Below are positions 1 to 64,000 of a stretch of DNA of 64,000 nt, in pieces. The notes under the pieces are model-generated. The model ran no database searches, had not been told where the DNA came from, and saw nothing but the letters and a program-made list of their open reading frames with translations. Both the position numbers and the translations under genes were made by a program. The DNA comes from a virus. Its lineage: Duplodnaviria; Caudoviricetes. Within the stretch, counting starts at the first letter, position 1. Every line of letters begins with the position of its first letter. Location of the stretch: IMG/VR virus record IMGVR_UViG_3300033463_000015; one strand, 5' to 3'.

Positions 1-3000
1 TTATAGTTTAGAACTAATGGTACTGCAGGTACTAAAAACTTTACTGTAAAAAGCTATGCTAAAACTTATATGACTTTAATTAAAGATGGGCAGTCTTTAG
101 GTAGCTTAAAAGTTGAAAAAGGAGCAGAAGTAATCTTCTAGAATGCTACTGTAGGTAATAATACTACAATGTATTTAACTCCAGATAGATTAGTATAGTA
201 CATTCGTCCTTTAAATGAAACTCAAAACTCAACTTTCGTAGCTTCTGGCGCAAATAAACTAATGGAAGTAGTATTGGGCGGAAATGAAATTAATAGTTCA
301 TGGTCAAATACAAGCAATATTGTCGTTCCATCTCCTATTTTAAAAATTATAGATTTACATAATATTACGACATTTGCTAGTGCTTTAAATTTAAGCACAA
401 ATACAGAATTAACAACTATTGATACACGAAATACTAATGCAGGTAATATTACTATAGCACCTTATGCACCTTTAACTAGTGTATATTTAAATGCTTGTTC
501 AGGTTTAACTTTAAGTTATATTAATACTATAACAAATAGTAATAATTTTACCATAGAGAGTGGAGAAAATCTTTCTTACATTAGAATAGAAGATTGTAAC
601 TATATTATAATGTCAAAAATAATAGATGCTCTTGAAGCAGAATTAGAAACAAAAGATTTCTCACAAATTAGTGTACGTATAACTGGACTTCATGGTGCAA
701 ATGGTAATAATACTCCATTCCAATTATCTAGTACAGAATTATTAAATAAATTGCAAAGTGCTAAAGCGATAGACGCGCTTGGTAATAGTGGAATAGCTCC
801 TTGTGCATTAACGGGACGCGTACATGTGCCAACTATTGGGTCTGTTGAACTTACTCATTTTAATACAATTTGGCCTAATCTTACAATTACTTATGATGAA
901 TAGATACAATAGCAAACTATAAGATGTGTAGATGAGGATGAAGAAACAGAATTATGTTCTTTCTAGGTACAAGCGGGTAGTAATTTAATTGATCCGTACG
1001 TATCAGGCGAACTTCAAATTGTTCCTACTAAAACTGCTGATATACAATATTCTTATATATTCGGTGAGTTAGACTAGGGTGAATATATACCATTCTCTGG
1101 ATGGCGCTTAGCAGATATGAACGAATCAATTTATTCTATTTATGGTAGTACCCCCTCTATACAAGTTACTGATACTGTAACATTAATTGCTACATATACA
1201 CGTGTTCCATAGCAATATGTAGTAAGATGGATGTTAGATGCTACTCACGAAGTTTATCGTACACCAACGGCCTATAATTATGGTAGTGGATACGCATTGT
1301 CTGCACCTACTATGTAGTATATTCATGATAAAGGTCTTAGTACGACTACATTTAGCGGCTCTGGCTCTACTTGTAGTTATAGTATTATGACTGGATGGGA
1401 AAAATTGCCGACAAATATAACTCCAACTACAGCTGGCGGAACATATGATATTTATGCTACTTGGTTAAATAGAACCAATGTAAATATTAATGACGTTCTT
1501 ACTAGTAATAATTATGATGTAGCAGAAAAGTTACTAGTTCTAAAAAATATGCAAGCCGCGCGTTCAACATTGTCACTTCAAGATTTATTCCCTGTAGTAA
1601 TGGGTTATAATGGTTCAGTTGAAGGCTATTCTTTAGTAAGTAATCCAATACGTTATACTGGTACTTCAACAACTATTAATGATTATACACCATTCGCGGC
1701 CAATAAGAGTTTTACAATCGCTATTGACTATAAATTTAATTAGGAATAGAATTCTACTGCAGATGAAGCAGTACTATTATCTTGTTATGATTCTACTGGT
1801 GATAGTAAACAAGGCTTTAAACTATTTTATAATCCTCGTAGTGCTTCTCCAGTCCCATAGATTAGTTTTGGTGATACTGCGGCGGCCTATAGTTCTACTA
1901 ATATACGTACAATTGGCAACTCTATTACAAATCGTGGTATGATAGTATTACGGCATTAGGCAAATGATAAAACTTTATACATTTATATTGGTTCAGATAA
2001 CACTGGATTAGCAACAGAATATTCTAGTAGTGCTTTTAGAAAAACCATTACTAATTAGAATTTTGTTCCTAATACAAATGCTCATATTGTACTTGGAGGC
2101 ATTAATGCTGGAGGAGATACATCTATAACTAATGCTCGAGGTACGCTTTACTCGGTAAAGTACTGGGAAGAAGACTTAGGAGAAGGAGAATGCATGCAAT
2201 TAGCGAGTTGGTGCCACGAGACAATACATTTTGCGGTTTCAGATTATAACGGAGCCACTGCTCATAGTGCTATTAACTCTACTTTAAACGCTTCAGTTGT
2301 ATTACATGCATTAAATGAATCACAAATGGGAACTATTACCGAGCCTAAAATCTCAAGAGCTGACGCACCGAACAATCCCACTATTGGTTGGCAGCCGTCA
2401 ACGGTACGTGATTTTTATAACAATCGTATATATAACGGTTTGCCTGTATTATTATAGAGTATTATTAATTCTGTATCTATCCCTTATAAAATTGCTTCTT
2501 ATAATCAGGAATCTGGATACATTATCAATTAGAGTGGTGTAAATATATCTAAAGATTATGTATTTGCTCCTTCCTGTGTTGAATTAGGAGAAAATCGTGG
2601 TAATCATTCTGTTGAGGCGTCGGGTCCATTCAGTTGGAATAACGCATCTTAGATGACAACTTTAATTTATAATGAAGGCAGCTTTGAAAATGGGAATGGT
2701 AATGTTAATTATAGTCGTTTAAGATTCCCATATAAAAATATTCTACTTAATCCATCTGCAACAGTATATACGAAATTTCCAACTACTCTTGGTAGCTTCT
2801 ATACTTGGGCATCAGAAAATTCAATCACCCTTAAAGAAGGGGATATTTTAATTCCTGAAAATAGTTTAGTTGCTTATATTTATGTATCAACTGCATCAGT
2901 TAATGCTGGAGCACCAATCATTACTGATACATCTTCAAAAGCATATTTAGCTACTAATAATGGCGGTTGGATTGAATCTAAAGGTTGGTGGACTCGTTCT

Positions 3001-3123
3001 GTACTTGATACTAATAGTGCGGGGCAGATTAATAAGTTTATTTATATTGATACATTAGGTGCCTTAATTACTTCAAGTAATACTGAAAATGTTCATGGTA
3101 TTAATTGTTCTATTGCAATTTAA
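1..3123 (+). CDS. Large virion-associated protein, 5'-truncated (>1040 aa, code 15); LRR-like region and DUF6273-like C-terminus
   Basis: ORFs 262, 1387, 2194 and 2653 share one frame and join via TAG; ends TAA 3121-3123; WWTRS motif near C-terminus. Confidence 0.75.
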
Positions 3124-3137
3124 AGAGGTGAGAATGT

Positions 3138-3866
3138 ATGACTTATTATAAAATCATTGTTAATAATCAAATTATTGGCGTTGCCACTTCTATGAATTGC
3201 CTTCGTTTTTAGAATAAGCATTTAACATTGGAGCGAACAATGGATGATTTAGCCGAATATATTGAATGCGTGGATCAATTATATCATGCAACTTGGATGG
3301 CGCCAATAAAGACAAATTTATATCATTATGTTGTGGCAGCTATTATAGAGGTTTCTGAAGAAGAGTATGCTATACTAGTCCCAGCAATTGAAGACAGCCC
3401 TATTCCTATTGAAGAGGATGAAGAAGAACAACCGATTATTTCTAATGAAGATCCAGATATTACAGTTGAATTTGTTCGTGAAGCAAAGATAAATAAAATG
3501 TCACAAACTTGTAATCAAGTAATTGAAGCCGGCTTCGACATTGAACTTAGTGGTAAGATAGAGCATTTTTCCCTTACCACCCAAGACCAACTTAACCTTA
3601 TCTCCTTATCCTCAATGGCGGCGAATGGTATGGAAGCAATTCCATACCACGCCGACGGGGAGATTTGTCGTTTCTATTCTAATGCAGAAATGCAGGCGAT
3701 AGTTGCAAGGGCAACTGCTTTCAAAATCTACCACACCACATATTATAATGCGTTAAAAAATTATATTAATTCTTTAGACACGATTGAGGCTATTGCGGCG
3801 ATTACCTATGGTGTTGAATTGCCAGAAGCTTATCAATCTGATGTTCTAAAGTCATTACAGCAATGA
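3138..3866 (+). CDS. DUF4376-like tail-fibre-associated protein
   Basis: GAGGTG RBS, ATG 3138, one TAG, in frame with ORF 3228; HFSLTTQDQLNL...YHADGEICRFYS motif. Confidence 0.65.
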
Positions 3867-4282
3867 AAAAAGTAATAAAAGATACTGCCATTTTTATAAT
3901 ATTTGGCACTATCTATTTTCTTCTTGAATGCATATGGAAGGGCCATCCTTCACACTATACCATGTTTATATTAGGCGGCATGATGGGCCTTGTAGTAGGC
4001 GGTCTAAATGAATGGTATAGTTGGGATTTGCCCTTCCATATATAGTGTATATGTGGTGCGGCTTTGGTAACTGCAGGAGAAGGCATATTTGGTTTAATAC
4101 TAAATAAATTATTACACTTAAATATATGGGATTATAGTCATACTTGGGGTAGATTTTTCTTTGACCAATGTAGCATTCCATTCACATTACTCTGGTTATT
4201 ATTATCAGCAATATGCATATTACTTGATGATTTCATTAGATGGAAGTTATTCGGTGAAGAAAAACCTCATTATAGATTTTGA
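3863..4282 (+). CDS. Small multi-pass membrane protein (DUF1113/putative ABC-permease-like)
   Basis: ORFs 3863 and 4064 join via TAG 4043; hydrophobic helices; IWDYS motif. Confidence 0.65.
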
Positions 4283-4353
4283 CGCAAAATACTATAACTC
4301 CCTACTATAATTATCACTTTCAATTTAGAGGTCTCTTATGACTGAAAATGTTA

Positions 4354-4386
4354 GGGGATGTACTTAAAGTACGTCCCCATTTTTTT
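4354..4386 (+). terminator. Intrinsic terminator
   Basis: GGGGATGTAC-ttaaa-GTACGTCCCC hairpin followed by T-tract. Confidence 0.7.
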
Positions 4387-4419
4387 AATAATAATAAATA
4401 ATAGAGGTCGGTGATAGCT

Positions 4420-7400
4420 ATGATAAGGCTTATACAACGACGCTTAATTATCCCGCGTGGAGACACGGGAACATTTACTGTGCCTTTGTTAGCCACGGCC
4501 TAGACTGGTGATGTATAGGTATTCACTATTTTTGATGAGAAGACTTAGAAAAAGGTTTTTGAGAAAATAGTAGAGGTTAGCGGCGAAACAATGGAAATTG
4601 TTTTTAGCCACGCCGATACTGTAAATTTACCGGTTGGTGATTATGTTTGGGATATTAAGTTTTACAAAGACCCTGATATTGTCGATGGAGTGGTGACAAA
4701 TGGCACCGAAATTGACTCTTATTATGCGGCTTTTAAGTTGCCTGTTTGTGAGATTAGATAGACAGGCGATACTTTATTGACTGCCGACGATGCTCCTACT
4801 TCTACTATGGCACCGGAGCAGTTGAATATTGTGTTGGCGGCAATGAGCGAGACTAATGCGGCTAAGGCAGATGCGGCAAATAGTGCATCCGCGGCTGAAG
4901 CATCGGCACAAAGTGCGGGTGCGGCGGCAACTGCGGCTAATACTGATGCGGGTCGAGCAGAAGATGCGGCAACAAGTGCCAGCACAAGCGCTTCCGCCGC
5001 CAGCGACTCTGCGACTGCTGCTGATAGCGCTAAGGCTGACACAATTAGTGCGATGAATAGTGCTGTTGCAGCTAATACAGCAGCATAGACGGCATTGAGT
5101 AGTGCTTAGGCGGCGGCAACTACGGCAACTAACAAGGCTGCTGAGGCGACCGCAAGTGCGGCTGCAGCCAGCGATAGCGCTACTGCGGCTTCAACGAGTG
5201 CTTCTGCCGCCAGTTCATCAGCGAATAGTGCGGCATCAAGTGCTAATAGTGCTGCGGCGTCAGTTATTTAGATGGATGCATTAGTAAGAACTATTCCTAC
5301 TAATGTAAGTGAATTTACAAATGATGCGGGTTATATTACATCCGCGGCTTTACCTACTAAGGTAAGTGATTTGACTGATGATAGCGGACATTATACGAAG
5401 CCGGCTGGTGGTATTCCTGCGGCTGATTTGGCTGATGGAGTAGTGCCGGTGTAGGATGTTTAGATTGATGGAACTAGTATTTTAAATAATAGAGTTGTCA
5501 ATATTCCTACTGCAAATGATAATTCATCTGGAGTAGTAAAAATTGATTCATCTTATGGTATACAAATTTCACAAAATGGCTATTTACAAACTGCTATACC
5601 AAGTGATTCTCAAATAAAAAATGCTAATAAAATTGCTGGTACTTATAAACCTATTGTTCCTAGTATATAGCATATATCTACATTTTATGGCTTAGCAAAG
5701 GCTGCTGGGGCTGATATGAAAAATAGTGATAACGCAGTAGGCACCTACACATCCGAAGCCAAAACCGCAATCCAATCAATGCTTGATGTACCGTCAAATG
5801 CAACCGTAACTAGTGCTATTAGCACAGCAATTGGCAATGTAAATTAGTTCAATATATCGGTTGTTTAGGCTCTACCAGAACAAAATATATAGGAGCATAC
5901 TATTTACTTTGTTCCTAAAACTGGTGAGACTAATGATGTATATGATGAGTATATTTATGTAAATAATGGTTGGGAAATGATTGGGAATACACAAATTGAT
6001 TTGAGCAATTATGCTACAAAAGCAGACACCGTACTTGATACAACCCTTAGCCGCGGACGCAAGGCAAATACTACAGTCGGTACCGCCAGCATCGCATTTG
6101 GCGTTGATGCAGAAGCAAGCGGCTATTATTCTACAGCCATTGGTCTAAATACAAGTGCCGTAAGCCAAGGTGCGTTTGCTGAAGGTAAAAATACAACTGC
6201 ACACTATATTGCTCACGCTGAAGGTGAAAATACTGAAGCAAATGGTTCGTGGGCACACAGTGAAGGCGTAGGCACTGTCGCAAATGGGGCAGCATCACAC
6301 GCGGGCGGCGATAGCACAATTGCGAATGGACATTCTTCATTTGTGACTGGTAGATATAATGCGGCTGACAGTTATGATAATTGGGCTTTCTGGGCTGCTA
6401 ATACATCATATGATGTGGGAGATAAGGTAAAGAGAGAACAATTAGTGAATAATGAGCCTACTATTATAGGCTATATTTGTAAAGAAGCAAATACTGATGA
6501 AACTTTTACTATAAGTCATTGGGACTTTGATAGTAATCATATGAACTATTCTGTTATTGTAGGTAATGGCTATGAAGCAGAAGACTCTGAGACACACGAA
6601 GTTGTAAGACACGGTTCTAATGCATATGCTCTTGACTGGGATGGTAACGGCCACTTCGCAGGTGATGTGTATGTTGGCGCTAATGCTGATTCGACAGGCG
6701 GAGAGAAACTTGTAAAAGAAAGCGATGTGCCTGTTGAGAGCGGAAGTGGCGTTGGGAGTGTACAGACAAAAGCATTTGTGTATAGTGGAGTTACTTTTAC
6801 TCAAACGGCAGAAGGTGTTGGATCATTTGCAGAAGGAATAATGACTACCGCTTCTGGAAATTATTCTCACGCAGAAGGAAATGTTACGACCGCTTCTGGT
6901 ACTAATTCTCATGCAGAGGGGCAGCAAACGATAGCTTCTGGGAACAGAGCTCATGCCGAAGGAAATCGTGTAACCGCATCCGGTGCTAATTCTCATGCAG
7001 AGGGTTATTATACTACCTCATCCGGTGCTAATTCTCATGCAGAGGGTTATTATACTACTGCGTCTGCTTCAAGATCTCATGCTGAAGGATGGATGACCGG
7101 AGCTAATGGTATGGCATCTCATTCTGAAGGCGGTGTTACTGACGCGAACGGCAATTGTTCTCATGCCGAGGGAAGCAATACTATTGCTAACGGAGAAAGT
7201 CAGCATGTAGAAGGTGTATATAATGTTCCCGATTCTTTTAGTAATTGGCCAGAATGGGTTGCTAATACTGTCTATTCTGTAGATGATAAAGTAAAAATAA
7301 CAACTACAGTAAATAATGAAACAACTATTGAAGGTTATATTTGTCAAAATGCTAACTCAGATGCAGAGTTTACTACGGCTAATTGGACTAAAAATACAAC

Positions 7401-7575
7401 AATGAATTATGCCCATATTGTAGGTAATGGTTCAGCTTATGGTACTTCAAATGCCTACGCCCTAGATTGGTCCGGTAACGGACACTACGCAGGCGACATA
7501 TATATAAATTGTAATAACGATAGCACTGGCGGCGAAAAGCTAGTGAATGGATTAAAGGTGGTGAGGTTGATATGA
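4420..7575 (+). CDS. Tail fibre/adhesin (~1051 aa): BppU-like N-terminus, Ala-rich coiled coil, YadA-like SHAEG head repeats
   Basis: ATG 4420 (MIRLIQRRLIIPRGDTG); ORFs 4777, 5272 and 5977 in the same frame, joined by TAG; 14-aa xSHAEGxxTxAxG repeats. Confidence 0.8.
6977..7058 (+). repeat. Tandem coding repeat, 42-nt period
   Basis: catccggtgctaattctcatgcagagggttattatactac identical at 6977 and 7019. Confidence 0.9.
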
Positions 7576-8000
7576 TGTATTTAGGTTAGAATGCTGTGGG
7601 TATTGCGACAAAAATACCTGTTGGAGAAATATATCAGAATACAACCATAGCCCAAGAAAATAATTCACAAACTATTATTTTTAGCAATGTTGAAAATAAA
7701 CCAGACGCTTTTATAGTTGGTGTGATGAATATGTCTGGTATAACACCAAGTGGTTTTTATGGATGTACTGCGGCTTGTGGTGTTTGGACAGAATATCAAG
7801 GTGGCCAGTATGCTGGCGGCCGTGCGACTGGAATAAATCAAAGCAATTAGGAAGACCATTGGCAAATAGCAGCAGGCAATATTACATATGATGCAGACGC
7901 AAAAACATTTACAATTTTTACAAATAGCCCAGTTAGATTTATATCTGGCTGGACATATAAATTAAGTTATTATACTTCGCATAGAGGAGGTGACACCTAA
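7572..8000 (+). CDS. Hypothetical tail-associated protein
   Basis: Extends ORF 7596 across two TAGs; stop TAA overlaps next ATG. Confidence 0.65.
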
Positions 8001-9295
8001 TGCCTGATTATTCAAAACAAATAGTCTACCTATCACAAGCTCAATATCAAGAGCTTATAACCAATGGCACCATAACTGTGGATGGTGTCACCGTTACATA
8101 CAACGAGAACGATATATACGTAACGCCGCAAGCGGAGCCTGTAACTGATGTGCAGGTGAATGGGACGAGTATTGCAAGTAATGGAGTTGCTAATATACCG
8201 ATGGCAACAGAGAATAGCTATGGTGTAGTAATGCCCGATAATGCAAGTCTTGGTATAGCAAACTATTTAGGTATACCAAAATTAACCATAAAACCACGGC
8301 CAATCGGATATATTAAAGGCGAGAATCAAGAAACAGCTATAACTGCTTCAATGCAACATCAATCTACTTTTTATGGTTTAGCTAAGGCGGCAGGAGACAC
8401 AACACAAAAGAACTCTGATAATGCCGTTGGTACTTACACCGATGAAGCCAAGCAAAGCATCCAACAAATGCTCGGCGTCTCCTCCCTCATCGCCCCATCC
8501 GAACCTACCCTCATCGCCTCAAAAGCCTATGCGGTTGGCGATGTATTTACTGCGAACGGCAAGCTCTACAAAGTTACGACAGCGATTGCGGCTGCGGAGA
8601 GTATTGTAGTGCAAAATGAAGGGGATGAAATAAGTGGGCATAATGCGGAAGAGTGTAAAATGACGGATTATGCAGTGCATGATGTGCAAGTCAATGGCAC
8701 GAGCGTAGTTAGTAACGGCGTGGCGAATGTGCCGATAGCAAGCACATCAAACCTTGGTCTTATAAAGCCAAAGAACGGATTTGGTATTTCGGTTAATTCA
8801 GCAGGACAAATATATACTGTAAAGCCGATCACGGCAGAAATAAAAGCAGGGACACATCAATATAACAGCATCGTTCCATATAATCAGCATGAATCTGTCT
8901 TCTATGGTCTTGCTAAAGCCGCAGGAGACTCAACCCAAAGCGCGTCCAGTAACGCAGTCGGCACCTACACCGACTCCGCCAAAGCCTCCATTAAATCAAT
9001 GCTCGGTATTGTTGATGGCTCAACTGGCACGGTATCTGTCACGGGCACAACTCCCTCAATCACCGCAGTTGAAAACACCCGCTACGTCTGCGGCGAAGTT
9101 GTTACATTGACCATTACTCCACCCGCAAGCGGCATTTGCATTATACGCTTCACCAGCGGCACAACGCCTACTGTGCTTACTGCGACTGGTGTTGTATGGC
9201 CTGAATGGTTTGATGACACAGCACTTGAAACTGAAAGAGTTTATGAAATTTGCATTACAGATGGGTATGGGGCGGTGATGTCATGGGCACTGTAA
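8000..9295 (+). CDS. Tail fibre protein with two DVQVNGTS...FYGLAKAAG...NAVGTYT modules
   Basis: 431-aa ORF; module shared with gene 4420-7575. Confidence 0.7.
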   Translation: MPDYSKQIVYLSQAQYQELITNGTITVDGVTVTYNENDIYVTPQAEPVTDVQVNGTSIASNGVANIPMATENSYGVVMPDNASLGIANYLGIPKLTIKPRPIGYIKGENQETAITASMQHQSTFYGLAKAAGDTTQKNSDNAVGTYTDEAKQSIQQMLGVSSLIAPSEPTLIASKAYAVGDVFTANGKLYKVTTAIAAAESIVVQNEGDEISGHNAEECKMTDYAVHDVQVNGTSVVSNGVANVPIASTSNLGLIKPKNGFGISVNSAGQIYTVKPITAEIKAGTHQYNSIVPYNQHESVFYGLAKAAGDSTQSASSNAVGTYTDSAKASIKSMLGIVDGSTGTVSVTGTTPSITAVENTRYVCGEVVTLTITPPASGICIIRFTSGTTPTVLTATGVVWPEWFDDTALETERVYEICITDGYGAVMSWAL

Positions 9296-12147
9296 AATAT
9301 ACTGGGCCTGTGGCATCATTCCACTGCCCTACTAATGCGGAGATTAGAAGCTTGAAGGTGCATTTTAGCCCGAAGCAGGATGGAACAGGAGACCCGAGTC
9401 CGGAGAATGTGCGGCCGATTGTTGGATGGGATGGAGTAAAAGCGTATGACTGGACTTCTGCAAACGCAAGCACCTCTTCTGTTCCAAGTGAGTATAAGAA
9501 GGTCGAGTATCTGGAATGTACCGGGACGCAGTACATCGCGACGAACTACATTGTTCAGTCTGGCTGGGCTGATATAACAATGCGGTTTATGCATAGAGCT
9601 ACCCAATCTAACGATTCAATGTATTTTGGTAGCTCTGCAGGTTCCACTAAATGGACATTCCAATGCGAATGTTATGCTGGAACGGGCTGGTATGTGGCGT
9701 GCGGAAAATATAATTATCGAAATCAGTTGTATGGGTTTTGTACAAGTTCTGATGTTGTGTATGATTTGCGTGTTAATAACGTGTGCCTTACAATAGGCGG
9801 CAATACGACAACAGATAAAACTATACGAGATGGCGAAAACACTTTTCCGATGTACATTTTCGCATGGAATGGTAGTGGTAATGCTCAATACTTGAATACA
9901 GGTGCAAGAATTTATTTTCTGACTTTCCGTGAAAACGGCATTATTGCCGCCGATTTTGTCCCTTGTCTTCGCAAATCTGATAACAAACCCGGAATGTACG
10001 ACACGGTATCTCAAACCTTCTACACCAATGCCGGAACAGGCGAGTTCCTGTATGGCCCTGAAGTAAGCGGATATACTGAGGACTACAAGTTCGGGGTGTT
10101 GGGGAAGAATAAACTTGATGTTTCTGCTTATATAGATAATGAATATGTTAAGTCTGATGGAACTTTTGATACTAATAATTCCTTTAGGCGTACCGATTAT
10201 CTTCATTTATCGCCTGGAGATTATATTTATTCATCTGTAAAAAATGATAGTGTTGCGGCATATAGTAGAGTATGCGGATATACAAAAGATAAAACTTTTG
10301 TTTCAATGCTTAATGAACAGCTTAAAAATTCTGAAAATTACACAATGACTTTTACTGTGGCAGATAATGTTTATTATATTGTATTACAATCATATAAAAA
10401 TACATCACAAGAACAAATCGAACTCGGCTCCACCGCAACCACCTACGAACCCTACTCCTCCGACAACACCGTCTACGGCGGCTATGTCGATCTGGCGAAA
10501 GGGGAAGTGGTGGCGGAGTGGTATAAAGTTGTTATGGACGGAGTAAATATCAAGTGTAATAGTGACTACAGCAATGACAATTATATTATCGGCGGATGGG
10601 TATATGTTTCACCAACCGGAATGTATGATAGTGAGTTTCATTCAAAGTATTGCTGCGACAGCATGCCAATAGTAGCAAACACTGAAACGAATCCACAATC
10701 TTTACCATTTATGCGTACGACAGGTGCTGGATATTTGTATCTTAGAATTTGGGCGGCTAATACGGCAGATCATCCTGAACTTGACACGGCGCAAAAGCGA
10801 AAAGACTTTGTTAATGCTTACCTCCAAGAACATCCAGCATCCGTAGTATACAAATTAAGAGAACCCATCCACTACCCCCTCGCCCCAACCGCCCTCCAAA
10901 CCTTCCTCGGCCGCAACAACGTCTGGTCCAACGCGGACTATGTTGAAGTTGAGTACGATTTGCACGAGACGCAAGACCTATTGCAGCGAAAAGCCTTCAT
11001 TATGGCTAATCAGCCGCACATTGTAAAACCAGCGGCGGCAACGTTGCAGAGCTTCAGGACGGATGTTATTGCGCCGCTGAAGGAATGTAAGGTGCATTTT
11101 GAACCTGTACAAGAAGGTAGTGGTGACCCAAGTCCGGATAATGTCAGGCCGATTACGGGGTGGACTGGGTGCGAGGTGTATCGGACGGGGAAGAACTTGT
11201 TGAATGCCAGCGTACTGTCACAAGCCGAATCGTATAGCACTTTAGGCTTATACGGATACCGCTATACTGATGCGATCTTCCTGAAACCGAATACGCAGTA
11301 CTATATCAACTGGGACAGAACAGGACAAGACGCAACAGCAGACCCTGTGTGTTATTGGGGAATAAAAATCTATAATAGCACATATAGTGATGTATCAGAC
11401 ACCGGAACGTTTAGGTATTATGTGAATGGTGCAAACGGTCTGAGAAGATATACGACCAGTTTTACAACCGGGCCTTACGGTGCTGTTCGATTTGCGATTA
11501 ACCCGCAGAGCGGCTATGCCAATATGCAAGCGGCGCTGAACGACGTATTCGCAAAGGCGTACTGGCAAATGGAAATCGGAACCGCCGCCACTTCTTACGA
11601 ACCCTACAACGGTACGACCATTCCCTTCGACTGGACTTCCTCTGCCGGGACCGTATACGGCGGGTATGTGGATTTGGTGAAGGGGGAGTTGGTGGCAACT
11701 CATAGAAAAGTACAAATACCACCGAATGACATAAAAGGCGGAGTTGGTGGCTTTGTTGACAATCCAGCATATCAAGGAGCCACGTTTACCCATAGATATT
11801 TTAGCATATCTCAACAAAGTAACACGAATGGGTTACTGATTGGGAATTACATGTCAAAAGGGAATTGTGGCAGAGAGGCTTGGCGTTGTAATTATGACGG
11901 AACAGGTTTATTGCACTATTCTGTTTCTAACGATGCAATTGGTGTTACATCAGAAACTTCTGCTGGTGATAGAAATACGGCGGTGGCTGCGTGGTTATCA
12001 GAGTATAATCCATATTTAATATACACTCTACAAACCCCACAACTGGTTGCAACCCTCACCCCAACCCAGCTCAAAACCCTCCGTGGCACTAACAACGTCT
12101 GGTCCAACGCAAACGGCAACATTGAATTGGCTTATTGGAGCCATTAA
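9283..12147 (+). CDS. Large receptor-binding/tail protein with internally duplicated scaffold
   Basis: ATG 9283 overlapping upstream gene end; GDPSP.NVRPI.GW, TVYGGYVDL.KGE and NNVWSNA each occur twice. Confidence 0.7.
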   Translation: MGTVKYTGPVASFHCPTNAEIRSLKVHFSPKQDGTGDPSPENVRPIVGWDGVKAYDWTSANASTSSVPSEYKKVEYLECTGTQYIATNYIVQSGWADITMRFMHRATQSNDSMYFGSSAGSTKWTFQCECYAGTGWYVACGKYNYRNQLYGFCTSSDVVYDLRVNNVCLTIGGNTTTDKTIRDGENTFPMYIFAWNGSGNAQYLNTGARIYFLTFRENGIIAADFVPCLRKSDNKPGMYDTVSQTFYTNAGTGEFLYGPEVSGYTEDYKFGVLGKNKLDVSAYIDNEYVKSDGTFDTNNSFRRTDYLHLSPGDYIYSSVKNDSVAAYSRVCGYTKDKTFVSMLNEQLKNSENYTMTFTVADNVYYIVLQSYKNTSQEQIELGSTATTYEPYSSDNTVYGGYVDLAKGEVVAEWYKVVMDGVNIKCNSDYSNDNYIIGGWVYVSPTGMYDSEFHSKYCCDSMPIVANTETNPQSLPFMRTTGAGYLYLRIWAANTADHPELDTAQKRKDFVNAYLQEHPASVVYKLREPIHYPLAPTALQTFLGRNNVWSNADYVEVEYDLHETQDLLQRKAFIMANQPHIVKPAAATLQSFRTDVIAPLKECKVHFEPVQEGSGDPSPDNVRPITGWTGCEVYRTGKNLLNASVLSQAESYSTLGLYGYRYTDAIFLKPNTQYYINWDRTGQDATADPVCYWGIKIYNSTYSDVSDTGTFRYYVNGANGLRRYTTSFTTGPYGAVRFAINPQSGYANMQAALNDVFAKAYWQMEIGTAATSYEPYNGTTIPFDWTSSAGTVYGGYVDLVKGELVATHRKVQIPPNDIKGGVGGFVDNPAYQGATFTHRYFSISQQSNTNGLLIGNYMSKGNCGREAWRCNYDGTGLLHYSVSNDAIGVTSETSAGDRNTAVAAWLSEYNPYLIYTLQTPQLVATLTPTQLKTLRGTNNVWSNANGNIELAYWSH

Positions 12148-12200
12148 TTACTAATAAACTACTCCTACGGGAGTACAACATCACATAAGGAGTGATCTCT

Positions 12201-12521
12201 ATGGTACGTACAATTTATGAAGTATATGCAAAAGTAGTAGACGCTAATGGCGCCTACAACACCCTATCTGGTTATCCTAAGGTATTCGACAGCCGTTCTT
12301 ATAATGGTGATGTCGAGAAAACACTTCAGCGCGCAAAGGGAGAGTTCCACGAAACTTTTGGCGCAATGTGCAAGCGTGACGACCGTCAGCAACAGATGGT
12401 TGTACTTATGACTTCTGCTGGTCAACCAATTGAACGTCAAGTAATTGGTTCTATTGCTCCTGATCCTGATCCAGAACTAGAGGTTGAGCCTGAAGAAAAT
12501 CCTTAGCCTGAAGGTGAATAA
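12201..12521 (+). CDS. Hypothetical protein
   Basis: AAGGAG RBS; TAG 12504 read through to TAA 12519. Confidence 0.65.
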
Positions 12522-12590
12522 AAATTTTTACAGTGGGCGTAAACAGACATACATATCTGCTTGCGCCCACACTTTTTTTATGGAAAAGAT

Positions 12591-12619
12591 TTGACAAACT
12601 AAAATGTTTGTGATATAAT
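12591..12619 (+). promoter_or_regulatory. Sigma70/SigA-type promoter
   Basis: TTGACA-N17-TATAAT with extended -10 TG, downstream of a terminator hairpin at ~12533-12579. Confidence 0.75.
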
Positions 12620-12652
12620 ATAATTAAAGAAAAAAAGAAATGAGAGGTTAAT

Positions 12653-12859
12653 ATGGGACGAAATAGAGACGATTATTACTACGAAGAAGTATATTCTACT
12701 GAAACCGAAGAAACTACAATTGTAAACGAAATTGAAATTGGATGCGGCTTTTGTAAAGACAAACGTAAGAATAAGGACATTGAACTTTACTTTCTTGATC
12801 GCGCAAACAATATGCGCCCTTGTTCTTACTGTCCATCTTGCGGCCGCAAGTTGGGGTGA
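12653..12859 (+). CDS. Small Zn-ribbon protein
   Basis: CGFC...CSYCPSCG. Confidence 0.6.
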   Translation: MGRNRDDYYYEEVYSTETEETTIVNEIEIGCGFCKDKRKNKDIELYFLDRANNMRPCSYCPSCGRKLG

Positions 12860-12863
12860 GTGA

Positions 12864-13274
12864 ATGAATAATACTTATAATTGGAATAATCCTTTAATGG
12901 GTATGCAACAGGTTGCCTAGCCTAATTATTACCAAATGGCTCCCAAATATGAAATTATTCAAGTAAAAGGTGAAGCCGGTGCTAATAATTTTCGTATGGC
13001 GCCAAATAGTAGAGCAATTTTAGCTGATGAAACAGCACCAATGATTTGGTTTGCTCATACAGATAGCGGTGGTTACTTAACTGTAGAGCCTTATGATATT
13101 TATCCACATAAAGCACAAGAGCCCGTTAATGTAAATGATTTAGCGGAGCGCGTAAAGAAATTGGAGGATTTATATGTACAACAATCCACTTCTAAATCCA
13201 AGAAGCAACGTTAGCCAACGGCCACAACAGAGCCCACAAATGGACCAATTGAGACAAATGGTACAACTGTATAA
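12864..13274 (+). CDS. Hypothetical protein (conserved Bacillota phage cluster)
   Basis: ATG 12864 in frame with ORF 12936; two TAGs; TAA 13272. Confidence 0.6.
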
Positions 13275-13449
13275 AAATAGCAAAAATCCAATGCTCGCAA
13301 TGCAGAATATGCTTGAGCAAAATAAAGAGCTTAAAACTGTTATGAATTTCGTTAATAGAAATGGCGGAAATGCACAACAGTTATTTTATGAATTAGCACG
13401 TGAAGCGGGTGTAGACCCGCAAGAAGTGCTAAAAGGATTAGGGATATAA
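13174..13449 (+). CDS. Hypothetical Gln/Asn-rich protein
   Basis: GGAGG RBS; NP...GVDP motif of the cluster. Confidence 0.65.
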   Translation: MYNNPLLNPRSNVSQRPQQSPQMDQLRQMVQLYKNSKNPMLAMQNMLEQNKELKTVMNFVNRNGGNAQQLFYELAREAGVDPQEVLKGLGI

Positions 13450-13512
13450 TTTTTAAGCACGCGAAAGCGTGCTCTTTTTATATCAAAATATTTTAACAGG
13501 GGCGTGATTCAT

Positions 13513-14139
13513 ATGGATGGAAATCTTTCTGCTGCTGATATGGCGGCCGTAACCGGACGTGATGGAAACTGGGGCGAGGGTTTGTGGTTATTTGCTATTC
13601 TTGCTCTAATGGGTGGCGGCTTTGACAACTGGGGCAATCGTGGTGGCTATGAACAGTATGCTACTCGCGATCAAGTTCAAAATGGTTTCGACACCCAGAA
13701 CCTCCAAGCTCAAACACGTGATATTTTAGCCGCAGTAACTGGTGGCACTGCTCAATCTGTTGCCGCGACTAATCAAGTATATCACGATGTAGTAAGCTAT
13801 GTAGGCGACAAATATATGGAACTCCAACGTGATTTAGCAGGTCTTGCTGTTGGACAGGCTAACTTACTCGCTAAACAAAATGAAACTGGTTGCGGCATTC
13901 TTCGCGCAATTGATGGCGTAAATTATAACGCAGCTATGAATACTGCAGCTATCAATGCTAATGTCACCGCAGTAGGTCAAAAAATTCTTGATGCTATTAT
14001 GGGCAATAAAATGGAAGAAATGCAAAACCGTATTAACCAGCTTGAGCTACAAAACCAGCTTGGTAATGTAGTTCGCTATCCTCAAGGCTTCGTTTATAAT
14101 GCTGGTAACAACCCTTTCTGTGGATGTGGGTGCAATTAA
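13513..14139 (+). CDS. Conserved phage protein with one hydrophobic segment and Cys-rich tail
   Basis: MDGNLSAAD...WLFAILALMGGG...coiled coil...CGCGCN. Confidence 0.7.
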   Translation: MDGNLSAADMAAVTGRDGNWGEGLWLFAILALMGGGFDNWGNRGGYEQYATRDQVQNGFDTQNLQAQTRDILAAVTGGTAQSVAATNQVYHDVVSYVGDKYMELQRDLAGLAVGQANLLAKQNETGCGILRAIDGVNYNAAMNTAAINANVTAVGQKILDAIMGNKMEEMQNRINQLELQNQLGNVVRYPQGFVYNAGNNPFCGCGCN

Positions 14140-14212
14140 TAGAGCGTATTGAGTACGCCGACTAAGGGACGCGTACTAACGCGTCCCTCTTTTTTATTTG
14201 GAGGAAAAACAT

Positions 14213-14521
14213 ATGAAGATAATTGAAAAATTATGCGATATGATTGAGGAGGAGCTTGATAGCGCCGAATGCTATGCGAAATGCGCTATTGAGAAAAAAG
14301 AAGAATACCCTCAATTAGCAGAAACCTTCTATAAAATTGCTAATGATAAAATGGGACATATGAATTTACTACATACCCAAGTAGTTTCTATAATAGAGGA
14401 CTACAGAAAAAAGAAAGGGGACCCGCCAGAGGCGATGAAGTTATTATACGATATTTTACATAAAAGATATATAGCTCACGCCGCGGCAGTTAAGGGTATG
14501 CTCGCATTATATAAGGAGTGA
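14213..14521 (+). CDS. Ferritin-like four-helix protein
   Basis: IEEELDSAECYAK...H helical pattern. Confidence 0.55.
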   Translation: MKIIEKLCDMIEEELDSAECYAKCAIEKKEEYPQLAETFYKIANDKMGHMNLLHTQVVSIIEDYRKKKGDPPEAMKLLYDILHKRYIAHAAAVKGMLALYKE

Positions 14522-14527
14522 TGACTT

Positions 14528-14938
14528 ATGCTACAGGCTTATAGTTCTAATTTAGCAATAGATGCTAATGCTGCTTTTCCATTTAATAATGCTACTATTG
14601 ACAAAGGATGCGCCGAAAAGTTATCTGCGCCCGCAACTATCCAACTAAATCAACGCGGTGTTTATCTCGTTGAAGTTGACGGTTTCGCAACAGGTGCGGC
14701 CGCAGGAGTGAATACAGTTCAACTTAATGTAAATGGTGTAGCATTGCCGCAAGCTATTAGTTCATTTACAACAGCGGCAGCTACAGTAGCTAATTTTGGT
14801 TTTAAAACCTTTGTCCAAGTAAGTGAAAATAATTGTAATTGTAATTGCTTCTCTAGCCCAACAGTTTTACAAGTATTAAATGGTGAGCAGGCATTGACCG
14901 ATGCTCATATTAATATTGTGGTTACTAAAATTAGATAA
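14528..14938 (+). CDS. Beta-sandwich (BclA-C/C1q-like) protein
   Basis: IQLNQRGVYLVEV...INIVVTKI pattern. Confidence 0.5.
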   Translation: MLQAYSSNLAIDANAAFPFNNATIDKGCAEKLSAPATIQLNQRGVYLVEVDGFATGAAAGVNTVQLNVNGVALPQAISSFTTAAATVANFGFKTFVQVSENNCNCNCFSSPTVLQVLNGEQALTDAHINIVVTKIR

Positions 14939-14982
14939 TAAAGTGCGCTGGACGTAATAGTCCAGCGCCTTTTCTTTTAGCT

Positions 14983-15579
14983 ATGAATATAGAAGAAATT
15001 TTTACCACATTAATTACTCATATGAAAACTGGCATAGAGATGCATTATAAAATGATGGAAGCTTATGATTTCTTATCATTACCGGGCTATAAAAAATGTC
15101 AAGAATATCATTATCTTTCAGAAATTCAAGAGCAATTACAATTATCTCATTACTATACAGAAAATTATTATAAAATATTAAATGTTTCCGCGGCAGAAAT
15201 TGAAGTATTTTCATAGAGTTGGTACAAATATACTAGACAAGAAGTTGATGCCAACACAAAGCGTTCTGCTATACAAAATATGATGAAGCAGTGGGTAAAT
15301 TGGGAACGTGAAACTAAAACATTATATCAAAATATGTACTAGGAACTAGCAGTTCTCAATGAAATTGCTGCAGCTAATTTTTTAGAGAAATATATTAAAG
15401 ACGTCATTGAAGAATTGCGGCAAGCATAGCAGAAGCTAATTGAATTGGAGACAATTAATTATGATGCTATAGAAATTATTAAAGAGCAATAGCATTATTA
15501 TAAAAAATATAAAAAGAAAATAAAGGAAGTGATTTCAAATGCAGAAAAATTGGAATCACGAACGGTGGAGAACTCGTGA
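14983..15579 (+). CDS. Ferritin-like protein
   Basis: Open across four TAGs to TGA 15577; H...GYKKCQEYH...WERETKTLY. Confidence 0.55.
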
Positions 15580-16018
15580 TTTATTATTAGAGTACGATGC
15601 CGCTATTATGCCCCCTCATCCTCGCGCGGGCGGACTAGCAATAATTTATCCTTGGGGCTCATCAGTATATGATAATGTAGTGGATATGTCAATTCCTCAT
15701 AATCCACATACCACAACTTTATCAATGATATATCCTTGGGAAAACACATCATTAAATATTTTAAATCATCAATTATATCTTATCGCTGTTCAAAATGGGT
15801 TTGATGGAACTGAGGAGGACTTTAAAGAGCTCTTCAAAGGTTATGTTGGACCACGTAGTATTATGTTTGCAACTTATTCGGCGTTTCCAGATACTGGTAT
15901 TACTGATAAGCTATATTTTGATTTAGAAACTAAAATATTATATTATTGGAATGATGAATATATTCCAGTTAATGCAATGCTAATAGCAAATACTAGACTT
16001 GATGGTGGTGAAGCGTAA
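15539..16018 (+). CDS. Hypothetical structural protein
   Basis: 159-aa ORF; FPDTGITDKLYFD motif. Confidence 0.65.
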   Translation: MQKNWNHERWRTRDLLLEYDAAIMPPHPRAGGLAIIYPWGSSVYDNVVDMSIPHNPHTTTLSMIYPWENTSLNILNHQLYLIAVQNGFDGTEEDFKELFKGYVGPRSIMFATYSAFPDTGITDKLYFDLETKILYYWNDEYIPVNAMLIANTRLDGGEA

Positions 16019-16722
16019 TGGCTACTAATAGTGTAAAAGTCACTTTACAAATTCGTCATGATGAAGCAGCCGATTGGACTACGCGAAACCCTATTCTAGC
16101 TCAAGGTGAATATGGCTTAGAAGTAGATACAGGTTGGTTAAAAATTGGTGATGGAATACTTGATTGGATACATTTACCTTATTTAAATAAATTGGATTTA
16201 TCTTATTTTAAACAGAATTTAGATGGTACAATTACTTTTAGTGATGCATTTTAGAATACAATTGCAACTTTAGAAGCAATTGCAGGAGAAGCTATTACAA
16301 GTTTAGTAATAACAGAGCCTCCAGTTAATGATACAGATGTGCCAAATAAAAAATATGTAGATGATAAAGTTGCTGAAGCTGTAGGATTAAAAAGAATAAT
16401 AGTAGATGAACTGCCATCGGCCATGAACGCAGATCCAAATGCAATGTATATGGTTCCAGCACCATCAGGAAATTATTATGAAGAATATATAGTAATCAAT
16501 GGTGTTTGGGATATGATAGGCGAAACTGGCGATGGCGGTAGTGGCGGTTTTGATTTACAAATAGCCACAGAAGCACGATTGGGTGGAGTTAAATCCACTA
16601 CTTAGCCTGACGGCGTATAGGTTAATTCTAATACTGGTTTTATGACCATTAATGATGTTTCAACAACTAAATTATATGTTCCAACAGGAGATATATTTAT
16701 TATATACGGCGGACATGCATAA
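16018..16722 (+). CDS. Tail fibre protein with Mtd-N/hyaluronidase N-terminal-like domain
   Basis: RHDEAADWTTRNPILAQGEYGLEVDTGWLKIGDG; joined across TAGs to TAA 16720. Confidence 0.75.
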
Positions 16723-16736
16723 GGGAGGTGGCGTAA

Positions 16737-18665
16737 ATGGCGGAACATCAAATTGAAACGCGCATATTATTACGCTACGATACCTATGATAATTGGATGC
16801 ATAGTACTGTTATTTTAAAAACAGGCGAAGCCGCAATCGCGGCGATGCCATAGGAATATAGTATTATTGAATCTAATATCAGGCCTGAAAATACACCACC
16901 AGCTATAGGTATAAAAATAGGTGATGGATACCATTATTTTTCTGAATTGCCTTGGGTCTAGGGAGTGGCCGCGGATGTATATAATTGGGCTAAATCTCAA
17001 ACGAAACCAAGTTATAATGCTAATGAAATTATAGGTTTAACAACACTAATTCAAGAATATATTAATAATATTTCAGGAGATGTAACTGTTGAAGCTCGTA
17101 GTTATAGGTTATAGAAAGGTACAGATGCTAATATTAATAAGTATTTTTTATAGTCTAAAGGTGCTAATGATACTGATTGGGTAACAGATGAATTAAATTA
17201 TATAGATTTAAATGAATTTGCCGATGTTATTGCTTGGTTAGGTAGCGGTCCTAGTGATTATTGGAGTTTATCAACTTATGTTAATACAAAAATTAATGAT
17301 AAATTAGCTACTTTAAATTATACAGATAATATTAATAATAATTAGGTAGTAATAGGAGTAGATTAGACTGATGGTTTAATTTCCGTTACTCGAAGTCCTT
17401 TATATGCTTCTAATATTAATGGTGTTATAGATGTTGCTCATGGTGGTACAGGTCGTCAAGTTTTTGAATATGATGAAGTATTAATTGGAAATGGTAGCGA
17501 AAGTCTCACTAGTAAGCCTATTGATACTACTTTAACGAATAATAATCATTTAGCAACAAATAAAGCTATAATTAATTATATTACGAATGCAACTGCGGGT
17601 ATTACTAGCGCGATGCATTATCGCGGCGAAGCAACAGTTGAAATTGTTAATAATAGCGCTGTTAATCCACAAATTAATGGATATAATTTTTCATAGGCAG
17701 AGCCTGGAGATGTAATTGTTTATAATTATAAAGAATTCGTTTGGACTGGCGGCAATTGGCGCTTATTAGGAGATGAAGGCAGCTATATTATTAAAGGTAC
17801 AGTTAGTAACAACGACATATTAGATAATGCCGATATAGCGCAATCTAAAATTAGTAATTTAATAACAGATTTATCAAATAAGGTAGATAAAGAAGAAGGA
17901 AAAAGCCTTTCATCTAATGATTATACGGATGAAGAGCAGCAAAAATTAGCAGACATTGAAGAAGGAGCTTAGCGTAATTTAATTGAACATTTATATGTAA
18001 ATGGATTAGAAGTTACTCCTTCTGTAATTGATGGTAATCAAAATTCTATTGCAATCCGTTTAAGTTCATTAACACCTGAAGAAGAAGAAAAACTTCGCGG
18101 TATTGAACAAAATGCACAAGTTAATGTAATCGAGCATTTCTTTTTAAATGAAAATGAAATCATACCTAAGACTTATAAAGGATTGACAAAATCAGTTCAA
18201 TTAGAATTAATTGAATATACTGAACAAGAACAACAAAAGCTAGCTGGCATACAGACTGGAGCTCAAGTTAATACAATACAAAGTATTAGTGTTAATGGGG
18301 CTACCATTTCTCCAACTTAGGAAAAAACAGTAGATATTATAATACCAGATCATGCTGAGCATGCTAATAAAATTGAAAAAATTTATCTTAATGGTGTCGA
18401 ACAAGTGCCTGATTAGGATAAATATGTAAATATTCAAATTGATGAATCAGCAGTTAGTTTTACTGTATTAAAAGGCGCGCGAGTACCTACAGGTATTCCC
18501 GCAACGCCATATGAAGATATTGATTTAGATGAAACTACAAAAAAATTAGAATTTGCTAAAATAGCAAAAACTGGGTGGGTATATGATATAGTTAATACAC
18601 CCGCAAGTAATACAACAGATTATTTAATACTAAGGTGCGGTGATTCAACAACCTTAATTGATTAA
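16737..18665 (+). CDS. Tail fibre protein (~642 aa), Mtd-N-like start; absent from the standard-code ORF track
   Basis: GGAGGTG RBS, ATG 16737, KIGDG motif, many in-frame TAG, TAA 18663. Confidence 0.7.
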
Positions 18666-18698
18666 ACTTGGCTGGAATGATGCCGAGGAGGTGCTTTC

Positions 18699-19271
18699 AT
18701 GGCTACTAAAACCGTGAACACACGAATTCAGTTGAAAAGTGATACTGAAGCTAATTGGAATAAGGCTGGTCCTAAGGACGGAAGCCGTGGTTTCGTACCA
18801 CTTTCGGGTGAGCTCATCATCTATTCAGCTGATGGGGCTCACCCCTTTTCTCGTTTAAAAGTAGGAGATGGAACACAGGATGTTACTGCATTACCATTTA
18901 TTGATGCAGGAACTATTAACGGTTCTTCTCTACCAGGCGATAGCATAATTTTATATGCTAATACAAGTAGTTTTCCACGTAGTGGTGAATCAAATAAATT
19001 ATATGTTGATTTAGCCAATAATCGTATTTTTTGTTTTTCCGCAGGTATTGGTTATACTCAACTATCACATTTTACATATCAAATAACAACACAAACAATA
19101 AAATCAGTTAAATCTTGGTCTGCCGGAAGCATGACAATTTTAAATGTAGAAAATAATAAATTATAGGCTGAGAATGGAACTGCTCCTGAATTGGAGACTG
19201 AAGATATTGTTGTTATTACTAATCTTACAGAAACATCTCCAGAGGTGATTAACAATGGCGGGAATGACTAA
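18699..19271 (+). CDS. Mtd-N-like tail protein
   Basis: RIQLKSDTEANW...LKVGDG; TAG 19164 read through. Confidence 0.7.
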
Positions 19272-21756
19272 TTCAATAACTGATTATATTGGTATAGTTA
19301 AAGTAGATGGTTCTGAATATTTAACTGGTTCTACTTTGTTTGGAACTTGTACTACTGAAGCAAATGTAGCCGCGAAAAAAGTTGTAATAGAAGAAATTAC
19401 AAATTTTACACCGACACATGGCTTAACTATTCACGTTTTATTTACACATACAAATACTGCTGCTAATCCTACATTACAATTTAATTCTGAATCTAATGCA
19501 ACCACTTATCCAATTTATGCTTATGGTGATAGCCCAGTAGGTAATACATTATCTACTTCTTGGCATGATAATGCAATTGTCAGCTTTACTTTTTATGATG
19601 GTGCATTAGATGCAACAGCTACTTCTAAACGTTGGATAATGAATAGCGGTACCGACACAGGTGCTGATGGATTAGCATCAGTTAGTTTAGCAAATGTTAA
19701 TAATGCTGATGATTTAAAAGCAATTGAAGCATTAACAGGGACCAGTGGCTATTTAAAGAAGACTGCAGCGAATACTTGGGCTTTATAGACTGAACAAGAA
19801 GCTAGTTCAACTGTAGCCGGCATTACAAAAATAGGAGCTTCTGGCGGTGCCGCAACATATGAGCATACTCATGGTAATATTACTAATGGTGGAGCTCTAT
19901 AGACTAATGATGTTACTATTGGAGACGGAGATAAATTAGTTATTACTGATAGTAGTGATGGAAATAAAGTTGCTAGAGCTTCGCTATCATTTGGGGCAAA
20001 TAATACTACAAATAAAGGTAAAGCACTAACATAGGCTGGTACTTGGGAATCATTTACTAATAATCCAGGTACTGTCACTAGTGTTTAGGTACAAGGTAGT
20101 TCTCCAGTTGTATCAAGCGTTGATACGGCACAGAATGGAACTTTAAGTACAACTATTTCTTTAGCTAGCGGCTACGGCGACACACAAAACCCATATACTA
20201 GTAAAACAAAAAATTATGTGCTAGCTGCTCCTTCTGATGCTAATGGTGTGCCCTCTTTTAGAGCATTGGCAGATGCTGATATTCCTAGCACAATTGCTCG
20301 TTTAGCTAGCCCAGCTTTAACTGGTACTCCTACAGCACCAACTGTGTCTGATGCTACTGACAGTTCTACGACAATTGCAACTACTGCATTTGTTGCGGCT
20401 GCAATCAACAATAAATTGGCGGCAAATGATGCTATGCAATTTAAAGGCACTATTGGCACTAGTGGTAATCCCGGTACATTACCAACAGCTGATTATCAAG
20501 CAGGTTATACTTATCGTGTTATTACAGCTGGTACATATGCTGGATAGGTTTGTGAAGTTGGCGATCTAATTATTGCGGTTAAAGATTATAATTCTAGTAC
20601 TGCATCAAATAGCGACTGGACTGTAGCACAAACAAATATTGATGGTGCCATTACCGCAAGTGATGGTGCCGCAGATTATTTAACTAAATTTAGTGGAACA
20701 CATACGGTAACTAAAGGACCTAAAATTACTTCAAATGGCACTGGCTTTTTGAAAGAGGATGGAACATGGGCTACTCCTACAAATGATAGAGATCCAGGTT
20801 ATGGTTCAATTACACCAGCGAATACAACTGATGGAACCAGTGCTTTAACTGGTAATACTACTGTAGTAACTGCTACCAATTATAGTGAAAATATTAAATT
20901 TACTGGTGCCAATAAGTGGATTGTTTTAGCAGGCACTAATAGTAATACTGCTGGTTCAGATGAATTAAAGTTTGCTCACTACGTACCTTCTACTGCTTAT
21001 GTTAATAATGGACCTACTTCAAATCAAACTGGTGCTCGTGGTAATACATTTAATATTCCAAAAATTACTATTGATGAAGCAGGCCACGTTACTGATATTA
21101 GTAGTATCACAGTATCTTTACCAGCTAGTGATAATACTGATGAAAAATTAGCAATCGCATCAGAAGATCCAAGCACATCTACGGCTTATAATTTAATTTT
21201 TGCAAAACAAAATACAGATAGTGCCGCAACACGCTATTATAATACTGGTATATAGCATATCGCATTAAAAGGAACAACTTCTGCGGAAGGTTATAGTGTG
21301 CTTGCTTTAGGTAATAATATAGCAACTGGTACTGCTAATAATAAAAAAGGTATTTTAAGATTATATGGTACTTCTACTTCTTATACTGATATTATAGGTA
21401 CAAATAATACAACAGCACAAGTGCTTACTTTGCCGAAGACCACTGGCGGCAATTTAGTTGGTACAAATACAACTAGTAAAGTTGGTGATACTGATAATCC
21501 AGTATATATCGCAGCGAATGGTATAGCAACTGCTATTAGTTATACAATAAAAACTAGCGTACCTAGTGGAGCCGTATTTACAGATACAACTTATACGGCA
21601 ACTGCAAATACAACAATTCATTATTTAAATGATGCAAATTATGTTAAAACCGCAACCGTAAGTAATGGCGTTTTAACAATTACAACAATTACAAATGCTT
21701 CTTCAATAACTCCGGTAACAGCAATTACACCAAGTGTAGCAGGACCATCAAATTAA
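19255..21756 (+). CDS. Thr/Ser-rich tail fibre protein (~833 aa)
   Basis: ORFs 19255, 20218, 20749 and 21298 in one frame; SPALTGTPTAPT fibre repeat. Confidence 0.75.
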
Positions 21757-21772
21757 TAGGTAGGTGAATTAA

Positions 21773-24565
21773 ATGGGATATATTAATAAAATAACAATTA
21801 CTGATAATGGCACCCATTTAATCGAGCCGACATTATATGCTGTTGCAAGTGGAACAGCATCCACTATAACTGCCTCAATTGACGGATTTGAGGCAGTTAG
21901 CGGAGTTATTGTATATATTACAATGACGGCTGATAATGCAGCTGATGCTACTTTAAATATTAATTCAGGTACTGCAAGAGATATTTATTATAATGATAGT
22001 AAAATTACTGCTGGAAAATTAGCTAGCGGCCGCACCTATGGTTTTGTTTATGATGGAACTAGTGGTAGTGAAAAATGGATTTTAATTGGGGATGCTTTGG
22101 CGGACCATTTACATGATGATAGATATTTAACGTTAACTGGTGGAACATTGAATGGTTAGTTAAATATTACACATACTAATAATACAGGCGGAGAATTGAT
22201 TATTAAATAGGGCAATGATAATAAATTATTTGTAGGCGTCGGTAGTAGGAATAGTAATTATGGAATTTATGATTATGGAAATTCAAAGTGGATGGCATAT
22301 ATTAATAGTAGCGGTACATTAGGTATTCATGACAATGATTTAACTATTACTGATAGTGGTAGTGTTACAGTAGCTAAAAATTTTACGGTTACTACTACTT
22401 TTGCTACACGAAAAGTAGAATACGCAATTCCTGCAAGCACGTATGAAGCAGGTTGGAGACGAATTTGTACAGTAGGAACACTAGAGTTATATCCTTCTTG
22501 GTTTTTATCTATTGAAGGAACATATAATGGATATAAACCAAATAGCGGTCTCATTATGGTAACAGGTGGATATTAGTCTATAGTACCAATATTATTACAT
22601 GCTAGAGTAGAAGCATGTCCTATAGTATCATATCGCTTATTAAGAAAATCTAATACTAATTCATCATTTTATTTAGATGTTTATATTCCAGAAGGTACTC
22701 TTTCTAATGTAGGCACTCTTAAATTCTATTTTTGGGGAAATGTATCAGTTAGTGATATTCAAACGTCACTTGATATTAATTCAAGTACTGGCGGTAGTGA
22801 ATTTACATTAGTAAGTTAGGGTGCAGGCACAATGGCTCTTACAAAAAATGTTCTAGCTCTTACTGGTGGAACATTGAGCGGAGATTTAATTCTTGGGACA
22901 GGTTCAAGTTCTCACGGAGCTACACCAAAATTAATATTCTAGCGTGCAACTGCAAATGACACATATACAGACTGGCGCATACAAGTAGGAAGCACGGGCG
23001 TTCTTACATTTTCACAAAATTTAAGTGGTACTACTAATAATACTGATGTAACTATATTAAACTTAGAGCCTGCTACAACGGGTAATAGTTTAATTGCTAA
23101 ATTATATCCGGGTGTAGATAATACATATTATTTAGGAACAAGTAGTAATAAATGGGCAAATATATATGCAACCAATTTTGTAGGTAATGCTTCAACAGCA
23201 ACCTCTTGGGCAGCCGCACAAAAAACTAAAGTTAATCTAGCAACTATTTATGGAACTTCAACTGGAGAAAGTGAAACAACAATTAATGGTGGCCAAAATA
23301 CAGTACAAGAAATTGGTGTGTCTGGTATATTAAATGTTGCTAATGGTGGCACTGGAGTAGATAGTTTAACTGATTTGCGCGCAAATTTAGGTTTGTCTCA
23401 AGCCTTACGTTTTATTGGTATTACTACTACAGATATGACCAATAATACTGATACTACCAATAGTTATACTGGTACTCCTACTATAACAGAGCTTAATTCA
23501 TATACTCCATCAGTAGGAGATGTAGTAATTAATAGTATAAATTAGGATGAATGGGTATGCATTAGTACAGCAAATTCAACTTATACTTGGGAACGTTTAG
23601 GTAGTGACACATCATATAAAATTGTGTAGACACCAATGACAGATACTACAGAAGTTGGAAATACTGCTACACAATTTGTAGCAAAAGTTACTCAAACAGC
23701 TAATGGTGATATTACTGTTACAAAATCTAATCTACCAATTACTGATAATACTGTAGCTACACCTATTGAAAACAATGATACCACATTACCAACAATGAAT
23801 ACATTATATTATGGTTTACCAACCATAAATAATGCACATAATTATACATCAAATACAACAATATATGCCCCTACTACTGGTGGAAGTACATCTGGTAATC
23901 CATTAATTGCAACTGGTAGTACATCAACGCCGTCATGGTATGGTGGTTTAGTATTAGCAGGTACTTCAAGTGCATGGACATCAACTTTTACTGGTAATTC
24001 TACTATTTTAGCATAGACAGGAGCGTCTAATACTAGAGGTTCATCTTCATTTATTCTTGTAAATACAGCTGATAATAATAATTCTACCAATGCAGTAGCT
24101 ATTGAATTACAACGTAAGGGTAATTAGTCTTGGTAGATATTAAATAGTCAAGCGGGTAAATTAATATTTAGAAATGATTATACTACTTCAGTACAATCTA
24201 CTTATTCACAAATAGCGTTAACTTTAGAGCCAAATACTGGTGATGCTACATTTTCTGGTACTATTGATGCTACAACTATTACTGCTAGTAGTGGATTTGT
24301 TGGTGATGTTACTGGTAATGCTTCAAGTGCAACTCAAGTTGCAGCAACATTAGCCAATACTACTAAAACTTATTTATTAGGTACATCAACCGCAATTACA
24401 GCCACAGCCGCAAATGTATCATTAATCGGTGATACTGCTGTTTATTTAACTACTACTAGCGGCGAGTTAAGTACAGTACGTTATTCTTTAAATAGTAGTG
24501 GTACTGAAAAAGCATATATAACTTATAATACTACAGATGATTGCATTGATTTCATCTTCGTTTAA
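21773..24565 (+). CDS. Tail fibre protein (~930 aa)
   Basis: ORFs 21773, 22292, 23318 and 23636 in frame; LTGGTL and VANGGTG fibre motifs; TAA 24563. Confidence 0.75.
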
Positions 24566-24576
24566 GGGGGAGTTAT

Positions 24577-26463
24577 ATGAGTTTAAAAGTATGGCTCCCA
24601 CTTAACGGGAGCTTAGAAAATAAAGGAATAAGTAATTTAACTATAGTAGAAAGCGGTGTTGTAGTTAATACTGCCGGAAAAATAGGATCTTGCTATTCTT
24701 TTGACGGATCAAATGATTATATTTCATTAACTGGTTCAGTACTTTATGACATAATTAAAGGCGGCTCATAGCCATTTTCAATAGCAATGTGGATATATCA
24801 TAATGATAGTACTAGAGCAATATTATTTGGTGATCACGAACTTAGCGGGAATATTAATTTTAATATTGAATTATCTACTGCTCATCGTATAAGATTCTAT
24901 TGGAATGGTTCTCCAGATAAAACTTTTAATAGTGAATCAAGTGTTGGACTACAAACTTGGACCCATATCACTGTTACTTATAACGGTGATACTATTTTAA
25001 TATATAAAAATGGAACATTAATTACTGATAAAAGATCTGGTACATTAAGTGAAAGAATAAAAACTTCTGGCGCATATTATTTAGGAAGAGATAACCGAAC
25101 TGGAACTACAGCCTTTAATGGTAAAATGAATGATTTTAGATTATATGATCATTGTCTTTCAGCAGCAGAAGTTAAAGAAATAGCACAAGGATTAGTTTGC
25201 CATTATAAATTAGAAGGCGCGAATGAAAATCGTATGCGTCTAACTCCTAATTCTCATGATGCAACCGCCTATCAAGCTTATGCAATAAATATGACTGAAA
25301 ATTTAGTTGCAGGAGAAACATATACAATGCAATTATGGAATGTAGATTTATATCATTCTGCTAAAACTGCCGCGAATACCACTGCATCTGTATGGTGGGG
25401 TGGTGGAAGCGTTAATTTATTTGCTTGGGATGCCTCAACTTATTTTACCAAAACAAGTGATACAAATTATCACGCAAATCATTTAGTAAAAACTTTTACC
25501 GTCACAGAAACATAGGCTTCTGGTAATGGTGCTACTAATAGTTATTTACGCATTTATAATTCTCCAGGCAATGCTACTGGTACTCGTAATTTAGAAGTTG
25601 GCAGATGGAAATTAGAAAAAGGTTCTACTGCTACTCCTTGGATTGCCGCAGATGAAGATAGCTCAGAAAATAGAAAAACTATTATTGATAGTAGTGGATA
25701 CAATAATAACGGAACTGCTAATGTTAGTCCAATATATTCTAATATTATAAATGATGGTAGATACTCTAATTCTATGATATTTAATGGAAGTACGTATATT
25801 AAATGCACTCAAGCAGGAATGCTAAAAGATGAAATTACAGTATCTTGCTGGGCTTATGAAGCAGATTGGAGTATAGGTTATGGTAGAACAATTAGTTGCT
25901 TACAGTCAGGTGGTTGGGGTTTTGATAATTCAACAGCTAAAAGACGTTTTTATATTGGAACTGGTGAAAGTAGTAATACTTATAAAGGTGCTACCTCTAC
26001 ATCAAACTGGACTGCTTTAAGTGCAGGATGGCATCATTTTGTTGGAACTTATGATGGATTTAATGTTAAATTTTATGTAGATGGAGAGTTAGAAGCTACT
26101 ACAGCAGCATATGAAACAAAAACTCCAATCTATTATAATACAGCCACAAATATTTTTATTGGTGCCGAAGCAGGAAATAATCAAACAACTCCTACTACTC
26201 CATATTTTAGTGGTAATATTAGTGATGTACGTATTTATGCTACCTCATTACTTGACACAGAAGTAAAATAGTTGTATAATACAAGTATGAAGATAGATAA
26301 TGGAAATAATATTCATACGTTTGAAGTTATTGAGGATAGCAATAATAAAATTACTAAATAGGGACAATTAATGTGTAAAGAAATAGATGAATAGAATTTT
26401 AGTACTAATATTAAAAATTTTTCAAATGGTACTTGGTATATTAATAATCTTATAGAGCGTTAA
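24577..26463 (+). CDS. LamG/concanavalin-A-like lectin domain protein (~628 aa)
   Basis: WTHITVTYNG, FNGKMNDFRLY, WHHFVGTYDG and ISDVRIY motifs; joined across TAG. Confidence 0.8.
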
Positions 26464-26474
26464 GGAGGAATACT

Positions 26475-28895
26475 ATGGCACAACTTAAAGATACTTTAAT
26501 ATAGGGCAGTGCCCGAGTTACGGATGCGCTCTATGCAAATAGTATGAATGGATTAACACTGACCGCCGCAACTACCGGTTTTACTATAGCAGGCGGCACA
26601 ACTTCTAAAACTTTAACAGTAAATGAAACTTATACTTTAGGTGCGGCTTGCGAAAAAGGAGTAACAGATAATTCAAGCGCTACAGCAGTAACTTCTTCAG
26701 ACACAAATTTAATTACTGGTCGCACACTTTATTATGCTGGTTATTTATCAACTAGCGGCGGTACTATAAATGGTAATTTAACTTTAGCAGCTACTAGTTC
26801 TGGTGATTCACCATCCCTTATTTTTGATAGAACTGGTAGTAATTCAACAGACTGGAAACTTGTTGTAACTAGTGGTAAATTAAGTTTTTAGTCTAGAACT
26901 GGAACAAATGCTTTTACAGAACGAGGCTATTTTGGTGATAATAGTAGTAATTTTTATGCTGGTTAGTTAAGATTAACTACAAGTTCAAGTACAGCAACTT
27001 CAGCAAATACAATTGAAATTTCAGATAATAGTTCTACTCCAGTTGCTATGGCAAAAATTGGGATTAGTACAGTTGGTGCATGTATGATTGTAGCTAAACG
27101 TGTTTTAACTTTAGTAGGCTCTAGTAATGACGGAAGTACTACTCCTGAGACTAATTATGTTACAACAAAAGGATTATAGGTGTGGTAGGACTGCACACGA
27201 CCTGCAGCTGATGCTAATTATTCATTAGGCTCATTTAGTTATAGATTTCAAACCGTATATGCTAAGGAACTGGCGGTTGGGCCACCTACAAATAGTGGCG
27301 CTGCTAATGTTACTGGCGGTATAAATTATTATAAAGATGCCTCTACAATATACGGTCATATTGGTTAGGCTACACCATCAAGTGCCACTGGCTCAGCATT
27401 AGCTATGTATAGTACTGGAACTATCGGACTTAGACCAAAAGCGACAATTACCGATAATGCATTTTCAGCAACTACTGGTATTACTATTGATGAAACTGCA
27501 ATTACGCCAGCACAAACTAAAACTGTAGATTTAGGTTCTACTGATTACAGATTTTAGAGACTATATATTACTAGTGTAATAGAGTCACAAGCCTATGCTT
27601 CTGGTACACAAGCAAGATATCCATATGATTTAGTAATGAAAAACAGTTCTGGTAATACAGTAGCAGAAATGTATTTTGATGCTGGTTCTGGAACTAATTA
27701 TACTTCTGGCAGATACTGGTTTAGACAGTATAGTCCTAACACAACTGCAAATACGACAACTACTGAAAAATATGAAGCATATGCTTTACCAACAGCAACA
27801 AAAGGGTTAACAGATGATGTATCTTACCACATATTAACTTCAAAAAATGCAGTTACTATCGCACAAGGTGGCACTGGTACCTCAACTGCGCCAACTGCTG
27901 GTGGCGTAATATATGCTAGTTCAACATCTGCTTATGCTAGCACAGGAGCAGGAACCGCAGGACAATGTCTAGTTTCTGGAGCCGCCAGTGGTCCATCTTG
28001 GGAAGATAAAGTTATTTGGAAAGCTACTTGTGATACAGCAGGTGCTACAGCTGATAAAGTAGCTACTTGTACAAATTTTCCAAGTACTTTGACTACTGGC
28101 TTAGTCGTGTTAATAACATTTGCTAATGCTAATAGTGCAGCTGTAGCAGATTTAACTTTAAAAGTTGGTAATTCTACTAAAAAGAATTTGCGTTGTTTCA
28201 GAAATGGTGCGGTAAATACACTACCCGGTGCAGGATATTTGGGAGCTTAGACTCATTTATTCTGGTATGATGGTACACAATGGGTTACTGTTGTGGATTA
28301 TAATAGTAATACAAATACTTATGTTACTCAAAATCATAGCACTTCAAATAATTCATATCGTATGCTTATGACCTCTTCTTCTGGTACTGGTACTGGAAAT
28401 CCGGGTGCTACCACAGCAATTTGTAGTAGTAAAATGTATGGCAATCCAAGTACAGGACACTTCTATGCAACAGCAGTCCATAATGCTGTTTGGAATGACT
28501 ATGCTGAATATCGTCAATCTAGAGATTTTGAACCCGGTCGTTGCGTGTAGGAAAATGATGATGGCTGGTTGACAAGAACACAAGAACGTCTAGTTCCTGG
28601 CGCGTCTATAATATCAGATACTTGGGGTCATGTTATGGGTGAAACGGAATATGCTAAAATTCCAATCGCTGTAGCAGGAAGAGTATTAGCCTATCCATAT
28701 CGTAATAGAAAAGCATATCATGCTGGTATGACGGTATGTTGTGCACCAAATGGCACCGTTGATTTTATGACTAGAGATGAAATTATGAAGTATCCAGATT
28801 GTATTGTAGGTATCGTAAGTGAAGTACCTGAATATGAATTTTGGGGCAGCGGACAAGTACCAATTAATGGAAGAATTTGGATAAAGGTGAAGTAA
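26475..28895 (+). CDS. Tail fibre/spike (~806 aa) with C-terminal intramolecular chaperone-like (peptidase G2/S74-type) domain
   Basis: ORFs 26544, 27636, 28293 and 28569 in frame; WNDYAEYR...AVAGRV. Confidence 0.7.
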
Positions 28896-28896
28896 T

Positions 28897-29535
28897 ATGG
28901 GTAAATTTTATTTAGCAAATAATATTTCTGCTACAAGCACTAATGCCAATTAGTATGGTTCATTAACTATTCCAGTAGCATATAAAAATACAACTATTAC
29001 TGTTAGTTGGTATACAAGAGGATACAATGCGTCAAGCGCAAGCGGCTATACTGTTAGCAGTTTTTTAAATTTATCATATAAATTAGATAGTGGTTCAGAG
29101 CAGATAATTCAATCTTAGTCTCGTAGTGCTCATACAACGGGTAACTTAGTAGAATAGACTGGTACTGCCTCAATAGTTATTGGTAACAATACAACATTAA
29201 AATTTAGATTTAATTATGGTCGTACAATTGCCGGTGGCGGCGGTGCGAGTTTTTCTCCATCATTCACTTGGACTTGTTACGTTAAATGCCCTTTTGGAGG
29301 GATTACTTCTGAAGATATTATTACCGCGGCTAAATTAAATGCAGTTGCAACTGCTAATGGTGTAAATACTTCTGTTACCGCTGGTAATAATATTATTCGT
29401 ACACCTTGGCAAACTATAGGCACAGCTGTAGGTGTAACATTTGATAGTACTAACCCATTAAAAACTAATTTAGAAGCAGTTTTATATGAAACACCAGGCA
29501 GCTTTGATGCAACTGGTTCAAATGTTGGTTGGTAA
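28897..29535 (+). CDS. Hypothetical protein (~212 aa)
   Basis: Open in code 15 from ATG 28897 to TAA 29533. Confidence 0.6.
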
Positions 29536-29643
29536 TGACATAAGAAACTATAATTAAAAACTAGCTTCACAACATATAAGGGAGAAGAATAAAAACTTTT
29601 CCCTTCTTATTTTTTATGATAAAAGGGAGAGGAGGGATAATAT

Positions 29644-29931
29644 ATGAATATAATGACTAAACGCGGACAAGTAGATAATATCATAACATATGAACATATT
29701 TGCGATACTCGCGCAGATATGGCTAATATACCTAATAATCAAATTACTTTAGGTTCTGTATGTATCGTTTTAAAAGGATCCGCGGGGCTTGAAGTTTACA
29801 TGGCCACTAGTGATAAAGAATGGATTGATATTTCTTCTATTGGAACTGGCGGCAGTACACCTGCAGGCTCTGGAGCTACAAGTGATATAGTAGGACAAGG
29901 CACAGCCGACAATATGGTACTATAGGGGTGA
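29644..29931 (+). CDS. Hypothetical protein
   Basis: Strong RBS; ends TAG-GGG-TGA. Confidence 0.65.
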
Positions 29932-29936
29932 TAATT

Positions 29937-30311
29937 ATGGCCTATGAGAAAACAGTATGGCAGGCGGGTGACACCGTAACTGCGGCAAAATTAAATAAAT
30001 TAGAAAATGGTGTGGCGACAGGCGGTGCTATTTATATTCCAATAACAATTGATGAAGAGGAAGAAACGGCAAGCATTAGTTATAGTTATAATGAAATTGC
30101 AGAAATGATAAACGGCGGCGCCACAATTATTTTTACTATGGAAGTAAACGACGGGATTAGCTTTTTCTATGTAAGCTATATGGCAATCGAATCTGGCCAT
30201 TATCTAGTTGGTACTAATGAAGGCCCAGTTTTTTATAGTGAAAGTGCAGATGAACACTTAACCGCATCTCAAGATCTTCCTTCGCCACAGAATCCTGGAA
30301 CTGTATTATAA
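29937..30311 (+). CDS. Small virion protein, paralog 1 (MAYEKTxW...KLNxLExGV N-terminus)
   Basis: N-terminal motif shared with the next two genes. Confidence 0.7.
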   Translation: MAYEKTVWQAGDTVTAAKLNKLENGVATGGAIYIPITIDEEEETASISYSYNEIAEMINGGATIIFTMEVNDGISFFYVSYMAIESGHYLVGTNEGPVFYSESADEHLTASQDLPSPQNPGTVL

Positions 30312-30325
30312 TGGGGGGATTATTA

Positions 30326-30715
30326 ATGGCCTATAATCAAACTAATTGGTCAAGTAATGACCTCATTACAGCAGAAAAATTAAATAATTTAGAAAATGGA
30401 GTTGCTAATTTAAATACTTTTTATATTACAGCCACTACTACCACCGTAACTCCATCAAGGGGAACAGATGAAAACATAACACGTACTACATTAAGTGCTA
30501 GTTATGATGATATTATAGAAGCTATTAATAATAATAAAATAGTTTAGATGGTAGAAAACTTTGAAGGCGAAGAAGAGATCTATCCTTTGGTAGGAATTGG
30601 AACAAATTCTAATTATATGGCAATTTTTGATAATACACCATATTCTGCACTACAATCTACAGATGATTTATTCTATGATTCACAACAATCATCAACTCCC
30701 TTAATAAACGCATGA
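30326..30715 (+). CDS. Small virion protein, paralog 2
   Basis: MAYNQTNW...KLNNLENGV; TAG 30545 read through. Confidence 0.7.
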
Positions 30716-30726
30716 GGTGATTTAAA

Positions 30727-31113
30727 ATGGCTTATGAAAAGACAACGTGGGCCGCAGGAGATGTAGTAACCGCGGCGAAATTAAATAATTTAGAAAGTGG
30801 AGTTGCTAATGCTGGGGCAAGTATTGTAAGTATAAATTTATCAACAGGAGCCTTAGATATAGCCGCAGGGGACTTATTCCAAGCGGTAAAATCCGGAGTA
30901 GTAATAGCACAAGCAACTGGGAATAACAACGGTGAATACTTATATAATTGTATTGGCGCAAATGTAGACAGTTCAGGATATTATGATTTTTATTTCTTTG
31001 ACCCAAGTGGCCAATTAATAAGATTGACTGCCTCATCTGCCAATGATTATCCTGTAGCAGAAGGCGCCAATAACGAAGGTAATGGTGATTAGGATATAGG
31101 TCCCGCCCTATAA
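30727..31113 (+). CDS. Small virion protein, paralog 3
   Basis: MAYEKTTW...KLNNLESGV; TAG 31090 read through. Confidence 0.7.
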
Positions 31114-31151
31114 TATATAATATAATAACAACAAAAAGGAGCGTGAAATAA

Positions 31152-33086
31152 ATGGATATAATTGATGTTATTTTAGGAAGAGTCTTATCTCCTTCCGGCC
31201 AAATATCTACTTATGCCGCTCGTGCAGCTCAGGCCGCTCGAGATGCGGAAGCGGCAGTAGATTCAATTGATTCAATCACAGAACAAACCAATACAAATAA
31301 TGAGAATGCTGAGCAAGCATTAGAAGATGCTAATGCGGCTTTAGCTGCTGTAAATGAAGCATTAGGTTCATTTGATACTTAGACTGAATTAATTGATGAT
31401 GAAATTAATAAATTAGTTTTAAGTATGACAACTTCTATGACGAGTGAAGCAATCTCAAAGAATTTGGTAACTACTTATCCAGATGATTCTACTCATACTT
31501 TACAAAATGTATTAATTATGTATCAGCAGTCTGGTAACAATGTTAATGGTACAATGACTCAAAAAGCCATCACTAATTACGTAAATAGCGTCAAAACAGA
31601 ACTTCAAACCGCTATTAATAATATTACTATTTCAGGCGGCGGTGGCAGCACTAATTTAGGCATTGACAACGCCGGAACTATTGTAGTAGTAGGCCCCGAT
31701 GGCAATATCACTGCTGGTAATGCTACTGAAGCTGATGTAATTGAAGCTTTAATCAAAGCAGGAGCTTATTCTATTTCTGGTGTAGTTGGTATGGAGCTTG
31801 ATTATGAAAATAAAATTTATACTCGTACTCAAGATGGTAGGGTATTACAAGCAGGCTCTGATTATGACCAATATCCAATGTTTGGCGGTCGCAAGCGTTG
31901 TAATGTAGCTGATGATGGCACAATTACTGCTTGGTATGGTGATAATAATTATACTGAAGATGGTAGTAATGGTTAGGTTATGGTATATTAGCCCAAATTC
32001 TATTATCAAAGAGTGTTAATTAATAGTCAAAACAGCCCAATTAATGGTAAAATTGTTAAAAAAGAATCATTAGTTTTAAGTGATACACAAATTGCTGGTT
32101 TTAAATTACATCCATTATTTATTAATGAAGATGGCGAAGAAGTTGAGTATGTATTATTATCTGCTTATGACGGCTCAGTTTATGATACTTCAGCTTCTAC
32201 ATATTTTCAACACGATGAAAGTGGAGTAGATTTTAACGCCGATAAATTAAGTTCTATTGCTGGTGTAAAACCTGTTAGTGGCGAAAATAAAGCGCTTACT
32301 CCAGCAGCATCAGAGCACCTTGCAAATAATCGCGGTGAAGGATGGCATAGTTTTAATTCAAAAGTTGATAGTGCTAATTAGATGTTATTTATGACAGAGT
32401 ATGGTACTCCAAATGGCCAAATAGCATTAGATCTTGGCGTTTGTATGATTAGTACTGTAGCCAATAAAAACTGTAGTAGTCTTACAGGTTCAACTTCTAA
32501 TCTAGGCAATGCTTCTGGCACTGCTACTTCTACGATTAATGAAATTAATGGTACTTATAATACTTATAATGATTCTGGTAAAACAGCAGTATCTTATCGT
32601 GGAGTAGAAAATCCTTGGGGCAATCTATGGCATATAGTAAGCGATGTTTTATTATATGGTAATTAGAATTTATAGGGTGGTATGCCTTATATTTGTAATG
32701 ACTATAATTATAGTAATACTTTATAGGATAATTATGGAGCTCTTGGATTTGTATTGCCAGTATCGGAATCATTTATTTCTGCTTTTGGATATGGTAATCC
32801 AAATTATGACTGGGTTTATATGCCAATTGAATGTTCTTCCAGTGCTAATAATATTTTACCAATAGGTGACTGCCTATGGAGTGTAGCAAAACTTAATGCT
32901 ACTCATAGTTTATATAATGGCGGGCATTGCGGTTTCCAAGAAAAAGATGGTCTATTCTGCTATGCTGGTGACCTTTCACCTTCAGAATATGGTCGTTCTT
33001 ATGGCGCCAAATTAATGTTTGTGCCAACTAAAAATAATATTTATACGAATAATATTGCTGCTTGGACTACTAAAATGGGAGGTTGA
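31152..33086 (+). CDS. Tail collar/fibre protein with C-type-lectin-like fold (~644 aa)
   Basis: ORFs 31152, 31425, 32013, 32382 and 32754 in frame; GSNGQVMVYQPKFY, GFKLHPLF and YRGVENPWGNLW. Confidence 0.75.
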
Positions 33087-33091
33087 TACTT

Positions 33092-33349
33092 ATGACTAAT
33101 TATGGACGCGTAAAAAGTACTCAACTACCTCCTTCTGTAGAAATAACTCCAAATTATGTATATATTGCTTCTAATATTGAAACTATTACAAATACAGTAG
33201 ATGATGTAGAAGAAATATTATACACCTATAATTATGTTGGATATACAAAAGACGAATATATTTCTACAATATCTGCCGCTAATGCACAAGCAATTGATGA
33301 TCTAGCGGATCAATTGGCTGCCACCAAGATATTATTGGGGGTGGAATAA
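33092..33349 (+). CDS. Small tail-associated protein
   Basis: GGAGG RBS; YTKDEYI motif. Confidence 0.6.
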   Translation: MTNYGRVKSTQLPPSVEITPNYVYIASNIETITNTVDDVEEILYTYNYVGYTKDEYISTISAANAQAIDDLADQLAATKILLGVE

Positions 33350-33352
33350 CAT

Positions 33353-33760
33353 ATGACACTATATGAATTAGCAATGAAATTGCGGCCTTACATTGAGAAG
33401 GCCGCACTTTCTCTTAATGATGAAGATGCACTTGAAGCAAAAGAACTTTATCCTCAATGGTCTGGCGATAGTGTAAATTATGTACCAGATATGAGAGTAC
33501 GTTATGATGGTATTTTGTATAAGGTATTACAAACTCACGTTTCATAGGAAGCTTGGACACCACCTGCTGCTCCAAGCTTATTTGCTAAAGTTCTAATACC
33601 GGACCCCGATGTTATTCCTGATTGGGAGCAACCCGACAGTACCAATCCGTACATGATGGGCGATAAAGTACGCTTTAATGGAAAAGTATATGAAAGCGTA
33701 ATCAATGGTAATGTTTGGTCACCCGCTGATTATCCGGCTGGTTGGCGCGAAGTACCTTAA
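33353..33760 (+). CDS. Carbohydrate-binding (CBM5/12-like) protein
   Basis: VRYDGILYKVLQTHVS(Q)EAWTP...GDKVRFNGKVYES...WSPADYPAGW. Confidence 0.8.
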
Positions 33761-33763
33761 TAT

Positions 33764-33791
33764 TTGACTTTTTTAAAAATAAGAGTATAAT
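33764..33791 (+). promoter_or_regulatory. Sigma70/SigA-type promoter; family members also at 12591, 34673, 34896, 37736, 39485, 41590, 45646, 47758, 50425, 51577, 54235, 58375, 63742
   Basis: TTGAC(T/A)-N16/17-TATAAT consensus repeated in intergenic positions. Confidence 0.75.
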
Positions 33792-33874
33792 ATATATAGT
33801 AGATGAGGGAGAAATCCCTCTCTACTATAATAAAATGTGGGATAGGAACCACTAATATAAGGAGAGGAACTTGT

Positions 33875-34213
33875 ATGAAGATTTATTCTGAAAAGCTTAA
33901 TAAGCTATTCGATACTGTAGAAGCCTGCCAGAAGGCAGAGTTCGAGGTCAAAGAGGCCGAGAATCGTGAGAAGATCCGTAAGGAACGCGCCGAAGCAGAA
34001 GCTAAGGCCAAGAAGGAAAAGGAAGCCGCAGAGCGTAAAGCCGCAGCTGCTGAACTTGATGAAGCCCGCAAGGCAATGGTTGCCGCACAGAAGCATTATG
34101 CGGAACTACTCGACAATTTTATCAAAAAGTATAAGTCTTACCACTATACTACCAATTCAATTGCCGATATTCCAACCCTCTTTGATTCCCTAAATCTTTT
34201 CAATCTTCTATAA
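33875..34213 (+). CDS. Coiled-coil hypothetical protein
   Basis: GGAGAGG RBS, ATG 33875; Glu/Lys/Ala-rich. Confidence 0.7.
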   Translation: MKIYSEKLNKLFDTVEACQKAEFEVKEAENREKIRKERAEAEAKAKKEKEAAERKAAAAELDEARKAMVAAQKHYAELLDNFIKKYKSYHYTTNSIADIPTLFDSLNLFNLL

Positions 34214-34256
34214 TATAGGTTGACGGCTTGAAGGTTGAGCCGCAATCAACCTATTT

Positions 34257-34332
34257 GTGGTAATAACTCAAATGGTAGAGTACCACCTTGCCAAGGTGGA
34301 TGCTGTGAGTTCAAGTCTCATTTACCACTCCA
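34257..34332 (+). tRNA. tRNA-Gly(GCC)
   Basis: Cloverleaf; anticodon loop TT-GCC-AA; CCA end. Confidence 0.9.
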
Positions 34333-34730
34333 GAGGTTTCTAGTGTCACCGGCTCCGCGGCAAAGAACACTAGCGTTTCTGTCGCTGACGTGAAAAGCAC
34401 CAGCCGCTTCGCAAGGCTGCAAAGGGAATCCGGATTACCAAGCGACGTGGTGGACAGCCAGCCATTGTTATTGAAATGGGTCGTGGAGAATACGGCATAG
34501 ATAATCCGCTCGGTTCATCTTCGACATAGATGTAACGCCGGCCGCGGCGTGACGCAAAATGGCGGCCGCCAGCACTACTACGCGAGTAGTGAAGGCACTT
34601 GCCTGTAATTTTGAACGCTAGTTTATACCCCAATATAACACCAGCTCAGTAAAAATTACAGGCATTTCTTTCTTGACAATTTTCAAAATTATGTTATAAT
34701 ATAATTGTAGAAATGGAGGAGATAAGCATT

Positions 34731-34892
34731 ATGCCTGACTATCTTGATGACTTCGTGTGTGGCCGTACTTGTGAAGAGTACTACCCTGATGATGATGAAT
34801 ATTATGATTATCGTGGAGACCACGACTGGTATGATGTTGAAGCAGCCTTCTTTGAACAGATGGGTATTGAACCTGAAGTTTACGAAGATTAA
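34731..34892 (+). CDS. Small acidic protein (53 aa)
   Basis: Own promoter and GGAGGA RBS; Asp/Glu/Tyr-rich. Confidence 0.6.
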   Translation: MPDYLDDFVCGRTCEEYYPDDDEYYDYRGDHDWYDVEAAFFEQMGIEPEVYED

Positions 34893-35020
34893 TAATTGAC
34901 TTTTCTCAAAAATATGGTATAATATAAATATACCAAGGGGAAAGAGACACGGTCCCGCGGCGTGCATAATACGTGGGGTAGTGGTTCAGGCGCTGGGGTC
35001 GCCTTTAAAACCCCCAATAT

Positions 35021-35097
35021 GGCCTTGTAGCTCAGAAGAGTAGAGCGATAGCCTGTCACGCTATAGGTCGCGCGTTCAAGTCGCGTCAAGGTCGCCA
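35021..35097 (+). tRNA. tRNA-Asp(GTC)
   Basis: ATAGC-CTGTCAC-GCTAT anticodon arm; CCA. Confidence 0.9.
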
Positions 35098-35538
35098 TCG
35101 TCCAAGACAGTAAGGACATTAATCTACGCTGCGGCTATCCGTATGAACCAAGCTGATACGGTGCGTTACACTTTGGAAATGGAAAGTGGGGATAGGCAAA
35201 GACCAGACCCGAAAAGATAATGGGTGGCAGTAAGTGGAGTTCATATGAACATACCAGTAAGACCATACCAAAAGGAATAGGGACGCCGCTAACGGAATGT
35301 GAGGAAGGCCGTATAAAAGATTGCCTCACCGCGAAAGAGATTGTATGATGCACCCCTCACTTGGCCGCGAAGCGCTTAAAGAAAGTCGTGCATTACCGAA
35401 AGCAGATGAGCAACTGCGGGAACCATCCCAGATGGGATGCCGGTGCTCCAGTGAAAGTCTGGACGAGAACCAATAAAATGGCTCACAACGCGTTGGGGTT
35501 GTAGGTATATCCTCTCTATGGAGAAAAACCTTCTATGA

Positions 35539-35613
35539 TGCGGCGAGGGCAAACGGTAAGCCAACTGGCTCATAACCAGTATATAGTGGGTTCAACTCCC
35601 ACCACCGCTACCA
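35539..35613 (+). tRNA. tRNA-Met(CAT), 1:72 mismatch
   Basis: ACTGG-CTCATAA-CCAGT; CCA. Confidence 0.85.
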
Positions 35614-35614
35614 A

Positions 35615-36510
35615 AGCCTCAACCAACCGGCTTAGAATAGGTGGGTCGTGGATAAGCGCCGAATCGTAATTGGTGCTAGGGCGACAAGTAATCTTTAAAT
35701 GAGTGGTGCGAGTCCACAGCAATAGCAAAAGAGCGCGCTTTAAAGGTTATTGTTTCGACGGAAACTAGCCCCATAGTTAGTTCGTACACCTAACTATGTA
35801 TTTTAAGGGCAAAACAGGACTTCACGGCAAACTAAGCTCGTCAAAAAATGGGATGGACCGTGGCGCTGAAGAAAACTGCGTAACAAAAAGAGAAGGATGC
35901 CCGCTCAATAATAGGGTTCAAGGTGCCCAAATGCAAAGCAATGAGAAGGCTTTGAGGTGGGTCGTAACTAGCTAATACGATTTCATTGCTAAGAAGAATG
36001 GGTTAAATGGAGTTTGAAGAACAGCCAATGCGCAAACTGTATGGTTTAAGGGCATACACCAGATTGCTCGGCGCATTATAAAAGAAGAGCAAAGTAAGCA
36101 CACGGGATGGAAGGAAACGAGTTACGTCCTTACCGGCCCTGAGTAGTTGCGACGAAATGGGCGGGAGAAGCAGAAATAGTAACTGCACCCATAAATAGGC
36201 GAAAAACGAGAAAGAGAAGGAGAAGGCTCCGTTCAAACGGATTGATCACCGAAATTGAAGTAAGCGGAATAGGAAAGATGAAGTTCTACCGCCGACCGCT
36301 TCTCGTCACACAGTGTAGCCTATGTGCGTCCAAAGGCACATAAAAGAACGGCGGCGTAAATTACCGATGTTACAGGTAATCATATTGGAAAGCAGCAAGT
36401 TCGCCCAACAAGCGTGCGCACGCAAGATTGGGAACGGTCGGGACTGAGGATTGTGAGGATGCTGCTAGGCAATCTCACCCAGATGGGGTGGCTGGGTTAT
36501 CAAAACCCCT
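35615..36510 (+). ncRNA. Putative giant structured RNA (possibly GOLLD-like)
   Basis: ~900 nt between tRNAs, no credible ORF, purine-rich with many hairpins; family resemblance judged from memory only. Confidence 0.4.
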
Positions 36511-36515
36511 TTTAT

Positions 36516-36588
36516 GCCCTGCGTGGCAGCCGGTTTAAGCCGTTGGCCCTTCAAGCCAAAGTACCGAGTTCAACTCTCGGGCAGGGTA
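36516..36588 (+). tRNA. tRNA-Glu(TTC)
   Basis: TTGGC-CCTTCAA-GCCAA. Confidence 0.85.
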
Positions 36589-36593
36589 CTTAT

Positions 36594-36665
36594 GTCCAGT
36601 TAGCATAATGGTTAGTGCGTCGCCCTCTCAAGGCGAGGATATGAGTTCGATTCTCGTACTGGGTA
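36594..36665 (+). tRNA. tRNA-Glu(CTC)
   Basis: TCGCC-CTCTCAA-GGCGA. Confidence 0.85.
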
Positions 36666-36748
36666 CTCTCACCTTAGCAAAAGCGGTGACTAAACCGATG
36701 TGCGGTTGGCTGACCTTAAAGCTATTTTTTATTATAGTGAGGGATTTT

Positions 36749-37732
36749 ATGCTAGATATTATCATTCCCGTCTACAATAATTAGCAAGGATTGACAGAAA
36801 CTTTATAGTCTATAAATCCCGCTATTATGAAGGATATTACAATTACAATTATAGATGATTGCTCTTCTGTACAATATGATGTAAAAACTATTCGTATGCC
36901 GCAGAATGGTGGCCCCGGAGCCGCACGCCAATATGGTATTAATCATACAATAGAACCATTTATTATGTTTGTAGATGCAGGAGATACTTTTGTTGATTTT
37001 GATTCGTAGTTAGAAATGATAGAAACAATAAAACATACAGATGCTTTATTTATTTCTTTTCTTCATAATACAATAAAAGAAGATGGTACAATTCGTCTTG
37101 AAAAGCATACTAACAATAGATTACACGGTAAAGTTTATCGTCGTAGCTTTTTAAATCAATATCACATAACATTTTGTTAGGGAAAAATTGGTTCATACGC
37201 CAATGAAGATATTGGCTTTAATTTTATATGTCATCATATATTAGAAGATAAAAATTTAGAAAATAAGTTTATATGTATAGATGTTCCATTAATTAATTGG
37301 ACTTATGATGAACAATCTCTTACTCATATAAATAATAATGCTTATGGATTTGTAAAATAGGTTCCTGGGCTTATTGAAAATACTCAACATATTGTAGAAG
37401 TATTAGAAGATAATGATTGTAATGCAGAAATAATTGCTAAAATATTATATAATATGCTAGGTAGATTATATACTGATTTTGTCAATGTTGCCGCATTTTG
37501 TCCAGAAAGAATTGATATTACTTGGAAACAATGTAGAACTTATTATCTCAATGATGTATTGCCCTACAAGGAATATAGAGACACTAATCTAAATAATATC
37601 TATATTGGCGGCTTTATGTATAGAGTAATGACTTGGAAGAAAAAAGTTCCAATAAATTATAATCGTTTTCTTCAAGAGTTAGAAAATTGTGAAAAAGCGC
37701 CAAAAAGATATTTTGAATTTTATCAATTATAA
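36749..37732 (+). CDS. Family 2 glycosyltransferase
   Basis: MLDIIIPVYN, IIDDCS, NGGPGAARQYG, FVDAGD and NEDIGFN; joined across TAG. Confidence 0.85.
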
Positions 37733-37873
37733 TATTTGACTTTATTCAAAATTGTGATATAATATATATGAAAAGAGGGTAAGTTTTATGGAACTTACGG
37801 AGGATGAAAACCACTCCCGTCAAGATGTTGGCAGCAGCAAACACTTATGCGTAAGTAAAGGCAAACATCACAT

Positions 37874-37944
37874 AGCAGAGAGACGATTTGGTAATCGTGT
37901 GAGGGACGCCCACGTTGCGAGTTCAATTCTCGCCTCTGCTTTCA
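37874..37944 (+). ncRNA. tRNA-like RNA with aberrant anticodon arm
   Basis: Acceptor AGCAGAG/CTCTGCT; D and T arms intact; no 7-nt anticodon loop. Confidence 0.65.
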
Positions 37945-37960
37945 GCCATTTTGAGCATAT

Positions 37961-38034
37961 GCCCCGGTAGCTCAGTTGGTCAGAGCACGCGGCTGTTAAC
38001 CGCGGTGTCGTAGGTTCGAATCCTACCCGGGGCG
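37961..38034 (+). tRNA. tRNA-Asn(GTT)
   Basis: CGCGG-CTGTTAA-CCGCG. Confidence 0.9.
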
Positions 38035-38420
38035 CTTCAACCACATAAAGCCTGAATTGACAGGATATGACTGGCCGGTTGAGGTCCGGCGGCAGTAATC
38101 GAATTAGAGAAGTCAATGTAAGTGACCCAATAAAATTACTGCGTCTCGTGAGCGACGACAGCTGTGGTGAGGTTCCGTATTGACCGAAAAGTATAAAATA
38201 ATAACATTGGTTAGGCTGGGCCAAGTAAAATAATTCGCACCGTTAACACGGATTTTGCGGTTAAACTACCACCGGCGCGAAACCCCCGCAGAGATAACTC
38301 TGCAATATGAGTATTCTTGAAACAAGAAGGCGGGTCAGTAGCGATATGTGGCACGAAGGAGCGGAAAACGGTATACCCAAAGAAGCGAAGTAAACCGCAT
38401 TTCATTACAGGAGTGATACA

Positions 38421-39362
38421 ATGGGCGTATATACAGCAACTGATTTACGACAAATGTAGTCTTTACCATTAGAGGCTAAAATCGTAAAATCTCAAGAACG
38501 GATCAAAGAATATTATGATTACTTCAATGGTGAAGTATACGTATCATTTTCGGGCGGAAAGGACAGCACAGTTCTTCTTCATTTGGTAAGACAACTTTAT
38601 CCAGAAGTAAGAGCAATGTTTGTCGATACTGGACTTGAATACCCAGAAGTAAAAGAGTTCGTAAAGCAGCACGAAAATGTCAGTATTGTGCGGCCAGCAA
38701 AAACGTATAAGCAAGTTATTGAACGCTTTGGCTATCCAATGATTAGTAAAATGACTGCTAATTGTATCGCTACGGCTCGCCGCGATCCGAATTCAACTCG
38801 CGCAAAATATCTTACTGGAGAAATTCCAACAAAAGCATTTGGCTATGGCAATGGTCGATGGTGGCATATGGTAACAGATGCTCCATTCAACACAAGTGGT
38901 TATTGTTGTGAAGTAATGAAAAAACAACCTGCCCATAAATTCAATCGAGAAACTGGACTAGTTCCAATGATAGCTACATTGGCTGATGAATCAGTCAATC
39001 GGCGGCTGACTTGGTATAAAGAAGGTTGTAATAGTTTCAAAGGTAAGGATTCTCAAAGTAAGCCTTTATCATTCTGGACCGATCAGGATATATATCATTA
39101 TATAAAAGATAATAATATTCCTTATTGTCCTATATATGGTGATATTATAGAAAATGAAAAAGGCGAACTAGTAACAACTGGTGTTGAACGCACAGGTTGT
39201 ATCTTCTGCGGTTTCGGCGCGCATCTTGAAAAAGAACCTAATCGTTTCCAACAGCTAAAAGAAACCCATCCAAAATTGTGGGATTATTGTATGCGGCCAT
39301 TGGAAGAAAATGGATTAGGTATGCGTGAAGTTTGCGAATTTATGAAAATTCCAATTGAGTGA
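38421..39362 (+). CDS. PAPS-reductase-family (PP-loop) protein
   Basis: SFSGGKDS, DTGLEYPE, CCEVMKK and RTGCIFCGFG; single TAG at codon 13. Confidence 0.85.
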
Positions 39363-39377
39363 GAAATCACTCTTTGA

Positions 39378-39451
39378 TGGCCCTTAGCTCATCAGGTTAG
39401 AGCAGCAGTCTTATAAACTGCAGGTGCTGGGTTCGACTCCCAGAGGGCCTA
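39378..39451 (+). tRNA. tRNA-Ile(TAT)
   Basis: GCAGT-CTTATAA-ACTGC. Confidence 0.85.
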
Positions 39452-39530
39452 CTATCAAATATTTGAAATATAGCAGTCAAATATTTGACTTTTCTCAAAA
39501 TTGTGCTATAATATATATGTAAACAAGGAA

Positions 39531-40117
39531 AGGAGATATTAGGTTAGTAAATTTTGAACCAAGTGAAGATGTGCTAACCACACAGCTTGGGCTATCCGTA
39601 TAGTAGCTGTCACTGCCCGAAGGATACTTTTGGTTAAACAGCCGCCAAAACAGCAATGTTAGGCGATAAAGGAGAAACTCCAAATACTAAGGATAGGCGC
39701 TTGGGTGTTCGCAATCAAAAGCACTTTTCCTCTCGGCTACATAATAGAAAGCTTGTTGAACAGACGAGCCGAATCCAGATAAGGCATTGGGGTGGTAGCC
39801 AATGCAAACTCTGGAAATACCATAAGTAGCTATCGGCGTTGATGAAAGCCGGAAACGGCATATAAGAGAGGTTTGTGGTGGGAGTAGGCCAAAGCGACGT
39901 ACAAGTAATATTGAATAAAAGAATTATTGAATATTGCTGAATGGTTTGGCTGAAACTTGAAGGTAGTCAATCCTTCCTACACACGGCGAAAGCGGATCGA
40001 AGAAGCTATGGGATCGCTACCTATGGCTCAGCCTTCGGTTCTGTAGTGGCTGAATATGATTGAAGAATTACTCGGGTACGGCGAAGGTCGCAACAGTTTA
40101 CTAACCTAATATCTCCT
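39531..40117 (+). ncRNA. Large structured RNA, probably ROOL class (587 nt)
   Basis: Own promoter; 21-bp perfect terminal inverted repeat; no ORF; size, tRNA-array context and 3' motifs resemble ROOL. Confidence 0.6.
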
Positions 40118-40142
40118 CTTTCTTTTTAACTAGGAGGCTTAT

Positions 40143-40604
40143 ATGAGACGAATTACTACAATTGTTCTTACGCTATGTTGCTTGCTAATGCCATTGGCCG
40201 CTCTGGGAGACAGTAGCCGTTCTCCTACATTAGATGCTTTATGGTACGCGGAACCAACACTACAGTTTCAGCTAATTAATAATATGGATGAATATGCTGA
40301 ATATCTAGAACTTATTTCAACCTATTATGACCTTGAGGGCTTCACAGAAATGGTTCTAGGAACAGATAAATTTCATATTGTTGATATGATTATCGTTACT
40401 TTAGACCAGACATATGGACGTGTTGTATGGCATACCCCCTATGGCTTTACAACTACTGATAATATCTGTGTCTTTATGATTTCTACGAATCTTTGGCAGG
40501 GATATGTAATGAATGCCAATGGTGATAGAAATGATAATCTAATTGTAAATTATAGTGAAGTGTCTCCGGGTACTTACTTTATGATTATCTATGCGGCTGA
40601 TTAA
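40143..40604 (+). CDS. Secreted/membrane-anchored hypothetical protein
   Basis: N-terminal signal-peptide-like segment. Confidence 0.65.
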   Translation: MRRITTIVLTLCCLLMPLAALGDSSRSPTLDALWYAEPTLQFQLINNMDEYAEYLELISTYYDLEGFTEMVLGTDKFHIVDMIIVTLDQTYGRVVWHTPYGFTTTDNICVFMISTNLWQGYVMNANGDRNDNLIVNYSEVSPGTYFMIIYAAD

Positions 40605-40636
40605 ATCAGTCGCGTTTTTTATTAGGAGTGAAAGAT

Positions 40637-41578
40637 ATGCCATTACCAGTATTATTTGCAGGAACAAGGCCACTTGGCAGAGCAGAAAATATTACCGCAT
40701 TATATGAGGCTTATTAGGGACTGAAAAAATATATTCAAGTTAGCGGAAGTAACGACCATCCAGAAATACGTTCTGGCAATTATAGAGTTTTAATTATTGA
40801 TGACTTTGGCTGTCGCAATCCTGGTAAATGTATTTTACTATGGCACGCTATTTAGGGCGGCAAATATATCGGTCTTAATTAGCCATTCCCTTATACTTCA
40901 TAGCAAAATATAAATAAAATTGATTATATTATTGCCGCAGGTGATGACGCTATTCCAATGTGGTAGCAATGTACTAATTTAGCCGCAGATAAAATTTTGC
41001 CGCTAGGAATGCCACGAACCGATTAGTTTATTGGCAAAACAAAAGGTGATGGGCATACATTATTGGCTAATAAAAAAGCTTATTTATATGCTCCTACTTT
41101 TAGACTTTCTAGTGAGCCATTATTCTTTTAGTTAGATTATGATTGGTTAGATAAACAATTAACTGATGATGAGATATTCGCAGTAAAAGCACATATGGTT
41201 GGAAAGAAAATTTTATCTAAAAAATATAATCATATTGTGGAAATCTCACAAAACGAGCCATCAACTCCATATTTATGTGATTGTGATGTTGTAATAACTG
41301 ATTATAGCAGCATTATATTTGATGGCTATTTACTAAATAAACCTGCTATTTTATTTGAAAAAAGTAGCGGTTATGCCGCTAGCCGTGGAATGTATATGAA
41401 TTATCCTAATGAGTATTGTTCTAAATATGCGACTAATGAATAGGAGTTATTAGATTTATTACGTTCTACTAATGAACTTACAGAAGTAGAAAGAAAATGT
41501 ATTCAACGAGTAGCGAATAAATGCGATGGAAATTCTTGCCAGCGCATTTGTGAACTAATTAAAAAGTTGAATTTTTAA
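40637..41578 (+). CDS. CDP-glycerol glycerophosphotransferase (TagF/TagB-like)
   Basis: WHA, LGMPRTD, LYAPTFR and DVVITDYSSIIFD motifs; many TAG. Confidence 0.8.
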
Positions 41579-41641
41579 AATAATTTTACTTGACTTTTCC
41601 CAAAATTATAGTATAATATAATTGTACCAAAGGGAAATGGT

Positions 41642-42200
41642 GCCGATATAGCTCAGTAGGTAGGTGCGTCTCCTTGGTTTGAAAATCTGCTTTATTATGC
41701 TTCTTTTGGGAGGATGATAAAATGGAATTAAATACCAAACAAAAAGGTAATATTACTGAAATGCAATGTGCCGTTGCTTTTATGTAGCAAGGATACAAAG
41801 TTAGCTTTCCATATGGTGAAGATTGTAAATATGATATGATTGTAGATACTGGTAAACATTTATATCGAGTACAATGTAAAACTTCATCTAAATTACCAAA
41901 TTCAGAAGAAGGATTTAAATTTAAAACTAGATCAACTGTAATTACAACTCATGGAGTAAAAACATCTGGATATTCACAAGAAGAAATAGATGTATTTGCT
42001 ACAATGTACGAAGGTCAATGCTATGTAATATCTGTAAAAGATTGTGGCGTAAATGAAAAAATTTTACGTTTCCAATATCCTAAAAATGGTCAGCATAAAG
42101 GCATTACCTTAGCTGTAGATTACAAATTGGAGCAAACTAAAGCATTTGAGTGATTTTTAAACAAAGGAGAAGGTCCCCAGTTCAAATCTGGGTATCGGCT
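41642..42200 (+). tRNA. tRNA-Thr(GGT) split by a 485-nt insert (exons 41642-41678 and 42164-42200)
   Basis: Joined exons give TCTCC-TTGGTAA-GGAGA and a canonical Thr body GCCGATA/TATCGGC. Confidence 0.85.
41722..42153 (+). CDS. PD-(D/E)XK homing-type endonuclease inside the tRNA-Thr insert
   Basis: TKQKGNITE...PYGEDCKYDMIVD...RVQCKT; TAG at codon 22. Confidence 0.8.
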
Positions 42201-42206
42201 TCATAT

Positions 42207-42279
42207 GGGGCCATAGTGATAATGGTTAGCACTACTGCCTTGCAAGCAGTGAGTCGGGGTTCGATTCCCCGTGGCTCCA
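42207..42279 (+). tRNA. tRNA-Ala(TGC)
   Basis: ACTGC-CTTGCAA-GCAGT; G3:U70. Confidence 0.9.
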
Positions 42280-42283
42280 CTTT

Positions 42284-42357
42284 CGGGATGTAGCACAGTT
42301 GGTTAGTGCAGCGCTCTGATAAGGCGAAGACCGATGGTTCAAGTCCATCCATCCCGA
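42284..42357 (+). tRNA. tRNA-Ile(GAT)
   Basis: Anticodon loop CT-GAT-AA. Confidence 0.85.
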
Positions 42358-42363
42358 TTTTAT

Positions 42364-42439
42364 GCGAGGTTAGCTCAGTTGGGAGAGCATCACGTTTACA
42401 CCGTGAGGGTCGGCGGTTCGAGCCCGTCACTTCGCACCA
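42364..42439 (+). tRNA. tRNA-Val(TAC)
   Basis: TCACG-TTTACAC-CGTGA; CCA. Confidence 0.9.
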
Positions 42440-42630
42440 GGCCAATGTAGCTACCGATAAGGAACTATGTCGAAAGAAAAGGCTCCGGAGATGTTCAGTA
42501 GGTTGAGCTCCAGAAATCAAACCTGCAGCCACAATAACCGTTGCTACGCGGGAAAATTGGACGCCCTTTAAAGTTGTTCGCGGTAGTGTGAATAACCTTC
42601 GCCACGGCGAAGTAAAATAGCCGTGGAAAT

Positions 42631-42705
42631 GCGCCATTAGTCTAAGGGATAGAACGAGTGGCTACGGACCACTAGATACGCGTTCGAGTCGTGTATGGCG
42701 TGCCA
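42631..42705 (+). tRNA. tRNA-Arg(ACG)
   Basis: AGTGG-CTACGGA-CCACT; CCA. Confidence 0.85.
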
Positions 42706-42708
42706 TAT

Positions 42709-43061
42709 GGGGTAGTTTTGGTTTCGACAGGTTATGAATGGTATTGAAATCACGGGTAGGCGGCGCACCTTACGCAGCAAACAATTGAACTGACAACGAT
42801 TATTTCTATAGCGAACTAAAGGCTGCTTAATTGCAGTTTCGCGCCTAAACAACAAACCTGCTAATCGGTAAATGTTTGCGGTTCAGAGATAGATTAGTAG
42901 ATTGGCTTCGGGCCAGCTGGTCTTCTCTATTCACAGTCCAACGAATAGAGTGGTGGAAGGATCATTCCCAGTTTGTCAGAACTTAAAACTGACTATCGTG
43001 TAAGTAATTTTCAATATTGGTTGTAGCTTGGACAGGGGTTCAACTCCCCTCTACTCCACCA
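42709..43061 (+). ncRNA. ssrA: tmRNA; tag (A)DNDYFYSELKAA at 42792-42830
   Basis: GGGGTAG...GGTTTCGAC 5' end; 3' T-arm and CTACTCCACCA; tag ends AA-stop. Confidence 0.9.
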
Positions 43062-43064
43062 TAT

Positions 43065-43150
43065 GCGTCGGTGTGTCCAGTGGCGAAGGCAGCGGACTGT
43101 AAATCCGTTACAAAGAAACATCGGTGGTTCGACTCCACCCCGGCGCACCA
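43065..43150 (+). tRNA. tRNA-Tyr(GTA)
   Basis: GCGGA-CTGTAAA-TCCGT; long variable arm; CCA. Confidence 0.9.
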
Positions 43151-43153
43151 TAT

Positions 43154-43226
43154 GCTCTGATAGCTCAGTTGGTAGAGCAGTAGACTGAAAATCTACGTGT
43201 GGGTAGTTCAATTCTACCTCAGAGCA
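43154..43226 (+). tRNA. tRNA-Phe(GAA)
   Basis: GTAGA-CTGAAAA-TCTAC. Confidence 0.9.
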
Positions 43227-43234
43227 TTATATAA

Positions 43235-43305
43235 GTTCCATTGGCCTATCGGTGGGGCACGACACTTTTAATGTCGGGAGACAGGTTCAACTCCTGTATG
43301 GGACA
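43235..43305 (+). tRNA. tRNA-Lys(TTT)
   Basis: CGACA-CTTTTAA-TGTCG. Confidence 0.8.
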
Positions 43306-43389
43306 CTTGAGGTAGCGTTGGAGTAATTAACCAACGAGATAATGCGCTCTCCCGCAAGCTCATATAAATTATCAGGAGAGTGATAATAT

Positions 43390-43818
43390 ATGGAGAATAC
43401 TAAAACAAAAGGACAAATTTCTGAAGCAAGAGTTTTATATGAATTTTAGAAGTATCATATACCAGTTTGTCTTCCTTGGGGAGATAATGAACGTTATGAT
43501 ATGGTTGCTGAATTTGATGGTAAATTTAATCGTATTCAAATAAAAACAGCTAATTAGGAAGAAAACGGTGCTGTATGCTGTTGGGCAAGAAGCTCAACAA
43601 ATCACACAACTAATAAAAAATTATCATCATATGAAAATGATGTTGATTACTTTGTCTTTGTTAATCAAACAAGGGACTGGCTAGCACTTGTGCCTATTGA
43701 AGAATTAAATGGGCAGAAAAGCATACGATTACGAATTAATCCACCATTAAATACTAATGGTAAAACTATAAGGTATTTTTCTGACTTCACATTTGATAAA
43801 AAATTTAATTCTCATTAA
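43390..43818 (+). CDS. Free-standing PD-(D/E)XK endonuclease (paralog of 41722-42153)
   Basis: TKTKGQISE...PWGDNERYDMVAE...RIQIKT; two TAG; missed by ORF track. Confidence 0.8.
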
Positions 43819-43837
43819 AATAAAAAGGAGAAAAAAT

Positions 43838-44005
43838 ATGCCAAAGGTAGGAGACAAAGTTCGTATTCTTTTTATGAGTGGTGAATCTCAGTATACTGGT
43901 CGTGTAGGTATCGTCAAATTCATTGATGATATGGGTTATATCCACGGAACTTGGGGCGGTTGTGCGCTAATTCCGGGAGAAGATGAATGGGAGATTATTG
44001 AATAA
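43838..44005 (+). CDS. DUF4314-like small protein
   Basis: GDKVRI...IDDMGYIHGTWG..LIPGED. Confidence 0.65.
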   Translation: MPKVGDKVRILFMSGESQYTGRVGIVKFIDDMGYIHGTWGGCALIPGEDEWEIIE

Positions 44006-44016
44006 TCTCCCTATAT

Positions 44017-44090
44017 AGGGGTATCGTTCAACGGTAGGACTACTGACTCCAAATCAGCCAATCTGTGTTCAAATCGCAGTACCCCTGCCA
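44017..44090 (+). tRNA. tRNA-Trp(CCA)
   Basis: CTGA-CTCCAAA-TCAG; CCA. Confidence 0.85.
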
Positions 44091-44093
44091 TAT

Positions 44094-44168
44094 GCATATG
44101 ATGCTCGTCGGCCGGGTGGCGGCCTGCAAAGCCGCTGTTAGTAGGTTCAACTCCTACCATATGCTCCA
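44094..44168 (+). tRNA. tRNA-Cys(GCA)
   Basis: GCGG-CCTGCAAAG-CCGC arm; U73; CCA; atypical D arm. Confidence 0.8.
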
Positions 44169-44267
44169 GATGGAGCCATTACGCTCAAGAGTTAGTATCA
44201 GCTGCTACGGCTCAAAGAGTAAAACAGATATTGCAAATAATGATGGTAAAGGCACTCCTCACCATAT

Positions 44268-44339
44268 GCCCCATTAGCTCAACGGACAGAGCCCGCGCCT
44301 TCTAAGCGCGTCATATATGTTCGACTCATATATGGGGTA
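44268..44339 (+). tRNA. tRNA-Arg(TCT)
   Basis: CGCGC-CTTCTAA-GCGCG. Confidence 0.85.
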
Positions 44340-44382
44340 CTAAGCCGCAAGGCTAAAAATAAAATAAAAGAGGTAAAAATAT

Positions 44383-44922
44383 ATGGCAGATACAAGACTA
44401 AAGATTCTACCACCTTGGACTATTGCTATTAGAAAGCTAGAAGCTCTATTTGATGGAGACCCACAGATTGCTTTTAATTGCGATTTCTCTGGTTCCCATC
44501 CAACTGTAGTTCTATCCTGTAATAATGGCGATAAGGTTACAGCACTACTTCAGATTCTTCCAGAAGAAATTAACTTTGGCAATGTTAGCCTAAAGGTTGT
44601 TGTTGATGGCACGCCAAGCAATCGTGCTTTCACCAGCAAGGTCGAGCTATTTGATGTAGCTTTCAAGGGCAATCCTTCTTATGCTTATTCCGTATGCCCT
44701 GTTGAGGAAGGCTATCAGTGGTTTGACACTACTTATGTAGTATTTAACAACTGTGTAGTACAGTTCGCGGCTGACAATCTAAACGATTGCCACGGCGTTA
44801 TCAGCACACTATATGAAACCATTGCTGATGAACTTCTAACTGGCCCCGCAACCGCTGGTGTATACTATAACACTAATGTTGAACGCGCCAATCTTGGCAT
44901 GCCTCTTGGCGAGTGGCCATAA
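44383..44922 (+). CDS. Hypothetical protein
   Basis: 179-aa ORF with GAGG RBS. Confidence 0.75.
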   Translation: MADTRLKILPPWTIAIRKLEALFDGDPQIAFNCDFSGSHPTVVLSCNNGDKVTALLQILPEEINFGNVSLKVVVDGTPSNRAFTSKVELFDVAFKGNPSYAYSVCPVEEGYQWFDTTYVVFNNCVVQFAADNLNDCHGVISTLYETIADELLTGPATAGVYYNTNVERANLGMPLGEWP

Positions 44923-44929
44923 TCCTTAA

Positions 44930-45056
44930 AATGCGGTGGCGGAATAGGTAGACGTCGTAGTTCCAAATCACAGGCTGAGTCGTAAAGGGACGAATAAAAC
45001 TGGCGAGCGAGAGCTGCCTGATCTCGTATGCGAGGTGCAAATCCTCGCCCGCATTA
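44930..45056 (+). ncRNA. tRNA-like RNA with ~75-nt domain replacing anticodon/variable arms
   Basis: AATGCGG/CCGCATT acceptor; Leu-type D arm GGCGGAATAGGTAGACG; T arm GCGAGG-TGCAAAT-CCTCGC. Confidence 0.65.
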
Positions 45057-45057
45057 T

Positions 45058-45130
45058 GCCGAATTAGCTCAATTGGCTAGAGCCACCGCCTTGTAAGCGG
45101 TAGATACGGGTCCGAGTCCCGAATTCGGCT
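45058..45130 (+). tRNA. tRNA-Thr(TGT)
   Basis: ACCGC-CTTGTAA-GCGGT. Confidence 0.85.
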
Positions 45131-45151
45131 TTCAATTTTAGGAGGCATAAT

Positions 45152-45649
45152 ATGTTTGATATTGAAGAAAATAAGCGTCTCTGCGACACATATCCCTTCC
45201 TTATTCCCTTCAATCGCTTCAGCGGCAAGCGTATTAACTGTGGCGAAAAAGGTTACTGGCCCGGTAATCCTGATGAGTATCCGCCAGAATGGAACTATGA
45301 ATATACAGAACTTGATGATATGCCAGATGGATGGCGTGATGCTTTTGGTGAACAATTGTGCTTTGAAATTAAACAAGCTTTGCTTGATGAAGGTGGCGAA
45401 AAGCTTCTTGATGAGTATCGCGTTGACCAAATTAAAGAAAAATATGGCACTTTAAGATGGTATGATAATTTTAGCACCAAACGCATTCAAGATATTCTTG
45501 AAAAATATGAAAATTTAAGTGCTCGCACTTGTATTAAATGCGGCAAGCCTGCTACTAAATTAAGCCGCGGGTGGATTGCCCCTTGGTGTGATGAATGCGG
45601 CAATGATGAAGATGAAGCGTATATGAGTTTAGACAATGCTTTTATTTGA
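45152..45649 (+). CDS. Conserved phage protein (QIKEKYGTLRWY family)
   Basis: QIKEKYGTLRWY and CIKCG...WCDEC motifs. Confidence 0.75.
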   Translation: MFDIEENKRLCDTYPFLIPFNRFSGKRINCGEKGYWPGNPDEYPPEWNYEYTELDDMPDGWRDAFGEQLCFEIKQALLDEGGEKLLDEYRVDQIKEKYGTLRWYDNFSTKRIQDILEKYENLSARTCIKCGKPATKLSRGWIAPWCDECGNDEDEAYMSLDNAFI

Positions 45650-45789
45650 CTTTTGATAAAAAATTTGATATAATATATATAGAAAGTAGGAAATCAGCGA
45701 GTTCTCCCACGAATAAAGTTAGCGCTGTAAAGGGTGGGAACGGTAGGCAGATAGAAGTTGTGAGGTCGCTGATAGGCAACAGATGAAAT

Positions 45790-46052
45790 AGCCCCGTAGT
45801 TGAATGGTACAACACCGGTCTCTAGCCTTAATTGGAGCCTTATATGGAGACGTATAAGTGAAAATGCCGCTAATTCGGTGAAAGCTTAACTGCTAACCCC
45901 GAGCAAGGAGAAATCCGTGTGTAGAGACTTTACACGGCACATCTAGAACAGATGAAGATAAAGTCCGGACCACGATGTGAAAACAATGTGGTGAAGAAAA
46001 CCGTAATATCCCTCTGACGGAGGTTGTCTGGGTTCGAATCCCAGCGGGGCCG
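45790..46052 (+). tRNA. Amber suppressor tRNA (CTA) interrupted by a group I intron
   Basis: Exons 45790-45823 + 45997-46052 give CGGT-CT-CTA-AA-ACCG; long variable arm; G73. Confidence 0.75.
45824..45996 (+). ncRNA. Group I intron (173 nt)
   Basis: Core elements AATTCGGTGAAAG / AACCCCGAGC / GTAGAGACT / AAGATAAAGTCC; IGS GGAG pairs exon CTCT with U.G at splice site; terminal G. Confidence 0.85.
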
Positions 46053-46054
46053 TC

Positions 46055-46203
46055 GCGACACTGTAGGCTTAGAAGTAGCCATCAGCTAAAGAGTTTATAT
46101 GCCTCCATTCGTGCGAAATGTATTATGGGCTACAAAAATTGTCCTATAAGTATGATGTGCGGTGGACAAAAGGTAAAATAATTTGGTGTAATAACACAGT
46201 CGC
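46055..46203 (+). ncRNA. 23S rRNA GTPase-associated-centre (L11-binding H43/H44) mimic RNA
   Basis: CTGTAGGCTTAGAAGTAGCCATCAGCTAAAGAG...GTGTAATAAC, closed by GCGAC/GTCGC. Confidence 0.75.
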
Positions 46204-46233
46204 ATTTTAGAAGCGTGAAAACGCTTCTTGTAT

Positions 46234-46367
46234 CTGGGTGTAGCGCAGTTTGGTAGCGCATCAGATTTGAAAATCTAGCATAACGGTAATGCTTTATATC
46301 AGAGTTCGATTCTCTGGATTTTCACGGGATCTGAGGGTCGTGAGTTCAAATCTCACCACCCAGACCA
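46234..46367 (+). tRNA. tRNA-Pro (TGG or CGG) with 57-nt tRNA-like insert in the anticodon loop
   Basis: CTGGGTG/CACCCAG-ACCA; TCAGA-TT...GGGA-TCTGA interrupted at 46268-46325. Confidence 0.85.
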
Positions 46368-46535
46368 ACAGGATGGCATGAAACCTGTCACAATCTGCAT
46401 AGCTGAGTGTAGATAAAAACATGCCTATCAGCATTTAGCGCCGTTGGGAACCTTATGGTGGAAGAGCCCTACAAGAAAGAGGCCGAGTAGTATCCGCAAC
46501 TCTTCCGGCGCATTTTTTTATTAAAAGGAGAAAAT

Positions 46536-46946
46536 ATGATAGCAAATATTTGTGAGCATTGCCAACACTTTTTAGAAGATCAAGCAGAATATCATTATTG
46601 CCATGTATGTAATATGGATCATAGTTGTTTTTTACTAAAAAACAAAGAAAAAGTTTTTTATCGTGTAATTACATTTTGTAATTTACCAAAAGAAGATGAC
46701 AATTTTCCACCAGACTATGACACACCAGCTTATTATGAAAATAAAGATGATGCTATTCAATGTGTAAAAGAAAATTGCTGTGATATTTATGAGGGTAGCT
46801 ATCCAGCCGCAATGGTAATTGAAACTGGATTTGGATGCTATCCATATTGCCCCAATCGTTGGTACTTTGAATGGGAAGGCGATTGGAGAACTGGTAAGTA
46901 TGTGCAAAAAGAAGAACCTAAATCATTGGAGCATTGGGGACTATGA
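46536..46946 (+). CDS. Cys-rich hypothetical protein
   Basis: AAGGAG RBS; 136 aa. Confidence 0.65.
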   Translation: MIANICEHCQHFLEDQAEYHYCHVCNMDHSCFLLKNKEKVFYRVITFCNLPKEDDNFPPDYDTPAYYENKDDAIQCVKENCCDIYEGSYPAAMVIETGFGCYPYCPNRWYFEWEGDWRTGKYVQKEEPKSLEHWGL

Positions 46947-46958
46947 AAGGAGATAATT

Positions 46959-47321
46959 ATGGGATACTATACTAGTTATAATCTTGATGTAAAAGGCGTT
47001 GAAAATAAAGAAAGATTTGAAGAATTGCAAAATGCACTAAAACAAATTGGCGTTATATACTATGCTTTAGATAGTGGTGAATATTTAGAGAAAATTAAAC
47101 TTGCTTCATTTTATACTTATGATTCTGCAAAATGGTATGAATATAATGATGATATGAAAAATCTTTCACTTATTTTTCCTAAATTTCTTTTCTGTCTCGA
47201 AGGAGTGGGAGAAGATTGGGATGATAGATGGCGTGCATATTATCATTATGGAGAAAGTGAATTTTGCCCTGCTCAAATTATATTTAAAGAACCAGAACGA
47301 ATTAAATGGAGCGAAGAATGA
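46959..47321 (+). CDS. Hypothetical phage protein
   Basis: MGYYT...KWY...LEGVGEDWDDRWR. Confidence 0.7.
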   Translation: MGYYTSYNLDVKGVENKERFEELQNALKQIGVIYYALDSGEYLEKIKLASFYTYDSAKWYEYNDDMKNLSLIFPKFLFCLEGVGEDWDDRWRAYYHYGESEFCPAQIIFKEPERIKWSEE

Positions 47322-47761
47322 AAATTTACACTTCTTATTGGGCTATGGTACGTCATTTTCCTACCAATCTTATTGGTTTAAATACTACAATTTGGCCTCC
47401 TAAATGGCGGCCACTAGGTAAAGACGCAAGAGGTGTCATTGTTATAGACTGCCCGCCCCTTAAACCCGGAGCCGCGTGTGAAGGTTTATGTAATGGAAAA
47501 TGTAGCCCTAAACATCCACAAGATTGTGAGTTTCTAAATGTATATCAGCGGCAACTAGATGAAATTGATTTTAATCAATTTATGAACTCATTACAAAAAT
47601 TACACGATAAGATTTGTGCTGAAGAAGGATTTGAGGATGTAGATTTTGCTCTCATTGTATATGAGACACCGCAGAATCATTGTAGCGAGCGTTTGCCACT
47701 ATGGATATGGCTTCAAATGAATGGTATTGAACCTCAGGAATTTAACAAAAGTAGTATTTGA
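47318..47761 (+). CDS. Hypothetical protein (DUF488-like)
   Basis: MKIYTSYW start; YETP..HCSER. Confidence 0.55.
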   Translation: MKIYTSYWAMVRHFPTNLIGLNTTIWPPKWRPLGKDARGVIVIDCPPLKPGAACEGLCNGKCSPKHPQDCEFLNVYQRQLDEIDFNQFMNSLQKLHDKICAEEGFEDVDFALIVYETPQNHCSERLPLWIWLQMNGIEPQEFNKSSI

Positions 47762-47815
47762 CAATTATAAAAATTATGATATAATATAATTGAACAAAAG
47801 GAAAGGAGCATTTAT

Positions 47816-48031
47816 ATGAAGCCTAGGGTAATCAAGAATCGCATCGAGTTTAATCTGTATCCTGATGAGGATAGCTATCAGCAGGCTGTAAGTCTTGGTT
47901 TTGATGTAGATCAGGATATGCCGCTTGAAGCGCTTCATCGTATGTGCCGTTATTTTGCGCTATGTCTAGGTTTTGCAGAATCTAGCGTAGATGAGATGTT
48001 CGGTGAAGAAAGTTATAATGACCTCTGTTGA
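47816..48031 (+). CDS. Hypothetical protein
   Basis: Promoter plus AAGGAG RBS. Confidence 0.65.
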   Translation: MKPRVIKNRIEFNLYPDEDSYQQAVSLGFDVDQDMPLEALHRMCRYFALCLGFAESSVDEMFGEESYNDLC

Positions 48032-48200
48032 TATTGACCGACTCTTTAAAGATTTAATTAATTATTGGGGTACAGCTCCATTTGGATTTGTACTCGCGGC
48101 AATCGCAGACGCAGAACAAGCGTGGGAAGAAGAAAACTACGATCGCATTGTAGAATGGGCAGTACAAGAAGGATTTAATTTGGAGGATTATTATGTTTAA
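48018..48200 (+). CDS. Small acidic hypothetical protein
   Basis: Overlaps both neighbours as in a coupled operon. Confidence 0.55.
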   Translation: MTSVDIDRLFKDLINYWGTAPFGFVLAAIADAEQAWEEENYDRIVEWAVQEGFNLEDYYV

Positions 48201-48399
48201 GTATAAGGTTCATTACTGGGATGAAGTTGAAAATAAGAATCTTGATGATACTGGTCTTGTCGCCGCAAAGTCTTGGGGCAAAGCAGTCGAAAAGGTTCGG
48301 GAATATTATGGGCCTAAGAATGTATATAGTATTACCGTTGAGGAATGGGATGAAGTTGTATATGCTGAAGAGGTTCTTAATGGACTAACTGAAGAGTAA
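48193..48399 (+). CDS. Hypothetical protein
   Basis: GGAGG RBS; 68 aa. Confidence 0.65.
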   Translation: MFKYKVHYWDEVENKNLDDTGLVAAKSWGKAVEKVREYYGPKNVYSITVEEWDEVVYAEEVLNGLTEE

Positions 48400-48419
48400 T
48401 CGCGGCGAAAGCCGCATAT

Positions 48420-48705
48420 GCGGGTATGGCGGAATAGGCAGACGCCACAGACTTTAATAAAAAGAGCACTAGAATAGGAAACTTTCTGAGTGAATGCTGG
48501 CTAATTCGGTGAAAGTCCTTATGGGATAACGCCGAGCTAAATGGTTTAAAACCTAAATGTGTAGAGACTATATACCAGCCACCTAAATCATAAGATATGG
48601 TGAAGACATAGTCCAGACTACAACGTGTAAGCGGCCATAGTAATATGGAGTAGTAGGAAAATCTGTTGCCCTCTGGGCGTGCCGGTTCAAGTCCGGCTAC
48701 CCGTA
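48420..48705 (+). tRNA. tRNA-Leu(TAA) with group I intron
   Basis: Exons 48420-48454 + 48658-48705 give ACAGA-CT-TAA-AA-TCTGT; Leu-type D arm. Confidence 0.85.
48455..48657 (+). ncRNA. Group I intron (203 nt), after U34
   Basis: AATTCGGTGAAA / AACGCCGAGC / GTAGAGACTA / AAGACATAGTCC core; IGS GAG pairs CTT; terminal G. Confidence 0.85.
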
Positions 48706-48756
48706 CTTATAATCAAAACACCTCCCTTTCTCTACGCGGCGGAAACGCCGCATTAT

Positions 48757-48844
48757 GCCCTCGTGCCGCAGCTAGTGAGACGGGGTAGTCTCAAAAACTA
48801 CTACACAAGAAACATCGTGGGCGCACATCCCACCGAGGGTACCA
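48757..48844 (+). tRNA. tRNA-Leu(CAA), non-canonical T loop
   Basis: GTAGT-CTCAAAA-ACTAC; CCA. Confidence 0.75.
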
Positions 48845-48918
48845 GTGGCTTTTAGAACAAAAGAGGTTAGCCTGCGCAAGAACCCATATGTCGTTGCGGT
48901 GACGTGAAGCCGCACCAC

Positions 48919-48989
48919 GCACCATTAGTGTAATGGCAACATTCCTGCCTTCCAAGCAGTAGTTGGCGGTTCAAATCCGCTATGGTGCT
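48919..48989 (+). tRNA. tRNA-Gly(TCC)
   Basis: CTGC-CTTCCAA-GCAG. Confidence 0.85.
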
Positions 48990-49366
48990 TTGGGGAGGAG
49001 TTAAAAGCGTCCTCTCTCTGGTGCAATGCGGTAATACCTGTATACGGGTCCCAAAAGTTACCCTACCAGTAGTTAGAAGTCTGTAAAACTTCCATTGGGC
49101 TGGCTGAGAGGCCCGGGTCCACCTTGTAGGTTTCGCTTGACCGCAGGGGATGTATTCCCGAAACAAGCATTTAATATTATAAGCTGCCGACGCCTCTGCT
49201 GACGAGCAAGCGTACCACGGGGCAATGGGCTCGTTAATAACCTCCTCAAAACCGAGGAAGTAGGTACCTTGAGCCCTTCATTAATCAATAGGAGTCTTGA
49301 GCGGTTATTAGACTTAATACTCAACCGACCGATCGTACGCGGCAAAACAAATCCTATTGACGTTAT

Positions 49367-49453
49367 GCAGATGTGGCTGAGTGGTCTAAAGCAGCGGTTT
49401 GCTAAACCGTCGTACTTTCATCGGTACCGAAGGTTCAAATCCTTCCATCTGCG
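49367..49453 (+). tRNA. tRNA-Ser(GCT)
   Basis: GCGGT-TTGCTAA-ACCGT; long variable arm. Confidence 0.9.
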
Positions 49454-49471
49454 CTTTAAGGAGATGATTCT

Positions 49472-49735
49472 ATGGAAAATAAAGAAAATACTTCGATGTT
49501 AGAGGGATGGCGTTGCCCTTAGTGTGGAGCAGTAATGTCTCCATTTGTACGTAGCTGTGTAAATTGTGTTGGTAAATCTTCGCCTACAGTTGTTCAACCA
49601 AATACGACTACTCCATTAACTGAGCCATATCCATCTACAACTACACCTATATATGAAGAAGTTCCTTGGTGGATAACATACAATAGACCAATTACTATTA
49701 CTTGTGAAACAAAACCAGTTCAATGCTGGTTGTAA
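49472..49735 (+). CDS. Zn-ribbon small protein
   Basis: GWRCP(Q)CG...CVNC, TAG inside the CxxC. Confidence 0.65.
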
Positions 49736-49741
49736 AGGAGA

Positions 49742-49984
49742 ATGATTATGGATAGATTACGTATTCGTATTTTAAGCCAGAATGATGTAGTCTCGCTAGT
49801 AAATAGTCTAAATACTTGGACTGATAAGTTTATTCTTGAAAGTGAAGATGGCACTTATAGAGTAAATGCCAAGAGCGTTCTTGGTGTTCTTTACTTTGTG
49901 TCTGAACACCCAATGGATACTTATCTTATAAATATGACTAGCGGCGGCTACTACCCTGATGGTGCTATGCGTTTTCGCTTTTGA
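49742..49984 (+). CDS. HPr-fold protein
   Basis: VNAKSVLGVL resembles the HPr Ser46 motif; no His15 motif. Confidence 0.6.
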   Translation: MIMDRLRIRILSQNDVVSLVNSLNTWTDKFILESEDGTYRVNAKSVLGVLYFVSEHPMDTYLINMTSGGYYPDGAMRFRF

Positions 49985-49997
49985 AAGCGCAATTTAA

Positions 49998-50069
49998 TGA
50001 GGATTCGTATAACGGCGAGTACACACGGCTTTGACCCGGGTAGCGATGGTTCGATTCCATCATCCTCAG
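49998..50069 (+). tRNA. tRNA-Gln(TTG)
   Basis: U1-A72; CGG-CTTTGAC-CCG; G73. Confidence 0.85.
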
Positions 50070-50074
50070 CTTAT

Positions 50075-50163
50075 GGGCATGTGGCCGAGTGGTTTAAGGC
50101 GGCGGTCTTGAAAACCGTTGATGTGATGAACATCCGTGGGTTCAAATCCTACCGTGCCCGTCA
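50075..50163 (+). tRNA. tRNA-Ser(TGA)
   Basis: GCGGT-CTTGAAA-ACCGT; long variable arm. Confidence 0.9.
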
Positions 50164-50184
50164 ATCTTATAAGGTGGTGATACT

Positions 50185-50451
50185 ATGCGCGAAACAGCTG
50201 AACGACGTCATAATGATTGGACAAAGGCTATTCGTAAGCGTAATTTATATCCCGATTATTATGATAATCTGCACCAATATAGTAAAAATAAAATTCATTG
50301 CTCTTGTCCAATGTGCGCGAGAAAATCTAACAATAAAGGCATATACGCCTTCTATCATGGATCGCATAATTTAACCATTGCGGACCGCCGCAGACAAGAA
50401 GAAATGGATGACCAACTTGAAGATTTGACTTTTGACGAAATTGATGTATAA
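50185..50451 (+). CDS. Hypothetical protein
   Basis: IHCSCPMC motif. Confidence 0.65.
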   Translation: MRETAERRHNDWTKAIRKRNLYPDYYDNLHQYSKNKIHCSCPMCARKSNNKGIYAFYHGSHNLTIADRRRQEEMDDQLEDLTFDEIDV

Positions 50452-50475
50452 TATAATTGTAGAAAGGAGATAAGT

Positions 50476-50961
50476 ATGCCTACATTGTATATTATGTGCG
50501 GTATTCCGGGGTCTGGTAAAACTTATTTTGCACGGAATTTTCTTCGTGCAGATGTAACAGTATCTCGTGATAATATTCGTTTCATGATGCTGGATGATAA
50601 TGAACAGTATTTTGACCATGAGGCTGAAGTATTTAACGAATTTGTAAAAACTCTTGTGCATCATCTTCATCATTTTGAAACAGTGGTAGCGGATGCGACT
50701 CATCTCAACATCTGGTCACGTAAAAAGCTTACAAATGCTATTGACAAATATATTACGGATTATCGCATCGTATATGTGGTATGCGCTCCTTCACTACAGG
50801 TATGCCTCTATCGTAACAGCAAGCGCACTGGCCGTTCTCGAGTACCAGACGAAATCGTAAAAGAAATGGCCGACAAATTTCATCCGCCCGTAACTGACGC
50901 TTATAAATTGGAAGATGAGCGAGCAGTAGGAGTTTGGTGGATTAATGGCGAACCAAAATGA
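50476..50961 (+). CDS. P-loop kinase (polynucleotide kinase/AAA_33-like)
   Basis: GIPGSGKT, SRDNIR, DATHL and RNSKR lid motif. Confidence 0.8.
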   Translation: MPTLYIMCGIPGSGKTYFARNFLRADVTVSRDNIRFMMLDDNEQYFDHEAEVFNEFVKTLVHHLHHFETVVADATHLNIWSRKKLTNAIDKYITDYRIVYVVCAPSLQVCLYRNSKRTGRSRVPDEIVKEMADKFHPPVTDAYKLEDERAVGVWWINGEPK

Positions 50962-51572
50962 ATAACATTTGGTTTACAAGCGATACACATTTCTTTCACG
51001 AGCAATCATTCATTTACGAACCTCGCGGTTTTACTACCACTATGGAAATGAATGAAGCGATAGTAGAACGATGGAACGAGGTAGTCCAAGAAGAAGATAC
51101 TGTCTATCATCTCGGCGATGTATTAATGGGACATTATGATGTTAATATCCTAAAAAGACTAAACGGTAATATATTTTTAATTCGCGGCAATCACGATACA
51201 TTGCAGAAAATTAGCGACATCTACGAAACTGGCAAGGTAACTAATATTATACACACTAGCGAACTTTTAAAGTTCGGCAAACTAAATTTCTTTTGTTGCC
51301 ATTATCCAGTTCTTACTGCTAATTTTGATGATAAGCATTTTTCGCAGCATATTATTTCCCTACATGGTCATTCACATCAAACTTCTAACTGGCTATTTCC
51401 TGAAAACCCATTTATTTATCATGTTGGACTTGATTCGCACGATTGTAAGCCTGTTCATCTAGACGAAATTACTACGGATATACGAAATAGATGGAATCAA
51501 TTAGGCTAGCTTCCAATCATGTTAAATAAAGATTATCATAAAAATTTCACCTCCGAAGAAAGTCAAGATTAA
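50958..51572 (+). CDS. Calcineurin-like metallophosphoesterase
   Basis: SDTHFFH, HLGD, GNHD, HYP and HGHSH; TAG 51507 read through to TAA 51570. Confidence 0.85.
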
Positions 51573-51636
51573 TTTCTTGACTTTTTTTAAATTTATAGTA
51601 TAATATAAATGTAAAGAGGAAAGGGGAGATTATAGG

Positions 51637-52488
51637 ATGGCAGTCGCTAAATCTTATGAGAATATGGAAATTATGGGCGAGCCTTATGCGCATGATGGCG
51701 ATGCTAAAAAGCTTTATGTGCGGGTGAAAGGTCCGTGCCATCGGTGTGGCGGCTCCGGCCAGTATTCCTATAATCCTATGGATGGCACTCGTTGTCTTGC
51801 TTGCCGCGGTTGTGGCTATGAAATCAAGGAAGTCCGCTGGTATACTGACAAACAGCGTGAAGCTCTTGACCGCGCGGCTGAAAAGCGTGCTGCGGCCAAA
51901 GCTGTGAAGGTTGAAGAGCGGCGTGTGAAGTTCGCGGCTCGTAATGCCTTTGGCTTTGGTGAAGCTGGTTTCATCACTCTTTTCAAGGGTGATAACACCA
52001 TTCTTAATGATTGGGCTCATGAAACCAATCCCTGCCGTGCTCGGTTTAATCTCCTGTTCGGCTGGTTCTGCCCTTCTAAGCTTGAGATTGTTAATCTTCC
52101 CGCTGAAATTACTCCTGTTGTCCTCAAGTGGGAGGATGTTCACAATCCCGATGATCCGGAAGACCTGACTATGCGCGATGAAGCCGAAGTCCGCAAGCTC
52201 ATTCACGAACTACTTGATGATCAGAGCAAGAGTGAATATCAGGGTGAAGTCGGTGATTGGCTTGAGCGCGAAGTTACCATTAAGAAGAATGTTCCTGTTA
52301 ATGGCCGCTTTGGTGAAAGCCGCGTCCATATTATGGAAGATACTGATGGCAACGAATATGTTTGGATTACTGCTTCCAAAAACCTTGAAGTTGGCTTTAA
52401 GTGCGTGATGCGCATGAAGGTCAAGGAGCACAAGGAATATAATGATGTGAAGCAGACTGTCGTTTACTACTGCAAAATGAAAGGATGA
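51637..52488 (+). CDS. Hypothetical protein with Zn-finger and C-terminal OB-fold-like domain
   Basis: CHRCGGSG...CLACRG; VKEHKEYNDVKQT. Confidence 0.7.
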   Translation: MAVAKSYENMEIMGEPYAHDGDAKKLYVRVKGPCHRCGGSGQYSYNPMDGTRCLACRGCGYEIKEVRWYTDKQREALDRAAEKRAAAKAVKVEERRVKFAARNAFGFGEAGFITLFKGDNTILNDWAHETNPCRARFNLLFGWFCPSKLEIVNLPAEITPVVLKWEDVHNPDDPEDLTMRDEAEVRKLIHELLDDQSKSEYQGEVGDWLEREVTIKKNVPVNGRFGESRVHIMEDTDGNEYVWITASKNLEVGFKCVMRMKVKEHKEYNDVKQTVVYYCKMKG

Positions 52489-52736
52489 TGAATATGACTC
52501 TGTATTTTGAGAATAGTCACGGTGTATGGCGCCCTATTGCGGAATGCGCTAACAAGGTTGATGTTGCTATTGCTATCAAGAGATTTCTCGATGAGCATAA
52601 TTACAAGAGCTATTATACTCGCATTTGGGATGAAGATGGCTGGCGGCATTATGATGTTGGCAGCTGGAGCGAGTTCTTTCATTGGCAGATGAGTTCGGAG
52701 GCTAAGATTCCTAATGGTAACGAGAGCAGCAGTTAA
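52485..52736 (+). CDS. Hypothetical protein
   Basis: YYTRIW...YDVGSWSEFF. Confidence 0.65.
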   Translation: MMNMTLYFENSHGVWRPIAECANKVDVAIAIKRFLDEHNYKSYYTRIWDEDGWRHYDVGSWSEFFHWQMSSEAKIPNGNESSS

Positions 52737-52980
52737 AATCTTTGATAATAAACAACAAAAAGAAATTATTATTCCATGCCATCGACATTGCGATGCTTTT
52801 CAGATTTTACATAATTTTGGATATACTATTAGAGATTTTAAAGAATTAGGACAGGGTTTCTTAAATGAGCATGATGAATATATGAGCCGTTTAGAAGCCA
52901 TGAAAGAAGCTAAACGATGCCGTCAAGTGTCAGATTTTAAATTAGTGACTAGTGAATTATATAGTGAAGATTTGTGGTAA
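52714..52980 (+). CDS. Hypothetical protein
   Basis: HRHCD...QGFL...LYSEDLW. Confidence 0.7.
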   Translation: MVTRAAVKIFDNKQQKEIIIPCHRHCDAFQILHNFGYTIRDFKELGQGFLNEHDEYMSRLEAMKEAKRCRQVSDFKLVTSELYSEDLW

Positions 52981-52991
52981 GGAGTTAAAAT

Positions 52992-54212
52992 ATGTTAAAT
53001 TCAAAACAGGAACGCGAATTAGCTTATGTAGGAATTATTGATGGTATTGAACCCATCCTCGGATATGACCGTGTTGAACACGCTATTGTTGGCGGCTGGC
53101 GTGTTATTGTTCAGAAGGGTCAATTTAATGTAGGTGATCCGGCTATCTACTTTGAAATTGATTCCCGCGTGCCTTCTGATAAAGAATGCTTTGCTTTCCT
53201 TGAGAAGCGGCATTATAAGGTAAAAACGCTGAAGATGTGTAAGACTCTTTCACAAGGTTTGCTTATGCACGCCGAAGATTTTGGTTGGCACATAGGACTA
53301 AATTGTGGAGTGATGATGATTTATGATGGAGAAGAATGGCATAATCCTCTTGATGAATCCCGCTTCCTGACTAAACAACTTGGCGTAACTTACGCCGATG
53401 AAGAAGACAATCAGCGTAAGGCTCCTACTGTAGATAAGTATAAGAAAATGGCCGCTCGTCATCCCGAAATTTTCAAGAAATCTTGGGCTAAGTGGATGAT
53501 GAAACATAATTTTGGCCGCAAAGTGATGTTTTTCTTCTTTGGTAAAAAGAAAGATAAGAAGAATGGTTGGCCTTCTTGGGTTCAAAAGACCGATGAAGAG
53601 CGAGTGCAAAATATGCCTTGGATTCTAAATGATGATGGTGATTGGATTGCCACTGAGAAGATTGATGGAACTAGCACTACTTTCTCTATGAAGCGTGGTA
53701 AATTTAGACATAAATCTTTCTATGTCTGTTCCCGCAATGTATGCTTTGGAGAAGAAAGTAAAGAATGCTATTATGATACCAATGTATACTGGGAAATGGC
53801 TAAGCAATATGATATGTTCAAGGTACTATCTAATTTGTTGGCCGCTTATCCTAATGAAGAATGGATTACCATTCAAGGTGAAACTTTTGGTGATGGTATC
53901 CAGCGGCGAGATTACTCTCTCTGCGGTGAACACGATTTTCTAGCATTTAATCTAATTTTCTCATCTCGCGGTCGTGTAGGAACTCTTGAAATGATTGATA
54001 TTCTCGATCCATATGGAATTGAATGCGTGCCTGTGCTTAATTGTAAGATGAAAATTAATCAATTTGAAAATGTAGATGCTATTCTTACTTATGCAGAAGG
54101 TAAATCTTGTCTGGATAATTTACCTCGCGAAGGTATCGTATTCCGTTCTACTGATGGCTCTAAATCTTTTAAAGCTGTAAGTAATAGTTTTCTTCTAAAG
54201 TATCACTCTTAA
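52992..54212 (+). CDS. RNA ligase (DRB0094/Rnl2-Rnl5-like) with N-terminal OB-like domain
   Basis: YFEIDS, KTDEERVQN, TEKIDGTS, IQGE, REGIVF and SFKAVSNSFL. Confidence 0.85.
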   Translation: MLNSKQERELAYVGIIDGIEPILGYDRVEHAIVGGWRVIVQKGQFNVGDPAIYFEIDSRVPSDKECFAFLEKRHYKVKTLKMCKTLSQGLLMHAEDFGWHIGLNCGVMMIYDGEEWHNPLDESRFLTKQLGVTYADEEDNQRKAPTVDKYKKMAARHPEIFKKSWAKWMMKHNFGRKVMFFFFGKKKDKKNGWPSWVQKTDEERVQNMPWILNDDGDWIATEKIDGTSTTFSMKRGKFRHKSFYVCSRNVCFGEESKECYYDTNVYWEMAKQYDMFKVLSNLLAAYPNEEWITIQGETFGDGIQRRDYSLCGEHDFLAFNLIFSSRGRVGTLEMIDILDPYGIECVPVLNCKMKINQFENVDAILTYAEGKSCLDNLPREGIVFRSTDGSKSFKAVSNSFLLKYHS

Positions 54213-54291
54213 TTTGTAAGTCAAGGATAAAACCTTGACTTTTTTCTAATTCATGTTATAATAATTATAGAATAAAGAAAGGAGAAAATCT

Positions 54292-54498
54292 ATGACACAA
54301 GCACCAGTAGATACACTTCACGAAAAGCATAAGCAATATCTTTTTGAACATTCACCCGCCGATCGTATTATTGAAGATCGCGGCATTTATAGAGGTCGTG
54401 GTGAGCCAACTAGTGAGTTTGTTATTAGTGCTGGCGGTGATGTAAGTGTGTATCGTGTAGTTGGTCGTGGCCCTAATTTTAGACTATATGAGAGGTAA
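54292..54498 (+). CDS. Hypothetical protein
   Basis: Promoter plus RBS. Confidence 0.6.
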   Translation: MTQAPVDTLHEKHKQYLFEHSPADRIIEDRGIYRGRGEPTSEFVISAGGDVSVYRVVGRGPNFRLYER

Positions 54499-54500
54499 TT

Positions 54501-54911
54501 ATGAGACTTTGGCATACTAAACTAATTTCTGTCCTACCGCGAGAACAGCTTGTAGCGCAATGGCGCGAACTTAGTAGCATCGCGGGCGCCATCCAGAAAA
54601 ATGGCACTCCTAATCATGTACTTGTTAATTTCGTAATGGATTATAGTTATGACCATTTTATCTCATATGCTTACTACGTGCGACAAGAAATGTCTCGTCG
54701 TGGTTATCGTACTATGAATAGCGTTTGGGATAAGATTTGTTCTCTAGAGCCTAATTGGAAATGTCTACTTCTAGATGAAGTTTATCAGCCTAAAATGGAT
54801 AAATTTTATCTTACTGTATGCTATTATAATCTATACGAAAAATATGATTGCGGTATGTTCAAAGATTTTGATGCAATTCAAGATGTATGGAGGAAAGAAA
54901 TTGCCGATTGA
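54501..54911 (+). CDS. Pyrimidine-dimer DNA glycosylase-like (DenV family)
   Basis: MRLWH..LISVLPREQLVAQWRE...EMSRRGY. Confidence 0.75.
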   Translation: MRLWHTKLISVLPREQLVAQWRELSSIAGAIQKNGTPNHVLVNFVMDYSYDHFISYAYYVRQEMSRRGYRTMNSVWDKICSLEPNWKCLLLDEVYQPKMDKFYLTVCYYNLYEKYDCGMFKDFDAIQDVWRKEIAD

Positions 54912-55226
54912 TTATGATGCCTTATGGGATGAGGCGTATGAAATGGCTTGCCAACGTGGCCACGAAGAAGGTACTTATGGAATTGATTATGAGGAAGAAG
55001 ATGTTGAACGTTGGGCGGAGGACTATTACTATTATCTAAAGGACTTAAAAGAGGTAGAAAGTGATGAATAAAGAACTATTAAGGCTCAAGTATGAATATA
55101 GAATTAAGTTACTAATGGCTCGCAATGAAGTTGGTAATATGGGAATTATCAATAAGTTGAAGAGAAAATTGAGAAATCTTGAAGCCCGCTAAAAAGCGGG
55201 TTTCTTTTTATTTGCGGGGTGAAGAA

Positions 55227-57602
55227 ATGAGTAAAGAAGACTTTTCATGGCTAAGTTAGGGCAGATATATTTTTTTTAGTAGCTTATATAATAAAAATAG
55301 AGAAATTTATGATATAGGTCAATCACGTTTAAGTAATTTTAAAACTAATCATACGTTAAATTCAAACGATACAAATGGTGACGAATATGAAAATTTTACG
55401 CAACAAATTGATGCGTATCTTAATATGCTACAATCTTGGCACTAGATGCTGTTAAATTCAGAAAGAATGTTTTTAAAATCTAATTTAAGTATTCTAAAAG
55501 AAAACAATTAGTTTAATAATATTACAAGTATCTTAGAAAAAATGCAAGATGGGACTTCTATTACTGAAGATGATTATAGCAATATTATTGCTTTTATAAA
55601 CTTTATTCAAAATCACGGAGACTTAACTACCATGCAAGAAAATATTAAAACTTCTTTAAATAATATCTCCCATTTAAATAAAAATTTCTTATCTTTAACA
55701 AAAGAAGAAAAATAGAGTGTTATTCATAATTATATTACGTCTCCTAAAAATTATAATATAAATGCTGGAAAACTAATGCGTACTATTCGTATAGATGATA
55801 CTTTTATTAGTGCTTATATTAAATCAAATAGCCAATATTATGCAGAACGTGTTAATAAATTATTATCATCTTTAAGTGATTCAGAATAGTTTAAACAATT
55901 AGTGTATCGACAGTACGAAAAATATAAAAATGATAAAACTATTACTGTTGTAGGCTCTAATTTAACTAAATTAATTTTAAATATTGTTAGTGATACTATT
56001 ACAAAAGATCAAGGTCATCATAAAGGTGAACATACGAATAAATTAACAGAATTAGTAATACAAAGACTAGAAGACGCATTAAAAATTACTAATTTACATA
56101 AAGATATTATTACTCCTGCAAGTGGCGCTTTTACTCATGGAGGGAAACGTGAGTCTTTTGAAGAAATCGCAATGCTACATGTTAGAGAAAATTTAAGTCA
56201 ATTATTAGAAACTGCAACGAATGCTGAACAAATAATAAATAAATATGATAAAAATCAAGAGTTATTAAACAAATGGAAAAATTTAAAAAGATTAATTGCT
56301 CAAGGAACTGCAAAGGAGGAAACAATTGCTAAAAAAAGAAGAGAATTTAATGCAAGTTTACGAGAAAATATCAAAAATGCTTTTTCTAATAGAGAAGTTA
56401 ATGGTCAAATTTATAGTGAATTAACAGAAAATACAGATAAAATAAAATTTTTTTCTAATAGACAAATACAAAAAACTTTATCTTTCATGGAGAACCCTTT
56501 AGAGGCTATATTGCCTGAATTTGCTAATGGATGTAAATTAACTATTAGTAAAAACACTATGGCTGAGTTATTGGCGGCTAACCATATTGAAGAAAATATT
56601 CCAGGAATGATTACTGGTAAACTACCTGGTAGTTTAAATATGAAAGATGACGTTACTTTTATTTTAGATACTCAAACAGATATTTAGACCTTATTAGAAA
56701 AAGAAACTGAAGCTTCTATAAAACCCTTAATTACAGATATAAATAATACAATAAATTAGTATCTTGAACAAACGTTAGGTAATTTTGTTAAACATTATCA
56801 TGATGCAGGCGGCGGTGCTACAGACGTAGAATTAGCAGAAAAAACATATATAGAAGATATGAAGACGTTAATTGACCTTATTGAAAAATATTTATCTGAC
56901 ATCAATGCAGATGAAGATATTAGAGCAGCTGTATTAAATAAATTAAATAATACGTTAGTTGGCGGTATTAGTGTTAAAGATTATTCATTATATAATAATG
57001 AAATCGGATACCATGGCGGTTCTTTAGGCGGCAGCGGAGCTCCTGAAGCCGTTGTAAATAATATTACAAAAATGTACGAACTTGGCGGAATATCTCCATA
57101 TGATAAAGATGCTTTATTATTTGCAATTTTAAATTGTGCCCCTAGTGCTATCGGATCTCATTTAAAAGATTCATTAGAAGCATATTTACTAGGAGGCGCA
57201 GCAATGATCATGTTTGATGAAGGATTTTCAATAGGTAAAAAATATTTATAGGATATGAAAGAACAGGTAAATATAGAAAATTTTAGTGGCCCAAAAACTC
57301 TGGGATTATATTATTTAAATTTAACATATGTACCATCTTCTTATATTCTATATAATATTTATCAAAGCTTATTACAATTTTATCATAAGTTACCATCAGA
57401 TATTCATACTGTAAAAGTACGTAATCGTGTAGTAATTAATAATAACGCTTCAGAAAGTTTAATTCCTGATTCAGGGTCGTTACCAGAAAGATTCAAAGCC
57501 GCTGCTACCGCGGCAGAGAAACAAATTACTATTCAATTCTTATTTATGGCCGGAATGTTAGATATTCTTAATAATTTATAGAATAGTTTTAATATAAAAT
57601 AA
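55227..57602 (+). CDS. Large hypothetical protein (~791 aa)
   Basis: ORFs 55902, 56859 and 57255 in frame with ATG 55227, joined by TAG; TAA 57600. Confidence 0.7.
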
Positions 57603-57660
57603 TATTTTCTACTTTTCTCTACATATATATCGGGGATAAGCCCCACGGAGGTGAAATCTT

Positions 57661-58098
57661 ATGAATGAGAATGAAATTCTCAACTGGCTATCTTCCAATA
57701 TAGTACAAGTAATTATTATTCTATCCATTTTCATCCAAATATCCCCGATAAAATGGAACCCAATTACTTCTCTCTTCAACTGGTTAGGGAAAATTATTAC
57801 GAAAGATGTATCTAAACAAGTTGAAGATATGAATAAAACTATTGACGATATCCAAAAACAAATTTATACAAATGAAAAAGACCGCATCCGTTGGGAGGTC
57901 CTTGATTTTGCTAGATCTTGTCGCAATGGACAAGAACATACATTTGACGAATTTCGTCATATTATCAAACTAAATGATAAATATGAGGATCTACTTGCAA
58001 AAACTAAAGAAAAGAATGGTGTATTTAAGCTGGAAATAGAGTACATTAATGATCTTTTCGATAAATATAAAAAGGAGAACAAAATCTCCGAAGAATAA
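57661..58098 (+). CDS. Membrane protein, holin-associated family
   Basis: TM helix, IQISPIKWNP, RIRWEVLDFA. Confidence 0.65.
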   Translation: MNENEILNWLSSNIVQVIIILSIFIQISPIKWNPITSLFNWLGKIITKDVSKQVEDMNKTIDDIQKQIYTNEKDRIRWEVLDFARSCRNGQEHTFDEFRHIIKLNDKYEDLLAKTKEKNGVFKLEIEYINDLFDKYKKENKISEE

Positions 58099-58116
58099 TA
58101 TAAAGGAGTGATTCAT

Positions 58117-58371
58117 ATGAATTTTAAGAAATGGTTAATCGCAGCCGGTATTCGTGCAATTAAGACCGTAGCACAAACTGCTATTGCTACTATCGGCACT
58201 ACCGCAGTTCTAGATCAGGTTAATTGGGTAATGGTAGCTTCCGCTTCTGCTTTAGCAGGTATTTTAAGTCTTCTAACTAGCATTGGCGGCTTACCTGAAT
58301 TAGAGCTAGAAAAGAAACTTGAAGAGGTTAAGGAAGAACCTGAAGAGGTTAAGGAAGAACCTGAAGCCTAA
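58117..58371 (+). CDS. Holin (r1t-type)
   Basis: AAGIRAIKTVAQTAIATIG...SLLTSIGGLPE. Confidence 0.85.
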   Translation: MNFKKWLIAAGIRAIKTVAQTAIATIGTTAVLDQVNWVMVASASALAGILSLLTSIGGLPELELEKKLEEVKEEPEEVKEEPEA

Positions 58372-58430
58372 TATTTGCCTTTTTTCATATTTTATGCTAT
58401 AATAAATTATATGAAGAAAGGAGAAAAATT

Positions 58431-58928
58431 ATGGATAGACGAAGCAAAGAGCGAGTAATTCCACTGGAAATTTACACTGACGGTTCTTGTAAGAAAATAG
58501 CTAATAAGAATTTTGGTGGATGGGCTTACATCGCTGTTGAAGATAGTCAGCAAGTCTATTATAAAACTGGCGGAGAACTTGATACAACCAATCAACGAAT
58601 GGAACTTCAAGCTATCCGCCAGGCTCTCATTTATGCGGCAGAACATCGTAAAGAAAGTCAAGCTGTAATTATTTACAGTGATTCAGCATACGCTATCAAT
58701 TGCTATTCGCAGCGCTGGTATGAAAATTGGCGGCGAAATGGTTGGCGCAATGCGGCTAAAAAAGAAGTCGCCAATCAAGATCTATGGATTGATATTATTC
58801 CATATTTTGAAAATGTGTGGTTCTACTTCAAAAAAGTAGAAGGGCACAATGGCGTTTTCTGGAATGAAAAATGCGATGAACTAGCGCAAAACGAAGCACA
58901 AGAACTAAAAATAAATTGGCGAGGATAA
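58431..58928 (+). CDS. rnhA: Ribonuclease HI
   Basis: IYTDGS, TTNQRMEL, SDSAY, NQDLW, KVEGH and NEKCDELA. Confidence 0.9.
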   Translation: MDRRSKERVIPLEIYTDGSCKKIANKNFGGWAYIAVEDSQQVYYKTGGELDTTNQRMELQAIRQALIYAAEHRKESQAVIIYSDSAYAINCYSQRWYENWRRNGWRNAAKKEVANQDLWIDIIPYFENVWFYFKKVEGHNGVFWNEKCDELAQNEAQELKINWRG

Positions 58929-58931
58929 GAT

Positions 58932-59252
58932 ATGAGAGAAGAATTATATAGTGTAACCCGGGATGAGTATGTAGGTTTTGTCAAGTAGCTTATCCCGCAA
59001 AATATGCACACAGAGCATATTGAAAATGATGATGAAACAGCAAGTCTTAAAATTTATGCTAATCGAGATGGTATGCTAATCGCCGAGCAATATCTAAATG
59101 CAGATGGCATTTATGAATATTATGTTTATAATATGCCAGCCAATGAAGATAGACGTGCAGCAAAACCCGTTCAAAAAATTGTTCTTGAAACACAAGAAGA
59201 AGTTCAAACATTTTTTAATATTCTACAAAAGGCGATAGGTAAAAAGAAATGA
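58932..59252 (+). CDS. Hypothetical protein
   Basis: ATG 58932 joins ORF 59004 via TAG. Confidence 0.65.
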
Positions 59253-59467
59253 CTGAATTATTTACAGATATTTCAGATTTTGATAAACATATTACAAGAC
59301 TTGCTATTGATACTGCATTTATGCTAAATGATGTTCCAAAAACTATCAAGCGCATTGAAGAATATAGAGCAGCATGTTCCCCTGCTGTATAGGAGTTTGT
59401 AGATTTTTATGTACAACTCAAATTGGAGGAAATGAAGAATGAAGAAGATAATTCTAATTAGCGGTAA
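59249..59467 (+). CDS. Hypothetical protein
   Basis: Fills operon gap in code 15; overlaps both neighbours. Confidence 0.5.
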
Positions 59468-59999
59468 AAGTGGATCCGGCAAGGATACATTTGCAAAATT
59501 TTTACAGGAAGTATTAGAGGCAGATGGCCAGCGTATTTTAGTTATTCATTTTGCCGATATGGTAAAAGAATATGCCAAGCTATATTATAAATGGAATGGC
59601 GAAAAGGATATTAGCGGCCGCCAGCTACTTCAACAGATGGGCACGAATGAAGTGCGCTCTGTGTTTAAAAACTATTGGGCTGATTTGGTAGCGCAATTCA
59701 TTAAAGCAACAGAGAACGATTGGGATTACGCTTTAATTCCAGACCTTCGTTTCTTAAATGAATTAAAAAGAGTAAAGAAGTTTAATAAAGGTAAGTGCGT
59801 ATCTGTTGGTATTCGCCGTTACACAGATGATGGCGAAATATGGGAAAATCCATTGCTAACAGAAGAACAGCGTAATCATCCTTCAGAAGTTGATCTAGAT
59901 GATTATTGTCTTGATTGGTATGTCGATAATATTGGCCCATTCGCTGGTATGAAAGATTCAGCTATTGAATTTTTAGAGAAGATAGGAGAAAGAGAATGA
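59439..59999 (+). CDS. Deoxynucleoside monophosphate kinase-like
   Basis: ISGKSGSGKDT, FAD, RQLLQQMGT, DLRFLNE and HPSE. Confidence 0.8.
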   Translation: MKKIILISGKSGSGKDTFAKFLQEVLEADGQRILVIHFADMVKEYAKLYYKWNGEKDISGRQLLQQMGTNEVRSVFKNYWADLVAQFIKATENDWDYALIPDLRFLNELKRVKKFNKGKCVSVGIRRYTDDGEIWENPLLTEEQRNHPSEVDLDDYCLDWYVDNIGPFAGMKDSAIEFLEKIGERE

Positions 60000-61120
60000 C
60001 AAATTGGTTTGAACTTGGAGTAATGAAGTATTGGGCTCCAACTAGCGCTATGTCTCCTGAAGTGCGGCAACAGCATCTTGAAGATATGGCGGCTAGTGGT
60101 AAATATCTATGGAGCGAGAAGTTTGATGGCAATTTTAGTCGTGCGGTTATTACGCCAGACAGAAATGCGCTTCAAACTCGTGGTATTAGTAAAGTTACTG
60201 GAACTTATTCAGAGCTGCAAGATAAAGTATTTTTCTGGGATAATGTATTAAACGCCTTCCAAAATACAACTGTAATCCTTGGAGAAATATATTTACCCGG
60301 CGGCATTGATAAGGATGTTGGTAGCATTACTAGATGTCTAGTTGATAAGGCTCGCGCTCGTCAAAAGGACGTAAAGCTGGAATGGCGCATCTTTGATGTG
60401 CTGGCGCTAGATGGCGAAGAGTTTCTAGACAAACCTATTGAATATCGTGTTCAGTTTATTCCTGATGTTGTAAAACGTATTAATTCTCCACTTGTAAAAG
60501 GCATTACTTATCATCAAATGGATGAAACATTCTTTGATGAAATTCTAAAAATTTTTGAACGCGGCGGTGAAGGAGCTGTATGCTATAAGAAAGGCATCCT
60601 ATATACCCCCGATAAGCGTTCAAGTGCTTGGACTACTTGTAAGGTAAAACAAGAAATTTCATCTGATATTGATTGCTTCATTACAGATGTTGAAAAGCCA
60701 ACTAAACTTTATACTGGTAAGGAACTTACTTCTTGGCCATTCTGGGAAGAAGCTAGAACGAGTAAACTAGTATATGGTGAATATTTTGGTGAATATAGAA
60801 CCGGCGGCGCTTACACTCCAGTTACTAAAAATTATTATTATAATTATCCCGGAGCTATTTATGTAAGCGTTTTTAACCGTAAAGGTGACCCAATTCAGCT
60901 CTGTAAAGTAGCTGGCCTAACAGATGAACTTAAAGCAGAACTACGAGATAATTTTGAAAATTGGTATATGTGCCCGCTAACTATTGGTGGTATGATGGTT
61001 TCAACCGCAAATGCCGCTAAAGATGGCACTGGTATTTCCATTCGTCATCCTTATATTAAACGTATTCGTAAGGATGATTTGAACCCGGAAGATTGTACTC
61101 TTGAAAAAATTATTTCTTAA
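59996..61120 (+). CDS. ATP-dependent DNA ligase
   Basis: SEKFDG, LGEIY, IFDVL, EGAV, KVK and IRHP. Confidence 0.8.
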   Translation: MTNWFELGVMKYWAPTSAMSPEVRQQHLEDMAASGKYLWSEKFDGNFSRAVITPDRNALQTRGISKVTGTYSELQDKVFFWDNVLNAFQNTTVILGEIYLPGGIDKDVGSITRCLVDKARARQKDVKLEWRIFDVLALDGEEFLDKPIEYRVQFIPDVVKRINSPLVKGITYHQMDETFFDEILKIFERGGEGAVCYKKGILYTPDKRSSAWTTCKVKQEISSDIDCFITDVEKPTKLYTGKELTSWPFWEEARTSKLVYGEYFGEYRTGGAYTPVTKNYYYNYPGAIYVSVFNRKGDPIQLCKVAGLTDELKAELRDNFENWYMCPLTIGGMMVSTANAAKDGTGISIRHPYIKRIRKDDLNPEDCTLEKIIS

Positions 61121-61161
61121 TTATTATAAAACTGTCTCATTGAGATGGGAGGAGGGCAAAT

Positions 61162-61770
61162 ATGGACCCAGATTTCAATTTCCTAGTCCAAGATGATACA
61201 TCTGGATTAGACCCTGTAATGTATCAGTATTATCATCAAATGAATGATAATCGAACCCTTATTCTCAATACAGAAATTGATGAACGTATTGTAGAGATGA
61301 TTTATCTACCAATGAGAGATTGGGAAAATGACAGTGATACGCGCCCTGTGACGCTTATATTAAATTCACAAGGAGGTTGTGTATCAGACGGATTTTTCCT
61401 CGCTTAGTATATTAGCCAGTATAAGAAGCCGCTACATATTATTGTTCCTGGTTATGCTGCGTCTATGGCGGCTGTAATTCTAGCTGGCGGCGGCAATAAC
61501 GAAAATGTAACTCGTTTCTGCTTCCCAAGCACTTATGCGTTAATTCACGATGGATATGTGGCATTAAGCGCCAGTGAGGCTAAAACCGCTAATGATATTA
61601 TGGCTTTTAATAACAAGGTAGATGAAGACATTCGTAAATTCATCATTGATAATACTAACATTACCGCAGAAGAATATGATACCCACGCTAGGCACCAATG
61701 GTTTTTATCCGCTGATGAGATGAAGAAGTATAATCTCGTGGATAAAATTTATGGTGTTGATGCTGAATGA
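61162..61770 (+). CDS. clpP: ClpP-family protease subunit
   Basis: LNSQGG, AASMAA (catalytic Ser), LIHD and WFLSADE; TAG at codon 82. Confidence 0.8.
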
Positions 61771-63005
61771 ATATAAACTTTTTAGATACTTCTGCGGTGC
61801 TCAATGGGGCTTATAAGAGATTTGAAAACGTATATATTAGTCCTATTGTATTAATGGAACTTGAAAATATAAAAACTTCACAAAAAGATGAGAAAACTAA
61901 GTATCTCGCACGGCAAGCTGTGCGAGATCTTATTACATCAAAAGATATACATTTTATTACTGCTGATATTAATTGTAAAAAGAAATTTAAAAAATATCCA
62001 TTTTTACAAGATATACACGATCATTGGCTAATAGCAGAGGCCGCGGCATTAAAGAATCATAAAGATGAAGTATTTTTTATGACCGCCGATGGCGCTTAGT
62101 TTTTGATTGCTAAATAGGTGCCGGAAATACAAGCTATTTATTTAGGAGAAATTGAACAACCACATATTGAGCATACTGAATATTGTGGATGGGGAAAATA
62201 TTATCCAACTACTTAGCAAATGGCGCAACTATATTAGTGCCCAACAATGAATACATTAAAATGTCCAACAAATTCTTTTGCTGAAATTTTTGTAGGAGAA
62301 GAATTAAAAGATGTATTATTCTGGAACGGACACGAATACACACCATTAAATTGTAAAGATATTAAAAATGTATATACTGGCGAAGTAATTAAACCTAGGA
62401 ATTTAGAGCAAAAAATGGCAATACATTTGCTACAAAACCAAGACATAAAAGTAAAGCTACTTACTTCTGCTTGGGGTAGCGGTAAAACATTATTGGCTTT
62501 AAATTACGCATTAGAACAAGTAGCCCGCGGCCGCTAGCCTAAAATTACTTTTATTCGTAATAATATTATTGTTGCTGATACAAAGGACATTGGCTTTGTG
62601 CCAGGAGATGTGCGGCAAAAGATGAGTATGTGGGGTGGAGTAATAGCTGACCATTTAGGCGGTCAAATGATGCTGGACCAACTTATTGATGATGGCATTA
62701 TTGAAATATTCCCTATTTCTCATATTAGAGGTCGTTCTATAAAAGGTATCATCTTTTGTGATGAATGTGAAAATTTAAATGATAAATTAGTAACATTATT
62801 ACTTAGCCGCGTTGAAGATGGCGGCGAAATTATATTCTGTGGCGATGTTGCACAAATTGATAGCCCACGATTTGAATAGAATAATGGTATTAGAGCTATG
62901 CTAGATAATTTAGTCGGCGACCCATTATTTGGAACTGTAAAATTATTAAAATCAGAGCGTGGCCCAATTCCACAATTGTGCGATAAAATTATTCCGCCAA
63001 GATAA
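61767..63005 (+). CDS. phoH: PIN-PhoH ATPase
   Basis: FLDTS PIN start, GSGKT, IGFVPG, IRGRS, DECEN and GDVAQID; joined across TAG. Confidence 0.85.
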
Positions 63006-63063
63006 CTAAATGGGGTAAGTCTAATGACTTACCCCGCATATTTTCGTTTATAGGAGAGATTAT

Positions 63064-63738
63064 ATGAAAGTATTAGTAGCTTGCGAAGAGTCTTAGAGAA
63101 TAACTATTGAAATGCGTAAATTAGGAAATGAATGTTATTCTTGTGATATTGATGAGCCATCTGGCGAGCATCCTGAATGGCATATACTTGGAGATGTACT
63201 GCCATATATAAATGGTAATTGTACTTTTAAAACTATGGATGGCACCGAGCATACCATATACGGTCAGTGGGATTTACTTATTGCCCACCCGCCCTGTACT
63301 TATCTCACAGTATCTGGTAATAGATGGTTCAATGTAGAAAAGTATGGTGAAAAAGCATTAGAGAGAATTAAACAGCGCGAAGATGCTGTAGAATTTTTTC
63401 TTAAATTTATTAACGCTAAGTGTGACCGCATATGTGTCGAGAATCCAGTAGGATATATGAATACACATTATCGCAAACCGGATCAAATTATTCAACCATT
63501 CTGGTTTGGTGATCCAGAGCGCAAAACTACTTGCTTGTGGCTAAAAAATTTACCCGCGCTAAAACCAACTGATATGGTAGACCCAGATATTACAGATAGT
63601 TCTACTGGCCATAGCGGCTATAGTTCTTGGCATATGGATATGCAATTTATTGGTAAGTCTAAAAAAGAAAGAAGTAAATGGCGCAGTAAAACATTCCCGG
63701 GAATAGCAAAAGCTATCGCAGAATAGTGGGGACAATAA
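63064..63738 (+). CDS. DNA cytosine methyltransferase-like protein
   Basis: MKVLVACEES(Q), IAHPPCTYL, VENP and RSKTFPGIA.A.AE(Q)WG. Confidence 0.8.
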
Positions 63739-63795
63739 TATTTGACAAGATTGGAAAATTATGTTATAATAAAGAAAAAACGAGGTATTTTTAAT

Positions 63796-64000
63796 ATGGA
63801 ACAAAATAAGCCACTCGGTTATCTCGGCGGCGATATTATGACTTTTGGTTCTAATTTAGCGCGCCAGTATGAGTATGATAAGTTTAAAGAAGCGGGTATC
63901 CCCGGTTCTGTATATAGTCCTGTAATGAACAAGTCTATTAATGACAAATCTAATATGACAGAAGAAGAAAATAATCATCTAGCAGAAAAGATTTGTGAAG
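63796..64000 (+). CDS. Nucleoside 2-deoxyribosyltransferase-like protein, 3'-truncated
   Basis: YLGG...VYSP..NKSINDK. Confidence 0.5.
   Translation, partial: MEQNKPLGYLGGDIMTFGSNLARQYEYDKFKEAGIPGSVYSPVMNKSINDKSNMTEEENNHLAEKICE

Follow-up and report, generated by a model that had tools for sequence, protein, structure and literature searches.

How could a phage obtain a usable threonine tRNA from a gene whose anticodon loop is split by an insert made up almost entirely of an endonuclease gene, and does it do so at all? This question is raised by a locus at positions 41642-42200 of the plus strand of the window, by which we mean the whole 64,000-nt stretch of viral DNA that was analyzed. The window is a phage-like contig with 37.7% G+C and uses TAG as a sense codon: under translation table 11, ORFs of 150 aa or more comprise 9,120 codons, compared with 17,755 if TAG is read through, and each of the large genes contains 5-17 TAGs. 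A tRNA array extends from about 34.2 to 50.2 kb, with a ROOL RNA and a tmRNA inside it, and ARAGORN, run with its intron search, reports four interrupted tRNAs in the window. A sigma-70-type promoter (TTGACT-16-TATAAT, 41590-41617, plus strand, with 11 of 12 consensus matches) lies 25 nt upstream of the split tRNA gene. The tmRNA, the ROOL RNA, and the sigma-70 promoter show that the hosts are bacteria. No close DNA relative of the window was found among GenBank phages, and exact-pattern scans of IMG/VR for the junction of the split gene and for the corresponding intron-less allele returned zero matches.

The gene is a tRNA-Thr(GGT) (41642-42200, plus strand) in which a 485-nt insert, the candidate intron (41679-42163, plus strand), separates T36 from A37. 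The 5′ exon, tRNA positions 1-36 (41642-41678, plus strand), finishes in TTGGT with the anticodon GGT at its very end, and the 3′ exon, positions 37-73 (42164-42200, plus strand), begins with AAGGAGA and is followed by TCA, not CCA. This assignment rests on an uninterrupted homolog (L013:2044-2119), whose anticodon loop reads TTGGTAA and whose D and anticodon arms are the same as those of the exons of a close relative of the window locus, L072. ARAGORN called the gene Ser(GGA), which is ruled out by the short variable arm and by the TTGGTAA loop of the intact homolog. Within the insert, the layout given in a preliminary description of the locus was confirmed: a 43-nt leader (41679-41721, plus strand), in which a ribosome-binding site (GGGAGGA, 41708-41714, plus strand) can be read from the sequence 7 nt upstream of the ATG, is followed by an ORF of 143 aa and a 10-nt trailer (42154-42163, plus strand). 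The same description had both tRNA halves intact. The two exons are indeed present on either side of the insert, but the window copy has two blemishes, namely a U12.U23 mismatch in the D stem accompanied by one extra D-loop base, and the TCA found where its relatives encode CCA.

The ORF (41722-42153 including the stop codon, plus strand) had been described as a PD-(D/E)XK endonuclease, and sequence, fold, and catalytic residues all place it in Pfam family PF11645 (PDDEXK_5), the family of homing endonucleases of the I-Ssp6803I type. It matches the Pfam profile with an E-value of 1e-27 over 133 of 138 positions and I-Ssp6803I (PDB 2OST) by sequence with an E-value of 1.6e-4. The four best PDB matches of its structure model (pLDDT 91) are chains of 2OST (E 2.6e-9, TM 0.73), followed by Holliday-junction resolvases and EcoRV; EndA, the archaeal tRNA-splicing endonuclease, was absent from the matches of this PDB fold search. 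Among 25 relatives of the ORF, D38, Q51, and K53 are invariant and E13 is nearly so. Identity at the three codon positions among four relatives is 0.59, 0.80, and 0.41; therefore, the endonuclease protein appears to be under selection. The reading frame holds one in-frame TAG, at codon 22 (41785-41787), where L072 and another close relative, L073, have an aligned CAA. Because this TAG is read as sense, the gene is intact in the phage's own code, and the change of TAG to CAG called for in the preliminary description is unnecessary, as the whole contig reads TAG in this way. Free-standing copies of the endonuclease also occur, at L002, at L003, and within the window itself, where a second PD-(D/E)XK gene of the same family lies at 43390-43818 on the plus strand (PF11645, E 6e-28).

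To our knowledge, the known introns of bacterial and phage genes are all self-splicing ribozymes. The Thr insert had been claimed to be ribozyme-less, and our results bear this out. Its non-coding part amounts to 53 nt in total, and an Rfam scan of 41500-42350 at E ≤ 10 matched neither Intron_gpI (RF00028) nor any other ribozyme; this covariance-model search was also the check for a group I catalytic core, P3-P9, overlapping the ORF, and none was found. A scan of 20 related loci at E ≤ 0.1 likewise gave no ribozyme match. Positive controls for the group I search are available in the window itself: the insert of the interrupted tRNA-Leu(TAA) (48420-48706) is a group I intron scoring 65.5 bits, and the 173-nt insert of the interrupted CTA suppressor tRNA (45789-46054), the only CTA suppressor, is a group I intron scoring 40.7 bits (E 7e-9) in a permissive Rfam scan. 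One might still suspect a group I intron that is degenerate or highly compact, with a core overlapping the ORF, given that the same endonuclease family resides in a cyanobacterial tRNA-fMet group I intron and that this phage has true group I introns in two other tRNAs. Such a core should leave extra constraint at third codon positions, but identity at these positions is flat across the ORF (0.42, 0.44, 0.30, and 0.50). The last base of the window insert is A, not the G with which a group I intron ends, and the 5′ exon does not need to end in U, which forms the U.G pair of P1 in group I introns: in the relatives, base 36 preceding the insert can be G (Pro, Arg), C (Ala, Gly, Glu, Val), or A (Trp). 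Room for a group I core (about 200 nt of non-coding RNA) is absent family-wide, with leaders of 2-46 nt and trailers of 1-19 nt, and in inserts of 650-850 nt the extra length is taken up by longer ORFs, not by non-coding RNA. We therefore consider a hidden group I intron hardly credible.

The insert had also been proposed to be part of a family, and the family proved to be large. An alignment of five endonucleases led to 64 IMG/VR loci, to which a metagenome scan added the close relatives of the window insert, and in about 50 of the loci the ORF lies within a tRNA anticodon loop. At least 47 distinct relatives were counted (44 non-identical endonuclease inserts together with L072, L073, and L075, plus one Met(CAT) case) in phage tRNAs of 13 anticodon types, and the site is 36/37 throughout: it fits 30 of the 31 inserts for which the tRNA was identified by its body, and any other site fits 10 at most. 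The targets are tRNAs for Thr (TGT and GGT), Pro (TGG), Lys (TTT and CTT), Asn (GTT), Ser (GCT), Ala (TGC), Gly (TCC), Glu (TTC), Trp (CCA), Arg (ACG), Val (TAC), and Met (CAT). Inserts measure 439-490 nt, or 650-850 nt where the ORF has an extra C-terminal domain, and leader plus trailer are always short. In the window's own lineage, the endonucleases of L072, L073, and L075 are 82, 74, and 62% identical to that of the window. The anticodons that ARAGORN assigns to the split genes are wrong for most, often by a register; thus, tRNA finders mis-call the split genes of this family, whether or not these are spliced.

One carrier is a cultured phage, Enterococcus phage EFP01 (Schiekvirus, 155,053 bp), whose tRNA-Asn is split. 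About 60 of its relatives, at 94-98% identity, have no insert and carry an annotated tRNA-Asn(GTT), so that EFP01 is the sole carrier among about 61 Schiekviruses. Comparison of the intact loop of phage EFDG1 (CTGTTAA) with that of EFP01 (CTGTT...AA) makes the junction unambiguous. The endonucleases of the family group by target tRNA, with 14 label changes vs. 26.8 after shuffling (0 of 200 shuffles were as low), and target switches, such as that of an Asn lineage to Lys, are few. From the existence of the family, the filled and empty alleles, and the way in which the endonucleases track their target tRNAs, we infer that the element homes: the I-Ssp6803I-type endonuclease would cut the uninterrupted tRNA gene at the anticodon, and the element would be copied in at 36/37.

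At the RNA level, the ends of the insert had been said to pair with each other and to extend the anticodon stem, and this holds. The strand GTTTGAAAATC (G35, T36, and insert positions +1 to +9; 41677-41687, plus strand) pairs with GATTTTTAAAC (42152-42162, plus strand), prolonging the anticodon stem TCTCC/GGAGA, and the last insert bases, ACA (42161-42163), lie opposite the anticodon GGT. A second helix is formed by TGCTTT (41688-41693, plus strand) and AAAGCA (42139-42144, plus strand; within the end of the ORF), and it is invariant in four relatives except for one U.G change. The general architecture of this RNA rod emerges from an ungapped alignment of 44 different junction pairs. The 5-bp anticodon stem is continued by pairs 33:37, 34:-1, 35:-2, and 36:-3 and then by +1:-4 to +6:-9 or +7:-10; beyond these, +8:-11 is conserved as a non-pair (A.A in 21 of 44; pairing in 11% vs. 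21% expected by chance), and the leader then forms a helix with the last part of the ORF. From 34:-1 to +6:-9, pairing is seen in 82-100% of inserts vs. 44-66% with shuffled partners, a level reached in 0 of 1000 shuffles, and each rod position shows 4-7 types of standard pair; at +4:-7, for instance, A-T has become G-C in the relatives of the window insert (the lineage of L072, L073, and L075). From 33:37 to +7:-10 there are 69 G.U pairs vs. 2 A.C pairs, an asymmetry that points to selection on the sense-strand RNA rather than on an inverted repeat in the DNA. In the window lineage, identity is 0.70 over the first 20 nt of the insert and 0.84 over the last 25 nt, compared with 0.41 at third codon positions and 0.17 in the remainder of the leader.

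The part of the rod that faces the anticodon follows the tRNA in which the element resides. The last three bases of the insert are the cognate or a near-cognate codon (AAA for Lys, TGG for Trp, GGG for Gly, GAA for Glu, AGC for Ser, CGT for Arg, GTA for Val, and ATG for Met), and in the lineage that switched target from Asn to Lys, AGC gave way to AAA in this place. The two junctions are on opposite strands of the rod with 3 bp between them, so that cutting there would leave the anticodon at the end of the 5′ exon as a 3-nt 3′ overhang. Across the family, the junction bases show free variation, very few nucleotides are conserved, and at least two types of internal loop occur.

We tentatively propose, with a probability of roughly 0.45, that the Thr insert undergoes protein-dependent excision followed by ligation of the exons; it would then be a mobile intron without a ribozyme, belonging to a previously undescribed family. 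The pre-tRNA would fold with an unbroken anticodon stem, U33 pairing with A37, the anticodon with the last three bases of the insert, and insert positions +1 to +7 with -4 to -10, after which the conserved A.A mismatch and the second helix would close off the ORF; it is the covariation that establishes this fold. A protein endonuclease would cut both junctions, 3 bp apart on opposite strands of the rod, and the tRNA halves, held together by the tRNA body, would be sealed by a phage RNA ligase, with a kinase and a phosphoesterase healing the ends if these are 5′-OH and 2′,3′-cyclic phosphate. The endonuclease mRNA could be translated from either the precursor or the excised rod, probably late, because the TAG in the ORF needs the suppressor tRNA of the phage.

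Candidate enzymes for the joining step lie directly after the tRNA array, as a putative heal-and-seal gene set. It comprises a P-loop kinase (AAA_33; 50476-50961, plus strand; Pfam E 2.6e-20) that may be a polynucleotide 5′-kinase, a calcineurin-like phosphoesterase (Metallophos; 50958-51572, plus strand; Pfam E 1.3e-7) that may heal 2′,3′-ends, and an ATP-dependent RNA ligase with an N-terminal OB domain and a nucleotidyltransferase domain (52992-54212, plus strand; PF09414 E 3e-21, PF21189 E 4e-20) that is the candidate exon sealer. The ligase matches the PHROG family "RNA ligase" with an E-value of 3e-64 and shares 52% identity with that of another carrier phage. Of the carrier genomes, 4 of the first 5 and 21 of 27 others contain a PF09414 ligase. 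Five records without PF09414 were examined: EFP01 has RtcB, three have a ligase of the T4 Rnl1 type, and one (86% complete) has neither. An RNA ligase (PF09414, T4 Rnl1-type, or RtcB) is encoded by each of the 22 carrier records with a completeness of 90% or more, a tally that covers carrier genomes alone. Across the carriers three ligation routes are thus represented, by RtcB in EFP01, by Rnl1-type ligases, and by the OB-domain ligase with kinase and phosphoesterase in the window. Large tRNA-rich phages, moreover, commonly encode RNA ligases to counteract anticodon nucleases (PMC7824862), and the presence of such ligases in the carriers is consistent with splicing, not proof of it.

Candidates for the cutting step are harder to name. 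EndA (PF01974) is absent from five carrier phage genomes under a search that matched archaeal controls, and Pfam and PHROG scans of nine unknown ORFs in or near the tRNA array yielded no nuclease candidate. RNase III was considered and rejected, as its 2-nt stagger cannot leave a 7-nt loop when the loop is fully paired, the stagger here being 3 bp. RNase P together with RNase Z was likewise rejected for the endonuclease-coding inserts, which contain no T-arm-like module and in which two surplus bases would remain if the cut were made after the "discriminator". The DNA cut of I-Ssp6803I leaves a 3-nt 3′ overhang, a property that we do not use as evidence here. That the intron-encoded PD-(D/E)XK endonuclease itself does both jobs, making the homing cut and also cutting its own pre-tRNA rod in the manner of EndA, seems to us unlikely, though the catalytic domain of EndA is classed in the same fold superfamily as this endonuclease. 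If it were true, a dual-role endonuclease and a phage RNA ligase would together constitute a self-sufficient, protein-spliced mobile intron in bacterial viruses, and inserts without an ORF, such as the miniature tRNA in tRNA-Pro, would ride on the same ligase.

This second type of insert is found in the window at a tRNA-Pro gene (46234-46367, plus strand), which is interrupted by about 57 nt (about 46269-46325). It shares TTTGAAAATCT, GCTTTAT, and GATTTT with the Thr insert; in the whole 64 kb, the 11-mer TTTGAAAATCT has just two copies, one at the 5′ junction of each of these inserts, against an expectation of 0.14, and 0 of 100 shuffles contained two copies. The preliminary description had joined both inserts in one family with a minimal Pro form. 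The common TTTGAAAATCT and GATTTT stand, but the Pro insert occupies another site and folds not as a rod but as a miniature tRNA, with an acceptor-like stem of 7-8 bp, a D arm, a T arm with TTCGATT, and no anticodon arm. It is excluded from 36/37 and fits 34/35 or 35/36 (anticodon TGG) or 33/34 (CGG). Elsewhere, a second "tRNA within a tRNA" is located inside a tRNA-Glu (L024; 41 bits with the Rfam tRNA model), and a plain 40-nt hairpin is located in a tRNA-Leu (L051). These three cases suggest that the arrays tolerate anticodon-loop inserts that carry no selfish gene. For tRNA-like inserts, removal by RNase P and RNase Z followed by a ligase would be a reasonable route, and for the Pro insert it is a possible one.

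The main alternative to splicing is that the element is purely selfish: by homing, the endonuclease gene would have entered a phage tRNA gene that can be dispensed with and inactivated the tRNA, the rod would serve the element's own transcript (its release from the tRNA precursor by a double-strand RNase, its stability, or the control of its translation), and the exons would look healthy because invasions are recent and recurrent. We regard this as a serious possibility, somewhat less probable than splicing, and much of the evidence turns on the condition of the exons. Acceptor and T stems are free of mismatches in 67% of split tRNAs vs. 59% of uninterrupted tRNAs from the same loci (p 0.37), and across 48 split and 271 uninterrupted tRNAs the acceptor and T stems, the T-loop consensus, and the encoded CCA are equally good. 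Cloverleaf-competent exons flank about 50 of about 56 tRNA-borne copies, both figures being approximate, despite an endonuclease identity of 35-55%, which does not sit well with tRNAs that have been knocked out, although healthy genes that are invaded again and again would also account for intact exons. In some complete genomes, an anticodon is represented by split genes only; G005, for example, has Lys(TTT) and Thr(TGT) in no other form. The ORF-less inserts in the same arrays also argue against a purely selfish origin, as does the correspondence of the last three insert bases to the anticodon in 13 types and its shift after a target switch, neither of which would be needed by a helix internal to the element. 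Compensation in the anticodon stem is less informative, since it can be explained by the rod itself. Several loci favor the selfish reading: one (L016) has the ORF and the full rod, including the 5-bp "anticodon stem" and the loop bases, between two intact tRNAs and with no tRNA body; one (L033) has two acceptor-stem mismatches; and one (L005) has an intact tRNA followed by an endonuclease gene and then an orphan 3′ tRNA half. On account of these three loci, the rod may serve the element itself. A non-canonical T loop was seen in a further copy (L026). The presence of the insert in a single Schiekvirus among closely related Enterococcus phages and the D-stem mismatch and TCA of the window copy point in the same direction.

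A different way of removing the insert would be a small ribozyme of an unrecognized kind, in which self-cleavage by the rod with its conserved mismatch, possibly assisted by the tRNA body, would occur at the two junctions and leave 5′-OH and 2′,3′-cyclic phosphate ends, the exons then being joined by the phage kinase, phosphoesterase, and ligase or by RtcB. In its favor, cyclic phosphate and 5′-OH ends are the only ones for which the three ligation routes of the carriers would have one substrate chemistry in common, and a non-pair is conserved at +8:-11. We nevertheless think it quite improbable, given how few nucleotides are conserved, the free variation at the junctions, the occurrence of more than one internal-loop type, and the lack of a match to any Rfam ribozyme family at permissive thresholds. 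Overall, protein-dependent splicing is favored by the missing ribozyme, the large family, the covarying rod, the sound exons, the ligases, and the ORF-less inserts. It is opposed by the 3-bp stagger, which fits neither RNase III (2 nt) nor RNase P with RNase Z, by the anatomy of L016, L033, and L005, by the 1 in about 61 Schiekviruses, by the blemishes of the window copy, and by the general abundance of phage ligases.

One of the closest known systems is the group I intron in tRNA-fMet of Synechocystis PCC 6803, which encodes I-Ssp6803I (2OST) and likewise resides in the anticodon loop of a tRNA gene, where it also follows anticodon base 36. That intron, however, is a self-splicing ribozyme of about 650 nt, whereas the phage insert has 53 nt of non-coding sequence and no detectable core; unlike the Synechocystis intron, the phage family does not need an exon ending in U or an insert ending in G, and the 3′ end of the insert pairs with the anticodon in a long rod. 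The preliminary description had instead drawn an analogy to archaeal introns, which occur in tRNA and rRNA, are of the bulge-helix-bulge type, are cut by EndA and joined by RtcB, and in some cases contain homing endonuclease genes. The logic of this analogy holds: there is no ribozyme in either, the intron pairs with the anticodon, the two sites are offset so that the 5′ exon overhangs, and a ligase would be required for joining. The RtcB of one carrier phage and the kinase, phosphoesterase, and ligase sets of others also parallel the two known routes of tRNA-splicing ligation. The structural part of the analogy fails, as the archaeal motif consists of two 3-nt bulges separated by a 4-bp helix, while the phage inserts have no bulges but a continuous helix with sites three paired positions apart; in addition, the archaeal site is 37/38 rather than 36/37, EndA was not found in the five carrier genomes, and the hosts are bacteria.

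Phage T4 uses Pnkp and Rnl1 to repair the tRNA damage done by PrrC, the anticodon nuclease of its host, so that here too a phage kinase, phosphoesterase, and ligase are able to reseal a break in the anticodon loop, but that break is host damage and not the removal of an insert, and the window ligase is of the OB plus nucleotidyltransferase (PHA02142) type rather than Rnl1. Endonuclease genes without a splicing element also occur inside or beside phage genes: mobE, a free-standing homing endonuclease gene, reportedly splits nrdA of Aeromonas phage Aeh1, and the homing endonuclease gene of T4 SegB lies within a phage tRNA array (PMC8421152). A split protein, as in the mobE case, can work as two chains, but a tRNA with a break in its anticodon loop is unable to decode until the halves are joined again. 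A review of 2014 noted that all phage introns then known were in protein-coding genes, despite the many tRNA genes of phages (PMC3984707). In the literature that we searched, no description of ORF-only tRNA introns in phages was found, and the family-level anatomy reported here is, as far as this search extends, new.

Protein-dependent tRNA splicing is held to be an archaeal and eukaryotic trait. If the inserts are spliced, phages of Gram-positive gut bacteria would run an independent, protein-based pathway of tRNA splicing, phage RNA ligases would gain a routine job in addition to repair, and Enterococcus phage EFP01, as a cultured system, would allow tests of how protein-spliced tRNA introns originated. 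If they are not spliced, widespread endonuclease genes would be knocking out phage tRNAs, which bears on how dispensable the tRNA arrays of phages are.

Endonuclease genes of the I-Ssp6803I type (PF11645), the family encoded by the tRNA-Thr insert, were also found outside split tRNAs. In the related locus L016, such a gene (L016:1486-1929 and flanks) is accompanied by the complete rod, the paired helix that prolongs the anticodon stem in endonuclease inserts, and this rod includes a 5-bp stem of the same form as an anticodon stem; the gene and its rod have no tRNA body of their own and are flanked on both sides by intact tRNAs. The window itself holds a second, free-standing gene of this family with two in-frame TAGs (43390-43818), which lies 3' of a tRNA-Lys and has no recognisable tRNA around it.

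Among cultured phages, the Gram-negative phage Pectobacterium phage My1 has an endonuclease homolog (JX195166.1, 30091-30486; 32% identity) that overlaps a tRNA-Ile annotation, and it may be a further carrier. In Enterococcus phage EFP01, the final ~30 nt of the endonuclease ORF (L092, about 1096-1125) resemble the tRNA-Asn 5' exon, with the likeness spanning the D arm to the anticodon stem and being so close that MAFFT placed the intact gene against this stretch.

Anticodon-loop inserts that contain no ORF vary in form. In the sole tRNA-Pro of the window (46234-46367), the insert is 57 nt long and takes the fold of a miniature tRNA, with an acceptor-like stem, a D arm, and a T arm but without an anticodon arm; RNase P and RNase Z could provide a route for its release. 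In related loci, the anticodon loop of a tRNA-Glu(TTC) (L024:685-830) contains a nested tRNA-like sequence (719-786; Rfam tRNA, 41 bits) that is close to full size and has the loop TTATGGA, a tRNA-Leu(TAA) (L051:2160-2284) contains a 40-nt plain hairpin, and a Lys-type tRNA (L007:1157-1305) contains 72 nt that form a terminal helix stacked on a 5-bp hairpin with a 7-nt loop.

The phage tRNA array further includes a ROOL RNA (39535-40110, 332 bits) and a tmRNA (42709-43061, 95 bits), and ROOL, tmRNA, and a GOLLD-like match are seen again among related arrays (L014, L028, and L010). ARAGORN made no call at 37874-37941, where a weak tRNA-like match (31.7 bits) shows an unusual anticodon arm. Between the phosphoesterase and RNA ligase genes lies a gene for a 283-aa protein (51637-52488), which matched solely function-unassigned families in PHROG and may be a ligase-associated factor.

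According to a 2014 review (PMC3984707), no introns were then known in phage tRNAs. Within the window, a tRNA-Leu(TAA) (48420-48706) carries a group I intron (Rfam match 48445-48630, 65.5 bits), as does tRNA-Leu(TAA) in cyanobacteria and plastids. Another group I intron, of 173 nt, splits the suppressor tRNA with anticodon CTA (45789-46054); its Rfam score (40.7 bits, E 7e-9) is below the gathering score, although the match is clear. Because this intron-split tRNA is the only TAG-decoding tRNA of the window, TAG decoding in late genes depends on self-splicing.

Follow-up and report, generated by a model that had tools for sequence, protein, structure and literature searches.

The DNA analysed here (64,000 nucleotides, hereafter the window) is a portion of a large phage genome represented by a 174,344-bp contig from bovine gut or rumen metagenomes. 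The first part of the window (1-33 kb) holds tail and virion genes rich in TAG codons, and it is followed at 34-50 kb by an array of about 27 tRNA genes that also contains a ROOL RNA and a tmRNA, with genes for nucleic-acid enzymes after the array (Table 1). A ROOL RNA was also found in one relative (L015). Within the array, at 45790-46052 on the + strand, lies a tRNA(CUA) gene whose anticodon is interrupted after U35 and before A36 by a group I intron of 173 nt (45824-45996).

Table 1. Coordinates of the features of the split suppressor gene, its flanks and its neighbours in the window.
Feature	Position	Strand	Description
ROOL RNA, inside tRNA array	39535-40110		332 bits
tmRNA, inside tRNA array	42709-43061		95 bits
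Odd tRNA-like gene	44930-45057		Acceptor AATGCGG/CCGCATT and T arm; ARAGORN calls it Phe(aaa) plus a 36-nt insert, but only when its threshold is lowered
Promoter-like site	45646-45674	+	TTGACT-17-TATAAT, TG ahead of the -10 hexamer; some 115 nt 5' of the tRNA; 11/12 consensus positions
Pre-tRNA 5' leader	45683-45789	+	Long-range stem AUCAGCGA/UCGCUGAU; -25.6 kcal/mol, z -2.0
Exon 1	45790-45823	+	Acceptor 5' strand, D arm, anticodon stem 5' strand, C32 U33 C34 U35
Intron	45824-45996	+	Group I, 173 nt, ORF-less; ωG 45996
Intron helices P1-P4			P1 45820-25/45832-37; P2 45840-46/45851-57 (GAGA loop); P3 45865-69/45935-39; P4 45875-80/45897-902
Intron helices P5-P7			P5 45884-85/45892-93; P6 45903-09/45914-20 (GAAA loop); P7 45926-29/45962-65
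Intron helices P8-P9			P8 45940-44/45950-54; P9 45970-78/45983-91 (GAAA loop)
Exon 2	45997-46052	+	A36 A37 A38, anticodon stem 3' strand, long extra arm, T arm, acceptor 3' strand, discriminator G46052; CCA unencoded
Extra (variable) arm	46005-46025	+	21 nt, 7-pair stem, 7-nt loop CUCUGAC (46012-46018); drawn by ARAGORN
tRNA-Pro(UGG)-like gene	46234-46364		Rfam tRNA 57.2 bits; 57-nt insert within the anticodon, about 46269-46325
tRNA-Leu(UAA) with 203-nt group I intron	48420-48705, intron 48455-48657	+	Classical U34/A35 site; RF00028 65.5 bits, above the gathering score
RNA-repair-like set, directly after tRNA array	50476-51572 and 52992-54212		P-loop kinase (AAA_33/KTI12), metallophosphoesterase, Rnl-type RNA ligase with PHA02142 OB domain

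Neither default ARAGORN nor Rfam at gathering thresholds called anything at 45790-46052. With introns allowed, ARAGORN reported tRNA(cta) i(36,173) at window positions 45789-46054, and Rfam in E-value mode placed Intron_gpI (RF00028) at 45812-45990 with 40.7 bits and an E-value of 1.1e-8, the gathering score of the family being 50. When the exons were joined at 45823 and 45997, ARAGORN drew a full cloverleaf with the anticodon loop CUCUAAA. An earlier note on this DNA had proposed that a 173-nt group I intron at these positions splits the anticodon, that standard tRNA scans would probably miss or miscall the gene and that the CUA anticodon comes into being only upon removal of the intron, and each of these proposals was borne out by the scans. 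Exon 1 is 100% identical to the 5' half of an intron-less tRNA (L065), and exon 2 has 89-92% identity to intron-less Sup-CTA tRNAs (phage phAss-1 and L065). The exons are held together by the anticodon stem (45816-19/46000-03), which comprises four pairs and a conserved C27xU43 mismatch, and an A1xC72 mismatch and G73 recur among the relatives.

The position of the splice junction rests on group I rules and on homologous genes. In P1, the exon sequence CUCU (45820-23) and the adjoining AG pair with UUGGAG (45832-37), which sets U45823 opposite G45834 in a U•G pair, and the 3' end of the intron is G45996; group I rules applied to this arrangement give a single junction, the sole choice that yields a 7-nt loop with U33 and A37. 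The alignment of the window to the empty-site twin (L065) stops at 45823/4 and restarts at 45996/7, from which it follows that the intron is a clean 173-nt insertion. Furthermore, an identical arm (CCGGT-CTCTAAA-ACCGT) is uninterrupted in the long-arm Sup-CTA tRNA of phAss-1 and in seven IMG/VR contigs. Group I rules, the intron-less twin and covariation in eight homologous pre-tRNAs thus agree in confirming, at the level of sequence, the junction CU/A (the slash marking the splice site) that the earlier note had derived from the pairing of CTCT with GGAG and from the terminal G45996. The predicted ligated junction joins ...CCGGUCUCU to AAAACCGU..., and the spliced sequence would read ...CCGGUCUCUAAAACCGU.... 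Rfam's own P1 register, which lies two bases leftward (U45821•G45835), was rejected, since two of its positions are mismatched and it could not yield a 7-nt loop together with a terminal G. Among the contigs of two RNA-library runs, one run labelled metatranscriptomic (probably DNA) and one DNA run, which are mostly contigs of relatives, none joins 45823 to 45997, and the RNA-library contigs represent unspliced or unrelated pieces only; one RNA-library contig covers the unspliced 3' junction (45891-46041), and another begins exactly at 45997, which is uninformative as it is simply a contig end.

The fold of the intron was evaluated in an alignment of eight distinct homologous pre-tRNAs that covered the tRNA helices and P1-P9, including the P3/P7 pseudoknot, with slid pairing partners as controls. 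Standard pairs are formed in 91.3% of the cells of the proposed structure, as opposed to 33-45% in the slid controls, and pairs changed on both sides number 30 against 4-12. These two-sided changes include four in P3, four in P9, three in P2 and one in P8, whereas P7 shows no variation; L2 and L9 are of the GNRA type across the alignment. The U•G pair of P1 is present in seven of the eight homologues, the eighth being an alignment shift, and the intron's 3' end, GTGAAG/AAA with its terminal ωG, is invariant in all eight. These patterns indicate that the ribozyme fold is under selection. With respect to the group I class, exon 1 ends in a U paired to a G of P1, the intron ends in ωG and the P3-P9 core covaries, and the covariance-model score (40.7 bits) is below the Rfam gathering score of 50.

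That low score, together with a UxC mismatch in P4 and a P5 of only two pairs in this copy, could be taken to mean that splicing has been lost and that the gene is a dead tRNA relic, in which case TAG would be read by a suppressor encoded in the remaining 110 kb, the window covering 64 kb of a 174-kb genome, or by the host. Compensatory changes in both the intron helices and the tRNA stems, as well as the invariant catalytic core, are maintained across diverged copies and argue against such decay, as does a complete relative (G003) that has no other suppressor and yet carries TAG in a conserved tail gene. We regard a dead gene as very unlikely.

Homologous introns were found beyond this locus. 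A class I homologue's intron (L009/L016) scores 58.2 bits, above the Rfam gathering score, and aligns helix for helix with the suppressor intron. The same is true of the intron in the tRNA-Leu(UAA) gene 2.4 kb downstream of the suppressor, with which it has the core motif GCTAATTCGGTGAAAG...GTGTAGAGACT in common; ARAGORN miscalled this gene as Phe(gaa), and its exons were read by hand. A homologue is also present in a relative (L109). Exact and near-exact patterns taken from the suppressor gene had no match in IMG/VR, and looser patterns did match. A core pattern (TAATTCGGTGAAAG...GTAGAGACT) retrieved homologous introns in further Sup(CUA) tRNAs of IMG/VR and metagenome contigs, and a second pattern added five IMG/VR intron copies; 20 of the 26 matches to a looser IMG/VR pattern were chance matches in coding DNA. 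Homologous introns thereby came to light in long-arm Sup(CUA) tRNAs of nine metagenome and six IMG/VR contigs and in a class I Sup(CUA) tRNA of one IMG/VR contig (L009), a count that is biased because the search pattern was seeded from this intron.

In metagenome and viral contigs, related introns also interrupt ordinary tRNAs, Thr(UGU) and Asn(GUU) among them. At least 120 bacterial genomes contain the core motif AATTCGGNGAAAG...GTAGAGACT, and for 112 of its 121 matches there ARAGORN predicted a surrounding intron-split tRNA, none of them CUA. Given this occurrence in split bacterial tRNAs, we group the suppressor intron with the bacterial tRNA group I introns, and it appears to be a compact member of that type (IC3-like, IC3 being the literature's label for bacterial tRNA introns).

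Several other tRNA-like genes of the array and of its relatives have unusual architectures. The 57-nt insert of the tRNA-Pro-like gene is too small for a group I intron and itself resembles a tRNA without an anticodon arm, with a 7-pair acceptor stem (GAAAATC/GATTTTC), the dinucleotide TA, GCAT-AACGGTA-ATGC as a D-like hairpin, CAGAG-TTCGATT-CTCTG as a T arm and then A and C. This insert may be excised by tRNA-end processing and the halves religated, or the gene may be dead; tRNA-Pro is uninterrupted in relatives (TTTGGGA loop), and a pattern search found no copy of the insert in IMG/VR. On the reverse strand of L015, at 6779-6912 and 9539-9672, Leu(UAA) and Tyr(GUA) carry 49-nt anticodon-loop inserts that are not group I, and the 3' end of the Leu(UAA) insert is ...CACCA. 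In L013, L024 and L009, the region just downstream of the Sup tRNA holds AT-rich tRNA-like elements that combine a long closing stem with a canonical T arm (ATAGG-TTCGATT-CCTAT, for example) and that ARAGORN left uncalled. A sub-threshold match to cow-rumen-3 RNA was located in the tRNA array of the complete relative (L109, 8082-8181; 60.2 bits, gathering score 86.7).

The need for a suppressor in this phage is evident from its coding sequences. Reading TAG as sense restores long ORFs, and on the + strand between 1 and 33 kb in-frame TAG occurs in 13 of the 17 ORFs of at least 150 aa, in keeping with the earlier note's statement that most structural genes carry it. In the tail protein encoded at 31152-33083, three of the seven TAGs fall at alignment columns occupied by Q in 116/120, 120/120 and 120/120 homologues. 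The complete relative introduced above (G003), which is syntenic, TAG-recoded and 179,225 bp long with a CheckV completeness of 100%, has CAA at those three codons, and one CAA of the window is in turn TAG in G003. By these comparisons, TAG is glutamine in this phage.

An intron-aware ARAGORN scan detected no other CUA tRNA within the 64-kb window of the 174,344-bp contig, which upholds the claim that the split gene is the window's sole TAG-decoding tRNA. All tRNA hits of G003 are confined to one 12-kb array (111.6-123.6 kb) in which the sole CUA tRNA is an intron-split one, and two fragmentary relatives present the same pattern. The earlier note had conceded that an intron-free suppressor elsewhere in the genome would weaken its view of how the intron is used, and the complete relative contains none. 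As the window holds no other CUA tRNA and G003 only the split one, removal of the intron is very probably obligatory for the phage's own decoding of TAG.

The spliced tRNA would have a class I-like D arm and, in addition, a long extra arm whose loop displays U-CUG-A, the shape of a glutamine anticodon loop. Among 39 distinct long-arm Sup(CUA) tRNAs, 37 have an extra-arm loop of the form N-U-(CUG or UUG)-N-N, and in a further one the UUG lacks the U ahead of it. The triplet is CUG in 13 and UUG in five of 18 distinct arm variants and is followed by A in 15 of the 18, and the closing pairs of the arm covary (CG, GC, AU or UA). A register of the extra arm with a 3-nt loop was rejected, as only the 7-nt loop keeps its pairing in relatives such as L013. 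Across this family (39 distinct sequences; loci L002-L083), two hairpins stand adjacent to one another between the D and T arms, and either might be the anticodon arm. Position 1:72 holds a weak or mismatched pair, and G73 serves as discriminator in the window and in most relatives, L024 having A73.

A long arm, G73 and an anticodon stem like that of the phage's Ser tRNAs could suggest serine identity, a reading dropped in view of the alignment of TAG to invariant Gln, the class I-like D arm and the Gln anticodon that the extra arm displays. The weak 1:72 pair, the G73 of most relatives and the CUG or UUG hairpin hint at charging with glutamine. We infer that this charging would make use of the CUG of the second hairpin, which suggests a route by which a tRNA with a CUA anticodon could retain the identity of a glutamine tRNA.

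Upstream of the gene, the site at 45646-45674 is probably a host-type promoter, given how near its sequence is to consensus, and the same promoter sequence stands ahead of the homologous tRNA in four relatives (L045, L030, L021 and L009). The outer stem of the structured leader is preserved in L030 through double changes (ACCAAUCA/UGAUUGGU), one relative's contig is without these 100 leader nucleotides (joint 45687-45788), and the leader has no Rfam family match. The promoter (TTGACT-17-TGnTATAAT) and the start of the leader (TAGAAAGT) are repeated in many rumen contigs, and sequencing depth spikes at 45610-45680 in all four sequencing runs.

This arrangement bears on the main proposal of the earlier note, a code switch gated by splicing, in which removal of the intron, slow or conditional on GTP, Mg2+ or folding, would time the appearance of tRNA(CUA) and with it the translation of late genes rich in TAG. 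In favour of this proposal, splicing is obligatory for the only suppressor detectable in the window and in the complete relative, TAG is concentrated in structural genes, and without a gate the near-consensus host-type promoter would permit early expression. That the intron recurs in Sup(CUA) tRNAs of two different scaffolds, long-arm and class I, may also point to selection and not to mobility alone, and a recoding survey has proposed the supply of suppressor tRNA as a timer (10.1101/2021.08.26.457843). The conserved, structured leader that precedes the gene is the one element that could conceal regulation. If the proposal were true, the ribozyme would be a timer of late-gene translation.

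Other observations weigh against it. An identical anticodon arm is found without the intron in 45 IMG/VR contigs and with it in six, and together with the intron-less twin these roughly 45 homologues in other phage contigs lead us to consider the intron dispensable for such phages. The same intron family occupies ordinary sense tRNAs, including Leu(UAA) 2.4 kb away, and the intron is a minimal 173-nt core limited to P1-P9 with no added domain. Precedent for signal-gated splicing exists in the group I intron of Clostridioides difficile that is controlled by a c-di-GMP-II riboswitch, where an aptamer is fused to the intron. Unlike that system, the suppressor intron has no spare domain and no aptamer or riboswitch family around it, and a search of 45500-46600 against Rfam at E-values up to 1 found no such family. 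In Anabaena and Azoarcus, for example, group I introns of tRNAs complete splicing in minutes, and the guanosine nucleotides present in cells are far above what such introns need. In view of the intron-less homologues, the same introns in sense tRNAs and the lack of a sensor RNA, the proposal that splicing times the code switch is without support in our data, and we hold it unlikely that conditional splicing, whether through the leader, an early phage factor, or nucleotide or Mg2+ status, sets the moment of the code change.

A further candidate is a protective or selfish role, with the intron shielding the suppressor gene or its precursor, for example from host anticodon nucleases or from use by competitors, or spreading by homing or reverse splicing into CUCU/A. 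The kinase, metallophosphoesterase and RNA ligase genes that adjoin the tRNA array suggest that tRNA-cutting defences matter to this phage, and the existence of near-identical tRNAs that differ in having or lacking the intron is consistent with mobility. On the other hand, the mature tRNA would remain exposed to nucleases, and no homing endonuclease gene was detected in the intron or, by Pfam, in the flanking ORFs; we consider such a role improbable. The RNA-repair-like set itself could serve to repair tRNAs cleaved by host defences or to ligate the halves of processed tRNAs.

The reading that we favor, and consider likely, is that of a constitutively splicing passenger intron in an amber-suppressor tRNA. 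The gene would probably be transcribed from its own host-type promoter. In the precursor, the anticodon stem would join the exons and CUCU of the anticodon loop would pair with GGAG of the intron to form P1; free guanosine would then attack after U45823, and exon 1 would in turn attack after G45996. The resulting tRNA, with the loop CUCUAAA and the anticodon CUA, would place glutamine at the many TAGs that lie in frame in the structural genes. The intron is expected to be self-splicing, and splicing to be fast and unregulated. It is most likely a mobile or inherited passenger, the main practical effect of which is to hide the suppressor from annotation.

Such concealment is relevant to surveys of recoded phages, in which a suppressor tRNA was found in only about 40% of TAG-recoded phage genomes and non-canonical tRNAs were suspected to have been missed (10.1101/2021.08.26.457843). 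Intron-split suppressors, with homologues in 16 further viral and metagenome contigs, provide one concrete reason for undetected suppressors, and annotation pipelines for recoded phages should permit introns in the anticodon loop. The locus would also make a ribozyme step obligatory for a viral code change. A 2014 review placed every phage group I intron known by then in a protein gene (PMC3984707), and neither a phage tRNA nor a suppressor tRNA with a group I intron turned up in the literature searched; the 'tRNA-Stop interrupted by 2.5 kb' in Vibrio phage pVa5 was not described as a group I intron. The present results place group I introns in phage tRNA genes.

The closest phage counterpart is phAss-1 (OQ749652; PMC10607447), in which TAG is reassigned to Gln (code 15). 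It has a tRNA of the same long-arm family, in which the anticodon arm is identical and the 3' exon matches at 91.7% over 46-48 nt, and phages of the phAss-1 type likewise have TAG-rich structural genes in which TAG aligns to Gln. The tRNA genes of phAss-1 are uninterrupted and include a class I Sup-CTA beside the long-arm one, whereas here the gene is split and the window has no second suppressor.

Among cellular systems, the nearest parallel is provided by the group I introns of bacterial and plastid tRNAs (subgroup IC3), with the settings Leu.3Ug, fMet.2Ug, Arg.5Ug and Ile2.5Ug, to which a 2020 preprint by Williams adds 17 more (10.1101/2020.01.27.920355). Like these, the suppressor intron is a small, ORF-less ribozyme in the anticodon loop; its P1 contains a U(-1)•G pair, its last nucleotide is G, and the anticodon stem keeps the exons together. 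It differs from them in its phage host, in its location within a stop-codon suppressor and in being very compact at 173 nt. Its insertion site, U35/A36 (4Ug in Williams's notation), when compared with the four classical settings (3Ug, 2Ug and 5Ug), matches none of them. While anticodon-loop group I introns were already known in bacteria and plastids, the phage host, the suppressor tRNA and the insertion site are new with respect to the literature searched.

Follow-up and report, generated by a model that had tools for sequence, protein, structure and literature searches.

A free-standing phage RNA, encoded among tRNA genes, that reproduces the fold of the 23S rRNA GTPase-associated centre

The element and its place in a phage tRNA region

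The 64-kb stretch of phage DNA analysed here, which we call the window, contains a tRNA region with 20 tRNAs called by ARAGORN, a tmRNA, a ROOL RNA and group I introns. Positions 46055-46203 of its plus strand hold a 149-nt stand-alone non-coding RNA element, sited between two tRNA genes that lie on the same strand, one 2 nt upstream and the other 30 nt downstream. The features of the region, including the parts of the element in their order from 5' to 3' (numbered where relevant after E. coli 23S rRNA), are as follows.

39535-40110: ROOL RNA (Rfam, 332 bits).
42709-43061: tmRNA (95 bits).
45646-45674, plus strand: promoter-like site, TTGACT-17-TATAAT with a TG, near-consensus (11 of 12 positions match).
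45790-46052, plus strand: tRNA with a CUA anticodon, read from the sequence, split by a group I intron (Intron_gpI, 45812-45990, 40.7 bits).
46055-46059, plus strand: 5' strand of the closing helix, GCGAC, corresponding to E. coli 1051-1055 at the top of H42 and pairing with 46199-46203.
46061-46085, plus strand: H43-like hairpin, CUGUAGGCUUAGAAGUAGCCAUCAG, equivalent to 23S 1057-1081.
46086-46094, plus strand: junction strand, CUAAAGAGU, read in the sequence as the mini-hairpin CUAAA (1082-1086) followed by GAGU (1087-1090).
46095-46181, plus strand: inserted hairpin domain of 87 nt, between 1090 and 1091, of a lineage-specific type with invariant internal loops GUGCGAAAUGUAU and AGUAUGAUGUG.
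46182-46185, plus strand: UUUG linker, family-specific, absent from rRNA and highly conserved.
46186-46198, plus strand: H44-like hairpin and 3' junction, equivalent to 23S 1091-1103 and including U1092, A1095 (at 46190) and A1099.
46186-46195, plus strand: the portion GUGUAAUAAC of the preceding feature, equivalent to 1091-1100 and followed by ACA.
46199-46203, plus strand: 3' strand of the closing helix, GUCGC, pairing with 46055-46059.
46209-46228, plus strand: stable hairpin of 8 bp, lying 3' of the element and 5' of the following tRNA (-11.4 kcal/mol, z -4.1).
46234-46364, plus strand: second tRNA, matched by the Rfam tRNA model (57.2 bits) but missed by ARAGORN, with 59 nt inserted in its anticodon loop.
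48445-48630: further group I intron (65.5 bits).

From its sequence, the promoter-like site probably starts a small RNA operon in which a leader of 109 nt is followed in turn by the CUA tRNA, the element, the stable hairpin, the second tRNA and a conserved segment ending in a run of U. The hairpin at 46209-46228 may be a processing or stability element.

Several further observations concern these neighbours. A 45-nt promoter block (45639-45694) recurs at 82-87% identity in other loci of the set, with five copies in L093 and two each in L035, L149 and L077, and to judge by this recurrence it looks like a shared phage promoter type. The leader (45681-45789) is predicted to form a fold closed by AUCAGCGA/UCGCUGAU (z -2.45), has no Rfam match and could be another small RNA encoded in this operon. 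At the other end, the segment at 46436-46519 has a GCGCCG/CGGCGC closure followed by seven U; it is 82-95% identical next to the element in L053, L077, L156 and L193, and could serve as a terminator, or as a small RNA accompanying the element in the window's lineage. The second tRNA has an equivalent in L053 that lacks the 59-nt insertion.

Within the element, a 5-bp closing helix brings together two separated stretches of 23S-like sequence. A single A follows GCGAC and precedes CUGUAGGCUUAGAAGUAGCCAUCAG, the H43-like hairpin, in which A1067 falls at 46071, G1071 at 46075 and U1072 at 46076. The mini-hairpin comes next, then the 87-nt insert, closed by UUAU/AUAA, the UUUG linker and the H44-like hairpin. 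The three-way junction of H42, H43 and H44 is present with its conserved loop sequences, and an extra, fourth helix emerges at the junction. The two ends of the 149-nt RNA fold into a self-closed copy of that part of 23S rRNA which binds uL11 and meets the translational GTPases, the GTPase-associated centre (GAC).

We compared the core of the element with positions 1057-1103 of E. coli 23S rRNA, taken from the annotated genome, and found 37 of the 47 positions to be identical. The ten differences are 1057 A>C, 1081 U>G, 1072 C>U, 1092 C>U, 1099 G>A, 1061 U>A, 1082 U>C, 1089-1090 AA>GU and 1101 U>A. Five of them compensate one another: C-G replaces A-U at the pair 1057-1081, and in the base triple 1072.(1092-1099) C.C-G has given way to U.U-A. 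The second triple of the window, 1071.(1091-1100), is G.G-C. As for the remaining changes, GU at 1089-1090 is the normal state of real Arthrobacter and Paenibacillus 23S rRNA, and C1082 opposite A1086 is a rare non-pair, found in 6 of 202 members of the family described below.

These results bear out much of the first-pass annotation of this DNA. The sequence strings that it had reported occur where it had placed them, as do the GCGAC/GTCGC closure, the position of the element 2 nt past a suppressor tRNA (the CUA tRNA ends at 46052) and the changes in both the 1057-1081 pair and the 1072 triple; its insertion of about 90 nt measures 87 nt, the UUUG linker following as a separate part. Its statement that most differences from E. 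coli are compensatory needs correction, as some are, yet their share is half. The annotation had also noted that no other rRNA sequence surrounds the element, and our scan agrees: with Rfam 15 we found no rRNA anywhere in the 64-kb window at the gathering threshold, and no LSU match around the element at E values up to 10. The element itself likewise has no Rfam 15 match, either at the gathering threshold over the window or at E values up to 10 over 45640-46540.

A phage RNA family and the fold that it conserves

The first-pass annotation had proposed a covariance model and a database search. Pattern scans, followed by such a model, revealed a large phage family without an Rfam 15 match. Family loci were fetched by exact-pattern scans of IMG/VR, which gave 31 loci with the U1072 form of the hairpin, at least 118 loci with the C1072 form and, with a pattern from the H44 side, at least 119 loci. 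We aligned 56 diverse phage copies (alignment A1) and built the covariance model R1 from these phage copies only. R1 matched the window at 46052-46209 over model positions 1-172 (96.8 bits, E 3e-28) and found nothing else in the 64 kb, a match that is partly by construction because the window's copy is among the 56 model sequences. When R1 was run on the E. coli rrn operon, the true GAC was the only significant match (54.6 bits), and on the whole E. coli O157 chromosome it found the seven rrl copies and nothing else. The match between the window's element and the GAC is far beyond chance.

Of the viral loci fetched, about 143 of 149 and about 80 of 88 matched R1 over its full length, and at least 202 distinct full-length elements from IMG/VR remained after removal of duplicates. 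Almost all loci share one architecture, in which the closing helix is followed by H43 and UAAAGAGU, and these by an insert, UUUG and H44. The window has the features of this family, namely a closing helix of its own, a helix-closed insert between 1090 and 1091 and UUUG before G1091, and its element is a member of what is a very large phage RNA family, spread over phages of widely differing hosts and habitats. Cultured, published phages also carry the element, in each case without annotation:

Pseudomonas phage pf16 (a P. putida phage): R1 109.8 bits; element between tRNA-Asn and tRNA-Pro.
Aeromonas phage 4_4572: R1 99.1 bits.
Pseudomonas phage Milchi: R1 96.1 bits.
Xanthomonas phage XacN1: R1 94.3 bits; element just after a 2'-5' RNA ligase gene.
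Cronobacter phage GAP32: R1 86.1 bits.

A scan of a bacterial genome collection yielded about 25 true elements in the first 100 of 120 matches, nearly all of them on contigs of metagenome-assembled genomes. The matches in isolate genomes were rejected as bacterial copies, being chance 16-mers. We also rejected a match in Paenibacillus phage Pd_22F as a family member, since that record holds a real 23S gene. The gene in question (L373, MZ092003.1, about 82.5-85.1 kb) is a nearly complete, unannotated bacterial 23S gene (Rfam LSU, 2639 bits), which may be host DNA or an assembly chimera.

Position within tRNA arrays is a family-wide property. tRNAs are present in 85 of 109 loci, and 668 of the 671 tRNAs in these loci lie on the element's strand; in 44 of the 109 loci a tRNA is directly adjacent to the element. 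No protein neighbour is conserved, the best cluster occurring in 10 of 219 loci, and the proteins encoded nearby include HNH endonucleases, a CCA-adding enzyme, TerD and similar proteins.

Covariation reveals which parts of the structure are under selection. In A1, 88% of cells pair, versus 63.5% in shuffled alignments; none of 500 shuffles reached 88%, and sliding the pairing partners abolished the signal. Covariation was seen in all seven of the seven closing-helix pairs, in the two lower H43 pairs (1057-1081 and 1058-1080), in five pairs that close the insert and in 1092-1099, with G1059-C1079, U1060 and the upper H43 pairs invariant in the family. The tertiary contacts behave in the same manner. 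Across 202 unique copies, counted as copies and not as independent events, 175 have C.C-G as the triple 1072/1092/1099 and 25 have U.U-A, there being one exception; 1071.(1091-1100) is retained as G.G-C in 199; and the 1082-1086 pair covaries, being U-A in 92, C-G in 52 and A-U in 25. The covariation of the triple was not imposed by the search, since the scans that fixed 1072 left 1092 and 1099 free, and vice versa. A1084, A1085, G1087, A1088 and G1089 are 100% conserved.

In the structure of the rRNA domain, 1072 contacts 1092 and 1071 contacts 1091, with bonds to 1099 and 1100, and two adenines are stacked in the 1082-1086 mini-hairpin (PMC2952862); all the tertiary contacts of that description are retained in the phage family. 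The claim of the first-pass annotation that selection acts on the tertiary fold is therefore upheld by three lines of evidence, namely the covariation of the helices, the covariation of 1082-1086 and the switching of the triple as a unit of three nucleotides. Together, these data strongly support the conclusion that selection keeps the GAC tertiary fold in a free-standing RNA. The family is also an independent set of natural covariation data for the tertiary structure of the GAC, including the switch from C.C-G to U.U-A.

The switch can be placed within the window's own lineage. Its nearest relatives, L051 and L053, are 83-86% identical to it and have the same type of insert, yet carry C.C-G where the window carries U.U-A, which indicates that U.U-A arose separately in the lineage of the window. 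We asked whether the U1072 state could have been copied from host rRNA, and it was absent from rRNA contexts in all 401 Bacillota genomes examined; the two matches were coding sequences, and for Bacillota this origin was rejected.

These findings bear on whether the element could be a functionless, captured fragment of a host 23S gene or an artefact of assembly. Real 23S genes do occur in some records labelled as phage, Pd_22F being an example. The window, however, holds no other rRNA, the element has a covarying closing helix of its own together with an insert and a linker that are absent from rRNA, and the family is present in complete genomes of cultured phages. We regard this explanation as hardly credible, the covariation excluding a captured rRNA fragment.

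In contrast to the core, the insert is highly variable. Its length ranges from 0 (in L042, a 69-nt element) to about 360 nt, and the inserts fall into 158 k-mer clusters. That of the window belongs to a type common to about a dozen loci, an irregular hairpin whose inner helices covary in 12 relatives and whose internal loops are invariant. Set against the complete E. coli rrn operon, the inserts gave scattered chance words only and showed no similarity to other parts of rRNA, and the idea that the insert is a second piece of rRNA or a motif resembling the sarcin-ricin loop (SRL) was rejected on these grounds. Because the inserts are so diverse, and some members (L042 for one) lack them altogether, we conclude that the core, and not the insert, is the functional part.

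The UUUG linker is a family-specific feature, with conservation of 93%, 97% and 92% for the three U and 86% for the G among 118 unique copies. It is complementary to the 1083-1086 strand, and pairing with 1082-1086 is possible in 79% of cells, without covariation. This complementarity makes possible an alternative pairing that would exclude the GAC fold, and the linker might mark such an alternative conformer.

The structured inserts, the internal loops invariant within lineages and the possible UUUG pairing, together with the location of the element in or near tRNA arrays, would also suit an RNA that uses its GAC-like fold without any target in trans, either as a compact scaffold, resistant to nucleases, that presents the insert or as an aid to the processing or stability of the tRNA transcript. 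Against such an explanation, what more than 200 copies have in common is the core and not the insert, which some members lack, and a mere scaffold has no need for loops identical to those of rRNA or for the exact rRNA tertiary contacts. We consider a role of this sort quite unlikely.

Single positions in the core also distinguish the family. A1101 is 96% conserved in the family and is U in E. coli and the other 23S sequences compared, and position 1061 (A in the window, U in E. coli) is variable. In the H43 loop, A1067 is A in about 82% of copies, G1068 is retained in 72% and A1070 in 75% of 67 unique, newly fetched, H44-anchored copies, values that understate conservation of the loop because 31 of the 119 loci, already fetched by the exact H43 pattern, were left out. 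Some family members have G, U or C at 1067. In H43-anchored copies A1095 is A in 92%, 1096 is A or G and 1097 is free.

Three further observations concern departures from the common form. The real 23S rRNA of Hymenobacter telluris (L364:688-755) has G1067 and C1097, where A and U are the usual states, so some of the phage copies that appear variant may mirror natural rRNA states. L006, L018, L153, L185 and L206 contain a second insertion, which forms an additional hairpin immediately behind A1077 on the 3' side of H43. Two reduced relatives were also seen, one at L024:1937-1982, which consists of the H43-like hairpin alone on a long perfect stem, and one at L042:3710-3778, the 69-nt three-way junction without an insert.

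A proposed role away from the ribosome

The element is an RNA gene, conserved and under selection, with the fold of the uL11-binding domain and a place in a tRNA operon. We propose that it would be co-transcribed with the tRNAs and probably cut free by the enzymes that process them, and that the freed RNA would build up to abundance and imitate the GAC outside the ribosome. The C-terminal domain of uL11 binds the 58-nt rRNA domain in isolation, and host uL11 would thus be, through that domain, the most likely ligand of the free RNA. This accords with a report in which the isolated rRNA domain is described as the minimal uL11 binding site (PMC1802607). That the phage gene, transcribed and processed with tRNAs, specifies an off-ribosome imitation of the GAC with host uL11 as its most likely ligand is a proposal drawn from sequence and structure, which we hold with middling confidence. 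Any protein partner would have to come from the host, since a uL11 domain was found in none of 40 element-bearing phage genomes (125-518 kb, 25 of them at least 90% complete).

Several considerations temper the choice of uL11. The protein contacts mostly the RNA backbone, so sequence conservation cannot separate binding of uL11 from a need for the RNA fold. Counting against a decoy for uL11, A1067 (about 82%) and A1095 (92%) are well but not absolutely conserved, and A1101, the UUUG linker and the fourth helix could alter or occlude the face that uL11 binds. Moreover, since E. coli can live without uL11, it is not obvious what would be gained by titrating it. L10, which the first-pass annotation had put forward as a ligand beside L11, is unlikely to bind: the phage RNA has 5-8 bp of an H42-like stem without sequence constraint, and the lower part of H42 that L10 needs is absent.

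If the RNA does capture free or exchanging uL11, it would be expected to alter the activation of RelA, RF1-dependent termination at UAG and the GTPase turnover of translation factors; the consequences for RelA and RF1 are speculation. [quoted passage not shown] The idea of an effect on RF1 is attractive for the window, because the phage appears to be TAG-recoded and the element directly follows the CUA tRNA. Long open reading frames cover 0.41 of the window under the standard code versus 0.75 when TAG is read through, and the window looks like that of a TAG-recoded phage. We used this test for the window only and dropped it as a method for comparing stop-codon recoding across loci, because a control with TAA read-through came out as 'positive' in 64 loci.

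The first-pass annotation had suggested amber read-through as one of the effects to look for, but a special link to suppressor tRNAs or to UAG read-through finds no statistical support across the family. Just 15 of 165 tRNA-bearing family loci have a suppressor tRNA, and most members adjoin ordinary tRNAs. A CUA tRNA lies within 200 nt of the element in four of a set made up of 12 loci with ARAGORN CUA calls plus the window, where CUA was read by eye, and this proximity is about what compact tRNA arrays give by chance.

We also put forward a broader form of the proposal, tentatively and as one that we think possible but doubtful. In this form, large phages of many bacterial phyla would carry a dedicated RNA copy of a functional centre of the host ribosome that reprogrammes translation from off the ribosome, for example by stripping or capturing uL11. 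The stringent response that depends on RelA would be blunted, and where phages recode TAG, as this one appears to, RF1 termination would be weakened in favour of the adjacent suppressor tRNA; UUUG might switch the RNA between an inactive pairing and the GAC fold.

The same RNA, alone or together with uL11, might instead directly trap or relocate RelA or a translation factor (EF-G, EF-Tu, IF2, RF3 or RF1/RF2). The nucleotides that face the factors are largely conserved, and Munishkin and Wool are said to have reported in 1997 that EF-G binds oligonucleotide mimics of the GAC domain. In the ribosome, the GAC touches RF1 through uL11 and meets the GTPases (PMC3677378), and the TAG-recoding of the window's phage, with the element directly after a CUA tRNA, would fit a factor of this kind. 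Stable binding of factors, however, needs the SRL and the 30S subunit, and the inserts have no SRL-like motif; A1067 is replaced by G, U or C in some members; and the scarcity of suppressor tRNAs and the chance level of CUA proximity, described above, also count against it. We judge direct trapping of a factor to be unlikely.

A1067 and A1095 bear on a further explanation, because they are mostly retained although the fold does not need them. This would be expected if the RNA were a decoy for an attacker of the GAC, whether a host defence or a competitor's toxin acting on H43/H44 by modification or cleavage, or a thiopeptide antibiotic, and so kept the ribosomes working. There is precedent for an attack at this site in Tre23, which ADP-ribosylates 23S rRNA at the GTPase-associated site (PMC9990079). 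The carriers, moreover, are large phages with many countermeasures that concern translation, including tRNAs, tmRNA and tRNA repair genes. Against such a decoy, we know of no anti-phage system that targets the GAC. The wide spread of the family over hosts and habitats would fit a universal target better than it fits one toxin, and general exposure to thiopeptides is unlikely. Protection from a GAC attacker is, in our view, improbable.

If both the fold and the proposed action are confirmed, the family would be the first case of a virus imitating a ribosomal functional centre with a free-standing RNA, and the phage non-coding RNAs would gain a new class that ranks with phage tRNAs and tmRNA. 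The family would offer a natural tool for work on uL11, the stringent response and the recruitment of factors, and would represent a new phage route to take over or protect translation. Since the family is abundant and present in cultured phages of tractable hosts (pf16, GAP32, XacN1 and 4_4572), the question is directly testable.

Comparison with known RNAs

In the literature, both papers and preprints, we found no description of a phage mimic of the GAC or of the uL11 site, and the main text of the 224-motif paper makes no mention of 23S, L11 or GTPase. Judged by its sequences, the family appears to be a new kind of phage RNA; action as a mimic or sponge has precedents, and the function that we assign to it is inferred.

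By location, the closest counterparts are ROOL, GOLLD and phage tmRNA, which occupy the same niche in tRNA regions; the window itself carries a ROOL RNA and a tmRNA beside the element. They differ from it in structure and, unlike the GAC mimics, are represented in Rfam. By proposed mechanism, the phage RNA would resemble the sponge and mimic RNAs, such as 6S RNA, CsrB/RsmZ and bacterial Y RNA, in being an abundant RNA that titrates a protein; the likeness ends there, its sequence and structure being unrelated to theirs and its target different.

The operon leaders of ribosomal proteins, such as the L10 leader (RF00557) and the uL1 site in the L11-L1 mRNA, are similar in that a non-ribosomal transcript imitates the rRNA site of a protein (PMC10931766), and a mimic that binds uL11 is absent from the rRNA-mimicking leaders listed in that source. 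These leaders are cellular, act in cis on the mRNAs of ribosomal proteins and mimic their sites in part, whereas the phage RNA is viral, forms a complete three-dimensional domain, lies among tRNAs with no ribosomal protein gene nearby and has no match in Rfam.

The closest likeness of all is to the bacterial 23S GAC itself (E. coli 1051-1108, the 58-nt domain that binds uL11 and thiostrepton). The phage RNA has the same helices (the top of H42, H43 and H44), the loops GGCUUAGAAG(C/U)AGCC and G(C/U)GUAAnA(G/A)C, the 1082-1086 mini-hairpin with its two invariant adenines, both base triples, and the irregularity formed by U1060.U1078 and A1077. Unlike the 23S GAC, it is a free-standing gene that is not embedded in LSU rRNA and is closed by a helix of its own without sequence constraint. 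It carries a fourth helix of 0-360 nt between 1090 and 1091, the UUUG linker and an A at 1101, some members have the second insertion after A1077, and positions 1096 and 1097 are relaxed.

Follow-up and report, generated by a model that had tools for sequence, protein, structure and literature searches.

A tRNA-Shaped Insert in the Anticodon Loop of a Rumen Phage tRNA-Pro and Its Possible Removal by tRNA-Processing Enzymes

The phage and its tRNA array

The stretch of DNA analysed here, 64,000 nucleotides long and called the window below, is part of a rumen phage genome of about 174 kb. It holds a long tRNA array, in which ARAGORN called 20 genes and Rfam gave 26 matches, including a ROOL RNA and a tmRNA. 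Two tRNA genes of the array are central to this work: a tRNA-Pro (46234-46367, + strand) with 57 extra bases, 46269-46325, within its anticodon loop, and a tRNA-Thr(GGU) split by a longer insert, described further below. A third, tRNA-Leu(UAA), carries a group I intron (48445-48630) that was detected with the Rfam family RF00028. The tRNA-Pro is the last member of a unit of suppressor tRNA, small RNA and tRNA-Pro, which has a promoter-like site upstream.

45646-45674, + strand: promoter-like site, TTGACT-17 nt-TATAAT, a consensus match only
46234-46268, + strand: 5' exon of tRNA-Pro, nt 1-34, with acceptor strand CTGGGTG (C1), D arm, TCAGA, U32 U33 U34 (sequence, Rfam, fold)
46269-46325, + strand: insert, 57 nt, tRNA-shaped, without an anticodon arm, running from G1 to C72, A73 and C74 (Rfam, fold, covariance model)
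46269-46275, + strand: inner acceptor stem, 5' strand GAAAATC, inside TTGAAAATCT, a motif common to the tRNA-Thr(GGU) insert (sequence)
46278-46292, + strand: inner D arm, GCAT (46278-81), AACGGTA (46282-88), ATGC (46289-92), with A14, G18, G19 and A21
46293-46299, + strand: linker TTTATAT, 7 nt, in place of an anticodon arm (sequence)
46300-46316, + strand: inner T arm, CAGAG (46300-04), TTCGATT (46305-11), CTCTG (46312-16), with T54, T55, C56, G57 and A58
46317-46323, + strand: inner acceptor stem, 3' strand GATTTTC, followed by A73 and C74 (sequence, fold)
46326-46367, + strand: 3' exon of tRNA-Pro, G35 to A76, with CCA encoded (sequence, Rfam, fold)

The relatives used for comparison are IMG/VR contigs, which we take to be rumen-derived as well. 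A run search found related sequence in one sequencing run, from a bovine gut metagenome, and listed no run recorded as RNA. A blastn search of about 50,000 GenBank phage records returned no match, and no cultured relative was found. When TAG is read through, the + strand ORFs of at least 200 aa in the window rise in total length from 5,660 to 13,378 aa. The TAG-rich late genes, taken with a suppressor tRNA whose anticodon is CUA, indicate that TAG is a sense codon in the late genes.

The suppressor tRNA (45789-46054) is itself interrupted by about 173 nt. The interruption has group-I-like core motifs resembling those of the Leu(UAA) intron and no Rfam match, and is a probable compact group I intron. 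Just upstream of tRNA-Asn, at 37874-37941, there is a weak tRNA-like match (31.7 bits) whose anticodon region is aberrant. Downstream of the tRNA-Pro (46368-46515), about 66 nt that come straight after the CCA are present in the window and in a relative, L001, and missing from another relative, L002. Next come a conserved structured element (GCGCCG...CGGCGC) and a T run, and an element similar to the structured one follows tRNAs in contig G003 (L019, about 340-430).

Anatomy of the split tRNA-Pro

The outer tRNA has the pair C1:G72, A73 and an encoded CCA; C1:G72 with A73 is typical of bacterial tRNA-Pro. Its anticodon stem, TCAGA (46261-46265) with TCTGA (46330-46334), encloses 64 nt, 57 more than the 7 of a normal loop. 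The insert begins with GAAAATCTAGC and reads as a miniature tRNA, in which U8 and A9 (T8 and A9 in the DNA) stand between the acceptor strand at 46269-75 and the D arm that starts at 46278. An earlier note on this DNA, made from the sequence alone, had described a 57-nt mini-tRNA without an anticodon arm inside the proline anticodon loop, and this description holds in every detail in the sequence, the Rfam matches and the folds.

The same note had stated that removing 57 nt leaves a perfect 7-nt loop with TGG or CGG, depending on register, which is also what the sequence gives. Removal of 46269-46325 yields the loop TTTGGGA (UGG), and removal of 46268-46324 yields TTCGGGA (CGG). The choice between the two registers is taken up with the alleles.

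The insert as a tRNA look-alike

The Rfam tRNA family, RF00005, matches the split tRNA-Pro over 131 nt with 57.2 bits. ARAGORN did not call the gene. The insert alone scores 42.5 bits against RF00005 (E 1.2e-8, 46269-46324), above the gathering cut-off of 29 bits, so that it passes as a tRNA by this test. It has no anticodon arm in the same alignment, where 18 model positions are left out and 3 nt stand in their place. The bases that build the elbow of a tRNA are complete: U8, A14, G18, G19, A21, T54, T55, C56, R57 and A58.

Folding agrees with this picture. In the minimum-energy structure predicted for the 134 nt, the four outer helices and the three inner ones all form (-44.4 kcal/mol, z -3.5), and the insert folded alone takes the same shape (z -3.1). 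A covariance model built from the insert (R1) matches only the insert itself and the copy in L001; the next matches are genuine tRNAs, in which the model treats the anticodon arm as an insertion. No parent tRNA for the D and T arms of the insert was found among all loci fetched.

The note had further claimed that the insert lacks a group I or group II core and a full bulge-helix-bulge, and this was confirmed. The group I, group II and small-ribozyme families of Rfam gave no match to the insert at E values up to 10, and the group I core (RF00028, P3-P9) is missing. A bulge-helix-bulge was defined as two 3-nt bulges with a 4-bp helix between them and both splice sites in the bulges. Instead, the 5' strand is unbroken in the predicted fold, which has only one 3-nt bulge, C74 G35 G36.

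Alleles with and without the insert

Fourteen related loci were fetched by using the neighbouring RNA ligase gene as a handle. One of them, L001, whose ligase is 89% identical, has the same split tRNA-Pro with the same insert. The two alleles differ at 5 of 134 positions, and all 37 base pairs are intact in both. The insert accounts for three of the differences, which affect tRNA positions 16, 57 (G to A, so that the purine is kept) and 59. The other two make up one compensatory change, from A-U to G-C, in the outer T stem.

Four relatives have a tRNA-Pro(UGG) that lacks the insert: L002, L009, L113 and the G003 contig, with one such gene each in the stretches read. The earlier note had proposed looking in related phages for alleles with and without the insert, and both kinds thus exist. 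The insert-less tRNA-Pro of L002 lies in a gene order that matches that of the window. In two of the four, L113 and the G003 contig, the loop is TTTGGGA, identical to the one expected after excision of 46269-46325, and the tRNA-Pro of L113 has the acceptor stem, the T arm and nearly the whole D arm in common with the split gene. An insert-less allele with identical exons was not found in the viral contigs. Three pairs of the anticodon stem differ between insert-bearing and insert-less alleles and all three are compensated, a pattern that would be expected if flanking exon sequence had been co-converted during transfer of the insert.

These alleles bear on the idea that the RNA might work unspliced, as a composite with two elbows that serves, for example, as a decoy or binding platform. 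The stable composite fold is what such an RNA would show. The exons, however, retain the identity features of proline, a perfect loop appears only once exactly 57 nt are taken out, and an ordinary tRNA-Pro takes the same place in relatives. We consider a functional composite very improbable.

The tRNA-Pro block is 96.7% identical between the window and L001, compared with 78-87% for the flanking genes. An 81-nt 3' flank is conserved equally to the block, so that recent recombination or exchange could explain the high identity. In a simulation, the 16 pairs and 10 elbow bases of the insert all survived three random changes in 7% of cases; all 37 pairs survived five such changes, likewise in 7%. 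Read together, the substitutions are only suggestive of a split gene that has been kept functional.

Conservation and covariation of the D and T arms had been put forward in the note as a sign that the insert is not a dead pseudo-tRNA. The arms and the elbow are kept in L001, but there is no covariation within the insert, whose stems do not vary between the only two alleles. Exact and degenerate pattern scans of viral contigs and a scan of metagenomes gave no further alleles: between them they returned the L001 contig, L113 with its insert-less gene, and L109, a stand-alone mini-tRNA that is unrelated, and nothing else.

The alleles also inform the choice of register. A second tRNA-Pro was not seen in the window or in the stretches of the L001 contig that were read. 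CCA and CCU together make up 79% of proline codons, and CCG makes up 12%. Since the insert-less relatives all have UGG, no second tRNA-Pro was seen and CCA and CCU outweigh CCG, the junction U34/G35 (a slash marks a junction here and below), which would give UGG, is the likely one. The CGG register, with RNase P cutting at -1 and RNase Z after A73, was ranked lower on the same grounds, the UGG of the relatives and the 12% of CCG. It has in its favour a canonical RNase Z cut and a possible eighth pair, U34:A73.

A spliced tRNA-Pro in the UGG register would read ...CAGATTT followed by GGGATCTG. The strings that would mark a junction are CATCAGATTTGGGATCTGAGG for UGG, CATCAGATTCGGGATCTGAGG for CGG and CATCAGATTTCGGGATCTGAGG for an 8-nt loop. 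The bovine gut run, which is marked "probably DNA", matched 6% of the sampled words and showed only relatives over 39000-51000. A joint from 46258 to 46335 in this run was considered as a spliced product and rejected. It carries 19 other letters and is the insert-less allele of a relative, with the loop TTTGGGG, and not the result of splicing.

A mobile endonuclease insert with the same ends

The split tRNA-Thr(GGU) lies upstream of the tRNA-Pro in the same window.

41642-42200, + strand: tRNA-Thr(GGU), split at 36/37 by a 485-nt insert (41679-42163) (sequence, profile matches)

This insert is almost entirely one ORF (41722-42153, 143 aa), which encodes a PD-(D/E)XK endonuclease of the I-Ssp6803I family (PF11645). 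It has no room for a ribozyme and has no T or D arm. A free-standing second copy of the endonuclease ORF is found at 43390-43818, and an insert-less ortholog of the tRNA-Thr(GGU) is found in L111 (7217-7289). In L005 and L010 the tRNA-Thr(UGU) gene is interrupted by homologous inserts, which likewise have an ORF and end AACA/AA. We found no publication on ribozyme-less PD-(D/E)XK inserts after phage tRNA anticodons.

The tRNA-Thr(GGU) and tRNA-Pro inserts have their ends in common: TTTGAAAATC and then TGCTTTAT at the 5' end and GATTTTTA at the 3' end. The motif TTGAAAATCT occurs in the 64 kb only at the 5' junctions of these two inserts, and both 3' ends have GATTTTYA. Put another way, the Pro insert consists of the termini of the Thr insert with 14 nt that complete the D arm, and a T arm in the place of the ORF. 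Folding and reading of the sequence suggest that the ends of the Thr insert pair, together with the anticodon loop, into a 19-bp rod with hardly a break. Judged from these shared sequences, the Pro insert is probably a small ORF-less relative of the mobile family, and such kinship would explain its patchy distribution. The locus thus ties tRNA-shaped and endonuclease-bearing ribozyme-less tRNA inserts together through their shared ends.

Kinship with a homing-endonuclease insert also raises the prospect that the Pro insert is simply selfish: a mobile element that is never spliced and disables the phage tRNA-Pro, so that the halves are not rejoined and the phage uses the tRNA-Pro of its host. 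RNase P and RNase Z may release the mini-tRNA in this case too. The common ends are what such an element would have, as are its patchiness (two contigs with it and four relatives without) and the allele-specific anticodon stem, which looks as if flanking exon had moved along, and we know of no splicing enzyme in bacteria for inserts of this kind. Both alleles nevertheless have intact exons, one with a compensatory change in the T stem; the block is conserved above the flanking genes; and the gene is the sole tRNA-Pro in a tRNA set that is otherwise nearly complete. A purely selfish insert seems to us somewhat unlikely.

A possible excision and ligation pathway

We tentatively read the insert as a protein-dependent, ribozyme-less intron in the only tRNA-Pro seen in the window, quite possibly correct but far from established. 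Three genes 4-8 kb downstream of the tRNA-Pro encode enzymes that could take part in its maturation.

50476-50961, + strand: protein with an AAA_33 kinase fold, read as polynucleotide-kinase-like; candidate for RNA end healing
50958-51509, + strand: metallophosphoesterase; candidate for RNA end healing
52992-54212, + strand: RNA ligase, Rnl5 type, with PF21189 (N-terminal OB) and PF09414 (nucleotidyltransferase)

From the observed anatomy, alleles, shared ends and ligase type, we infer the following cleavages and ligation. Host RNase P would cut before G+1, between 46268 and 46269, and leave U34 with a 3'-OH. A second endonuclease, of the RNase Z type or another still to be named, would cut after C74, two bases past the inner acceptor stem, and leave G35 with a 5'-phosphate. 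An RNA ligase, most simply the Rnl5-type enzyme of the phage, would then close the loop to UUUGGGA, with the anticodon UGG. The excised RNA would be a 55-57-mer, and by descent the insert would be a small ORF-less relative of the homing-endonuclease insert that splits tRNA-Thr(GGU). No RNase P or RNase Z gene was found in the window, so this pathway needs enzymes of the host.

RNase P at the 5' site appears to be the best-supported single step. The sequence offers U-1, G+1:C72, a stacked acceptor/T helix of 12 bp and an elbow of T-loop and D-loop, and both U-1 and G+1:C72 favour RNase P. Cleavage by RNase P or RNase Z produces 3'-OH and 5'-phosphate ends. Since a ligase of the Rnl5 type joins a 3'-OH to a 5'-phosphate, the chemistry of the ends fits cuts by these two enzymes. 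The ligase matches the Naegleria gruberi RNA ligase NgrRnl (5COT) with an E value of 1.5e-28 and has the features that define Rnl5. Two points about it count against the pathway: it is present also in relatives where no such insert was seen, and Rnl5 enzymes are known to seal nicks in duplexes, not broken anticodon loops.

The 3' site fits less well. A cut by RNase Z after A73 would leave C74 on the exon, so canonical cuts by RNase P and RNase Z would give an 8-nt loop and the simple pathway is one base off; the UGG loop needs a 3' cut after C74. RNase Z enzymes can cleave either 3' of the discriminator or immediately 3' of an encoded CCA, and are inhibited by a C directly after the discriminator (PMC7479834). 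With C74 after the discriminator, the 3' junction is therefore unfavourable for RNase Z. The note had proposed excision by host RNase P and RNase Z with sealing by the phage ligase; of this, the end chemistry and the RNase P site would stand, while the canonical cuts are predicted to miss the 7-nt loop. As the note had also suggested, the insert might conceivably hide the anticodon loop from host anticodon nucleases until maturation. RNase III was considered as the cutter and rejected: a 2-nt 3' overhang is predicted for the excised Pro insert, whereas overhangs of 3-4 nt are predicted for the other inserts.

The misfit of one base leaves room for a dedicated endonuclease, which would read the helix or junction that the inserts share (the anticodon stem continued into the helix GAAAAUC/GAUUUUY), with the elbow incidental or serving another purpose. 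The restriction of TTGAAAATCT to the two 5' junctions in 64 kb, the shared 3' ends GATTTTYA and the 19-bp rod of the Thr insert are consistent with such an enzyme. The ORF-bearing relatives have no elbow, and so the elbow is not the signal if one machinery removes both kinds. Against this, the splice positions are 34/35 and 36/37, so that the cuts would be differently placed on the helix; an elbow that is canonical and has every tertiary base would hardly be there by accident; and the window has no evident candidate for an RNA endonuclease except a PIN-PhoH protein (61767-63005). We rate a dedicated endonuclease as rather improbable.

Comparison with known systems

tRNAs are spliced by two established routes, self-splicing group I introns and cutting by EndA/Sen followed by ligation. 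Bacteria and their viruses are not known to use any but the first. If an intron drew in RNase P and RNase Z through tRNA mimicry, that would be a third route, and phage RNA ligases would gain a role beyond the repair of damage. Such a route in phages of bacteria, with RNase P, an RNase Z-type cut and a phage ligase, and with mini-introns as ORF-less partners of endonuclease inserts, is a broader proposal than the intron reading itself, and we hold it to be doubtful at present.

The group I introns found in tRNA anticodon loops, such as that of tRNA-Leu(UAA), are like the Pro insert in their place of insertion, their patchiness and their link to homing endonucleases. Unlike them, the Pro insert has 57 nt, too short for the core, and no match to RF00028. 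The tRNA introns of archaea and eukaryotes have a bulge-helix-bulge that is cut by EndA/Sen, which leaves cyclic-phosphate and 5'-OH ends, and their exons are joined by RtcB or Trl1. Here, too, proteins would open the RNA in the anticodon loop and join it again, but the Pro insert has no bulge-helix-bulge, and we know of no EndA from bacteria or phages.

Plant mitochondrial t-elements and the MALAT1 mascRNA are tRNA-like signals that are cut by RNase P and RNase Z. They share with the proposed pathway a tRNA-shaped module that does not decode and recruits tRNA end-processing enzymes to a longer RNA; unlike in the pathway, the flanking pieces are not rejoined. The Pnkp and Rnl1 enzymes of phage T4 repair a tRNA that has been cut in its anticodon loop, which is likewise healing and sealing of a broken anticodon loop by phage enzymes. 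T4, however, repairs damage inflicted by the host and does so with Rnl1, whereas the ligase here is Rnl5-like (5COT). The ORF-bearing PD-(D/E)XK inserts have the same terminal sequences and closing helix as the Pro insert, lie in the same genome and tRNA array and also have no ribozyme. They differ in being about 465-490 nt long, with an ORF and no elbow, and in their position at 36/37 and their end, AACA/AA.

The closest published case is an intron in a tRNA of the Lak phages, which may itself encode a tRNA (Devoto et al. 2019, Nat Microbiol, Fig. 4; PMC6784885). Like the Lak intron, the Pro insert is short, is predicted to be tRNA-like and interrupts the anticodon loop of a phage tRNA that is intact in all other parts and in which a 7-nt loop can be restored. 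Alleles with and without it exist in both systems (here L001 on one side and L002, L113, L009 and the G003 contig on the other), and a ribozyme has been recognised in neither. The Pro insert differs in having no anticodon arm and no CCA and in having ends common to an endonuclease-bearing insert, and the phages differ as well: the Lak phages have genomes of about 540 kb and infect Prevotella, and the phage studied here has about 174 kb, is from the rumen and is TAG-recoded. The claim in the earlier note that no described tRNA intron class is like this one was therefore too strong; the design is rarely reported but not unprecedented. The Lak phage paper offers no mechanism (PMC6784885), and neither a later paper on the subject nor a mechanism for such inserts was found in the literature. 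Since standard tRNA finders miss genes split in this way, the tRNA sets of phages are under-counted.

Other tRNA-like inserts and mini-tRNAs

This phage group has further ribozyme-less inserts whose ends are tRNA-like, beside at least one genuine group I intron. The tRNA-Thr(UGU) of a close relative, L016 (156-345; contig G002, 100955-101143, the genome of L002), has an unrelated insert of about 117 nt at 34/35, after a U and before a G, as in the tRNA-Pro. This insert alone scores 35.8 bits as a tRNA. Its G+1 comes right after U34, and U73-CCA, an exact NCCA, stands directly before G35. A 49-nt insert is found at 32/33 of tRNA-Leu(UAA) in L017 (232-367), L005 (16708-16843) and L010 (17434-17569), the latter two being contigs G004 and G005. 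It is closed by GCTAG/CTAGC, ends in ACCA and has no evident T-loop motif.

Armless mini-tRNAs also exist on their own. A scan of IMG/VR viral contigs with one pattern gave 73 of them (L020-L108), 54-57 nt long and with acceptor and T stems intact, and all 11 that were checked pass the Rfam cut-off for tRNA. They lend some weight to the notion that the mini-tRNA itself is the product, an armless tRNA-like RNA released from a tRNA precursor, with the outer tRNA re-formed or not. The stand-alone copies, however, differ from the insert in sequence and setting and have no known function, and the insert has no encoded CCA and no recognised identity element in its acceptor stem. There is, in our judgement, little chance that the mini-tRNA is the product.

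Many of the stand-alone mini-tRNAs directly follow an ORF whose product ends in ...C-x-x-P-C-N-G-D-C. In three unrelated viral contigs, tRNAs have an insert of 46-51 nt where the 5' strand of the anticodon stem meets the loop, and this insert contains a second hairpin like a T arm (L056, 9932-10057; L059, 2573-2698; L060, 1111-1231).

Among more distant relatives there are possible circularly permuted tRNA genes, in L017 (about 131-215) and L018 (about 190-290). The order of their parts is T arm and 3' acceptor strand, a linker of 3-4 nt, 5' acceptor strand, D arm and anticodon arm. The pieces of L017, rejoined in silico, were called by ARAGORN as tRNA-Ile(GAU), and no ordinary Ile(GAU) gene was seen in the stretch read. 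The spacers between tRNA-like elements in L017, L018 and L019 repeat the motif ACAGCAA.
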